Part shown: positions 1 to 64,000 of the stretch, one piece after another | Position numbering within the stretch: position 1 is the first letter of the stretch | How the letters are laid out: each line of letters opens with the position of its first letter | NCBI GenBank assembly: GCA_965235115.1 | Contig: OZ249436.1 | Coordinates: 38,566,001-38,630,000, forward strand | Origin: Laetmonice hystrix | Lineage: Eukaryota | Length of the DNA stretch: 64,000 nucleotides | Reading direction: 5' to 3' | Notes under the pieces: model-generated | Databases searched by the model: none | What the model was told of the DNA's origin: nothing | Seen by the model: the letters and a program-made list of their open reading frames with translations, nothing else | Position numbers and translations under genes: made by a program

Positions 1-930
1 TATAATTAACTGAGATATCTCTAAAATAGGAATTGCCCGCCATGAAAGTCTGTGACATTATACAAATGTACACTTTTCTAAAAACGTAAATATCATAATT
101 GAGAGAGATAGCTCTAATGTAGGAACTGCTCGCCATGAAAGCCTATGACATTATACAAATGTACACTTTTCTAAAAACGTAAATATCATAATTGAGCGAG
201 ATAGCTCTAATAAAGGAACTGCTCGCCATGAAAGCCTATGACATTATACAAATGTGCACTTTTCTAAAAACGTAAATATCATAATTGAGAGAGATAGCTC
301 TAATGTAGGAACTGCTCGCCATGAAAGCCTATGACATTATACAAATGTACACTTTTCTAAAAACGTAAATATCATAATTGAGAGAGATAGCTCTAATGTA
401 GGAACTGCTCGCCATGAAAGCCTATGACATTATACAAATGTACACTTTTCTAAAAACGTAAATATCATAATTGAGCGAGATAGCTCTAATAAAGGAACTG
501 CTCGCCATGAAAGCCTATGACATTATACAAATGTGCACTTTTCTAAAAACGTAAATATCATAATTGAGAGAGATAGCTCTAATGTAGGAACTGCTCGCCA
601 TGAAAGCCTATGACATTATACAAATGTACACTTTTCTAAAAACGTAAATATCATAATTGAGAGAGATAGCTCTAATGTAGGAACTGCTCGCCATGAAAGC
701 CTATGACATTATACAAATGTACACTTTTCTAAAAACGTAAATATCATAATTGAGCGAGATAGCTCTAATAAAGGAACTGCTCGCCATGAAAGCCTATGAC
801 ATTATACAAATGTGCACTTTTCTAAAAACGTAAATATCATAATTGAGAGAGATAGCTCTAATGTAGGAACTGCTCGCCATGAAAGCCTATGACATTATAC
901 AAATGTACACTTTTCTAAAAACGTAAATGC
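1..930. repeat. 93-bp tandem repeat (~10 copies) with a 3-unit (279-bp) higher-order pattern; intronic in gene A
   Basis: TATCATAATTGAG recurs at 91, 184, 277 and onward. The variant GAGCGAG...TAAAGGA appears every third unit (~190, ~469, ~748). The array ends ~35 bp before the acceptor at 966. Confidence 0.95.
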
Positions 931-966
931 CAGTTTAAAACCTGCGTTATATTTTGTGGCGTGCAG

Positions 967-3900
967 GACCTCCTAAGGGAGGAATTGATCATGCAGGTCA
1001 AGTGGCACATTGACCGTTCCTCGCCGTCCGGTAAGCTCAGGGACCTGGTACTGTGGGCACGAGACATCATCCACGACGTCGGCTACCAGAAAAAGATCCG
1101 AGGGAACCCTATCACTAAACAACTGGCTGCCCGATGGTAACGATCACCTTCAGAGGGGCTAGACAATGATTTCAACTGGAAGATTTTATTGTTTCAACAT
1201 AGAGATCTATTAGGCGGAGTTAGCAACACCAATAAAACAGAAAGAGATTCTGATGAATTAGCCCATTTAATCTAACAATCATAATTGCGCAAGGCAGATT
1301 TGGATAGCAATTGACGTTTAAGCATGATGACTATTGAGAACTGTGAAAACTATTGTTTCAGGGCGATATGGAACTACGCTTGTATCCTGATCAGCTTGAT
1401 CATCCAAATCATCATGCTGTTGACATGGCAGTCGCCTCTGGTCGTCGACCAAGTGCCGTCAAACGCCACCCATCTCCCGATTGAGTTGTACAGGTAGGTG
1501 TAGACCAAAGGCTTATAGCGTGTTCTTCAGATCGAGTTGTACAGGTAGGTGTAGACCATAAGCTTATCATGTTCTTCAGATCGAGTTGTACAGGTAGGTG
1601 TAGACCATAAGCTTATCGTATGTTCTTCAGATCGAGTTGTACAGGTAGGTGTAGACCATAAGCTTATAGCGTGTTCTTCAGATCGAGTTGTACAGGTAGG
1701 TGTAGACCATAAGCTTATCGCATGTTCTTCAGATCGAGTTGTACACGTAGGTGTAGACCATAAGCTTATCATGTTCTTCAGATCGAGTTGTACAGGTAGG
1801 TGTAGACCATAAGCTTATCGTATGTTCTTCAGATCGAGTTGTACAGGTAGGTGTAGACCATAAGCTTATAGCGTGTTCTTCAGATCGAGTTGTACAGGTA
1901 GGTGTAGACCATAAGCTTATCATGTTCTTCAGATCGAGTTGTACAGGTAGGTGTAGACCATAAGCTTATCGTATGTTCTTCAGATCGAGTTGTACAGGTA
2001 GGTGTAGACCATAAGCTTATAGCATGTTCTTCAGATCGAGTTGTACAGGTAGGTGTAGACCATAAGCTTATCGCATGTTCTTCAGATCGAGTTGTACAGG
2101 TAGGTGTAGACCATAAGCGTATCGCATGTTCTTCAGATCGAGTTGTACAGGTAGGTGTAGACCATAAGCTTATCGTATGTTCTTCAGATCGAGTTGTACA
2201 GGTAGGTGTAGACCATAAGCTTATAGCATGTTCTTCAGATCGAGTTGTACAGGTAGGTGTAGACCATAAGATTATCGCATGTTCTTCAGATCGAGTTGTA
2301 CAGGTAGGTGTAGACCATAAGCTTATAGCATGTTCTTCAGAAACATGTCACTCTGAAATGTGTTGAAGAACGACATGGTAGGGCGGCGACTGACTTCCTG
2401 AAGATGACGCTCTGGGAAGGTTTTTCATGGCATGGTTATTGTGGGGAATCTCCATCGATAGGTGGCGCTAGTATGAATGCCTCAGTGAGACTGGTGGCGC
2501 CGCCTGTTGGCCATCAAAGGAGACACGTTTGTGGGAGACGCTGTGGTCATATTATTTCGTGTTTCAGCTACAATCCGTACGTAGCCTGGGAGGACTATGG
2601 CGTTACCATGGAAATATTGAGCATCTGCCACAACTGCTGCTGTGTTATGTTGGTGACGTGTTACTTTATGCTCAAACACCCTGCTCTGCCCCGGTTCACG
2701 TTCCTGAAGGCTCTCTATGCGTAAGTCCTTGCTTTGTCTGTATAGGCCTACGTATATATAATAAACATAACGAATTTGTTGAATGCTAAACTGGTTGTGA
2801 TCTACATTTCGATGTTTGACACGTGTTGGGATAAATATTTAATTAGGCCTATATACATGATATGTGACTCGCATGAATGGATGATTGACACATGATTTTA
2901 TGGAACACATGCGTTCAGGCGTTGCCGGAGAAGAACGAAGGGCGCCGACAAAGCGAAAGTTCAGGTGACCCATCACAAGTCTCGCATCGCCGTGGATCTG
3001 ATCAGCCCAGAGACAATTTATTACATGGTAACATACCCACATCTATACAAACACGAATACAATAGCGATTCTGTAATTAGAGGTCCTTTGTTAGGCTAAA
3101 GAATGACAGCCTTGACTTACCTGCCCCTCCCCTTTCCCCGAACTAGGCCTATATTGGTTCAATGTGTTCCGTTTCAGTTACTCTTGGCGTCGTCGTTTGC
3201 GGGCACCTTCGTACACGTGTACTTCTTCGCCTTTCACCTACTGAACATCATCGCCAATGTTGACCTGCTGAAAGGCGTGGTTCGGGCTGTCACTCTGAAT
3301 GGTAAATCATGGGATTTCAGTGGGTGGTCCAAGATTTTGATAAGGGGGGCACCAAAAAAATCTTTTAGCCTCGCTACGCTCGGGATGATTTGATTGGGAT
3401 TATACTAATAGCCTAAATCTTAATCCCCAAAAAGAAGGAAAATCTAAGGGGGGCGGGCCCCCTGAATCCCCCAGTGGATTTGGTTTAGAATTCACTTTTT
3501 AATGTTATCTTCTATCACGGCTTGCTACACAATTGTCACCTTATGTAGAGTAGATTCACTTGAGTGTTCCTCAGCCAGGTTTCTCGATAAGATGCTCCAG
3601 TCACTTAACACTGCACACCTCAATGATGATATTTCCGATTATTTCACCTCTCTCCTGTCTCTTGTCCTCCAGGCAAATCTTTGCTGTGGGTGGCGTTCAT
3701 GGGGCTGATCATCATCTACATCTATTCTATCGTTGCCTTCGCCTTCTTCCGACCAATCTTCACACCAGAGGAGGAGCTGTACTGTGGGTCTCTGTACGAA
3801 TGTACAGTCACCATGCTACGTTACGGCGTGGTCGGCGACATCTCTGAAGTAGGTCACCATTCAGTAATATTCGCATCTCCCGATGTGTCAATTAGTGAGC

Positions 3901-6348
3901 TCTGAAATACCGTCATTTTGAGGGGACTGGATAGATTGATTGGGAATATCCACGGTAACCGCTAACATTAATATCCGTGCCGTTTCAGAACTATCGACTC
4001 CACCCGCTGCAGAACGACTTTGCTCACTTCTCCTACCTCACGATCTTCCAAGTGTCATTCTTCGCCCTCTTCACGACCATTGGTCTCAACATTATCTTCG
4101 GTATCATCGTTGATACGTTTTCCGAGCTTCGAGACTTAAAGGTATTATTTATTTCTCCCTGTCAGGGGCGTATCCAGCAAATTTGGTTGGGGGGGGGAGC
4201 GGGGGCCTCAAAACCTAGAAGGAGTCCACACATGGGATATAGGGGGCCTAATATTATAGGGGGCCTAGTCGGATCTCGATTGTCAGCTGTCCCTGACGTT
4301 TTTTATTTATTTTTTTTTTTTTGGGGGGGGGGGGGGGGGGCTCAGGCAGAGTAAGCCCCCCTCGTATCCGCGCCTGCCTACATGTATCCGCGCCTGCCTA
4401 CATCCTGTTCCGTTACTTTGCCAAATAACAGTTTACCTTTGGTTTTTAATAAGAGTACATTCAGTCAGGTGTAATTCGAATTGGTCAATATCCGGTTCAT
4501 ACATAACTCTCCACCATTGCAGTGGATGGCAGAAAAAGACATGCGAGGATCTTGTTTCATTTGCGGCATCGACAGTCATGTCTTCGAGAACAGTGGCCAG
4601 GTGAGCTGAGGAATCGGCTTTAGTGTCAGAATTAGTAGTTTATGACACTGCCTCAGACAAAGTGGTTATAAGTTAGAAATGAAACTTGCTTTAATGTAAC
4701 CAAATTATGTCTAATATCATAAAGCGTTTGGACCGGTCGATTGGACACTTGATGGGTCTGTAATACATTTTGAAGGATGGAAGGTGTTGTATTTCTGACA
4801 CTTGATGGGTCTGTAATACATTTTGAAGGATGGAAGATGTATTTCTGACACTTGATGGGTCTGTAATACATTTTGAAGGATGGAAGGTGTTGTATTTCTG
4901 ATACTTGATGGGTCTATAATACATTTTGAAGGATGGAAGGTGTTGTATTTCTGACACTTGATGGGTCTATAATACATTTTGAAGGATGGAAGGTGTTGTA
5001 TTTCTGACACTTGATGGGTCTGTAATACATTTTGAAGGATGGAAGGTGTTGTATTTCTGACACTTGATGGGTCTGCAATACATTTTGAAGGATGGAAGGT
5101 GTTGTATTTCTGACACTTGATGGGTCTATAATACATTTTGAAGGATGGAAGGTGTTGTATTTCTGACACTTGATGGGTCTGTAATACATTTTGAAGGATG
5201 GAAGGTGTTGTATTTCTGACACTTGATGGGTCTGTAATACATTTTGAAGGATGGAAGATGTTGTATTTCTGATATTATCATCACAGGGGTTCCTGCATCA
5301 TGTCAAACACGAACACAACATGTGGTCCTACATATTTTACTTCATTTATCTAAATGAGGTAAAGGACACCGACTACACGGCATTGGACATGCACGTCAGC
5401 AAAATGGTAGGCATGGCCGTTCTAAACGTAAGGCATTGTAAACGTTTACCTTTATTTATGTTAAAGGCCCAGATACACAGACAGATTTACGGCCGATTTT
5501 GAGATACGGCCGATTTTTCTTTATAATTTTTCTATGGAGAAAAATCGGCCGTATCTCAAAATCTGTGTATCTGGGCCTTTATCAGACTTGTGACATTGTA
5601 ATGGAGAAGAAAGTCTTTGGGGCATAGAAAAACGTCCATTATAGACCTGACAACTTTCTCTGTGTGATAACAGTTCCGTGCAGACCAGCTGGATTTCTTC
5701 CCTCTCAATCGGTCTCTGGGCCTTCAGAACATGGGGGATGACGACAATGACACCAAGGTGGACGATCTCCTCAACGCTGTCAAGGATATCAACAGATACT
5801 ACCGCAAACAGGTATACCAACAAGGCTATACCAACATAGCCTTGACTAGAAGGCCCGGCGTTCATGATTGGCCGCTAAAAGCACTTTCTTCCTTTTTTTA
5901 GTACCTTGACCATCAAATCTGAAACTGAAATGAAACTCTACGTTAAGTAATACTGGGGTGCGTTTCTGTAAGGAAAGATGTAAGCAAAGAGTCTTTCAAA
6001 AGACGTCTTTTCGGGACCAGTCGCCGCAAAGACTCTTTGGGTTCAGCGATCTCAGAGTCTTTTGGGCTTTATAGAAACGCACCCCAGACGTATATCTGGT
6101 GTTTGCAGGAAGCACGTCAGCGTACAGTGGCGGAGAATCGCCAACAGATCCTGTGGCGACGTCAAATGCAGAGACGTCCCGCGGACAGCTTTGTCAGTTC
6201 TGACGCAGAGGACGTCAGGAGAAGGGATGACGTCACGTCATCACCGTCTGACGAGGACGCCATGCCCAGGCCTCTCCGAGTCCAGGACTCTTACTTCGCT
6301 GACGACGATGCTGATCTGGAAGTCATGGAAGAGGAAAGCCACGTCTGA
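967..6348 (+). CDS. ITPR: Divergent inositol 1,4,5-trisphosphate receptor-like Ca2+-release channel, gene A (C-terminal channel region; 5' part lies outside the window)
   Basis: Phase-consistent GT-AG exons: 967-1136, 1362-1493, 2568-2720, 2919-3027, 3178-3301, 3673-3848, 3989-4141, 4523-4600, 5287-5406, 5674-5811, 6109-6348 (TGA). IP3R/RyR-family motifs: YFFAFHLLNII...VRAVTLNGKSLL, LNIIFGIIVDTFSELR, CFICG...HVKHEHNMWSY (zinc finger), LDFFP. Confidence 0.9.
1480..2340 (+). repeat. 49-51-bp tandem repeat (~17 copies) that duplicates the exon end and 5' splice site of gene A exon 1362-1493
   Basis: Unit ATCGAGTTGTACAG|GTAGGTGTAGACCATAAGCTTAT..TGTTCTTCAG. The first copy is the real donor at 1493/1494. 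Confidence 0.95.
4743..5272. repeat. 53-bp tandem repeat (~10 copies) ending next to the acceptor at 5286
   Basis: Unit GACACTTGATGGGTCTGTAATACATTTTGAAGGATGGAAGGTGTTGTATTTCT. Confidence 0.95.
5462..5581. mobile_element. Short palindromic MITE-like insertion in a gene A intron
   Basis: Inverted ends TAAAGGCCCAGATACACAGA / TCTGTGTATCTGGGCCTTTA, plus internal inverted TTTTGAGATACGGCCGATTTTTCT. Confidence 0.7.
5953..6087. mobile_element. Short MITE-like insertion in the last intron of gene A
   Basis: Inverted ends CTGGGGTGCGTTTCT / AGAAACGCACCCCAG. Confidence 0.6.
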
Positions 6349-9067
6349 TCGATGTCCATTCATGGATACAGGCTGAAATTGAGCGTGTAGCGTGATTTTG
6401 TTTTAGGTGGCCATCAAACATTTAGTATACAGTCACCTGGATATATGGTCACCTTCGTATCTTGCCACAGACTGCGCTGTACGATGCTGGGGGCGTGTCT
6501 TCCAGTTTAAAAGAACACATGCTTGCCAAAAAGGACATTAGATGATGAGGAATTACTGGAGGAGTTTCCCCTTGCTCCTCATCTTGTTACAGTCTTGAGC
6601 TGTACAAAAGGATAGTTTTTTTTCTTATATGCCGCGTTCATACTTGATTGATATTATGCCAGTTGCTTTCCAGGTTCCAATTACTATTCATATTCCATAT
6701 TAATATTACGATACGCAGGCCTACAGGTTATTCATAAATATGTGTACATTACAAAGCTCATTATCTGATTTCCTCCACTGGGGAAATGGGATCTAGAAAC
6801 TGTATGGTTTTCGTCAACTTTTCTTTTTAATTCTGCACATGCACGAGCAGACGTCACTCATCTAGTCAAGATGCTATCAAAGAGAGGGTTCGATTAGGCC
6901 TGAAGTAATTATTTTAATAACATGATTTGACTGGTGACTATTGCTGTAGAATACGCAAATTTGCTTTAATGCCACGTTTTACTGTGTAGGTTAATGCACC
7001 GGTTGTTACTGCAATGATGTCAATGTTGAATTCAAACATTCCAATAGGAACAGACCAGATATACAAATGTAGGTCGTATATATGTCAAGGACGATTTTCA
7101 CAAAAGCCTCTCGCAGACTATAGAATTTGTTATCAGTTTAGATAGTACCAACAGGCAATGTAATGAATATTAGTTGATTTTAAGGGACCGGTATTTTTTT
7201 TTTCATTTCCATTTGTTTTTATTCGTAAGAAATGCTTATACATTGTATTGTATTAAGCACCAAGTCGTGCTTATAGGGTTTTTTTCCTACATTTATTTAC
7301 GTCATTATTGAGCGAGAAACCTGAGATGGCTACATAATCGAAACATGACAATTATCTTCGACGAGTGATGCCTAGTGAATAAGTCTATGCATCGATTGGC
7401 ATGATGTAGTCCACAAAGCATTGGGGAATAAAGTGCTACAATACTAACAGGACTTGGCTTGTATACCCGAGAGATAAGCTTGAAAGCTTAAAGAATTACC
7501 ATGGGGGCATTTTATAGATGTTTAGGCCTAAATTCTACGAGAAAAATAAAGATGTAAGTGATTTCATCAACTATAGTAGCACGAGTTGTTCTCAAAACTC
7601 CAACTGAAAACTGGATTCATGTATCCATCAAGGGAACTCGGAGAAATGTGCATGCTGTTCACCTCTGATCTCGTATTGAGTGGGGGTAAAATAGGTGTCC
7701 GCCTCTGGCAGGAGTGATTATGTCCTTAACTTTCCAACTGCCATGCGATGACCTCTGCCACGTCAAAAATTGAAATATTTTCAATCTTCGCGGCAACGCA
7801 CAGCGACAACGCAGTGGCCAATCAACACAATGCGAATGGTGAAATCACTCCTCTTTTTAGTTTGTTCAATAGCTTGCGACAACGCAAATGCGATTCGCAT
7901 TGCGAAATCGGCTTAGGTGTATTCCTATCCTAAAATGCATCATATACCAAGTTGCGAAGGTTTACGAAAATATGGACGCTTGAGGCGTAGCTAACGGCGC
8001 CTCATAATGCCATGGGGCCTAATGTACACATTCAAATTCATTCGCCAGGCATCTCGGTCCATACTTTCACTCACTACTCGAGCATCAGTCAAATAGACCT
8101 ACAGCACGGACAGAGGTAGAAGGGCAAGTGCTACACATCATCAAAAACAGCGGAATAACGGCAAATCAGGTATTTCTGGAATGTAAGCTTATAACGTGGC
8201 AGATTTAGCAGGGGGCCTGGGCATCCCTCCCAAAATTTTCCCAAAGCAGGGTTCTGGTCCCCCTCCACTCCATACTGAGGGACCCTTGCCCATGTCCGGT
8301 AGCTATTATGGGTCCATTCATCCACCCATACACCTGTGCTCCCCCCCCCCCCCGAAAAAAATCCTGGATCCGGCCCTGCTATACCCCACCCCTCGCATTA
8401 CATCTTCAAAGCTCGGCCATGAGGGCATCTAAGACATAGACATAGACATACTGCAAAATTATAACTCTGGATTCAGCTGGGCCCCCGCTGGATCTGCCAC
8501 TGGAATGTCTGGCGTAGCACTGGGCATTGCTCTCCTAACCTTCTTTTGCCTGTCCGAATACTCCACGCAGCGCATGGTATAAAGTTGACTGAGTGTCGTC
8601 CCAGCTGCCAGCAAATAGGGACTGACATCACGTGTCGTTTAAACTATACCTCCAATGCGAACTCACCGCTGTGTACAATTCGTCGTGAATCATGCCACTT
8701 GATCAAATTGGTGTCGAAAATAAATCGGACGTTTGGAAGTGCGAACCGAGCAGTTTGATTACCGTTGCCTGCAATGTTGTTAGTTCTAATGCACATGCGC
8801 ACTGAATGGCCAGTAGGGGAGCATACCATCACACAAGGAGCCAAGCACTCCTCTATTCTGGCCCGAGATCCAGCCCCCCCTTCTTAGATCCCTTCGTTAA
8901 TTTAAAATGACCGCCGGCCGTGACAATGTTGAAGTGCCCGCTTGGTTTGAAAAATCACCTAAAAAATTGCTTTGTAAAAGGGCTTGAGCTACATTCATTG
9001 GACTCAATGGCTGAAGGTAAAGGCAAAACTTCATTTGAAATGATAAGCTATGTGCGCTATAGCTCAT

Positions 9068-9374
9068 TTGTACCATGGTCTGGTGGTGACATACACACAC
9101 ACACACATGTGTGTGTGGGTGTAGGGCAATAAACAGCTCAGTACACACCCACACACAAATTTGCGTGTGTGTATTAAATACAAAAACTTTTTGTATTTAA
9201 TACAAAAACTTTTTGTATTTAATACAGAAAGTTTTTGTATTTAATACAAAACCTTTTTGTATTTAATACAAAAACTTTTTGTATTTAATACAGAAAGTTT
9301 TTGTATTAAATACAGAAAGTTTTTGTATTTAATACAGAAAGTTTTCGTATATATACAGAGAGTTACTCTTGCAT
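9068..9374 (+). repeat. Dispersed element: conserved head, (CA)n/(TG)n tract and a ~22-bp AT-rich tandem array
   Basis: Near-identical copy at ~26500-26760 (+) and a reverse-complement copy of the array and tail at ~18888-19078. Confidence 0.75.
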
Positions 9375-11117
9375 TATCCAATCTGAAGTTCATTGCTTAG
9401 GGTGTCGCACTTCAAAGAATCTTTATCGCTATCTAATTGAGTGGAACGAATGAGAACGGAGGGATGGAGGGAGGCTGGGCGAGGAGGTAACCGACTGACC
9501 TATAAGAGTATAGACCAGCAGTGACCATGCGTGCACTGGTCTGGCCACAGTATTGGCACCCTCTTCCCGACTCACTCATGACCCAGTCTGCATCCACACT
9601 TTATGGTCCTGTCATTATCAGAGATCTCCTTCATTATATTCTATATTTTTAAGATACTTGCTGAAATCAAAAGCTGGGCATTGTCATAAATTAATAAATA
9701 TTATGACATGTCATGCTCGGGGCGGGTTTCCAGTATTTTTCCATTGATTTGAGCAATATTATACAAATATTGGATGGCGGCGAGTCCACTATACAGTTTA
9801 CGGGACGAAGAAAAGCGATAATGGACGAGGCGAAGCCGAGTCCATTATCGCTTTTCAGAGTCCCATAAACTGTATAGTAGACGAGCTGCCATCCAACACT
9901 TGCTATATTATACACCTATAGAGGTCTATATAGGGCCTAAGTAAAATATTGATAATCCCATATATAAATAAAGTCGAGAACACCCGCTTATGAAAATTAT
10001 GTAGGTTCAACTTTAATAAACACATTTTCTGTAACCATGGTCAATGTGACAATTGGACACATTAACTTTAGAACCCCATTAACTAGTTACTATAGTTAAA
10101 TTCATCTTATCTTATCCATCTTATCACCTTATCATCTAGAATTAGCCTGGGCAGCCGGGCAGGACTGCTCTTATCATTTAGATCTACTTTGACGTCGTCT
10201 CTATGGTTTCCAGAGCGAACCGTCCAATATCGTATTTTACCATCCAATATCAAAATTTTCGGGACGGTCACGTGGTACAAATGGACCAATCAGATTGCTT
10301 AGCTGGGCCAGGTGTATAATATTATTAACTATGACCTAGCAAACAGCATGGACGTGCTGCACTGGTGCCAACATGTGTGAAACTCGTTAACTCAACAACG
10401 TTGTGTGCTGCAGTTAAATGCGTACAAGGGACAGATATTCAGAATTTGACAGCATCTCTTCCTTCTGGCACCAAATTTACCATGACGGTCCCATCGTGGT
10501 GGGTCAGGTTGCAGTGACAGCCTCTGTCTGACCTAGAATTGCCATTTCCGAAATGAACCAGCCGGCTAGTTCCCACCAGAAAATTATATATTCATCATTA
10601 TATAGGCATTCACTATAACTAAATATGGTATATTTTCATGCAATTTGTAGCCTACGTCTTAAATTCCCTTTTCCCTTGGCATACGTACGTACGAAGATCA
10701 GTCTAATGTATAGACTATGTTTTCTTGAATGTTTTCTTAGTCAGTTTGTAACCTGCGTGATGATTCACACATCTATTTGGTTTGCTGTGCTTTTGCAACT
10801 GTAGATCAATTGAACTTGCTTTTTCTGCAAAGACCAGACTGTTTGCGGGAGAATATATTATTAGGGCTATATATAGGGTGCTGATATGGTACCAATACAA
10901 CGAAGACCTATAGACCCAAAATCGAAGACTGATATGGTACCTATACAACGAAGACCTATAGACCCAAAATCGAAGACCCCGCCCTTTTTCATTATATCAT
11001 CTTGTTATGTCACCAAACCTTGTCGAACTACACCATACTGCTGCTGGTAAATTGAGGAAACAATCAGGGGTTTCGTTTACTAGTTTACCCCCCCCCCCCT
11101 TAAAACTATAAAAGTTG

Positions 11118-11272
11118 CCGGGAGAGGTGTCGGGAGAGGTGTCGGGAGAGGTGTCGGTAGAGGAGCCGGGAGAGGTGTCTCGAGAGGAGCCGAGAGGTGT
11201 CGGGAGAGGTGTCGGGAGGTGCCGAGAGAGGAGCCGCGCAGTGTCGGGAGAATGCTCGCGGGAAGAGGTGTC
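11118..11272. repeat. 12-bp GC-rich minisatellite (GGGAGAGGTGTC)n
   Basis: Direct repeats visible. A related array in the opposite orientation lies at 15910-16315. Confidence 0.85.
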
Positions 11273-12210
11273 CATGGCCTGATCATTAATTATGTCATGT
11301 TCACATAGTTGTCAACATGTATGAGGGAAAATACGGTAGATCTTTTTCTGGCCTGTGTATCAGGATGTGCCGAAGGTACATGGGCCCTGCTAAGGGGCTC
11401 CGGGGCCATGCTCCCCTATAACATTTTGAAATCTAAAGTGCAAACCATGCATTCTCCTAAAAAAGTCAAATTTTTAACATTTATTTCACAGCTTCAAAAC
11501 ATCCAGCTCTCAAAACGTTAAGTTTTGCATCAAGTATAAAACAAAATGACAAAAGCGGTAGATTTGTAGCAATCAGAATCATTATATTATATACATAATA
11601 TTAAACATACATTAGGCTATACATAATATATACATACATAATAACATTATACATCATTATACATAACAGCTTTAAAAAAAGTATTATTACCACTATATGT
11701 GCAGTGTTACCAGAGGTTCACATCACTTTCCCACTGGGGGATCCAGGGGGCCGGGCCCCCCTTAAATTTTCTTTTTCCCCGCTTTTTTTGTAGGAAGATG
11801 CATTATTCGGACCCTGAAACCAGTATTCCAACAAAATTCTGTAAAAAAAGCCTCCTATATTGTACGTGATAGTAACATCGGGCCCAATACAGCAATAGGG
11901 CCTCCTCTGTCATCCAGGAGCAACATAACTCTGGGCCATGCAGCATTGAAATAGACCAAAAGAGGCCCAAAATGGCCATAATTACAATAAAATCATGCAG
12001 AGCGTAGCGAGGCGCCAAAAAGTATATAGGTGCCCCCCCCCCCCTTATCAAAATCCTGGACCCCCCACTGCTTTCCCCAATCATTAATGGAAAGTGGCGG
12101 GCTTCAAACGACGTTTGAAAGTCGTCCCTTTTTGAAGGCTGCATGTGTGTCACCGTTTGAAGTGCGTCCCTTTTCACGTTGTTTTATACATAGGTGCCTC
12201 GATTGAACAC

Positions 12211-13484
12211 TACGGTGGCCGGTTAGTGCCAACGACGATTACAAAAGAGGAAACACGTTTACAAATTAAAAACGACGAATGCAAAAGAGAAAACACGCTT
12301 ACAAATTAAAAACGACGAATGCAAAAGAGAAAACACAAACGCAAAAGTTAGAACGGCGATTACAAAACAGAAACCACGACCACAAATTCAAAAACGCAAA
12401 AACAAAAGAGAAAACACAAACGCAAACGCCAAAACCGCAATTACAAAACAAAAACCGCGAAAACAAATTCAAACATGCACGCAAATGCAAGAGAGAGATC
12501 ACAAACGCGAACAACAAGTTGGCGTGTAGCACGCTTACAAGAATGGTATCCATGTTCGGGGCCCAGGGACGACCAGGGCGAGTCTAAGTGGACAGGGGTG
12601 TTTGCACTCTGACTAGTTCTGGCGATACTGCACTTCCGTTAGTAGAAGAGCGGTGCATAAGGAAACCAAAAACTACCAAAAACTACCGAAAACTACGGTA
12701 GTTTTCGGTAGTTTTTCGGTACAAAAAAACCAGCTTTCGGTAGTTTTTTGGTAGTTTTCGGTACCGAAAACTAGTTTTCGGTAGTTTTTCGGTAGTTTTT
12801 GGTACCGAAAACTAGTTAAAAACTAATTTTCGGTTTCCTTATGCACCCCCCTGGTGCATAAGGAAACCGAAAACTAGTTTTCGGTAGTTTTCGGTACCGA
12901 AAACTACTTTTTTGGTAGTTTTTCGGGACAAAAAACTAGTTTTCGGTAGTTTTTTGATAGTTTTTGGTACCGAAAACTAGTTTTCGGTAGTTTTTCGCTA
13001 GTTTTTGGTACCGAAAACTAGTTAAAAACCTAGTTAAAAACTAGTTTTCGGTAGTAATTTTGGGTACCGAAAACTACTACCGAAAACTAGTTTTCGGTAG
13101 TTTTCGGTAGTTTTCGGTTTCCTTATGCACCCGGTAGATGTCACCTCAGCTCACCCCTGTCCCACATTTACACTTAGACTCGTCCTGGTCGACTCTCGGC
13201 CCGGAACATGGATATCCTTTTTGTAAACGTGCTTCACGCCAAGTTGTTGTTTGTGGTGTGAGAGGGATTTGTATTCATCGTTTTTGCTTTTGTATTTGTC
13301 GTTTTGAATTTGTATTCTATGTTTTGAATTTGTATTTGTGGTTTTTACTTTTATATTTGTCGTCTTGCTTTTGTATTCGTCGTTTTGAATTTGTATTTGT
13401 CGTTTTGCTTTTGTATTTGTCGTTTTGCTTTTGTATTCGTCGTTTTGAATTTGTATTCGTCGTTGGCACTAATCGGCCACCGTA
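12211..13484. mobile_element. Non-autonomous foldback DNA transposon flanked by TA, with long imperfect inverted arms
   Basis: TACGGTGGCCGGTTAGTGCCAACGACGA at 12211 is inverted to TCGTCGTTGGCACTAATCGGCCACCGTA ending at 13484. Inner arms 12520-12600 and 13152-13243 are also complementary. Confidence 0.8.
12652..13131. mobile_element. Head-to-tail dimer of a small MITE (TIR GGTGCATAAGGAAACC) nested in the foldback element
   Basis: Units at 12652-12847 and 12853-13131. Each is bounded by GGTGCATAAGGAAACC / GGTTTCCTTATGCACC and filled with TTTTCGGTAG 10-mers. Confidence 0.8.
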
Positions 13485-13789
13485 GAACACACTACTGGGC
13501 CATATACACTGAGCCTTGGTACGGCCGATTTCGGCCTCATCCGACGATCGGCTGAAAAGTTTCATCGCGGGTCGTGTGAAATATTTTCAGTGTGTTTTCT
13601 CCGCGCGGAGCAAGTGCTGTGCGGGGGGGAAATCAGTCGCGTGAACTCCGCGGAGCAATTGATTCAAATCAATCGCTCCGCCCGGAACTTTCTTCCACAC
13701 GGGCGACCCTCGGGACAAACCTCGGAAGACAGGGTGTACCCTCATAGTGTTCTTAGGGCGGGGCCACACTAAAATAGCCGACCGACCGT

Positions 13790-15369
13790 CAGTCTCGGTA
13801 ACGCCAAACTCTCAGATAAGAGAGTCTGGGAGATTTCCGATCTTTCATTGTTACCGCATGGTGGCGCGTTGAACGTTTAGGAATATAGGCTAAGCGGCCC
13901 GAGGAGGCCAGAGAAAAACAAAACAACCGACCTTTTCGCTTCACGAAAATTCGCTTGATAAAATTGCTCGACAAGACTACGTTTTACTAAGAAAAAGTCG
14001 TCATCATGTGTAAAATATTACTCTAGGCCCCCTATTTTGGCTATAGGCCTATAGGCCGACTGATTGCATTGTGCGGTGTAGAGCGAACACCTGTGTGCAC
14101 ATGTGCATGTCAATTGTCAGTTGAAATTTGAAAAATCCTTAATACTATATCTTACTCAGTTCCTAAAGTTCTATGGTTCATACAATAAAGTTAATTGCTT
14201 ATAAAACGCCATATACTAGCCTATATGTAGGTGACCGATTAAACAGACGCTGTCTCAGGTTTGGAAATATGTCAGTGATCTAGGCCCCTATGCCGGGCAG
14301 TGCGCCGCGGGGGTTGGGCCGGCACTTACTGGCTCACCCGCCGGGAGCGACCGGTGGGGGCCAGGGGCAGGGGAGCGAGGCGGCAGGCAGGCAGGACGCC
14401 AGAGTCCATGCAAGCAGGGATGATGCCGCCCTTGCAAAACGTCTCTAGACTAGAATGTAAAACACACATTCCACCCAATAGCGCTCCAATATTAGTTATA
14501 CGGGTTTTCCTATTAAACCGAGGCTGTCTCAGGCTTGAAAATATGGCAGATGCCGCACTGAGCAGCAGACTGCAGAAGGTCGGACTTGCAAGCTCAGCCC
14601 GGCGGGAGTGACCGAGCCCGGGGTGGCGGCCGGGGCTGCAGGCGGGGTAGGCCTACCGAAGTCTGTGCATGCATGATGCCGCCGTTGGAGGCTTGTATAA
14701 AACGTCGCTAGAACGCTAGAACCAGCCGTTGATCAATATGAGCAGACTTCCGTTAAATTTAACCAATCGGCTGCAAGACGACCGGATGCAGAATTCCTAC
14801 TTTTTGAAGGCCGCTTATGTCTCGGAACAACCTCACAAACGGGAGATACAAAAGCTACCACTCGGCTCACCCACGATTGACTCCGTCATATCTCGGCTGT
14901 ACGACGAAGGTCGCCATGCTGGGGAGTGGGGTGGGTGGGTGGCTAGGTCGGGACCACTGACCCGGATGTAAACAACAAACTCGCGCGCTGCCGCTGTGCC
15001 GAAAATGTAGAACTCCCTAGTGTCGGACTTTATACAAAGTCAGAATATCTGGGTTTCTTCCCAGGTGAAGAAGACACTGTTTTGTCTCCACGATAGAAAA
15101 TTCGAGGTACAGGTATGCTGAGAAATTATATTTGAACTAGGCCTATGTGCCTGTGCGTAGGGGTCGACTATTTACTCTCTGTGTTCATGTGCGACCGCTT
15201 TACACTACTTTGCACGAAAAACGGGAAAATGGCCGCTTCATACATCCGAGGCCTGCTTCGCCTCCGGATATGACCTAGAAATAGCCAATCAGAAGCAGCG
15301 TCGGTGTTCCGAGTGAAAAGCTACCAGACCCTCTGCTAGGGCCGCTGAGGGTCTGGATGATCGAGACTG
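13790..15369. mobile_element. Non-autonomous TIR DNA transposon (~1.58 kb) with a near-perfect 9-bp TSD
   Basis: CAGTCTCGGTAACGCCAAACTCTCAG versus the reverse complement of the right end, CAGTCTCGATCATCCAGACCCTCAG. Flanks are ACCGACCGT (13781-89) and ACCAACCGT (15370-78). Confidence 0.65.
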
Positions 15370-15909
15370 ACCAACCGTCAGATTTACGGATCTGGTGGTG
15401 AGCGGGTGATCTTCTCTGCGATCCGGAGTAGAAATCTGTAAATCTGTCCAGTATAGGTCAACAGCCGATTACATATGTATACCAAAAATCTACCCGATCG
15501 CCCGATTGTGACGAGCAGATTGCCATCAGATTAAAGGTGTTCGGAAATCAGTTTTTATTCCCACTGAGAGGCCTATAGGTTGGAACCTTTTGAAACTCAA
15601 TTAGCAGAGGTAGATGAGGCTTCCTGGTCACTAAATAGGCCTACACCAGTGATTACTGTCATTACGAAGATTTTAAGGCCCATGCTTAAAAATTACGATT
15701 CATGAATGTCAAAACTTTGACATGGTTGACATGCTTTATAAGTAGTTACTGGAATATTATGATTACATTGGCCTAAATGGAATGAAATGTCTTTAAAATT
15801 GCTTCATGTTGGTCATTCACGGTATATGTTTCTGTATATCTGTCTTGGCACGTGTAGATCCTCCCAACGTGAACAATGACTGGAGAGGAGGCCCACACTG
15901 AGCCGGCAG

Positions 15910-16525
15910 ATCACACCCGCACCTCACCCTGCACTTCCCGGCTCCTCTCCCAGCACCTCCCGGCACCTCAACCGGCACCCCTCCCGGCACCACACCCGGC
16001 ACCACACCCGGCACCTCACCCCGCACCTCCCGGCTCCTCTCCCAGCACCTTCCGACACCTCTCACGGCACCTCCCGGCTCCTTTCCTGACACCTCTCCCG
16101 GCACCTCACCCATTACCTCACCCTGCACCGCACCCCACACCTCCCTGCTCCTCTCCCAGCACCTCCCGACACCTCTCTCGGCACCTCCCGGTTCCTCTCC
16201 CGGCACCTCACCCAAAGTCTCCCCCGACACCTCCCGGCACCTCCTCGGTACCTCTTACGGCACTTTACCCGGTACCTCTCCCGGCACCACACCCGGCACC
16301 TCTCCCGGCACCTCACTTAAACATCACTCACGTCACTCCCCCACATCACTCACATCACTCGCCCACATCACTGATCACTCCCCCACATCACTTACGTCAC
16401 TCCCCCACATCACTCACGTCACTACCCCACATCACTCATTACTTGCCCACATCACTCACGTCACTACCCCACATCACTGGTCACTCCCCACATCATTTCC
16501 CATCACTCGCCCACATCAATCACGT
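15910..16525. repeat. 12-bp (CCCGGCACCTCT-like) minisatellite followed by a CACATCACT-based array
   Basis: Direct repeats visible. They account for the Pro/His-rich ORF 15876-16688. Confidence 0.85.
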
Positions 16526-16596
16526 GAATCACGGCATCGCGCATCAACCCCGAGTTCGGGAGGATGACTGGTTTACTGTTACACTACACTTTGACT

Positions 16597-18679
16597 GGGT
16601 GATTTTAAAGTTGGTGTATTTGCCAGTGTGTAGTGTTAGTGTCAGCGTCAGTGTTAATTTCTACTCCAAACAACTGGTGGCAGTGTAACACTTACACTGG
16701 TGTCACACTGGTGTAAGTGTCACAGCGACTTCATGAAGATACGAAAAATCTGGATGATATGAAACCTGGTGTTAACAGCTGGTGTTTACACTAACACCAA
16801 GGAGCCCTGGGACACCAGAAATAAACTTCCTGGTGTTAACAACAGGTGTTAGTGTGATCAGAGTTTAGAGGTAGTGTTATTGGGTGTTAGTGGTGCACCC
16901 ACACTCCCTGGAACACTCAGCCCAGGTGTTAATTCCTACCTGGTGTTCTGGCCAAGAAATTTGTAATGGCTCTTCGATTAGCCCTAACACTAACGTCTAG
17001 GCGTTAACACCGAAGTGATTTTAAAGCTGGTGTTGCCTGGCCAGCCACGCTGTTTGTGTCTTTTCAAGGGTCTTTTCACCCTGTTTGTGTCTTTTCACGC
17101 TAAGCATAACCCCAACCTGGGCTATCGACTTTTATTCAGCAATTACAGATATCTTCAAATATTTAAAGATATCTTCAATTCAATTGAAGGTATCTTAAAT
17201 TCATTTAAAGATATCTGCAAATATGTACAGATATCTGCAAATATGTACAGATATCTTCAAATGAATTGAAGATATCCTCAAATGATTTGAAGATATCTTC
17301 AATTCTTTTAGATATATCTGCAAAACAATTTAAGCTATACATTTAAAGTGATGTTCGCACCTATCCTTAATTCTATTAAAGATATCTTAAAAAGAATTTC
17401 AGATTTCTTCAATTGAATTGAAGAGATCTTCAAATATTTGAAGATATCTGTAAATGCTAAATAAAAGTACCAACAGCATTTCATAGAATATACGTTTTGC
17501 AGCATGGCAAATCATAATAAATAAAATATAGTACTTTTTTTCTCAAAACATATAAAACAAAGTAGGTTAGTTTTCACGAAGGTTCAAAACATATTAGGAT
17601 AGTGAAAGACAGTGTTTTGAGGTCAACTATGCTTAAGTTCTAAATGACCCATTTCAAATAGGCCTAAACTATTACAAAAGCTAATAATCAATGGTACGCC
17701 TAGTTTATTTAAAAAGATGATAAATTGGTGTGTGTAGGGGTGTGTGCGGTGTGGGGTGGGGGGGGGGTGTAATGGTGGGTTGAAGGTAGGGATCAAGCAT
17801 AGCCATGCAGTGGCGGATCTGGGGGGGGGGGCTTACTGGGGTTGCAACCCCCCTTCAGCCGCTGACTAATGTCGTGATACCAGGAAAAAGGGGGAACAAT
17901 AATAAATGCAGGTAGATCTATACAGGTAATACATAATCTATAGGCCTTTAGATTGAATATAGGCAACCAGGATAATAGGCACCCATATAACCAACCAACC
18001 CCCCAACTTCCTTTATTTAGTTTCTCTCTCTTGTCTGAATCACATTTTAAGCTGTGAATTGGGTGAGGTATCGGGGATTCTGGTTACTGTTAGCATACAC
18101 CAACTTGAAAATCACCCCTGGTGGTAGGCCCACGTTTGTCTGTTCTCAGTTGATTTGTATGTTGCTGATTATTATGAGAGTGGCACATATGAAATTGAGA
18201 CACTTAATATTTTCGAAACCAGTTCACTTCTGACAGGAGGTCTGGCGCATTATGGGAAAGCCCCAGATTATGCATGGATGCTCATGTGTAGTTGAAAGCA
18301 TGAAATATTACCGGTCATAATTTGGGAATCAAACTCTGATTTTAACGAGGTCTTGATCATTTTTCCCAATGATGGTGTCCTTTCTAGCATGCAGTGTGGA
18401 TTACTACTAGCAATGGGTGTTGGTGTTAACACTAACATGGTGTATGGTGTGGGTGTTATACTGGTGTTAGTGTCAGACCCGTGTTAGGAATCCGTATTCA
18501 GAAGGTAACCAACTTGAAGTGTCAGTTGTGTGTTAACACCTGCACTCAGTCTTCCACGGAGTGTAGATCACACGGACACCTGATGTTAACACTGGGCAAT
18601 TTATTTCTGGTGTCCCAGAGCTTGTTAGTGTTACTGTTAGTGTAAACACCACCTGTTAACACCAACTTTAAAATCACCC
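16597..18679. mobile_element. Foldback-type element (~2.1 kb) with GGTGTTAACACC-rich arms
   Basis: GGGTGATTTTAAAGTTGGTG at 16597 is inverted to CACCAACTTTAAAATCACCC ending at 18679. GGGACACCAGAAATAAA (~16809) is inverted to TTTATTTCTGGTGTCCC (~18600). Confidence 0.65.
17128..17467. mobile_element. MITE with internal GATATCTTCAA repeats, nested in the foldback element
   Basis: CTTTTATTCAGCAATTACAGATATCTTCAAATATTT is inverted to AAATATTTGAAGATATCTGTAAATGCTAAATAAAAG. Confidence 0.65.
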
Positions 18680-19510
18680 ATTGAGACGAGGCCGGACATT
18701 AAAGGGTGTCATAAAAGCGCGTGTCAACGAGGACACCAGACACAGAAGGGCGGTGTAGTTGCAAGGTTCCCAATGAAAGGGGTCACATGAACCGCAAAGG
18801 AATTTGACATATAATAAGCAAATGGACAGTTAATGAGATGTTAGTAAGTTGTTAGATTCTTTGAAGTGTGATACAGCAATTAGATATGCATGAGTAACTT
18901 TCTGTATATATACGAAAACTTTCTGTATTAAATACAGAAGCTTTCTGTATTAAATACAAAAACTTTCTGTATTAAATACAAAAACTTTCTGTATTAAATA
19001 CAAAAACTCTCTGTATTAAATACACAAACTTTTTGTATTTTTTTTTATACAGAAACTTTTTGTATTAAATACAAAAAATTGTCACTGCATTTGGTGCATT
19101 TTTTAATTTTCTTAAATAAAAAATGCAAAGACGCATTTTTTCCCCCATAAAAACGTGTTTTCGTTCAACGAGACCTGGAGTTTCACTAATTTTGTCCATT
19201 TAATGTCTCTTGCCTTATGTCCTAGGTCATGGCATAACAAGTTTGAAGGCTCCCTCTGCAATATCTTCGACGTTATCGACAATTTCATTGAATTTGAGAC
19301 GAATTTCAAAAAGGATTTTTACCTAGCTCCGTATTGTGCAAGATTTGGACAGAATAGAACATGGCCGCCGTTGAGTAGGTCAGCGATTTCTGGCTCCTCG
19401 GATTATACGGGTTACGAGCTTCCAGGGACGGAGCTAACATACTAATTCAGTTCCAAATCACTGAAGTAAGTGTGGACCTATTGTTTCTTAGTTTAAAAGA
19501 CAATGTGAAT

Positions 19511-20851
19511 ATGTCTAAATCTACAAAATCAAGCAAATCACGTACGGTCGAGGAGGACAATGGCGATAATGGAGAGCAGTCTGGAGAACCCACCATGTCG
19601 GACATTATGAAGGAACTAAGTAAAATGCAGACTAAAAGTGATCGAGCCAAAAAGCAACTAAATGATCGCCTTGATAGTATAAACAAGCAACTATCAACTC
19701 ATGTCGAGAAAAGTGCGAAGGTCTCCAGAGAGTTAAATGACAAAATTGCAGAATTGACTGCTCGTGTTGTGAGTGAAACAGCTGAAAAACAGGCGCTGTC
19801 AGCGGATCTGGACCAAACAAAGCTCAAGTGTACACTACTTGAAATGAAGGTTGACCTCCTTGAGAAAAGAGTCGAGGGCCTCGACGAAGAAAAGAGACGA
19901 CTAAATATAGTAATTGATGGTATTCCAGAAAGTGACGCAAAACATATTAAAACTACGATTGGGGAACTGTTCGAAACTCTAAGCCTGCCTTTTGGAACAA
20001 ATGATACGGAAAGTATCTATCGCCTGGGCGCCAAACCACCGTCAGGGAAACCGAGAAGTGTCCTCGTCAAGCTCAGGTCAACTTCGCAGAAAAGCGACAT
20101 TTTCAAGAATGTGCATAGACTTGCCAACAATCGAGCCTGGAAAGGTATACACATCAATGATGACCTGCCCCCCAAACAACAAGCCGAAAGACGTGACGCC
20201 CGCAGCATTGTGGCGTTAGCACGTGCGAAAGGTTTGGGTTGCAAACAAAAGGGCTCTGCAGTATTGTTAGAGGGTGTCCGCTATAATCCACGAGAGTTTA
20301 ATTCCCTCCCGCATAACTTGTCACTGGAAGCAGCCAAAATAGTTCAGGTACCAGACGGTTTGGCCTTTCAGGGGCACCATGCATACCTCAGCAATATGTA
20401 TGCCATTCCCGTCCAGTACGCAGGAAACACTTTCCCTAGCGCCGAATCAGCGTATCAAAGCACATGTGCCAGGGTGCATGGGGAGGAAGCATTAGCTTTG
20501 CAAATACAGGCCGAGAGTGATCCATACGTGGTTAAAAGATTGTCCCGGCGTGTTCGAACCAGCGATGAATGGAACCTCAAGAAAGTGACCATAATGAAGG
20601 AAATTGTCGAATCAAAGTTCGACCAGAATGACACCATACGTGAAAAACTTCTGAAAACTAAGGGACAGCTCTTTGAAGCTACTACAGACAGTGTGTTTGG
20701 TTGCGGCTTCACACTCGGTCAACGTAACAGGATAAGCGCGGACAACGTCATCTCTGGAAACCACTTGGGCCTGATCCTTGCCAAATACAGAGACACCTAC
20801 AGCATCAACAACGCGGAGCCTACAGCACAAGCACCACCAAAATCGAAGTAG
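19511..20851 (+). CDS. LINE ORF1p (446 aa from ATG 19511): coiled coil, L1-type RRM/CTD-like region, C-terminal NADAR (YbiA-like) domain
   Basis: Heptad-rich N-terminus. ORF1-type motifs RRLNIVIDGIPE, IYRLG..PRSVLVKL, GIHINDDLP. NADAR motifs from ~20360: YLSNMY, FPSAESAYQ, EWNLKKVTIMKEIVESKFDQN, LLKT, LFEATTDSVFGCG, GNHLGLILAKYRD. Confidence 0.88.
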   Translation: MSKSTKSSKSRTVEEDNGDNGEQSGEPTMSDIMKELSKMQTKSDRAKKQLNDRLDSINKQLSTHVEKSAKVSRELNDKIAELTARVVSETAEKQALSADLDQTKLKCTLLEMKVDLLEKRVEGLDEEKRRLNIVIDGIPESDAKHIKTTIGELFETLSLPFGTNDTESIYRLGAKPPSGKPRSVLVKLRSTSQKSDIFKNVHRLANNRAWKGIHINDDLPPKQQAERRDARSIVALARAKGLGCKQKGSAVLLEGVRYNPREFNSLPHNLSLEAAKIVQVPDGLAFQGHHAYLSNMYAIPVQYAGNTFPSAESAYQSTCARVHGEEALALQIQAESDPYVVKRLSRRVRTSDEWNLKKVTIMKEIVESKFDQNDTIREKLLKTKGQLFEATTDSVFGCGFTLGQRNRISADNVISGNHLGLILAKYRDTYSINNAEPTAQAPPKSK

Positions 20852-20876
20852 CGTTCCTATTGTTTATGTAGTAATA

Positions 20877-21551
20877 ATGACCACTACAATTAACAGGTTT
20901 ATTATCTTAGGCGATTCAAGAACTAAACATTTCGGGAAATTATTGAAGCACCATAACTTCCAACCCAATACAGAAGTAGTGTTAGAGACATACCCGGGTG
21001 CCACAATACTTGATGCGGCACGGCGCTTCCTGCGTAGTAACACCCACGTGTCGCTCACCGGGGTGAACGCGTATATCGTCCTGGCAGCAGGGGTCAACAA
21101 CCTTACAAGGCTCGACCGATCCTATGACGGTTCGAGGCGCATTGTCCGGCCAATCTTTAATGACATACCTGATATGGTTGACTCCTTAACAGACAGATAC
21201 ACTGAGGCTAAACAGATGTTGACTGAGGCAGGGTATCGATGTATCATTTGTGAGCTGACAGGTCTGGATGTGAATAGGTACAATAGGGCAACAACAAATT
21301 ATATTAAACTCCAAGAAATTATCGACGAAGGGGTACCAATTCTGAACAGAGCCATATCTGCTCTGAATTACGATGACTGCCTGCCTACCCCGTTTCTACA
21401 AGACTCAATCCATCACAAAGTAAAGAAGACAGACGTTTGCCGGAAAACGAAATATGCTAAATTAAGTGACGGTCTTCATCCCGATGAGAAAACTGCTGGA
21501 CGCTGGTTGGAACAAATACTGAAAGCCATTAACAAGATTACCAAAAAATAG
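20877..21551 (+). CDS. LINE-encoded SGNH/GDSL hydrolase (esterase), 224 aa from ATG 20877
   Basis: All four SGNH blocks are present: ILGDS, YPGA, AAGVNN, DGLHP. The ATG is 25 nt after the ORF1 stop. The frame is open back to 20778 and is +1 relative to ORF1. Confidence 0.85.
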   Translation: MTTTINRFIILGDSRTKHFGKLLKHHNFQPNTEVVLETYPGATILDAARRFLRSNTHVSLTGVNAYIVLAAGVNNLTRLDRSYDGSRRIVRPIFNDIPDMVDSLTDRYTEAKQMLTEAGYRCIICELTGLDVNRYNRATTNYIKLQEIIDEGVPILNRAISALNYDDCLPTPFLQDSIHHKVKKTDVCRKTKYAKLSDGLHPDEKTAGRWLEQILKAINKITKK

Positions 21552-21552
21552 T

Positions 21553-22352
21553 GGGTCTGGTCCGTATGGACAACCCTCTACCTCTGAATGTACTCCCCTA
21601 TGACATGATGGACTTCATAAGTATAAAGTTTGATGTGTGTGTCTAAGGTGGCTGGGCGTGGGTGTGCGTGTGTGCGTGTGCGCACTGCTTGCGGGTCTGG
21701 TCCGTATGGACACCCCCCGCTTGCTTTGTGTGCATGTATCACCTCACACAATCAATATGACTCTAGCCCCGAATTGTTTGAACTCGCATCTGTCTATTGA
21801 ACGAATCCGTGTGTCTGGTCCGTATGGACAACCCTCTACCTCTGAATGTACTCTCCTATGACATGATGGACTTTATAAGTATAAAGTTTGATGTGTGGGT
21901 CTAAGGTAGCTGGGCGCGTGTGTGTGTGTGTGCGCGCACTGCTTGCAGGTCTGGTCCGTATGGACACCCCCCGCTTGCTTTGTGTGCATGTATCACCTCA
22001 CACAATCAATATGACTCTAGCCCCGAAATGTTTGAACTCGCATCTGTTTATTGAACTAATCCGTGTGTCTGGTCCGTATGGACAACCTTCAAACTCTGAA
22101 TGTACTCTCCTATGACATGATGGACTTTATAAGTACAAAGTTCGATGTGTGGGTCTAAGGTGGCTGGGCGTGGGTGTGTGTGTGCGCGCACTGCTTGCGG
22201 GTCTGGTCCGTATGGACAACCCTCTAGCTCGGAATGTATTCCACTGTGACTTGACAGACCTTATAAGTGTTTACGATAGTTTGTTGTGCGGGTGCAAAGG
22301 GTGTGTATGCGCGGCTGCATACTGTTTGTTGGATCTGGTCTGTACGGACACC
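21553..22352 (+). repeat. ~255-bp tandem repeat (~3 copies) in the LINE inter-ORF spacer
   Basis: GTCTGGTCCGTATGGACA occurs at 21555, 21695, 21813, 21949, 22067 and 22201, with a degenerate copy at ~22333. Full-unit periods are 258 and 254 bp. Confidence 0.9.
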
Positions 22353-22658
22353 TCCCACCTATTGTTATACATGTATTATTCCCTATCTGCTTGTTTTGTA
22401 TGAATATATCTATTATGATTATTATCTAATTCTGCTCCTGAAACACAAGGTACGAGGAGCCACTTACTATAAGTGTTAAGGTCTAATTATTGACCATGTG
22501 TACATGTTTGTACATATTGTCATGGTTTGAGCAAGTTCTACTTGTCTATAAACCGTTTATACCATCACCCTCATCCAAATTCATCCTCACTCACTATTTA
22601 ACCCGATTAGCAAATGAAATTCCACGGTGCTATGTACTCACTAGTTTCTCTACTGTGA

Positions 22659-25529
22659 ATGGCCAACATGGATCATGCAATAAGTAGCTGTAATGATTTA
22701 GCCGCTATCAAGGGCCTGAAAATTGCACATCTGAATGTCAGAAGCCTTCCTGACAAAATTGATCAATTAAGAATTCTACTACTGAATGAACCGGTAGATA
22801 TTATGTGCATCTCTGAAACCTGGACGAATGATAACTATACACCAGCCTTATTGGAAATACCAGGTTATGAACTTACTCTGTATAACCGTACTACACGTAA
22901 TGATCAAGGCAATCCTGAAAGAGGTGGAGGCATAGGTTATTATGTTAGATGTCAATCTAATTTTTCAGTTACCCCTTTACATGCCTTGAACATTTGTGAG
23001 AACTATATGGAAAGTTGCTGGATTAACATTTGCTATAAGTATTCTAGACCTTTGACACTGGGGATAATATACAGGCGGCCCTCTGGTTCCCTTGAAAACT
23101 GCCTAGAGGCACTTCATGAGATGCTTAATTCTATTCCATCGGGTAATGATATTATGATGATCGGAGACTTTAACATTGATTTTGCTAAAAATAATAACAA
23201 TTCTAGGAAACTTAAAGAATTAGCACGCGAGAGATCTCTGAAACAGTTGATTAAAACACCTACCAGAGGAACACATTATACAAGTACAACTATTGACCTA
23301 ATATTCGTAAAGGCCGATCACATTGTCCAGAGTGGCACAATTCCCTGTGGATTAAGTGATCATAATATAATTTTTGTTATCAAAAAGAAAATACAACCTA
23401 CACATACGAGTGCAACCTTTCAAGGACGAAGCTACAAACACTTGGACATTCCTAACTTACAAGCACGTATATCAGCCTTGGACTGGTCACCTTTCTATGA
23501 ATGCTGTGATCCTACACTTAGTTGGGATATTATGCTAGGTAATATAATGTCCGTCACCGATCTGCTATGTCCCCTCAAAGAAATAAAGATAAAAAAGGTT
23601 AAACAACCGTGGATTAACAACCTTTTACTTGAACTAATGAATGATAGAGATGCTGTTCTGAAGCGACATGAGCAGACAAAAGACTCGGCTGACTGGGACT
23701 TGTATAAAAGGCTGAGAAACGAGGCTAAGAGAGGAGTCCGTGAAGCTAAAGAAGAGTTCATAATTGACAATCTTGTGAAACACGAAGGTGACCACAAAAA
23801 GTTCTGGAAACAGATAAATGATCTATTTCCTCGCTCTGGTAAGAACAATGCTACTTTCAGACTGATTGAGCCAAATAGCAATACTGAAGTTGATGAAAGT
23901 AAGACTGCTGATTATATCAACTCATTTTTTGTGAATATTGGTCCTAACCTTGCCCAGCACTTCAGAGAACCCTGGGATACGGATATGGTCAGGTCAAACC
24001 TAGAACTGCCAACTATGGTTACCACTGAAGAGGAGGTTAAGAAGCTAGTTAAAGAAATTAACATATACAAATCCTCTGCTATTAAGAACATTTCTTCGAA
24101 AATTCTCAAACCTGCATTCCTAATCCTAATACCTCAACTCACACACTTGTTCAATCTATGCCTTACACATGGATTATTTCCTGATAGCTGGAAGGTTGCT
24201 ACAGTCATTCCACTACAAAAAGATGGTGATAAGTCGGATGTGGGAAACCTAAGGCCAATCTCGTTACTTCCTCTGCCAGGGAAGATGTTAGAAAGGGTAA
24301 TCCATGCAAATTTAATGCCTTTTCTCACAGAAAATAACCTAATATCTGAAAAACAAGGTGGTTTTAGGCCTGGTTTTTCAACCACTAGAAAAATAGCGGA
24401 CTTAACTGATGACATATACGAAGCTATGAATAATCAAGAAATTACTGTGGCAGTCTTTATTGATTTTAAAAAAGCTTTTGATACGGTTGATCACGAAATT
24501 CTTCTCAGGAAACTAGACTTACTTGGTATTAGGAATATAAACCTTAACCTAATAACTAACTATCTATCCAACAGGAAACAACAGACCTTGGCAAATAATG
24601 TTATGTCAGATACTGCAAACATCACGTTTGGGGTCCCCCAAGGCTCTGTTTCTCGGTCCGCTATTGTTTCTATTGTACGTGAATGATTTACCAGACTGTA
24701 TTCAAAACGGACGTTCGCAATTATATGCTGATGACACAACTGTCTACCAAAAACACAGTAATGTATATTGTGCGGTTCAGAGCCTTCAAGATGACCTTGA
24801 CCGTTTAATGCATTGGTGCAACCTGAATAAATTAACGATCAATGTTAAAAAAAACTAAAGCTATGATCTTCACTACTAAACAAAGAAAGAAAAGGCTTCC
24901 GCCAATCAATCTGACATTAGGCAATGAGCGACTCGCTATAGTAGACTCGTATAAGTACCTGGGACTTACTCTAGACAGCACACTTAATTTTGAAAACCAT
25001 CTTAAAAATATGGTAAAAACCATAAGTCACAAACTATTTATGCTAACTAGGCTACGTCGACTGTTAACTCAGGCTGCTGCCGAAAGAGTCTATAAAACAA
25101 TGATTTTACCATACTTTGACTATGCAGACATCTTCTATGAGGCATGTTCACAAAACAAACTCGATAAGTTACAAAGGATCCAAAATCGGTCTCTTAGATG
25201 CATAGCTGGTGTCAACCAAAAATCATCTTTCCACTGATGAATTGCATGAAAAGTTAAATCTATGTAAGCTAATTACTAGAAGAAAACAGCATCTTGCGAA
25301 CTTTATGTTTAAAAGATCATCGGACCCCCACTATATAGACAATAGAAACCTAATAACAAGAGAACATAGGAAAAAGCTCATGGTAGTGACTAAACCTAAT
25401 TTAGAAAAGTTCAAAGACTCCTTGGTGTATAAAGGCTCTAAACTTTGGAATAGCCTAAGTATGGAACACCAAGTATGTGCATCATATAAACTTTTTAAAT
25501 CCAAAACAAAGAACTGTATTGTAGATTGA
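22659..25529 (+). CDS. LINE ORF2p, APE endonuclease plus reverse transcriptase (~955 aa if three +1 frameshifts are corrected)
   Basis: Endonuclease motifs HLNVRSL, CISETW, GDFNID, TIDLIF, SDH. RT motifs RPISLL, QGGFR, IDFKKAFDTVDH, GVPQGS(V)LGPLLF, YADD, YKYLG. Frameshifts at ~24650, ~24850 and ~25220. Confidence 0.92.
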
Positions 25530-25779
25530 AGGAATGTGTATGTTTGTCCCCTGTATTTGGCCCTATTAAGTTGACATGTAATTTATGTGTATCATGGCAT
25601 TTCCCCCCTGTACAGATGCTATAATCACCCACACATCTCATTATCATCTCACTCTTCTATCATACCTATGTAATAGATAGTATCGAGGATAAGGTATTAG
25701 GGAAACGCGTGACTATTGTAGGAGGTTTACCAGGAAACAGGCTTATAGCCTTGTGTATATCTTCTTCAATAAAGATCAT

Positions 25780-25812
<33 letters not shown>

Positions 25813-26760
25813 CAGTCAAATTCGGGTTCTAGAGGTTGAAATTGTCTAGAAACTTCCAATTTTAAGTAGTCTCTCAGGGATGGTCACGAAAATCGATTTC
25901 TAGCCACATTTAGTAGCCTACCTGGGGCCCACGGCCTACATAGCTGGTCTTCTGGTGCACAGGGTTACATGACATTATGATGCAAGAGCTACCCCCAGGC
26001 ACTGCTCAGAGCATCCTCAGTGACACTTCGGGACCCTGTCACCATGGTGATCTATAATTAGACCAGCGCCACCACCAGTGGTGTCACTTGGTCTGGGGCA
26101 AGTTTACTATATAGCGCCACCACCATCTGTGCCAGAACCGGTATACTTTTACACTACTCATGGTAATGACTTCGACGTTGATTGTAACCTGAAGTCGGCC
26201 GCTTTGAAAGTGTAGGCCTATATAATGGCTTCAGCATATAATCGAAAGCATAATACACTGGCGCAGGACCAGTCCGGGGGATCTTGTGACGGGGGGGAGG
26301 GCGTGAGGATCGGAAAACTTGAACTCCATCATTTTTCCAATAATTATCCCCGATAAAGCAAAAATAAATTTAAAAAACAATTTTAACACAAATTACTATG
26401 GGAGGTATTTTCAGGACACTTCATGAGCAGAATTAAAGCCTTTAATCCTTGCCTCTGTGATAGGCCTCGCAATACTCGGCCTATTGCCAAAGCTACACAA
26501 ATGTACCATGGTCTGGTGGTGACATACACACACACACAAATATATGTGTGGGTGTAGGGCAATAAACAGGTCAGTACACACCCACACACAAATTTGTGTG
26601 TGTGCGTGTATTAAATACATAAACTTTTTGTATTTAATACAAAAACTTTCTGTATTAAATACAGAAACTTTTTGTATTAAATACAGAAACTTTCTGTATT
26701 TAATACAAAAACTTTTTGTATTTAATACAGAAAGTTTTCGTATATATACAAAAACTTTTT

Positions 26761-27032
26761 GGGGGCCTCGGGTGGCCGAGTGGTCTAAGGTGTCGGCTCC
26801 ATCATGACACCTAGGACCATCGCCTCACACCGCTGCGACCCGGGTTCGATTCCCGGCCTGGGCTGCATGTGTGAAAGGTTTGTCAGTCAGTTCCTTCCCG
26901 AAGGTCGGTGGTTTCCTCCGGGTACTCCGGTTTCCTCCACCAAGAAAAACTGACTTTCATCTCATCTTCACCGCCGTGATATGACCCTGGCTGTTGCAAG
27001 GCGTAAAACCCCAAATACCCACCCACCCACCC
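26761..27032 (+). mobile_element. tRNA-derived SINE with a V-SINE-like central domain
   Basis: A box TGGCCGAGTGG and B box GGTTCGATTCC. Core GGTTTCCTCCGGGTACTCCGGTTTCCTCC. (ACCC)n tail. AAAAACTTTTTG on both sides is a possible TSD, but it also matches the host array. Confidence 0.85.
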
Positions 27033-27156
27033 AAAAACTTTTTGTATTTAATACAAAAAGTTTCTGTATAAAAAAAATACAAAAAGTTTTTGTATTTAAT
27101 ACAGAAAGTTTTTGTATTTAATACAGAAATTCTGAAAAAAATAACCATGTTATTAC

Positions 27157-27985
27157 CGGGGATAATTATTGGAAAAATGATGGAGTTCAAGTTTTCCGAT
27201 CCTCACGACCCCCCCCCCCCCCCCCCGTCACAAGATCCCCCGGACTGGTCCTGCGCCAGTGTATTATGCTTTCGATTATATGCTGAAGCCATTATATAGG
27301 CCTACACTTTCAAAGCGGCCGACTTCAGGTTACAATCAACGTCGAAGTCATTACCATGAGTAGTGTAAAAGTATACCGGTTCTGGCACAGATGGTGGTGG
27401 CGCTATATAGTAAACTTGCCCCAGACCAAGTGACACCACTGGTGGTGGCGCTGGTCTAATTATAGATCACCATGGTGACAGGGTCCCGAAGTGTCACTGA
27501 GGATGCTCTGAGCAGTGCCTGGGGGTAGCTCTTGCATCATAATGTCATGTAACCCTGTGCACCAGAAGACCAGCTATGTAGGCCGTGGGCCCCAGGTAGG
27601 CTACTAAATGTGGCTAGAAATCGATTTTCGTGACCATCCCTGAGAGACTACTTAAAATTGGAAGTTTCTAGACAATTTCAACCTCTAGAACCCGAATTTG
27701 ACTGTTGTCCAAATCTTGCACAATACGGAGCTAGGTAAAAATCCTTTTTGAAATTCGTCTCAAATTCAATGAAATTGTCGATAACGTCGAAGATATTGCA
27801 GAGGGAGCCTTCAAACTTGTTATGCCATGACCTAGGACATAAGGCAAGAGACATTAAATGGACAAAATTAGTGAAACTCCAGGTCTCGTTGAACGAAAAC
27901 ACGTTTTTGTGGGGGAAAAAATGCGTCTTTGCATTTTTTATTTAAGAAAATTAAAAAATGCACCAAATGCAGTGACAATTTTTTT
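27157..27985 (-). repeat. ~830-bp inverted duplicate of 19073-19351 joined to 25812-26352 (the LINE-free allele of the target region)
   Basis: Near base-for-base reverse-complement match. Identical spurious ORFs appear at 19112-19309(-) and 27748-27945(+). Confidence 0.93.
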
Positions 27986-29424
27986 CTGTCAATGGGAATC
28001 TGATCCTTATAACATGACACAGTTTTTGGTAAAGTTTCATGAAATTAGATATACAAAAAATATTTTTAAAAATTCCTTAGCATCACTCGTCGCATTATAA
28101 TTGCAATATAGGCCCCTATGCTTATTTTCATATTTAACGGCCAGAAAACGACCGCAGCAAAAGTGCGAGGTTAGCAAAAGTGCGAGGTTAGCGTCTTCTA
28201 CACATTAAATATTATTGCAATAGGATCCTACATTTCAAATGTTTCGGGGGGGGGGGGGTACCTACACCCCCAGATTCCGGACTACAAGATTTATGAGAAG
28301 ATTATCAGCTTAAGTAGGCCGCAAATATCCCCAAAATGTTCTAGTGTGAAGAGGTGAGTATAATGCTTAGTATTGCAATCTCGTACATTTCGTCAGAGGA
28401 CGCGGATGGGAAAGGAGAGGAGCGTTCTTTCCAGAATAATATATTGTCATAAGGTTTTAGTCATGCGCCCCCAATATTCATCTCTGAATCTGTGTTATCA
28501 TATTTTTTATTACTGTTATTTTGTAGCGCCAACGCTTACGGGCCAAGTTTTGGTGGAAGAGGATTCACAAACACAGGGGCTCACCTCCGCTGTGTATTCT
28601 TGACCGAGGGGTGGGGGCAAGGTGGCGATTCCCCAACTTTGTATTGGCGGGAATAATATTATTGACATTGTCTTTTTTGGACATATTTAGCTTATTCCAA
28701 GGGATTCCAAGCATCACAATATTATGACGTCCTATTCAGTGGCAGTAGTAAGGAGACAAAGTTTACTTGTTGATGCATATTTGATGAAGGCACTGCAGTG
28801 ATGGGGGGGGGGGGGGGGGGGTTCCAGGATTTTGTAATGGGGGGTTCAGAGGTAAACTTTGCTAAGGGGGAGGGGGAAGCACGGTCAATTCAGATGTTCT
28901 ATCGGGGAAAAAGAGACATTGGTTGCCAAGGGGGAGTTTGACACCCCGACCCCCCCCCCCCCCGACGCTTTGCCGGGCCATGCCTCAGTCTCCCTCCCCC
29001 TCCAATGAAAATATGGTTCCCACGCCTATGGTCCCTATCCTAAAAGGAAACGAACCAAGAGTTGCTAAAATTTAAGGCAATGTAGGTGGAGCGTAACTAT
29101 TAGTAGAGTAATGTGTGAAAAGGTTGAACTTAGATACATTTAAACTGTCTGAAACCATTTTTCGACTTTGTGTTGATTCTAAATCTGCGACCGGGGGGGG
29201 GGGGGGGGGTAATCTGCGCTAGGGGGTATATAGTCTGGGCTATATAGCCTGCACTCTGGAGTATAAACTGGGCTAGCCCAGAATATACCCCGGGGTTAAT
29301 CTAGTCTAGCCCAGATTGTAATACATGTACAAATGTACTTCAACTAATTTGAGCAGTTGCCACAGCCGGATGAGCTTCTCCTCGTACAAGGATCGTACAA
29401 TGGCTTGTCACATGACCACGTCAC

Positions 29425-29478
29425 ATGAGTGTCGTCACTAGGCTCTGCCTTTTCACGGCGGAAACAGATTTTCTTTCG
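29425..29478 (+). CDS. Candidate first coding exon of the sulfotransferase gene (MSVVTRLCLFTAETDFLS)
   Basis: ATG...TTTCG|GTGAG phase-0 donor is in frame with the phase-0 acceptor at 32212/32213. No other support. Confidence 0.3.
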
Positions 29479-30467
29479 GTGAGCACCGTCACACGGCACT
29501 GCGATAATATTCAGTTGACTGAACTCTAACTCCATTAATGCGATTCTTTTGGCGTCGTGGCGAAAATCGTACGATGCTGGACCCCCCCCCCCCCCGAACA
29601 TGGACCCTAGATCCGACCTGGGGTACCCTGAATCAGGGTGTACAGGCTGTAGGTCCTATATAGTCACCTAGGGTAATATAGAGCGCTTACCAATACAAGT
29701 TTCCAATACAAAGTTATCCATCGGTTCCCCGCTTGTGACTTGTAGACAAAGACGGTGTAGGCCTAAAGTCAAGTAAATGCAACTATACCGTGAAAAGATA
29801 GATACTATACACCATGCCCTAATTTACTGATTTACTTGACTTCGACTTCGACCGAAAGTCAGTGATATCCACTTCCGGTCATAAATGGACTCAGTGTCAC
29901 CAAAAGCCCCCTAAAACGAAACTAAGATCGTGAAAATAAGTTCATTATTAGCGGACAAAGTCACAGGATCAGTCTGTGGGGCCCAGGACATTTTCCGATA
30001 ATGTCACCACAAACAAACCAATAAAGAAAAAAGTCAATTAAAGCATAAAAATCTTACGGGATTACACTTCATACCCCCACTATAAGCATAGAACAGGATT
30101 GTAAGGTATTTCTTTGAAACATTTGAGTTTTCTTCATTCTAGGCCTATACATTGTAGGGTCACGAACGGCATGCGATGGAAGTTCGCCGCCGTGTCAAGG
30201 TGAGTCATGTAGCGGATTTATCAATACTGGCACCAACTAAAGCATGGAGCGTGTCATGTTCTTGTAATCTTGGGATAAGAAGAATATTCAAAGATACATA
30301 TCTCGACGTGACGTCATCAAAATTTGTCGAATTTTCGATTACCCCTAGACGCATTTCTTCGGGCTCAACGCCTATCACATACGCCCAACAGTTTGTCAGT
30401 TTATGTTCCAGTAGGGCTATAGCAGATTCTATAAAACAGACAAAATGAAGTTAATATGAACACTATA

Positions 30468-31348
30468 GGGCTGTATTCAGGATGATCATCGGCTGACTAG
30501 CTTAGTCGCGATTAACTGTTGTACGGTGGTTAAAATAGGTTTGTACGCGTGTGGATAAACACCCGTGATGATCGCAGTTCACAAGATGTCACAATCACCT
30601 GATTATATGTCCGCGTCTAATTTGTGCAGTCTCATACTATTTCGATCCACGACAGGTCATGTAACCTGATCAGGTGGCAAGACAAACAAAAAGACCTGTC
30701 TAAACTTGGGAACAAGGCCACCACATGAGATTCACCGCATGATGGTAAAGAGGAGAGCATGTCCAAAAAACGGGCTGACAATTATACACTGAATCAACGG
30801 ATGGGGCTAATTGAGTGTACCGGTATATCAGAAGTCGAAAACAGTGATAGAAGATAAACGTTCCGATACGACCGCCAACCAGAAGAAGCAGGCAGCCTGG
30901 GAGTCTGTCGCACGTGAGCCTTATTCCCAGAAAGGCCGAAATGTTCTGCAAAAGATTTGAAGGAGCTGTGGAGATTCTTCTGTCACTATACTCCTCCAAA
31001 GGATTTGTCCGGTCCTTAAATATCCTTTGGTCAACGTGCACAGCATTCTGCCTCTCTTACTCAGCTTCTTCAGCTGCTAATTCCAAGATACGTAGCGGAT
31101 CCATTGCGACATGGAGGCTTGCCAGTGAGAAATGACAGATTGTACGCAAGAAAAACAAGCCTCTTGGAACGTGTAGGAATTCTTTTGTTACTTGAGCACA
31201 CGTGTCTAATTTTGGTCGTTGGTTACACGTGCGATGACCTACTCAGTCTTTATGAATTGCTGTCCAATTTGAACGGCTAATCACTGCCTGCTTAGTCACA
31301 TTTTACGCTAGTTACCCGTACGAAAAACATCCTTTATGAATACGGCCC
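30468..31348. mobile_element. Internally deleted PIF/Harbinger transposon
   Basis: Imperfect TIRs GGGCTGTATTCA / TGAATACGGCCC. The + strand at ~30825-30918 gives a Myb/SANT-like fragment (YQKSKTVIEDKRSDTTANQKKQAAWESVARE). The - strand at ~30975-31105 gives a HARBI1-like N-terminus (QRIFKDRTNPLEEYSD). Confidence 0.7.
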
Positions 31349-32212
31349 TAAATTTTTAAATCTAGTGAACCTTTTGAATGATTAATGTGATAGGCTCATT
31401 GGCCGTGGACCCCCAAGGAGCGGTTTTATTCCTTCACTCCACTAATTTCCAGTGGACAAAACACAATGTACTAAAGGTGGACTGACAATTGTTTGAGTAT
31501 ACTTAATTGGATTTGGGGTGGGGGCTAAATATTGTCTAATGTAAAATCTTACACATATTATCTTGAATATAATGTATCAACCAAAACATTCTCAATCCAC
31601 TGCGCCATGTGTCAAGAGCGGTCTTCACTGCTGACCTGTTGACTCATTCACGCCAGTCGAGGGCGTGTCGAGGATATTTTTATAAAACGGGGAGGGGGAG
31701 TCAAGGCTTGTAAGTATAAAGGGATCCAAAAGTGGCGAAGTTAGGGGACTTGATTAGAAAACATTTCGTTGAAAAGGGAGAAACATTGTGTGAGAGGAAA
31801 GGACAGGCATACTGTTATTCGGCTCCCAATCATTTCCACTCCTGTTACAAATCTGGAAAACATTTTTGCTTACACCTATACATGTCCCCTAGTCAACCAA
31901 ATTATGACAATAAAAATGTTTAAGCATCAACATTTTTAGTGCATAATTCCATTAGTTTGTTCCACAGGATACAACAGGAGGACCTAGGCCTATACAATAC
32001 CCAAACCTTAGACATAATCATAATCAACAAACAATACGCTTGATATACATGTAAACAAATATTTAGACTAGAGTTTAAAGTTGTGCTAGAAAAAAAAACA
32101 AGAATTGTGTTAACCCTGTGACATCATTAGGCCTACACGTATAGGCCTATATAAAAAGAATACACATGTACCGTTAATACTTTGCTATCTTAAAAACATT
32201 TTTCCATTTCAG

Positions 32213-33475
32213 ACTATCTGCAGATGGATGCTTGTAGCTATGACACTCATCGCCTTGCTCGGAATTCACAAAATAAAAAAAGTTTATCATCTAACCGTTC
32301 CTTTTCAACTTCACTCTAAATCCCAACCGGCTACCTGTCGTCGCCAGGACAATCTTTATTTCCTCAAGATGCACAAAACCGGATCGACAACAATGTTCAA
32401 TATTTTGAACCGAATTGCTCTCAGACGACATTTACGAATGGCTACATACTCAAGAGCGCCTTACAATCGTGGGCCCCAATCTTTCGTGAGGTCTCTCATT
32501 CCTAAGTTCACCGTTGGAAAAAGTAGGAAGTATAACATGCATGGAGAGCATAGCTATTATAGCAAACAGGACATCTACAAAATGTTGGTATCTCCACATT
32601 CAAATGTCACATTCTTACGTCATCCCAATACTCTGGTACGGTCTTATCTGTATGCAAAGGGTTTCGACAGGTTACTAGGACTTAAGGAGCCAGATATCCT
32701 GAAAGATTTCTTTGAAAAAATACATCGACACCCCAAGACTGCTGGTCGTGCAAAACTTGTAAGGAATTCAATGACAGACCAATTACTGATTGGTGCGAAG
32801 TTTAATAATTCTATAGTGGATATTGATCGAGATTTTGTTATCGGACTGAATGAATATTACGATGAATCGCTCATCCTCATAAGGCGAAAACTTTGTTGGA
32901 CTTTACAAGATATAATATATGTTCCTTTGCGGTTGACACCGTACCCCGGCCCCGTTGACAAGACAAACAAGACTCTTCGCGAACTCGTATGTTCGTGGTC
33001 GAACTTAGACTGTCCACTGTATGAGTATTTCAACCAAAGTTTCTGGAGAGCTCTTCACAAGGCGGGACCACAGTTCTACGAGGAGGTCGCACATTTCAGG
33101 TTCATTCTGAAGAAAACCTTCACTTACTGCACATATGTACACGAAAGACTAAAAGGGCACACGGAAACGATCACAGAGCTCGAGGGAGAAATCGCACCTC
33201 TCGTGATACCGGGATCTCACTGGAACGACCAGTTCAGGATCGATGTCCTAGACTGCGCTTTGATGCGCGTTCCAGGATTCTCCTTTCCAACGCTGTCTTA
33301 TTACGTTCAAAATAAGGCCGAATGTGAATTAGTGAGACGCGATTCTGGAAAGACTTGCAAGATTGCCTACAAATATCATAAGGATATCTGCCAGTCGATT
33401 TGTTCTACTACCAATGATACCATGGATATGGTGCGAAATTTCCTTAAAGACGAACGGGTATATATGTGGAGATGA
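32213..33475 (+). CDS. GAL3ST: Galactose-3-O-sulfotransferase-like protein (type II Golgi membrane sulfotransferase), one large coding exon
   Basis: N-terminal hydrophobic anchor. 5'-PAPS-binding motif FLKMHKTGSTT, then FLRHP, IGLNEYYDESLILIRRKLCW, WSNLDCPLYEYFNQSFW. Acceptor TTTCCATTTCAG at 32212; in-frame ATG at 32228. Confidence 0.88.
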   Translation, partial: TICRWMLVAMTLIALLGIHKIKKVYHLTVPFQLHSKSQPATCRRQDNLYFLKMHKTGSTTMFNILNRIALRRHLRMATYSRAPYNRGPQSFVRSLIPKFTVGKSRKYNMHGEHSYYSKQDIYKMLVSPHSNVTFLRHPNTLVRSYLYAKGFDRLLGLKEPDILKDFFEKIHRHPKTAGRAKLVRNSMTDQLLIGAKFNNSIVDIDRDFVIGLNEYYDESLILIRRKLCWTLQDIIYVPLRLTPYPGPVDKTNKTLRELVCSWSNLDCPLYEYFNQSFWRALHKAGPQFYEEVAHFRFILKKTFTYCTYVHERLKGHTETITELEGEIAPLVIPGSHWNDQFRIDVLDCALMRVPGFSFPTLSYYVQNKAECELVRRDSGKTCKIAYKYHKDICQSICSTTNDTMDMVRNFLKDERVYMWR

Positions 33476-34017
33476 GAGGAGAAAATTGTATTTCCTTACT
33501 TTGCATTACAATGTTGAAATATGTAGCATTGAATCATGTTTACACAATGAACCCCGTCAATGACCAATATGACCTAAATACGTTCATGACGTACTTGACG
33601 TACATTTGGTAAGGGTTATGACGATTATATTATGACATCATATGACGTAAACTCTGATGATAACATACATTATTATGCAATAACAACCATTCAGATATTT
33701 TCAAAAAGAAAGGAACACGCTATCACCTTGAGAGCTGCTCGTATTATAGTGATTTAAGACGCGAGTGTTTTTGTTAAAAATGGCTGCCAGGCCGCCATCT
33801 TGCATGGGATGAGAAGTTCCTTTGACGTGCCCGAGAGGGTAGGAAATCGGGTGGTGGCAGGGACAATAGGCAATCCAGTGTGGACAGGGTAATGGAGTCT
33901 TTGATGGCCTGGATGGCCCGACCGTAACAGGGCATTTAAAAAAAAGTCAATCCCAACTTCGGTGTCAATTAATGGGGAGAGGCCTGTGAGTGGTGGCCTC
34001 CGAGATAGGCCTCTTGT

Positions 34018-34142
34018 GGCAGGGTTACTTGGAGGATTTACCCCGGGTATTACCCGGGTCAGCGGTGATGAGTTATATATGTAGATACCAGCTCGCCAAC
34101 ACTGATATATTACCCGGGTGAAATCCTCAGTGTGAACCTGCC
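34018..34142. mobile_element. Short palindromic MITE-like element
   Basis: GGCAGGGTTACTTGGAGGATTTACCCCGGGTA is imperfectly inverted to TACCCGGGTGAAATCCTCAGTGTGAACCTGCC. Confidence 0.5.
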
Positions 34143-34665
34143 CACACGATATTTAACAATTCCGTAGTCATCATACTGCCGTGCTTGCTAGTCGAAGCAG
34201 GGCCGGATCCGGTGGGGGTGGGGTGGGGGTTGGGGGGTGGGGGGGGGGGGGGTTGGTTGTGGGAACAAAAAAAAGAAATAAAAAATAAAAAAGGAAGAAA
34301 AAAAGAAAAGGAAAGAAAAACAAAGGTGTCAAAATGTCTGTCCTCCAGGAACCACAGTGAATCTAGTGAATCTAGAATCTAAAACGATAGGTAGCCTATA
34401 TATTTCATAAAATAAAATTAATTTCGGACTAGACGACTGCACCCCCCGCCCCCTTGAAAAAATCCTGGATCCGGCCCTGCGGAGGTACATCACACATAAC
34501 CCCCACGAAATTTGGCATATTATAACTTTGCCCCCGGTTCTTTCCGTTGTTGTTCGGCCGAGATCCAAAGCCGAACTGGGGCAAGTTAGAAGCAAAAAAC
34601 AAAAAAAGTAAAATAGCTTGAAGTGATAAATGAAATGAACCGCACTGATGATTGGATGTTGTTCT

Positions 34666-34793
34666 AGTGTCTTCTCATTGTGGAGTTACAAGTGTCTTCT
34701 CATTGTGGAGTTACAAGTGTCTTCTCATTGTGGAGTTACAAGTGTCTTCTCATTGTGTAGTTACAAGTGTCTTCTCGTTGTGGACTTACAAGT
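34666..34793. repeat. 25-bp tandem repeat (5 copies)
   Basis: Unit AGTGTCTTCTCATTGTGGAGTTACA. Confidence 0.9.
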
Positions 34794-36299
34794 GCATGTC
34801 TTTGCAGGCTGGTGAATATTGTTGCTGAATGTTCTGCCGACAGCCGTACATGAACTAGAACTGTTTCTAGGCGCGCACCAGTGGGTGTCTAATTGAATAA
34901 GGTCGTAACACGTCTGCATGGTGCGTTTCCCGGGGATCTCAATAGAAATAAGGGGTGCGCGACCTTTTATAGGGGTGCTAACGTTGCTGACCAGTAAAGG
35001 GGTGTGGCTTTCCTTTTGGGGTTTTTACCATTAAAGTTTGGTGACGCATGCAAGAGGTGTTAATCATTACTGGTGGACACGTAAAGAGCGGGGACTGGCT
35101 ATAATTATGATCATGTGCTGACCACGTACATGTAGTTGCTGAATCAGCCCGAGGGGTAGCAGCAGTTGGGACGTTTCGGGACATAACACTTATTTAGAGA
35201 ACTGCGTAAGAACTGTTGGGGAAGCTTTTTAGCATTTTAACAGCTGGGGTGTCCTACAGCTTGGCTCTCAGCAATTGTTTCTGCTTAAAGTTCGTATTCG
35301 TTCTAACTTAAGATTATCTACTAAAATAATACTACAACATGCAATTATATTTATAACATGATCCCACGCTTTATAGAAAATGTCATTATTGATGCTGGTT
35401 CAATGTATGTTCACAGCGTGGGTTCTCAAGCGAGGTGGCTTCGGAGTCGACATGCTGCTGGCTCCCTTAAGGTTTTATAGCGTTAACTATACGAAAGATT
35501 ATATTAAGCGATTAAATAAAGGTACACATAATTGTACCCATATAGCTGACATCCCTCTCCTTATCCCTGACCTTAACCCGAACTCCTGCCCATGGGTGAA
35601 TAACCCAGTCAGGCCCTTCCTTGCAGGGGCGCCGGCAGCAAATTATTATTGGGGGGGGGGAGAGCTAAAGCGAAAGTGATAGGCACATGTTTAGTAAAGC
35701 AAGGTCGGAGGCCCTATCCCAGAAAAGTTTTTCATGTTTTGAAGGCCCCCACCCCCCACCCACCCCCCACCCCCCGCCTCTGGCGCATATGCCTCCTGGG
35801 CGAAATGAATCGGTTAATATTGTGAAAAACCTTTATTTCATTCCACATTTATTCGATCATGGATGTATGCAACCACACGGGTTGCCAAGTGCTTGCATAA
35901 TATAATACATTTTGTTGTATTCTGTATGCGGCTAGAACCCTAGTCATCATCGATATGCTACTTACTTGTAACTTAACATAATTAGTAGTCTAGCCCCTCT
36001 TAGAATTCTCAGCAATTCTCCTATCCATTGTGCTTATTGCTATTCAGTACAATGTATGTCGTTCAAGCAGCATTACAAAAATAGGACTTTAATTTCTACT
36101 TATTGAATCTACACGACCTCAGGGCAGAACGAATCATCAATCAGGTCCAGTCATTCGAACGGTATACAAAGATGTTTTTCTTACATTTTGCTACACATAA
36201 TAATTAAATGAGAAGCTGCGCTCCCTGTCAGACCAGTACTCTGCTGGGGAACACAATTAGAAGAACATAATACCCCTACCCTTCAAGAACGTCAATCTT

Positions 36300-36940
36300 G
36301 CCTCACACCACCGACCCATCCTGCAGGCGGTCGGTGCTGACGCCTCACACCACCGACCCATCCTGCAGGCGGTCGGTGCTGACGCCTCACGCCACCGACC
36401 CATCCTGCAGGCGGTCGGTGCTGACGCCTCACGTCACCAACCCATCCTGGAGGCGGTCGGTGCTGAACGCCTCACACCACCGACCCATCCTGCAGGCGGT
36501 CGGTGCTGACGCCTCACGCCACCGACCCATCCTGGAGGCGGTCGGTGCTGACGCCTCACGCCACCGACCCATCCTGCAGGCGGTCGGTGCTGACGCCTTA
36601 CGCCACCGACCCATCGTGCAGGCGGTCGGTGCTGACGCCTCACGCCACCGACCCATCCTGCAGGCGGTCGGTGCTGACGCCTTACGCCACCGACCCATCG
36701 TGCAGGCGGTCGGTGCTGACGCCTCACACCACCGACCCATCCTGCAGGCGGTCGGTGCTGACGCCTCACACCACCGACCCATCCTGCAGGCGGTCGGTGC
36801 TGACGCCTCCCGCCACCGACCCATCCTGGAGGCGGTCGGTGCTGACGCCTCACGCCACCGACCCATCCTGGAGGCGGTCGGTGCTGACGCCTCACACCAC
36901 CGACCCATCCTGCAGGCGGTCGGTGCTGACGCCTTACGCC
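36300..36940. repeat. 42-bp hairpin-forming tandem repeat (~15 copies) starting at the stop codon of gene B
   Basis: Unit GCCTCACGCCACCGACCCATCCTGCAGGCGGTCGGTGCTGAC with a CACCGACC/GGTCGGTG stem. The last unit contains gene B's TAA (36934-36936). Confidence 0.95.
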
Positions 36941-39900
36941 GTTGAATCATTATGTACACTGTCGGGAATACTCTGTGTTGATGGCGCGGATGGTCGCCGA
37001 GTCCAAGAACCACTTCGGTACTGGTCCTGCCAAACTATCTGCCGTTCACGATCGGTCTCCCGCCTCCGATGTTGCACCTGAAATTTGTTTAAATAGTAAT
37101 ATTTTATTAAGACAATTTCTTATAAATAATTTCAAATAAAGTAAAACGATAAAAATAACCTGGGGCCATTACCTCTTCCTCCTGCCTCAGTTTCATATCG
37201 TTGAGTGTCGACATGACGTGATCGAGCTTGTTATCATCACCATCCTCGTCGGTTTGTGACAGGCACAGAGCTCGGTTTAACGGGAAGAAGTCCAGCTTTT
37301 CCTGCTTCACCTAATGACACAGACATTACAAATACTTTAGCTCCTACTGTCTTTCATCCTATTAAAGTTATATTTACAGACTACCAAGGATATATTTAAA
37401 ATGCCTGAAGTGAATTTTTAAGTTCCTACCAAGTTTGCCACATGCATATCGACAGCTGTGTAATCGTTGGACTTGATATCATTCAAATGCAGTACGTAGA
37501 AAATGTAAGCCCACATGTTGTGGTCGTACTGGACATGGTGCCGGAACCCCTGGAATACACATGAGGAAACGTTAAACAGTTACAAGAACTTAACTTTAGT
37601 GTACCAAATCTCTGTAACACTTATTGAACTGAGGTTAAATTAGTATAAATATTCTTTGTTAAGGAATTCCCGCCATGCCAAAATTATATGTGTGTACATA
37701 CATGTCCCTCCTGTTCAAAGTCATAACAGTCACGGCTACAAATGAAGCAGGTGTCCCTCATATCCCGCTCGGCCGTCCACTGTCAATGACAATACAGACA
37801 TCAAATAAATCAGATATAAGGTCATAGGAGGTCATTGAAGGCGTAAGGAAGTTGAGTCTTCTCTGATATGCAGGAAAATGTCAGAAAAGTAAAAATTGAG
37901 GGAGTTATGATCGATCAGATACTACCCCCCCCCCCCCCCCAAAGGAAAATTAAAGAAGGAAAACAGAAGAAAGGTCATTCCATACTTGAAGCGAGATCAC
38001 TTTTCCGTTGTCCCATGCTATTATCGTTCTAATTTAGCCACGTGTGCTGCCTAGCACGTTGGACATTACCTTTCTGTCTCGGAGCTCGGAGAACGTGTCC
38101 ACAATGATACCGAAGATGACGTTAAGTGCGATCGTCGTGAAGAGGATGAAGAATGTCACCTGATATACGGTCAGCATCAGGAACATTCGGAACGACTTCC
38201 CGACTTCAGGTTGTTGGAATTTCTGTCAGAGGCGATACGCTCAAGGTGTAGTTTAAATCATTTAATAATAAATTATTAAAATTATACTTTCATCCACAAC
38301 GCCCTTGACGGAAGCCGTGACTTCATACAAACCTCTAAGACGTATGTACATGTATAAAACTATGCTGACAAAACAAATAACCGTTATTTCGTTTCCTCTT
38401 TAGTTTCACAAAAAAATCAGACCTATAGGTCCCAGTGGCGTATCCAGGGGGTTTCCAAGTATCCCGAACCCCCCCCCCCCCCTTGAATAAAAATACTATA
38501 TTAAGGACATTTTTGTAAAACAGTAGTGTAAAAAGTGCATTGTTTTAACCAAAGGGAATCTTCATATTTCCAAACAGGAGTAGACGTTCAGACATTGCAT
38601 TATCTGATTTTTTTTTCAATTTTCCAGAGGAGCATAGCATAAAGCCATCTCTGAAGTACCTAAACTCAGGACCCCCCCCCCCTCCCACCAATTTCTGGAT
38701 ATGCCCCTGGGTTCCATTTTACATTTTCCCATACAGTACCACTGTATCATCTACCAATCTGAGAATAAGGAGTAGGTCTCCTATACTAGCTTATACTTAC
38801 GTCAGCAATGTTCCCCACAACCCCGTACCGGATGACGGTGAGAACGCACTTGGCCAGCGAATGACAATAGAGCTCCGACGATGGGTCAAATATAGGTCGG
38901 AAGAACGCAAAGGCGATCAGCCCGTACAGATATATCAGGATTAACGCCATGAGCATGACCAACAGCAGGGAACGACCTGAAATAAAGGCGATCAGATCCG
39001 TACAGGTATATCAGGATTAACGCCATGAGAATGACCAACAGCAGGGAACGACCTGAAATAAAGGCGATCAGATCCGTACAGGTATATCAGGATTAACGCC
39101 ATGAGAATGACCAACATCAGGGAACGACCTGAAATCAGTGGTATTTCTATAATCATAACAGTTTCGGAGGAAACTGATTGTTAATAAATACGCGATACTT
39201 ACCTCATAACATATGAGAGACTTACAGTTTCTCGATTCCCAATGGTCAAAAAATTTAATAAAAGTGTTCTAAGTGAAACAAGAATGAGTTCCACCAGAAC
39301 TCCTGTCTATCTAACATATTCGGTGTATGGCTCCCTCTAGCGGAGATCCGCTGAATCGTGCGCCCCCTAGTGTCCATGTGACCTAGTAGTCAGATTTAAA
39401 TGACCACTAAGCGGGGAGGCGGGAAGGGCCTGACCCTCCTGACCACCAAGTTCACGCAATAGAACTGTAAAGGTGGTGTCTAATAGCCAAAAGGCAGCCT
39501 CGAGGAATTCGGCGAAGGTTACTCCATTAATAGGAGCCCAGGACGCAGAAATCGCCCGCACCTCAAGAACCTTAACACGATGAAACTGAAAAGACTTGGA
39601 CAAGGCCGCGTCTGCCCGAGTCATAGCTAAGCTAAAGCCTTCCACCTAGAAATGTAGCCGGCGTGATGTCGAGGGGTACGCACTCACCAAAAGACACGAC
39701 ACCCCCTCTAACAGGCAGCTCTACAGGCGCTCCTCATCATCCGGCCTGAGCTCGGAGCTCAGAGCCAGGGTCGGGTTGTTAGCCACAGAGTGTGGTAACA
39801 AAGGTCACAATGGAGGAACAGGGGCCAAAACGCGCTCCCCCGAAGGCAGTAAATTCCGACCACCTCAGCCCTGAGGTTAATGCTACAGGAACATGGTCTT

Positions 39901-42900
39901 TCAAGTACAACTTGGTGTACGGAAGACATAAGATAAATAAGGGGGGACGCAACAATGCGTTCAGTACCACCGACCAACTCCAGTAAGGGGCCTTCCTCGG
40001 CTTTACGGGCTCAAGAAATATCAAGTTGCGTCATAGCGCACTGAGTTCCCGTCAAGAGCTAAAGGAACCTCCGCCTGGTGCTGATGCATTTGCTGCAATC
40101 ACTGATCTGATTCCTCGCACGGCGGAGACCGACAACCCCCGAAGAAACCTGTCAAGCAGACAATCGGCTACTGACAGGGGGCGGTGAGATCAAAGTCATA
40201 TGTTCCCCTGCCCATTCAATAAGGAAGGCCCGCTGTCTCGATACGCAGCTTGCGAGGAGGGCCTATGTTTCTCGGCAATGCTCTGGGCCGCTTGTCCCGA
40301 GAATCCACGCTTCTCACCTCTGTTCCTGACAAGCAGAGGGGTGTAAATCGAAAATCTTCGGAGCTGAATGCCACTTCCCTCTCTAAAACAACAGATCGGG
40401 GTCATAAGGCAGGGATCGAGCCCAATCCTGCAACAATTCTGATATCTCTGTGAAACAAGGCCAACCCGGCCCATATTATGACTGGCCCAGACAGGCGCGT
40501 TTCGCGGCGCGTTCGAGACGCGTCGGCCATTTTTATGCACGCCTCGTGATGCACGCGTCCTGTGTGGGTCGCTAATCACGCAGGCGTCAGCCGTTTCTGA
40601 CGCACGCGTCGACTTTTTCACGCGCGTGACTGGCCCAGACAGGCGCGTTTCGAGGCGCGTCGCCCATTTTGACGCACGCCTCTTGACGCACGCACGCACG
40701 CACGCACGCCCCTGTGTGTCCCCGGTTTTAAACTTGCCCTGCACATGAAATGACGCACAACGTCACTCGGTGCTGGCGACACCACCAGAGGATGTCCCCG
40801 GTTATCCGGAATAGTAGCAGTGACCGAGTGTCCCTTTGATTTAACAGATAGGTCACTGCCATCCCAACTAACACACAACCTTTTCACAACGTTGAATAAA
40901 GTTGTAGTTTGGTCACTTCACAACGTTGTGTCTAACGAAACTACAACGTTGTGGCAACATAGAAAACCAAACAAATTTACGTAGCGTTATGGGAACGTTG
41001 TAGCAACGTAATATTGCTAGCTGGGATCGTACTGTCGGGGTGGATCAGGACTACTGATCGCGTCGGTAGCCAGGCGAAGTGATGAAGAGCCTAGGCAAAT
41101 TGCCTTTAATTCTAGACCATATATGTATCCGTGCCACACCCCGCTCCAACTATTTCGGAAATAGCTCCCCAACCTCCCTGAGATATCTGTGGAGAAGGGA
41201 AACATCCGGGATTAGATATTCCAAAGTACACCCCTCTGAAAAGTCTGTGGATCGATCCACCACTGGAGGAACTGCACCAGAGACCGAGGAAGGAGAACCC
41301 TGCACCCGCCGAGGAAATCCCTGCTCGGGCGCCACGCACTCAACAACGCAAACTTCATCAGTCACCCATGCAGTTTGCCAAGCGGTCCTGAGTTCAAAAA
41401 AGAAAACTCCGATAAACTGCAGACATAGCTTGTCGGTGCAACTTCCAGGCCTATACACTTCACCAGGTATATCCTCCATCCCAGGGGAGGTAAAACTGAG
41501 AGCAACTGGGTGGCTTGAACGGGCCACACCATGTAAGGCTGAAGCTCCATCCCTTCTGACCTGTCCAGCTTCCCAACTGTGTTGCCAGCTAGGTAAACTC
41601 GGACCGAACGGCAGACTACCAACTGGAAACATGGACTGTCGTTGGAACACTGAGAAACTTCTAGTGCAAGAAAGTGTCCTCGATGTCTATCGTGACGGCC
41701 CCGCCTCTTACCTATAGACACTGAGACATGCCACGTTTCTCGAGAACCCCTACGGGTTTAAGGAAAATAATTTCCGGGGCGGACTCACTACCGACCCTAA
41801 AGTGACGACTGCACCTTTCTCTCGAAGTTTCCTGATCTCTCCTATTCTTAGCTTAGAACTTAAGGAAACAGAAAGGGAGGGCCCTGCGAGAGCGAGCCGA
41901 CGCTCGACAAACTCCAGACGCAATCACTCCCTGAGAACAGACAGGGTCCAAGGAATCTGGTAATTGATGAAGCAAGCTCACCGCTTGTGTGCGCTTCGTT
42001 GTAAGCGAACGCTTAATTCCGAACCAAAATGTCCAGATCCAACTCAGGCTTATATCGCGAGACGGCTATGACAAACTGAGGACTTAGAGTCGAACCCCGG
42101 CGAAACAAGATGGAGTAGATAGGAATCAAAATCCAAACTCTATGTTGAGTGACGTATAAGGCCAGGGCCGCCCTAGTCCTATCGCCGAAAGATATAGCCT
42201 CCGGCGACTATAACCAAGGTCGGCCTAGATGGCCGCCGTCGTGACTAGGCGAACACGGTTTGCCTGAGCAAAGAAAGGGCACTTTGGAACTGAAACGGTC
42301 GAAGGCTCCTTCAGTCCAAGAGAAAGGTCCCCTGGGTCCAACCTAGAACCCCCTACCAGGAGGGTCCGAATGCAGAGTACATTCCGCCATAAAAAACGGA
42401 TTAACGGGGGTTGATCTCCCCTAACGTCCGACCGAAGTAGGGTACAAGGGGAAGGGATCCGTGAAAAGATCCATAGTTGGACAAACTGAGCGTAGATCCT
42501 CTACACCCCCCGAAACTCTGCCCGTAACCGTCTAGATATTGGCAACCAATCCATGCCAAATCGCCACAAATAACAGACCATATAGGACTATATATATATA
42601 TATACATATCCGGTGTGATTAACTCAAATTTTTGAGTCACCATGTTTTTCTCTGTCTCACATTTTAAAAACTGTATCAACATGCAGTTTTCCAGATAGTC
42701 TGATCTTTACCACCGTTTCCATAGACTACTCACAGCCATAGATGGCGCTACAAGGACTCTACCTCGTGCCATCAAGGTCCCCAAGCCAGTTTAAATAACT
42801 TCATGTGTGTCAGGCGGGGGGACAAAGAGAACAGGAAATTTTAGGATTTTCAAAAAAGCCGATTTAAAGATTTTCAAGGCTTACTTGACTTCAAGGCCCT

Positions 42901-45900
42901 GCGGAGACCCTGCAAGCATACAAGAGAGAGGCCGCCTCTAGCCTACTGACTCCCCCGATCCGCGAGGGAGGCGCGATTACGCTGCCTGGCCGACAGAGCA
43001 CTCCTCGATCGGTCGCGTAAGCCTAGGCCATAGGCCTATACTGATCGACATCAATTCTCTCATGGTCCCAAGATCTAGACCAGACCATGGTGACGACGCT
43101 GTCCTATGAAAACCCCAAAGTCTAGTGCGACGGCCACCTTGACCCGGGCAACGATCCTGAGATCGACGACCCGCGTGAAAGAGACGTTCCTAGGTACAGA
43201 CGATCGCGAACGCTCCCGATCTCGGTCTGGATGCCGTCTCGGGGATTAAATATACATAATATCGCCTGCACGATATCGTCTCAATGGTCTAGATGCGAGA
43301 GATATCTTCCTGGCATGTAGATCTCTAGCCAAGGCATCGATCTCGAACTCGATCTTTATTTCCTGATCTAGTCATTACGGGGAGATCGATCAACAAACAA
43401 AATCGTCTGTGCGATCTTGTCTCTAAATGCACTTAGTGCGAGAGAACTCTTTCCTCGCATGTATCCTAGGCCTAGATCTCTAGCTCTATAGGCACCGATC
43501 CTGATCCTTATCCCGATCCTGATCTGGATTCCGATCCTAACTGGATCTCATCGATCTCGAGCTCGACGGACCTGCCAAATCTTGTGCCTATCAAGCGGGG
43601 AAATCTTAACCCCAAAATTCGGAGTTCTCCCGCCTAAGCAGGAGTAACGATCTCGACCTCGAGCCAGGAACGATCTGGAGTAAGGCTCGGTGCCTGATCT
43701 TGATCAGATCGGATCAGATCGGGGGATCGAACCGCAGATCATCAAATGATCGACTGCCCGACATCGTCTCAGTGAGCCTATACGAGAGATCTCAATCCTC
43801 GCATGCCCGAGGCACTGAGGCCCGATGGCACATATTATGACCGATCTCAGGAAGAATCCCCGATCGTCTACGTGCGTCTGCGCGGCTCGCCGCGGCTGGC
43901 CCGGGTGGTCTCCTCGAGGAGACCACCGGACGCAGACGAGGGGGAGAACGGTCGCTCGAGCTGTGGCTCGAGGCGAACGCGAGTCTCCCCTCGCGTCAAG
44001 AGATCGATCCCGAGCCGACTCGCGCGGCTGGCCTCCTCGAGGAGACCACCGGACGCAGACGAGGGGGAGAACGGTCGCTCGAGCTCTGGCTCGAGGCGAA
44101 CGCGAGTCTCCCCTCGCGTCAAGAGATCGATCCCGAGCCGACTCGCGCGGCTGGCCTCCTCGAGGAGACCACCGGACGCAGACGAGGGGGAGAACGGTCG
44201 CTCGAGCTCTGGCTCGAGGCGAACGCGAGTCTCCCCTCGCGTCAAGAGATCGATCCCGAGACGCTGAACGTCTGCGTGTGATCGTCTCAACGGGCTTAAT
44301 TCCCATTCCTCGCGTGGGAAGCCCGAGGCACCGATCCCGAGACATTATCATTTCGACCCAGTGATCGGTGCCTACGCTGTACGCCACCCGCTGTGCGTGA
44401 TTGAGCGTATCAGACTGGTCAGGTGGGTGCGTAGGTCGAGGATCCATGACCTTACGCTTACCCACCTAGTCCTGCACGGGACTGACCAGCTGATTGAAAC
44501 GTGAGCGTGACGTCACACCCTTAGCCCCCCGGCGGGCGGGTGGGTGGGCGGGTGACACGCTTCATTGCCTGGAGCAAGCACAGTGTGCACCCCGGCTCAC
44601 TGCTGACCGTTCCGCCTGGTCAGACAAGGCCAACCGAGGAAAACTTGTCGGTCAACATGGCCTCGCTTACCTGGACTAACAGAGGCCGACAAGGAGTGTA
44701 TACCTGGCCCTTAGAATAACTCAGGGAACATGCTGAATAACTTCTACCACACAAGGAGGTAGTGCGTCTACCTATATTGGTAGACTACAAACAACAAATA
44801 GACAGGAATGACCAAAGGGAATACAGAACTATAAGGAAAAAACCACGGTACTCACGAAGACGTCCTGCGGTAGCAGTGGTCATTTCAAATCTGACTACTA
44901 GGTCACATGGACACTAGGGGGCGCACGATTCAGCGGATCTCCGCTAGAGGGAGCCATACACCGAATATGTTAGATAGACAGGAGTTCTGGTGGAACTCAT
45001 TCTTGTTTCACTTAGAACACTTTTATTAAATTTTTTGACCATTGGGAATCGAGAAACTGTAAGTCTCTCATATGTTATGAGGTAAGTAGAAGCGTATGTA
45101 ATTAACCCTTTGATTACCGTGCACAGGCTGAAGAGTGCAGCATGGTATTTTGGCCTAACCGTCGAACAGCGTGCACTTATAAATGCATAACACGCATTTA
45201 CATTATAAAACTCTGTCAGGGTCACCAATCATTTGCTTGGTTCGAACTTTCTAAGGCGTATTATGATATTTTAAATTTCGCGTGGGAGACTCTGTGGCGC
45301 AATCGGCTAGCGTGTAAAGGCTGGATCACACATAGCCGACCAGCCGACCGATGGTTTCAGCCGACGGTGCACCCGTCGGTTGGCTGTCGGCTGACTCTCC
45401 CGACCGACCGATGGTCAACCGATCCTCATTTACACTAAAAATTGGATTACATATAGCCGATTTTTCATCCGATTCGTCATCGGCTGGCCGTCGCTGATGT
45501 GTAATCAGGAATCGGCTGAGAGTCGGCTGGCTCAGCCGACGTCGGCGACCAGTCGGCTTCCCAACCGATTGAATCAAATCATTTTGATTTTGTCGGTTGG
45601 TCGGTTAGCGATCGGTTCAGTGGTGACTGAGGCGTTTTCAACCAAATGACGTTTGATCACGTCATGTGACTCGATGGTGTCCGCACAAATATATTATGGC
45701 AGAATACCATGGCTAGGTCGAAGTGTGACACCAAAAAGAGAGGGATAAACTTTTCGTGTGGCTACTCCAGCCCCGGAGGCTTCTGCCGACCGATAACCAA
45801 CGGATCATGCGATCAAGCGATAGCAAACCGATCATCAATTACATACAGCCGATTTCCAACCGATCCCACCGCCGATTGCTAACCGATCCTACATCCGATT

Positions 45901-48900
45901 GCTAACCGATCCTAAAACCGACCAGACCTGGGCGTCATATCATCAGGTGTGTTTCTATATGGATTACAAAAGTCGGCTAACAGGTGGCTGCTTTTGGTGC
46001 TATTCGAGCTGCTGCTACACCCTTGACAATTCTGGGTAAAGATCTTCTGCCAAAACAGCAGCAACATCTGATATATTATCATGGCTATTCAGTTTATTTC
46101 TTGTTGTTGAAAATATAAGGATAGGTTTTGACAACACTTGGATGTCTCCTAAATTAAAGAAAGCACCACTTTCCATCGAGAGAACTATTGAATATATTAT
46201 TTTATGACTTCCTGTTTTGTTAGGCTTAGCCATACCTACCCACCCTAAACTGGCTACGTGCCCCTAACCGACCAACCGACAAAATCAAAATAAATCGGTT
46301 GGGCAGCCGATTGGTCGCCGTCGTCGGCTGAGCCAGCCGACACCTGATTACACAGCAGCGACGTCGGCAGAAGGATCGGCTGGGACAGCCGACGGTCCGC
46401 CGATGGCGAATCGGATGGAAAATCGGCTATGTGTGATCAGGCCTTAAGACTGTTAATGTAAAGGTTGGTGGTTCGAGCCCACCCAGGGACGAAATATTTT
46501 AAACATTTTGTATATGGTTTAACCACAGGCAGCAAGCTGCCGGCCACTGTCACTGAACCTGTATACACACTGGTTTGAATGACAGGCCCATCCCGCCCCC
46601 TATTGGCCGGTATTTGGTTACGTCAGCACTGGACCAATTCCAACCGCTTATGAGACCCCGCCCCAGGCTAGTTAGAATCCGTCAGGCTGACGTGCTGTGC
46701 CGTTTTTGGTCATCGACCTGATGAACTCCCTGAGAAGTTCATAGTCCGTCAGACTGACGTCATTATACCGGACTGGGTCACCGTCTAACATGACGTACCG
46801 TTTGGGTCACCGCCCTGATGACTCCTTGAGAAGTTCATAGTCCGTCAGACTGACGTCATTATACCGGACTGGGTCACCGTCTAACATGACGTACCGTTTT
46901 GGGTCACCGCCCTGATGACTCCTTGAGAAGTTCATAGTCCGTCAGACTGACGTCATTATACCGGACTGGGTCACCGTCTAACATGACTTACCGTTTTGGG
47001 TCACCGCCCTGATGACTCCCTTGAGAAGTTCATACTCCGTCAGACTGATGTCATTATACCGGACTGGGTCACCGTCTTACATGACTTACCGTTTTGGGTC
47101 ACCGCCCTGATGACTCCCTTGAGAAGTTCATACTCCGTCAGACTGATGTCATTATACCGGACTGGGTCACCGTCTTACATGACGTACCGTTTTGGGTCAC
47201 CGCCCTGATGACTCCCTTGAGAAGTTCATACTCCGTCAGACTGATGTCATTATACCGGACTGGGTCACCGTCTTACATGACGTACCGTTTTGGGTCACCG
47301 CCCTGATGACTCCCTTGAGAAGTTCACAGTCCCAGACTGACGTCATTATACCGGACTGGGTCACCGTCTGATGTGACTTACCGTTTTGGGTCACCGCCCT
47401 GATGACTCCCTTGAGAAGTTCATAGTCCGTCAGACTGATGTCATTATACCGGACTGGGTCACCGTCTTACATGACTTACCGTTTTGGGTCACCGCCCTGA
47501 TGACTCCCTTGAGAAGTTCCCAGTCCCAGACTGACGTCATTACCGGACTGGGTCACCGTCTGGCATGACTTACCGTTTTGGGTCACCGCCCTGATGACTC
47601 CCTTGAGAAGTTCGCTGCTGTACACGATGTTGAGCAGATGGAAAGCGAAGAAGTACGCATAGAGAAACGTCCCGGCAAAGGAAAGTACCATCAAAAGCTA
47701 AGAGAACAAAAAAAGATCGTAATATTCCTTGTCATCAAAGCAGTGATAGAACAAGTGGAAAGACGTTCATACATTAGTTATTTTGTACTTGGAGACTTGG
47801 TCTGTACCCTTAAGTCAAATATGATTTTCTTTACCTTGTTCTTCTAAATTGACTCTCATTAATGTTTACTTTAATATGTTAATCTGATATGTCGTTATTA
47901 CATAATAAAATATTAATATTCTTGAAGTAGAGGAATGACCTAGTAGGCCTACAGGCCGGCCTACATACCACGAAGTACAATGTGGTGGCACTCAGAAGAT
48001 TTGTCTGCAGCTGCGACTGGCGCTTCGGCTCTTCTAGTTTCTCATCATCATCGTAATTCTCTGCCTTCCTTTCGAACATTTTACTGAAAACATACGGGGG
48101 ATTTAAATCTGATTCGATTTATAGCACCGTATGGCACACGATGACAACATACTGACAATACCACAGCTCTGCCGTTGTTTTTGGCAACCAGTGTTTTCAT
48201 GCTGGTATAGGCAACTGGAACACAAAATCGGCGATGGTGTGGTCAGCCCTTCTTCAAGTTCTAACAAAAGTTTACAGAGTATACGATCAAACACTGAGGA
48301 TAGTACCTGAATTTCGTCCTGAGGGCCGAGAAGTCGGGAAGAGCTGGGCGCCGAATGACCAAGTAAGAGGCGAGGAGCATCAGAGAGCAGGCATTGTGGC
48401 AGATGCCGGTCACCAGAATGGCCGTGTGGTAGCCGCCCCAAGAGATGGCTGGTATTGGGCTGGAAAACAAGAAAACAAGAAAAATCTCTCCCTCAGTAAA
48501 AACAAAATATTGACACTGACATACACTGGGAAGCTTTGTCACTCCTGATAGGGACAGGAAGATAGTTTCTGAACCTTTCTAAATCTCCCCTGGCGGTGCA
48601 ATACAAAAAAATATAGAGGGCCTGCGTTCAATCTGTTTCTATATATTTCAACCAATTCACAAGCCCACTGTCTATGTTTTGAAACATTATGTGTTTTCCC
48701 CCTTTCAGATTTGACAAGCAATGGTCGATTACAAGCTCACTCTCCGACCGCATTCCTTCTATCTAGTGAGGAAGCACACTGAAACGAAGTCGTACATTAC
48801 CTGGTCATTTCTTTCGGTAAGGTTGTAGCATTGGGCGCAATTTCATCAAAAAACATGGGAGCTTGCCAGGCTTCCAGCATTATTCCTTGAATCACCAATG

Positions 48901-51900
48901 AGAGTATGATGCAGGCGTAATTCCAAAAGCCTCTGTTTAAAATTAGGAAGAAAACATTCAGGTATTGAAAGCAAAATAGTTGATTGCTTATTGAGTAAAA
49001 TTTATGTATGATACAACATGTATATCTAAAGGCAGGGGTGGATCCATTCGGAAAACCTCGGCCCAACTTCCGGTCGCTTCGCTGTAGTTGTGCTCGGACA
49101 CCCCTCGACGCATTGATATACATGGATTCCATGTATCGCCCCAGTGCGCAATGACACAAGACTGGCACAGGTAGTGAGATGCCGGCAGAAATTGAGTCCC
49201 TTATAATATATATAGTGGTTAGAGCCTCTATTAATGGTGTTAGTAAACTCATATAGACCAGATATCATTATAAAGTTGTTGTTACGTTAACAACTTTGAC
49301 CAAACATAGATCAATCGAATAAAATGACCCGCCGCTTCGCGACAGCTCTGCAGGGCCACACGGGTGGCTCCCGGTGGGGACAGCTAGGACGGCCCGGGCG
49401 GCCCGCGGCCTTCGAGTCGCCCTGGCTCATAGTCATAATATTGAACCACTTTGAGTATGGATTTGCCGTATTATGTGCCTTGATTTGACTGGATTCAACA
49501 CAAGGTGTTCAACATAACGCTTAAAATGAAAGAAGTCAAATTTCAAACCGTCACAGAAAAACGGGTCTGACGATTCAACGGTGGCGTGTACTGAAACGGT
49601 TTGACATGGTTTGACTGGCTACCTTGATCATCGATCCTCTTATCGCACGAATCATACATGCTAAATAAGGAATAGTCCACGTTTTCATGGCTAATTTCAT
49701 TGTCAAGAAAGGCTAAAATCCGTGACAAATTCGGTTTCAGTCTTTTTGCCAACTAAAGCCGTCAGCACCACAGCCCAGATACTAGTGCTGGCGAGTGGCC
49801 GCTACGACGATAGTGCGTTGACCCCATCTGACCCAATATGGCGACCTCCGATTGGTATCCGAGTCTCTCTACATCGTAAAGGGCTCGGTGTTCCGAATGG
49901 GGTGGATCCTGGGAGGGGGCGGTCCAGGGGGTCCGGACCCCCCTTTTTGGACAGAAAAAGTCTAGGCTATCGGTGCAATAGGTCAATGTAGTCTGATGCA
50001 AAAATTCTGTTAGGCTACAACTGCAGCATTATATATACAGACAGCGTGGTCCTTTTCATGAGATGAGGCCTTGTGAATGGTGTAAAAAATAGCATCTTTT
50101 GGCCTTCTAAATTAAAAAAAAAAGAATCTGGGGAGGACTCCGACTCCCTGCGCATGTTATTGGTAGGCTAGTTTGGCCTGAATGCTTTGAGAAACTTCTA
50201 AATTCAAATATTTTCTGGGGGAGGGCCCATGCACAGACCCTCGCGCATGAACCATGACTTCACGTCATGTCATTACGTCATAATTATAACATATTGGAAT
50301 CCCCCTTTTTAAAAAAGCTGGCTCCGCCCCTGAAAGGTATAGAAACATTTATAATACGTACACCCGTTTGACCATCTGCCTGAGAAGTGGGTTCCGTATG
50401 AGCTTCCGTTGATACTCGATACAACCCAGGATGTCCTTGGTCCAGAAGACCAGAGCCCGCAGTTTGTTCGATGGCGACGTCCGGTCTATGTTCCATTTGA
50501 TAGTTTCCCTCAGCGACTCTGACAAAATATCCTGGTCGGAAACAGGCTAATATTAGTTTGGAGGGACAGGGCAAATTCTCTGCCTCACAATGAATCTAAC
50601 TTTCAACAACTGTATTTTTGGACCTATTTGTAGATGTGCTTGTAGTGAATTCAGGGGACCCAATATTATACTGCGATTAAATAACGTAATTACAGGTTGG
50701 TATAAAGACATACCTGTTCCTGGACCGGGAAGTGAACTTTTTGAAGACATCCTCCCTTCATCACTTCCACTGACATACACTGACTGCGGAAGTAACGCAC
50801 AGCTCTCTTGTCTAGTGGGTTCGTCAGGACTGCAACCAATTATTTCAGTACACAGTGAGCATGTACTAATGGTAACTACAAGGACGTTATTACTGATATC
50901 ATTATCGAAGTAATATAGACAAACCAAGGAGACTTCCTCTATCTCCCTCTTGCTGTTAAAGAACTACCGTATTCTGAAGTAGTTATTAGGCCTACGTTCA
51001 ATTACAAGGTGGGTTATACATAGAAGAAAAGTATCCGTTTCATGGTATGAATTACACCGATGTCATGGTGAAGTTTGGGGAGGCGTACCTCTCTTTTCCA
51101 ACCGTTTATCAACATCAAAGAGGCGCGCCAAAATGATGTAAAGCAGAAAGCCCAACGCGTTGATACTGTCCAGAAGTGATCGGCTGCACTTTGGCTGCGA
51201 GTAAACATCATGGAAATTAGACCTTTTTGTTATAACTGATTATGTTTTATTTTTTACACAATACCTCTCGTCAAGGAAGACCTACATATTACAACTACAT
51301 TAAAGGTCCGGAGAATATAACCACGAAATTGCCCCCTTATACCAGTTTGAATCAGCCTTATCCATGATTTCCCTGTATGGCCTTCAAACAATCACTAATA
51401 ATGCCCCCCCCCCCAAAAAAAAAATAAAAAAATAAAAAATAAATAGCATCGAGCACCGTAGCCTGCGGGGGCGGGGGGGGGGCAACTGCCGCCCTGGGAG
51501 TTCCTTTTTTTACCCAGATCCCAGCTCAACCGGGGCAATGACACGCTATCACGCGGTAGGCCTGTTAATGTTCAGGGGACACTGCCCCCATGGGACTTTG
51601 GGTCTGGCTACGACCCTGCGTTATTTGACGTCGTTGACCTCGTTAATTTTTTTCTTGACCTTTATTACCAGTTAAAGCTTGGTCCTACGCCCGTTTACAA
51701 TGATTGCCCACATTTTATTCTGTGGTACCTTTCTGGAGAAACATGTGTTTGTGTCGGCCTGTTCCGTCGGTTCGGTTCCCGTGATCGTCTTCCTCAGGTC
51801 AGCCTCTATCTGACTACCCTGTCAGAAAGAGTAGGTAGCATGGTTAGCAGTCAACCATGTTCTCAAAGTGAGTCAGACGCATTTAATGGATTCCTGACAA

Positions 51901-54900
51901 GTATGGGAACTAAAGTTTCCTATTTCATAGTTTGTCTAATACTTACTGTCTCTGTTTCGTGAACCATCCGGATATGCTTCAGCAAAGCGCAGATATCGAG
52001 TGTGTCCAGGATTTCCTGTGGCAACAATGTCGTACAACATCGTTCAGGATTAGGAGGCAATTAACATGGAGTTGCTAAGAAAGAACCGCCCTCAACAAAA
52101 TAACACTTTCGAAAACCACGGCTGCCGTTAATTTCCGATAAATTCAATGGGTGAAAACTCTCGACAACTCTGAAAACCCTCAAAATGAAACATACGGATA
52201 TTTTTTGAAGTGAAGTTTTCATGGCATACCTTCTGTAGACTTTCTCATTTTTGACGTAACACCAAGGAAAAAAGGACGAACCTTTGCCAATCCCAAGGCT
52301 GCAGGATCATTCTCCTCGATGAGTGACAGCAGTAGGTTACCTATCTCCTGTTTGAGTTCGATCACCTGTTTCCGAAAACAAGAGGAACAGGGACACTTGA
52401 AACGTCACTCTGCTCATGTTACCGAAAACAAGAGGAACGGGGACACTAGAAACGTCACTCTGCTCATGTTACCGAAAACAAGAGGAACAGGGACACTAGA
52501 AACGTCACTCTGCTCATGTTACCGAAAACAAGAGGAACAGGGACACTTGAAACGTCACTCTGCTCATGTTACCGAAAACAATAGTAACAGGGACACTAGA
52601 CACGTCACTCTGCTCATGTTACCGAAGTCAAGAGGAACAGGGACACTTGAAACGTCACTCTGCTCATGTTACCGAAAACAAGAGGAACAGGGACATTAGA
52701 AACGTCACTCTGCTCATGTTACCGAAAACAAGAGGAACAGGGACACTTGAAACGTCACTCTGCTCATGTTACCGAAAACAAGAGGAACAGGGACACTAGA
52801 AACGTCACTCTGCTCATGTTACCGAAATCAAGAGGAACAGGGACACTTGAAACGTCACTCTGCTCATGTTACCGAAAACAATAGTAACAGGGACACTTGA
52901 AACGTCACTCTGCTCATGTTACCGAAATCAAGAGGAACAGGGACACTTGAAACGTCACTCTGCTCATGAGCGTTTTCTTCGGTTCCAAGCTTCTTCCAGA
53001 CAATGCTTTCTGTAGAATAGTTTTTAAGTATAGTGCCATTTTTTTACATTTTCTCATTCCTAAACATATTCCTAACGTAATATGTGTTAAGATTGGAAAC
53101 ACACCTGGCATGGTTCACATCCTTCGAAACGGGACATGCGGAGGATAAAATTCATGTAGTCGATGATCTTGTGGTTAAAGGCGACGACCCTATTCTCCTG
53201 TAGACCCTAGAAATGGGACACCAGTTGTGTTAAAATACATGGTGGGCATAGACCCTAGAAATGGGGCACTCGTTGTGTTAAACTACATGGTGGGCATAGA
53301 CCCTAGAAATGGGGCACCAGTTGTGTTAAATACATGGTGGGCATAGACCCTAGAAATGGGGCACTAGGTGGGCACATGGTGGGCAGGGGAACACCCAGGA
53401 GTTTGGAAAGGCTGGCTGAAGGTTGGAAATATGGCTATAAGGGGGGTTGAACAGGGCCAATTCAGAAATTCAATGCAGAAGCTCCTGTTAGCCGGACAGT
53501 AGACCTACCTGACAGAGTTCATTGACGGTAGAGAAAACCTGACAGGCCAGGCCGATGGTGTCTCCAGCCACGTGAGTGTACACTGAACCGATGAACCCGG
53601 TCATCTCAGCCACCAGGTCCACCGTCCTCAGGTTGTCCGGCTGTTCCCGGAAGTAGTTCTGTGTAAATATACGTCATCAATAACTTTCGGGTCATAAATG
53701 GCGCATAAGGAAGCGCAGCAAGGAAATATTAAACATATTAGCATAACCTTAATTACAATCCTGCACTGTTTGTCGGTCAGCTGACTGGTTACCGCTAGAG
53801 GTCTCTGCCTTACCTGAGCGTCCTTGTACTGGCCGTCACACAGCCTGGCCATGACCCGGAAGGACAACACCACATCGGAGTGACTCGGGCATACGTCCTG
53901 CATGACTGACTCGGCCGGCTCCTCCCCAGTGGGGAAGGCGGGGTTCACGATTCCGATCTCCACCTGCAACGATGTCATTGGATGTTGAGAAACTGAGGAA
54001 AATTATGGTGGTGGTGGTGGGGGTGGGGGGGGGGGTTAAGCTTGAGGGGCAACTTGGGTTAGTGGAAACGTGTCGTTAAAAAAAGTGGGATGTCTCCTAC
54101 CGTCACCGAATAAATTTCAGCGCGAAAGATGACGCCAAAACTCCTTGAAGCTCTTTTTCTGTATGTGTCTTTGTCTGTGTGTCTCCGTGTCTCTGTATGT
54201 CTGTCTCTGTCTCTGTCTCTGTATCTGTCTCTCTCACTGTCTCTCTCTCTCCCTCCCTCCCTCTCTCTCTCCGACCACATACCTCTTCGCAAATAATTTC
54301 CTTTGATTCAGCAACAAGCAGCTGGTTTCTGGACTTGCGCTGGAAGAATGGTTTCAAACTCTTCTTCTTCAGCGCCCGCTTATCGTACTTGAACACAGAG
54401 GGTTTCTGAAAACAACATTTGTTCCTTAAGGCAAGTTCATAAAATACTGTACACTATGGAACTGACAGGAATATAATTAATATAACTGCCTTAATTTAGA
54501 GGAGTCCAAATGACATTGATCTCATGCTACTTTGATCACCACAATATCTGTGGGCTGTATTTTTCTTTTGAAATGCACGGGCATCAGGGGTAACCCAATT
54601 ACTTTGACAATGTCCCTAAAGAGAAAAGTTGTATAGTCCTCTACAGGAATCGAACCCCGGCCCCAAGATTACTGCACCCATTCGCATAGCATAAGGTGTC
54701 GACACCCATGCCCACTCGGCCACCGTGTGTTGTAATTAGACAGTAACCCAACTCAGATGTAGGCCCTCTGTCTATGTTCGCTAATTACTGAGGCTAAAAC
54801 TGGATGCCTCCTTAAATGATTGTCGATATAAAGAGCAAGAGATCTTGGTATGTTCACGAAAGCAAGAAGACGAACTTGAATCAGGTTGTGTGCTGCATGT

Positions 54901-57900
54901 TTATAGAATCCCGCCATTGTATAAAGGAACCTACCGTAGTTTGACCGGATGTTTCCGTGACGTCACTCTTCGTGGCAGTTCTGGCATCAGCTTCCTTGGC
55001 CCGAGCGTTCCTTTGGGCTTCTATTGACCTCCTGGGTAAATAATGATACGACTTAATCCTCAATGAAGGAAGACAAGATTAAAACAGGAACCTTTATGTT
55101 ATGAGGACAGAAAGTATGTGTTCTCCTTTAAACAACCGAATGCATTGCCACAAGAACGTTTACATTTCTTTGGCAGCAACGATGGCGTCCAGTACGCGAG
55201 CCCGGATGTAGATAAAGAAGACCTCCTCGGCAGACTCCTTAAAATACGCCATCATCGCCATCTGAGGGGAAAACAGAAGGGTTACCTTATATATCTTGAA
55301 TACTACCATGCTTCTTGTCGAAGATTAGTAATTTACTGTTACATGTATATCCCGAACGAGTACACCGTGATGATCGTCTATGATTACAGTAATAACCTGG
55401 GCGAGTACCACGGTAATCAGCCATAACTACGGTAATAGCGATTACCTGTCCCTTCTTGTTGGCATTGAAGAGGACGAGGTCGATCAGACTCATCACCTCC
55501 CGACCCACTGCCAAGTTCTTCCGGTCCAACAACGGCATGACTTTCCGGATGACGTCATAGTCAATAAACATGTCCTGCACATACTTGACCGCAGTCAGTA
55601 GCCTGCAAGGATGTAGAACTCAAACTAACCAAACTGCTATGAAGTTGGAATAGGACATTCATTTCAAATCCGCCAATGTTTATATTCTGAAATGAAAATG
55701 CGGGTGTGGGGGTTTCTTTATAATGAGAGGACTAAGGGTTGTTTTTTTCAGTGTGCAAAGCGGTATCAGTGGTCACCTCTTGTGTTTCTTGACGTCATCG
55801 CCCCAGTCTTCAGGCAGACGTACAGTGATGTTATAGATCAATGCTCGCAGTATCTGCAGAGATTTGATGTCCAGCTCGTCATTCACTGTCCGGTCTCGGT
55901 GGGAGCTTTTCCTAGCAGATATTCTGGGTGAAATACACAAAGTAGTTATTAGGCAAGGCACAGACTTCTCCTGATGCGATAGTTACCAGGTCAATATATC
56001 CCCATCCTCTTCTTCAAACTAAGTCAATACATCAGGGTTACTGAGTCTCAAAATAATTTCAACAGATACGTATCCATTATGGTTGAAATTATTCTGAATA
56101 AGAGACTAGACTGAATGGTCGATTTACCAATTAAGAGTCTGACTTACTCGAGTTGATCGATGAGTTTATAGGCACGGGACCCTCCGATCTGGGTGGCACT
56201 AAAACATTTCACCTCGGTCTGGAATTCCGCCCCAAGCGGGAATTTAACCTCGAGGTCCTCTGGCACGTAGGCTGAGTTACGCAAAGACAACATGTTACCA
56301 TAATTTATATTTGAAGCGATAATTTAAGTATCTAAATTTAAGCTTGGCCAAAAGGGATATCACTTATGAAAGATATAAGGTTAAGCCCTACACTGCATGG
56401 GGGCCGTCTCATTTCAAACAATTGATATTCCTTGAGAGCGACTAGGGCTCCATCCATTGCCCGATTAGTACTCACGCTTCCGACCACGGTTGCCCTCAAC
56501 TCCGAGCTGGGTGTTCATAGTATTCCTGCCTTCTAGGAACACGGCCACGTGTCGACCAAAGTGGTGCATCTTCTCGTTCAAATTCAGCTCCTCAGTATTC
56601 TTATGTTCCTGGGGCTGTTACGGATTAACGACCAAAAAAGAACGATATTTTTATCATCTTCTCATGTAACGCTATGGTAACCCACTGGTACCTCAGTAAA
56701 GAAGTAATAAGTAGTAAAATATAATGAGGTAATGAGTTATAATGAGTTGAGTCAGATTTACCTGCGAGTCAAGGTCCTTCTTCATTTCGACCAAGGTGGA
56801 GTTAAACTTGGTGTGATCGAAGACGTTTTCGAGTACCTGTTTCAAAACATAGACTCAGTCAGTTATGAAATACGGTGGATAGACCCAGGTGACACTGCTT
56901 GAGCTATATCTGTGTTTGCCTATTGTGCAAACATATACGTTGCTGTATTAATGAGTTAATTGTGGTTGAACTCACAGTTTTGGAGACCTGTAGCCGACGT
57001 AACACAACTTCTATACAGTCGACCATGTATTGGAGTTGGCAGTTGTTCTCAGCATATCGACCAGCGACATCTGTGAACGGCTGGAGGGGTACAACAGATA
57101 ATATGTCACAACTCCAAGGGCCGGGTCTCTACTGGACTTCAATCTGAGGCCAAGAGTTAGGCCGATGTCTCTCGCCCTTGTACTACAACATGTATAAGGC
57201 AACACTCGGCCAAGGGGGGGGGTATAGGTGCGGGGGGCTGTGTATGTTTGGTTTGAACCTTTCAAGCAGAAAAAAGAAAGATTAATTCGAAAGGGGGCAG
57301 GTTACAGCCCCCGTAACCCGCTACCCCTCTGGATTCGTCACTGTGTCCCAAAATGGTCCATAAATATAAAGATACTTACAGGGAGAGCAGATGCCAACCT
57401 CTGTAGAACATCGATTTCTGTAGGGTAAAGGAATCTGTCAGGCTGGTAGAACCGTTTGAAGAATTCCTGAAATTGGTAGCAAAGAATTTTATTGTATGGG
57501 TATTGTTGTCGTCACTGTCTTACGTCACTTTTAGCTGTAGACCTCAATTCCGTGTTATATTCCTTAGCCTGGTCCTAATTAAGGTCTATATTGAAGCTAA
57601 TCGAAGAGAGCGCTGTGATTGGCCCATCGAAAACATGGACGCAAACGTTGAAGGTAGTTCCGTATTTCTCCAACGAGATACGATATTTTCGTCAATCATT
57701 TTACAATATGTTTTAACATTTAAAAATATCCTCGCTTTTCTAGATGTAGACATAGTGTCACCGGCCCCTATGCCAGACTACGGTCTGCATCACGCATGGC
57801 CATGTTGGCCACACTCCAAGCAGAGATCTGTCGCTCCATTGACGCTGACCAACTGCTTGTCGGTTTTCTGACAAGTGAAATTACCCAGTACCTGGCCTAT

Positions 57901-60900
57901 AGCGGACGCATCTGTTTGGCAGGGGGCTGGGCTATATTATTACTCACCTTCAGTAAGAGGAAGCCACCGTCCAGCATGTAGGCGATGACGTCAGAGGGGT
58001 CAGAGGGGTCTTCGGTCGGTACAGGGGTGGACGTCGATAAAGGCATTCTCCTGACGACGTTATCAGAAAAAGTAAGCTGAATGTAGTAGGCCGGCATAGA
58101 GTTTGTTCCCTCTTAGTTAAAGCGACAGTCTCGTCCTTCAGCATTACGCGATAGGCTTCCATCCTAACGGTCGATGTGCTATTTATAGACCTTAGTTCCT
58201 ATGCCTCCCAACGGTCGATGTGCTATTTATAGACGTCAGTTCCTATGCTGCAGCATAGGAACTGACGTCTATAAATAGCACATCGACCGTTAGGATGGAA
58301 GCCTATCGCATAATGCTGAAGGACGAGACTGTCGCTTTAATAGATGTCCTTTCATAGCATAGGCATAGTAGCAAGCTTTAAACTAAGCAGAGCTACGGCA
58401 CCCCATAGGCACCTAGCCCTTTAGGGTTTTAACTTTCTAGATTGATTTTAATCGATATATTTCCACAGCGATATAATTTAACAGGGGTGGTAATATTTTT
58501 AGCACGGTGATATTTCCACTGCTGTGAAATTATTCATAAAAATCAATGTAGAACGTTAAAGTGTCCTCGTGGGCCACCATATAGTGTATGTGTCGTTGTG
58601 GGCCACCGTAGCCTTACTTAGCTTAAAGCTTGCTGTTTAGAGCCTTTCTGAAACCGGGGCCGGTCTCCCCACTCCTAAACATTTTAATTGAACAATCAGA
58701 AATAGGGGGACTGTCCGACCCTTGTGTGGCAATATTTTATGTGAAGGAGAAACATACGCGAAACTTCTATCTGCAGCTCCAAACGTCCCGTTCAGGGCCG
58801 TCTGCGACTGCCTCCTGTTGATCTTGATAACCATCGTCCATATGATCTGGATGTGTTTCCATAAACCCCTGGAAGAAGATGGGTAGATTTTAAACAAATC
58901 AGAAATCGCTCCACCCCAGAGATAAGCCATGTATTATGGTAATACTTACCCGTCATGGGGTAGTTCGTCAACCCCGCTCTCTACCGTAGACCGGGCGGTA
59001 ACCATGTATGCCCAGACCAGGTACCGGGCGAACGCAGGCTTGAGGTTGACGGGTACATGGCGGTTGCTGAGGATGAGGAGAAGCTCGTCCACGGGCAGCA
59101 GGGTCTGACAGAGTGACTCGATGTACCGGTTCTCTCCCTACACCAACATCAAACAGAATCATGTCTCATAGAGGGACTCAATGTACCGGTTCTCTTCCTA
59201 CACCAACATCAAACAGGAATCAGGTCTCATCGAGGGACTCAATGTACCGGTTCTCTCCTACACCAACATCAAACAGAATCATGTCTCATCGAGGGACTCA
59301 ATGTACCGGTTCTCTTCCTACACCAACATCAAACAGGAATCAGGCCTCATCGAGGGACTCAATGTACCGGTTCTCTCCTACACCAATATCAAACAGGAAT
59401 CAGGGTTCATCGAGGGGCTCAATGTACCGGTTCTCTTCCTACACCAACATCAAACAGGAATCAGGCCTCATCGAGGGACTCAATGTACCGGTTCTCTCCC
59501 TACACCAACATCAAACAGAATCATGTCTCATCGAGGGACTCAATGTACCGGTTCTCTTCCTACACCAACATCAAACAGGAATCAGGCCTCATCGAGGGAC
59601 TCAATGTACCGGTCCTCTCCCTACACCAACATCAAACAGAATCATGTCTCATCGAGGGACTCAATGTACCCGGCCTCCCCCGACATCAAACTTGAATCAC
59701 ACAGAATCTATAGCAGGGTCTGACGCAGCAGACCGACTCGGATTCTTAGGGCCCCGCCAACCTAAACCCTCTTTAACTTGACGTTCAATCCCTCCACCCA
59801 CTCCCAAAAATGACCACCTACCTCAGCGCATGTTGCAAGAAGATCAACCAGGTTGACTAAATAGATCTGGTGGTCGGGGCCTTTCTTTCCAATAATAATC
59901 TGTAACCTGAAAAAAAAAGAGAAAAAAAACATTGACACGGTTTCTTGTTTTATCGTCGTTCATCGTAATCATATCGGATTGTCGACAGGCAAGGCCTTTT
60001 AATGCCAACAGAGGGCGCTGTAGGTATTTCTCGGTCATATTTGTTAATGCCTAAGCCCAGGTATTCCTCTGGGCCAATCATGTCATGTAAACTTCCATGC
60101 TTATATTCACTGTTGGCAGAAGACATTGTCATAACATGTCAAGTAACCCTCATGCTTATATTCATTGGTTACAGAAGACATTCTTATAAGAATTAACCTT
60201 AATAATCTCAATAAACTGTCCAGCGCTAAACTGTGTTCAGTCATCTGGGGCATTAAAAATACTAGATATAGGACTAATCCTGGCGGGAGGCTCACCTATC
60301 CCGAGGGTTCATATTCATGGCGTAGGCGGCCGACTTGTAGTGTTCCATGATGAATTTGGTCACGAGGTGCTGGTTTCGCTTCAGGAGGGTCCCAGAGGTC
60401 GCCATCTTCATGATCGTCTTCAGCAACTGCTCGGAAAACGGTTCCTCAAAATGTACATTCTAACTTGGAAAATGAATACGTAACTGCAGACTTGCCTATA
60501 TAGTGATCATTCAGATTTTTGGTGGTGGAAATGCATGAGTGAGGCCACAGAGAAACTTCAGCGGCGTAAGAATTTTTTCGTTTTAGTTGCACAAGACGCT
60601 GACTGACCTGTAGGAACTGGGGCGCCTGTTCCTTGTACTGGCCGGCTAGACGAACCAGCTTCTGGACATCCTGGGGTTTTAGCCGCAGGCAGTGGCCTGG
60701 GTTTTCCCGGAATACCTAGGGCCAAGTTATAAGCGACAACTTAAGTGTATTTCCAGAAAAAAACATAACTTGTTCAATGAAAAAAAATCTGGGAAAAGGA
60801 GGAGGCGTGACCGCACACATAAGCAGAAAAATAAAGGAATTTCCAATGTAAATATATTGCATTGCCAAAATGCATTGGTCTACCTCCTGAAGCGCCAGAG

Positions 60901-64000: not shown

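Follow-up and report, generated by a model that had tools for sequence, protein, structure and literature searches.

A three-frame LINE in Laetmonice hystrix with a predicted SGNH esterase as a free-standing ORF beside an L1-type ORF1 carrying a NADAR domain

Organization of the locus

The window analyzed here, a 64,000-nt stretch of the Laetmonice hystrix genome (assembly GCA_965235115.1, contig OZ249436.1, positions 38,566,001 to 38,630,000 of the forward strand), contains at 19352-25811 on the + strand a LINE with three separate frames, which encode an ORF1 with a NADAR domain, an SGNH-fold protein, and an APE-RT protein. The element and its surroundings are organized as follows:

19073-19351, + strand: left flank, a host repeat split by the LINE (279 nt, 99.6% identity to the empty copy at 27706-27984, - strand)
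19352-19510, + strand: 5′ UTR
19361-19378, + strand: 5-codon uORF in the 5′ UTR, opened by what we take to be a YY1-like motif (19358-19368)
19511-20851, + strand: ORF1, 446 aa (coiled coil, L1-type RRM, CTD, NADAR)
20852-20876, + strand: intercistronic gap of 25 nt; the SGNH AUG shares nucleotides with tandem stop codons and a uORF of a single codon
20877-21551, + strand: esterase-fold ORF of the SGNH type, standing alone (224 aa, pI 9.3, without a coiled coil)
21551-22450, + strand: monomer array, a 254-bp dimer × 2.6 (21551-22222) plus two diverged units
22451-22658, + strand: unique remainder of the spacer
22614-22658, + strand: 14-codon uORF, its TGA stop directly 5′ of the ORF2 AUG
22659-25529, + strand: ORF2, APE endonuclease and reverse transcriptase (family length about 955 aa)
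25530-25811, + strand: 3′ UTR and poly(A) tail (AATAAA at 25768; A29 at 25784-25812)
25812-26356, + strand: right flank, remainder of the host repeat (98% identity to 27153-27706, - strand)
27153-27984, - strand: empty copy of the host repeat, representing the pre-insertion site

The LINE is a young, multi-copy, whole insertion in the host repeat. The flanks match the empty copy at 98-99.6% identity with a target duplication of 0-1 bp, and, at other copies of the host repeat, reads continue through position 19350 without the insert. This clean insertion with an empty allele, together with APE and RT in ORF2, the AATAAA signal and A29 tail, and the lack of terminal repeats, identifies the element as a LINE. 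Within the three informative read runs (X1, X2 and X3, which represent one sample, possibly the assembly's own source), contigs from X1 and X2 both begin exactly at 19354, as expected if the copies have a common 5′ end but different flanks. ORF1 and SGNH lie on one gap-free, unbranched read contig (19354-21448) of multi-copy depth; no single read contig covers the whole element, the 5′ half being joined to ORF2 only in the window assembly. All modules claimed in an earlier note on this DNA were recovered in place within 19352-25811. Locus searches found no relatives with the ORF1 alignment against metagenome contigs, with the SGNH alignment against viral contigs, or with ORF2 against metagenome, viral and prokaryote contigs.

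ORF1 and its NADAR domain

ORF1 comprises a helical coiled coil (~aa 29-131), an RRM (132-216), a CTD extending to ~275, and a NADAR domain (289-428). The first three characterize it as a type II (L1-like) ORF1p, and the ORF1 model matches human L1 ORF1p 2yko (Foldseek E 1.2e-5), 2w7a (VIA Z 8.8, rmsd 3.6, 87 aligned) and 2ldy (VIA Z 7.9, rmsd 10.3, 139 aligned). The C-terminal part belongs to the YbiA subfamily of NADAR by both domain and fold: residues 289-428 match Pfam NADAR PF08719 with E 1.7e-21, above the curated cut-off, and the model matches NADAR structure 8bau (Foldseek E 8.7e-6; VIA Z 13.4, rmsd 3.0, 150 aligned).

The NADAR domain retains E312, K342, R346, E389 and D393, of which E312 and E389 correspond to the ribose-binding glutamates E43 and E125 of 8BAU (a numbering that rests on an inferred two-residue offset) and are kept in 123/127 and 122/127 relatives, respectively. 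The essential lysine of E. coli C7 NADAR (K95; K50 in 8BAU) aligns to Cys319 of ORF1. Lys or Arg occupies the equivalent position in 109 of 127 relatives, and a basic residue is missing from this column in 14 of the 18 tips of ORF1's own clade (support 0.97). Because the lysine essential in bacterial NADARs is Cys319 here, hydrolase activity of the domain appears doubtful, and the lineage displays a NADAR with an altered active site. The chances are about even that the domain would bind base-linked ADP-ribose or a related N-glycoside, with hydrolysis of guanine-ADP-ribose being poor or the substrate changed.

The RRM-CTD part and NADAR occur together in 127 of the 152 aligned ORF1 relatives, and NADAR in LINE ORF1 is already in print for oyster Tx1 in the accessible text of PMC12477816; we therefore rejected NADAR in ORF1 as the novelty of this element.

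A free-standing SGNH ORF

The blocks GDS (12-14), G41, GVNN (72-75) and DGLH (198-201) are all present in the SGNH ORF with residues S14, G41, N74, D198 and H201, as the earlier note had maintained, and the fold is supported by a model of medium quality (pLDDT 70), in which it starts at residue 5. This model matches the SGNH hydrolases 3mil (E 3.8e-6) and 4rw0 (Z 15.0, rmsd 3.0, 172 aligned), and the fold plus blocks I, II, III and V with S, G, N and D-x-x-H place the protein in the SGNH hydrolase superfamily. Pfam returned no match for the ORF alone; Lipase_GDSL_2 was matched by seven of the ten members of the SGNH alignment (E up to 0.5, best 2.5e-6). A PDB sequence search with the ORF or its profile yielded chance matches only, and ESM Atlas matches were to unnamed or partly GDSL clusters. 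The product is thus a predicted esterase, and we lean slightly towards an active enzyme that would bind anionic membranes like the ZfL2-1 esterase, yet was captured independently.

These results divide the broader claims made for the module set. Of the 'two hydrolase modules', the SGNH module stands with its catalytic blocks intact, while the NADAR one is doubtful. ORF1-NADAR, being widespread, does not serve as a marker of a 'distinct LINE lineage'; what survives is the separate SGNH cistron beside an RRM-type ORF1-NADAR.

ORF2 and clade

ORF2 matches Exo_endo_phos (E 4.7e-13) and RVT_1 (E 6.9e-20 and 6.6e-7). In the window copy the frame is shifted by +1 at three homopolymer runs, near 24650, 24850 and 25230; these shifts either belong to this copy alone or are slips of the assembly, because the ORF2 read contig (3,266 letters aligned to 3,269 window letters, 3 gaps) is without them. 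The two C-terminal ORF2 fragments gave no Pfam match, the last 107 aa contain no CxxC-type knuckle, and ESM Atlas matches of ORF2 were to generic RT clusters without clade signal.

ORF2 of the L1/Tx1 clade is about 1,250 aa in length with a C-terminal CCHC knuckle domain (human L1 ORF2p has 1,275 aa), whereas the window ORF2, at ~955 aa, is without one, and a Tx1 assignment was rejected on these grounds. Members of the CR1 group (CR1, Zenon, L2, Crack, Daphne and Rex1) have a short ORF2 without a C-terminal zinc knuckle and little or no target duplication. The ORF2 length, the 0-1 bp duplication and the lack of a C-terminal Pfam match are compatible with the CR1 group, albeit not diagnostic, and the element probably belongs to the CR1/L2 group. 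Zenon itself was rejected given the two ORFs upstream of ORF2, although the poly(A) tail is shared.

Expression of the three frames and the spacer array

The reading that we favor, and consider reasonably probable, is that of a three-frame LINE in which reinitiation downstream of ORF1 likely yields the esterase as a distinct protein, one that likely assists the RNA-protein particle by binding membranes. Transcription would, with high probability, be driven by a Pol II promoter that lies inside the element at its 5′ end, and ORF1p can be strongly expected to trimerize and coat the RNA, like L1 ORF1p. SGNH would probably be translated by termination-reinitiation over the 25-nt gap, which is two codons in a sister family.

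The spacer between the SGNH stop and the ORF2 AUG (21552-22658) has the 1.1-kb length previously given for it (1,107 nt); that it is mostly a monomer array, across which read depth doubles, is added here. The array starts at the SGNH stop, which abuts the first unit without a gap, and comprises seven units of ~118-140 nt. A near-palindromic core of 16-17 nt stands at the start of every unit and is invariant across all seven, and divergence is greatest in the 3′-most units. The promoter monomer arrays of mouse L1 likewise combine an invariant core with 3′-most units that are the most diverged. An Rfam search of the spacer gave only two matches, with E about 2 and far below the cut-off, and no hammerhead core was found in the spacer on either strand. 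Folding was not clearly better than that of shuffles for the 254-nt unit (z -1.6), the unique spacer (-1.6), the 3′ UTR (+0.7) or the 5′ UTR (-1.2); one segment of the array, 21660-21779, folds well (z -3.8, 40 crude shuffles).

Contig depth, which is not equal to copy number, was 3.4x that of the flank contig for the ORF1-SGNH contig in X2 (2.9-4.4 in X1 and X3), 6.3-8.9x for the ORF2 contig at 22203-25471, and higher still at the 3′ end (9.5-13.4x). Depth changes stepwise at the array instead of along a slope, because the 5′-most ORF2 contig in X3 (depth 252) does not lie below the 3′ one (199). This doubling hints at ORF2-only short forms; GC content is 0.46 in the 5′ part versus 0.38, however, and library bias could therefore give part of the step. 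Conceivably, though we would not expect it, the array would act as a second internal start for an ORF2-only RNA, giving ORF2p that mobilizes the long RNA in trans via the shared 3′ tail, and itself being copied as the short form. Such an array may account for the tolerance of a long spacer ahead of ORF2. Between position 22200 and the ORF2 start codon there are 11 AUGs, out of 36 in the spacer as a whole, and a short RNA started in the array would therefore still not be readable by simple scanning. The complete bipartite arrangement, in which a long RNA (ORF1p-NADAR plus an independently captured free esterase) and an array-promoter ORF2-only RNA would both retrotranspose, we regard as unlikely.

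A more plausible alternative, although short of an even chance, is that one full-length RNA serves all three frames, with ribosomes arriving at ORF2 through reinitiation or in an IRES-like manner, and with the extra ORF2 depth arising from RT stalling in the array (5′ truncation) or from GC bias. 5′ truncation is usual for LINEs and depth rises again at the 3′ end; in addition, part of the array folds well, the uORF stop adjoins the ORF2 AUG, and the array promoter is itself putative. On the other hand, depth shows no slope along the 3.3-kb ORF2 contig and is greater at the 5′ end in X3, and the seven units share the pattern of core and divergence of mouse L1 monomer promoters.

The depth doubling, the zero gap between the SGNH stop and the first unit, and the GC difference could also reflect a chimera, in which the ORF1-NADAR and SGNH cassette of another LINE was recently joined by template switching to a poly(A) element that had no ORF1 and carried the array at its 5′ end, making the long form a passenger and the short form autonomous; CR1-group elements that lack ORF1 and have arrays of 5′ subunits, and ORF1-less Zenon with its poly(A) tail, are described in the available part of PMC13343379. 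This is improbable, given that the long form has spread to several near-identical copies that keep their frames intact and begin at one 5′ position, and that the cassette is old, its order being kept in a family about 60% identical. In addition, according to the available text of PMC7140322, the AT content of ORF1 is generally below that of ORF2 in L1, CR1 and Daphne.

The ORF1-SGNH junction

In the window family, the SGNH ORF begins 25 nt past the ORF1 stop in a different frame, and the junction in read contigs is without gaps relative to the window. The sister family, which is ~60% identical, has SGNH directly after NADAR (the order being known for the NADAR-SGNH part); sister records P0010 and P0011 retain S, G, N, D and H of SGNH at 58-59% identity. 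Six of the seven distinct contig sizes of sister ORF1 clusters 1-2 recur among the eight of SGNH cluster 7, equal size being only a proxy for the same contig, and the seventh ORF1-cluster contig is P0020, which itself reads from NADAR into SGNH. The sister NADAR and SGNH frames are in phase. P0015 reads across in the same way, while P0002, P0019 and P0021 terminate at that codon, such that the junction codon is Trp in 2/5 records showing it and a stop in 3/5.

These in-frame fusions, and the SGNH frame of the window, which is already open some 100 nt before its AUG and runs over the end of ORF1, raise the alternative of one fused protein made by stop-codon read-through or frameshifting, with the esterase as an ORF1p domain. 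We consider this very unlikely: the window-family frames differ across a gap-free junction, both Trp-reading records are broken elsewhere, P0015 alone contains SGNH sequence among the best 150 ORF1 relatives, and longer SGNH-bearing proteins numbered none among 8,000 candidates (a weak search by the tool's own note). That the SGNH ORF is a nested insertion, which the earlier note had considered, or an assembly artifact of one copy is scarcely credible despite the homopolymer slips in assembled ORF2, and was rejected: ORF1 and SGNH share a single unbranched contig of uniform multi-copy depth, no poly(A) follows the SGNH stop, and the sister family has the same order.

An element that retains both a separate esterase and an RRM ORF1 under selection argues for an esterase job other than RNA chaperoning. 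Moreover, as its own cistron the esterase could be removed without touching ORF1p, making the role of a LINE esterase directly testable. If the bipartite arrangement were true, the RRM chaperone and the esterase would not be redundant, and some ORF1-less CR1-group elements with 5′ subunits would be short forms of longer, overlooked elements.

Comparison with known systems

A close precedent is the type IV arrangement typified by ZfL2-1. According to the available text of Schneider et al. 2013 (PMC3905857), ORF1p in these CR1, L2 and RTEX elements has a coiled coil followed by a C-terminal esterase domain, without an RRM, and the ZfL2-1 enzyme is active and liposome-binding. That arrangement and the window LINE share a basic SGNH protein with intact catalytic residues upstream of APE-RT; in contrast, the window esterase is its own cistron, lacks a coiled coil, and lies next to a full L1-type RRM ORF1. 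The transposon-specific H191 of ZfL2-1 (four before N195) corresponds to Ala70, as counted from the block III Asn and not directly aligned, and to Leu, Ala or Val in the eight other rows covering the column. A ZfL2-1-type element was rejected on the basis of the separate ORF, the fold beginning at residue 5, and this replaced signature His. The ZfL2-1 esterase is not among the structural matches listed for the SGNH model, an absence that does not exclude a match. In the same accessible text, a Repbase survey turned up no ORF1p that combined an esterase with an RRM, and the two were suggested to be possibly redundant or mutually exclusive (PMC3905857). A separate SGNH cistron does not contradict this, because the statement concerns one protein.

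Crassostrea gigas Tx1 LINEs share NADAR within ORF1, but the essential Lys is replaced in the window LINE, and an esterase has 0 occurrences in the accessible text of PMC12477816. L2- and CR1-lineage elements with a transposase-22 (type II) ORF1 (Metcalfe and Casane 2014, PMC4120745) similarly pair an L1-type coiled coil-RRM-CTD ORF1 with a Jockey-superfamily-like ORF2; however, none of the subgroups in Table 1, within the part of that paper available, has an esterase plus Tnp22 or RRM, and none has NADAR. As described in the available portion of PMC13343379, some CR1-group elements are without ORF1 and have 100-500 bp 5′ subunits, and Zenon is without ORF1 and poly(A)-tailed. The window LINE resembles these in its array before ORF2 and in its tail, but differs in having two intact ORFs and a defined 5′ end before the array. 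A GDSL ORF3 occurs in bdelloid Vesta LTR retrotransposons and Athena/Terminon elements (available text of PMC5408684); it is likewise a free-standing SGNH/GDSL ORF without a coiled coil, captured independently of the CR1/L2/RTEX esterases, although these elements are LTR or Penelope-like in place of APE-type LINEs, and their description in that text includes no NADAR. The three-frame layout was not found described in the openly accessible papers that were searched. NADAR in a LINE ORF1 is already known, and the novelty of this element lies in an RRM-type ORF1 accompanied by an esterase that has a cistron of its own.

Element layout and insertion

The LINE spans 6.46 kb of the plus strand (19352–25811), and the modules that the earlier note read there (ORF1-NADAR, SGNH ORF, spacer and APE-RT) are all present, in the following arrangement:

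from 19352, +, 5′ UTR, 159 nt
19511–20851, +, ORF1, 446 aa
between 20851 and 20877, +, ORF1–SGNH gap, 25 nt
20877–21551, +, SGNH ORF, 224 aa, in a frame different from that of ORF1
between the SGNH ORF and ORF2, +, spacer, 1,107 nt
22659–25529, +, ORF2
after 25529, +, 3′ UTR, 254 nt with AATAAA, then a poly(A) tail

The flanks are two halves of a host repeat, an uninterrupted copy of which lies at 27153–27984 (−); the LINE therefore inserted as one unit. Its target duplication is 0–1 bp, the ambiguity being due to the A tail, and no further pieces of the LINE occur within the 64-kb window. The host repeat itself (~830 bp) forms two inverted copies that are 98–99.6% alike (19073–19351 plus 25812–26356 versus 27153–27984), and read depth over parts of it reaches thousands, compared to ~50 for the contig at 26054–26297. 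AT-rich minisatellites of 22 bp lie near the repeat (18896–19077, 26607–26761 and 27032–27129), with another at 9170–9357, and a putative SINE-like stretch with a tRNA-like head recognized by eye (26770–27010) sits between two of them and adjoins the repeat. Elsewhere in the window, a 453-codon open frame of the galactose-3-O-sulfotransferase family (32114–33475, +; Pfam E 5.9e-35) probably belongs to a host gene as one of its long exons. A 5.9-kb element at 39196–45088 has 205-nt inverted ends that are 100% complementary and a 123-bp internal tandem repeat; three fragments of it gave no Pfam match, and its broken minus-strand frames near 39367–40030 are reminiscent of a tyrosine recombinase as in DIRS-type retrotransposons.

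ORF1 and its NADAR domain

The AlphaFold model of ORF1 (pLDDT 74.6) comprises a 100-residue helix, then a region resembling human L1 ORF1p (2yko, E 1.2e-5; 2w7a, Z 8.8, rmsd 3.6, 87 aligned), then a NADAR domain (Pfam match at aa 289–428, E 1.7e-21; 8bau, Z 13.4, rmsd 3.0, 150 aligned). Relatives were collected by searching a profile against 1.84 billion representatives, from which the best 150 matches were taken, less two proteins of >1,000 aa and with four earlier matches added (n = 152). Within this set, 127 of 152 cover >70% of both the RRM-CTD and NADAR parts, so that the fusion is common, and NADAR in Tx1 LINEs of the Pacific oyster is briefly reported in PMC12477816; the novelty therefore does not lie in the fusion. 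Tails after NADAR are short (≤30 aa) in 78/127 relatives and long (>100 aa) in 39/127, the window ORF1 and its nearest kin being of the short-tailed form.

Because NADARs undo guanosine ADP-ribosylation of RNA, according to PMC11833690, counter-defence is a natural guess. The active site is altered here, however. Residues E43, K75, R79, E125 and D130 of the NADAR structure 8BAU are kept as E312, K342, R346, E389 and D393 (8BAU numbering by a two-residue offset that we infer), and the alignment places Cys319 where 8BAU has K50. In E. coli C7 NADAR the corresponding residue, K95, is required to hydrolyze guanine-ADP-ribose, although Arg can replace it in vitro (PMC11543638). Among the 127 relatives, 109 have K or R at this position; neither is present in 14/34 of the closest versus 4/93 of the more distant, and in 14 of the 18 tips of the clade holding the window protein (FastTree support 0.97). 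Against the counter-defence guess, the NADAR of this sub-lineage would probably bind rather than cut, or act on another substrate.

A separate SGNH cistron shared by the family

The SGNH ORF itself has no Pfam match, and 7 of the 10 members of its alignment match Lipase_GDSL_2 at E up to 0.5 (best 2.5e-6). SGNH hydrolases fill the structural match lists of its model (pLDDT 70; 3mil, E 3.8e-6; 4rw0, Z 15.0, rmsd 3.0, 172 aligned). The catalytic blocks reported previously are in place (S14, G41, N74, D198 and H201) and are kept in the full-length relatives P0010 and P0011 at 58–59% identity; the ORF is without a coiled coil.

Read contigs were mapped to the region from three runs, all of a single sample that may have supplied the assembly; a fourth run was small and covered little of it. 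In X2, one gap-free contig (19354–21448) crosses ORF1 and the SGNH ORF at 3.4x the depth of the flank contig, and the corresponding ratios in X1 and X3 are 2.9–4.4. Contigs of X1 and X2 both start at 19354, as contig breakage should give when the 5′ end is common to several copies and the flank differs between them. Position 19358 carries a YY1-like motif, a kind of motif with a role in L1 promoters, and a 5-codon uORF in strong context (19361–19378) falls inside it. The ORF2 read contig aligns 3,266 letters to 3,269 of the window with three gaps, which match three +1 shifts of the window copy, all in homopolymer runs; the family ORF2 is therefore likely intact at ~955 aa. The NADAR-then-SGNH order is the same in a sister family whose ORF1 is 56–66% identical to that of the window: taking equal size as a proxy for the same contig, six of the seven distinct source-contig sizes of its ORF1 clusters recur among the eight of its SGNH cluster, and the seventh ORF1 record runs from NADAR directly into SGNH. 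The layout thus belongs to the family. What the earlier note observed is confirmed, and its interpretation is supported in part, including the separate SGNH cistron.

Spacer array and proposed translation of the SGNH ORF

An array of a 254-bp unit (2.6 copies), itself a dimer of 118–140-nt monomers, begins at the SGNH stop; seven monomers share a near-palindromic core, the two 3′-most being the most diverged, and neither an Rfam family nor a hammerhead core was found in the spacer. Read depth 3′ of the array is 6.3–8.9x flank, about twice that of the 5′ part, although contig depth is not copy number, and GC differs between the halves (0.46 vs 0.38). Truncation of reverse transcription at the repeat would give the same step. 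In the single run where ORF2 is divided between contigs, depth shows no gradient across it. ORF1-less members of the CR1 group carrying 1–5 subunits of 100–500 bp close to the 5′ UTR have been described (PMC13343379). We prefer, on weak grounds, to read the array as a second internal start that would yield ORF2-only RNA and copies; the 11 AUGs between 22200 and ORF2 count against it. A 14-codon uORF (22614–22658), whose stop abuts the ORF2 AUG, may be either significant or coincidental. Since L2-type ORF2 proteins recognize the 3′ tail of their own RNA and are able to work in trans, ORF2p from the short RNA could still mobilize the long one. The boldest proposal, a bipartite LINE of which a long and a short form both move, is speculative and rather improbable.

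At the sister-family junction, two codons before the SGNH Met, three records have a stop and two have Trp. The conserved feature appears to be a stop with an AUG close behind it; the two frames are in phase in one of the families and differ in the other. Termination-reinitiation would account for this better than read-through does, and is likely the way in which the SGNH ORF is translated after ORF1.

Comparison with known elements

The element is an APE-type LINE and works like one. Its short ORF2 lacks a C-terminal knuckle and its target duplication is near-absent, which would probably place it in the CR1/L2 group rather than in L1/Tx1. Its ORF1 sets it apart from Zenon. Searches of the openly accessible literature on the three-cistron layout and its components gave no description of it; an unremarked entry may exist in Repbase, Dfam or subscription journals. 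Table 1 of Metcalfe and Casane pairs no subgroup's esterase with Tnp22 or RRM (PMC4120745), and Schneider et al. found no esterase-bearing ORF1p with an RRM (PMC3905857). Each module is already known. What is unusual is that the esterase forms a cistron of its own next to an RRM-type ORF1, an arrangement that lends itself to testing.

The element does not fit the ZfL2-1 type, as in zebrafish: there the esterase lies within ORF1p and carries a signature His, whereas here it is a separate ORF with Ala instead. The ZfL2-1 paper (PMC3905857) describes H191 and S228 as common only to transposon esterases, and reads this as evidence of a single origin. Counting back four residues from the Asn of block III gives the site corresponding to H191, which is Ala in the SGNH ORF and Leu, Ala or Val in its kin, making capture independent of ZfL2-1-type esterases likely on residue comparison. 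In this the SGNH ORF would resemble the GDSL ORFs of bdelloid retroelements, for which independent capture is reported in PMC5408684.
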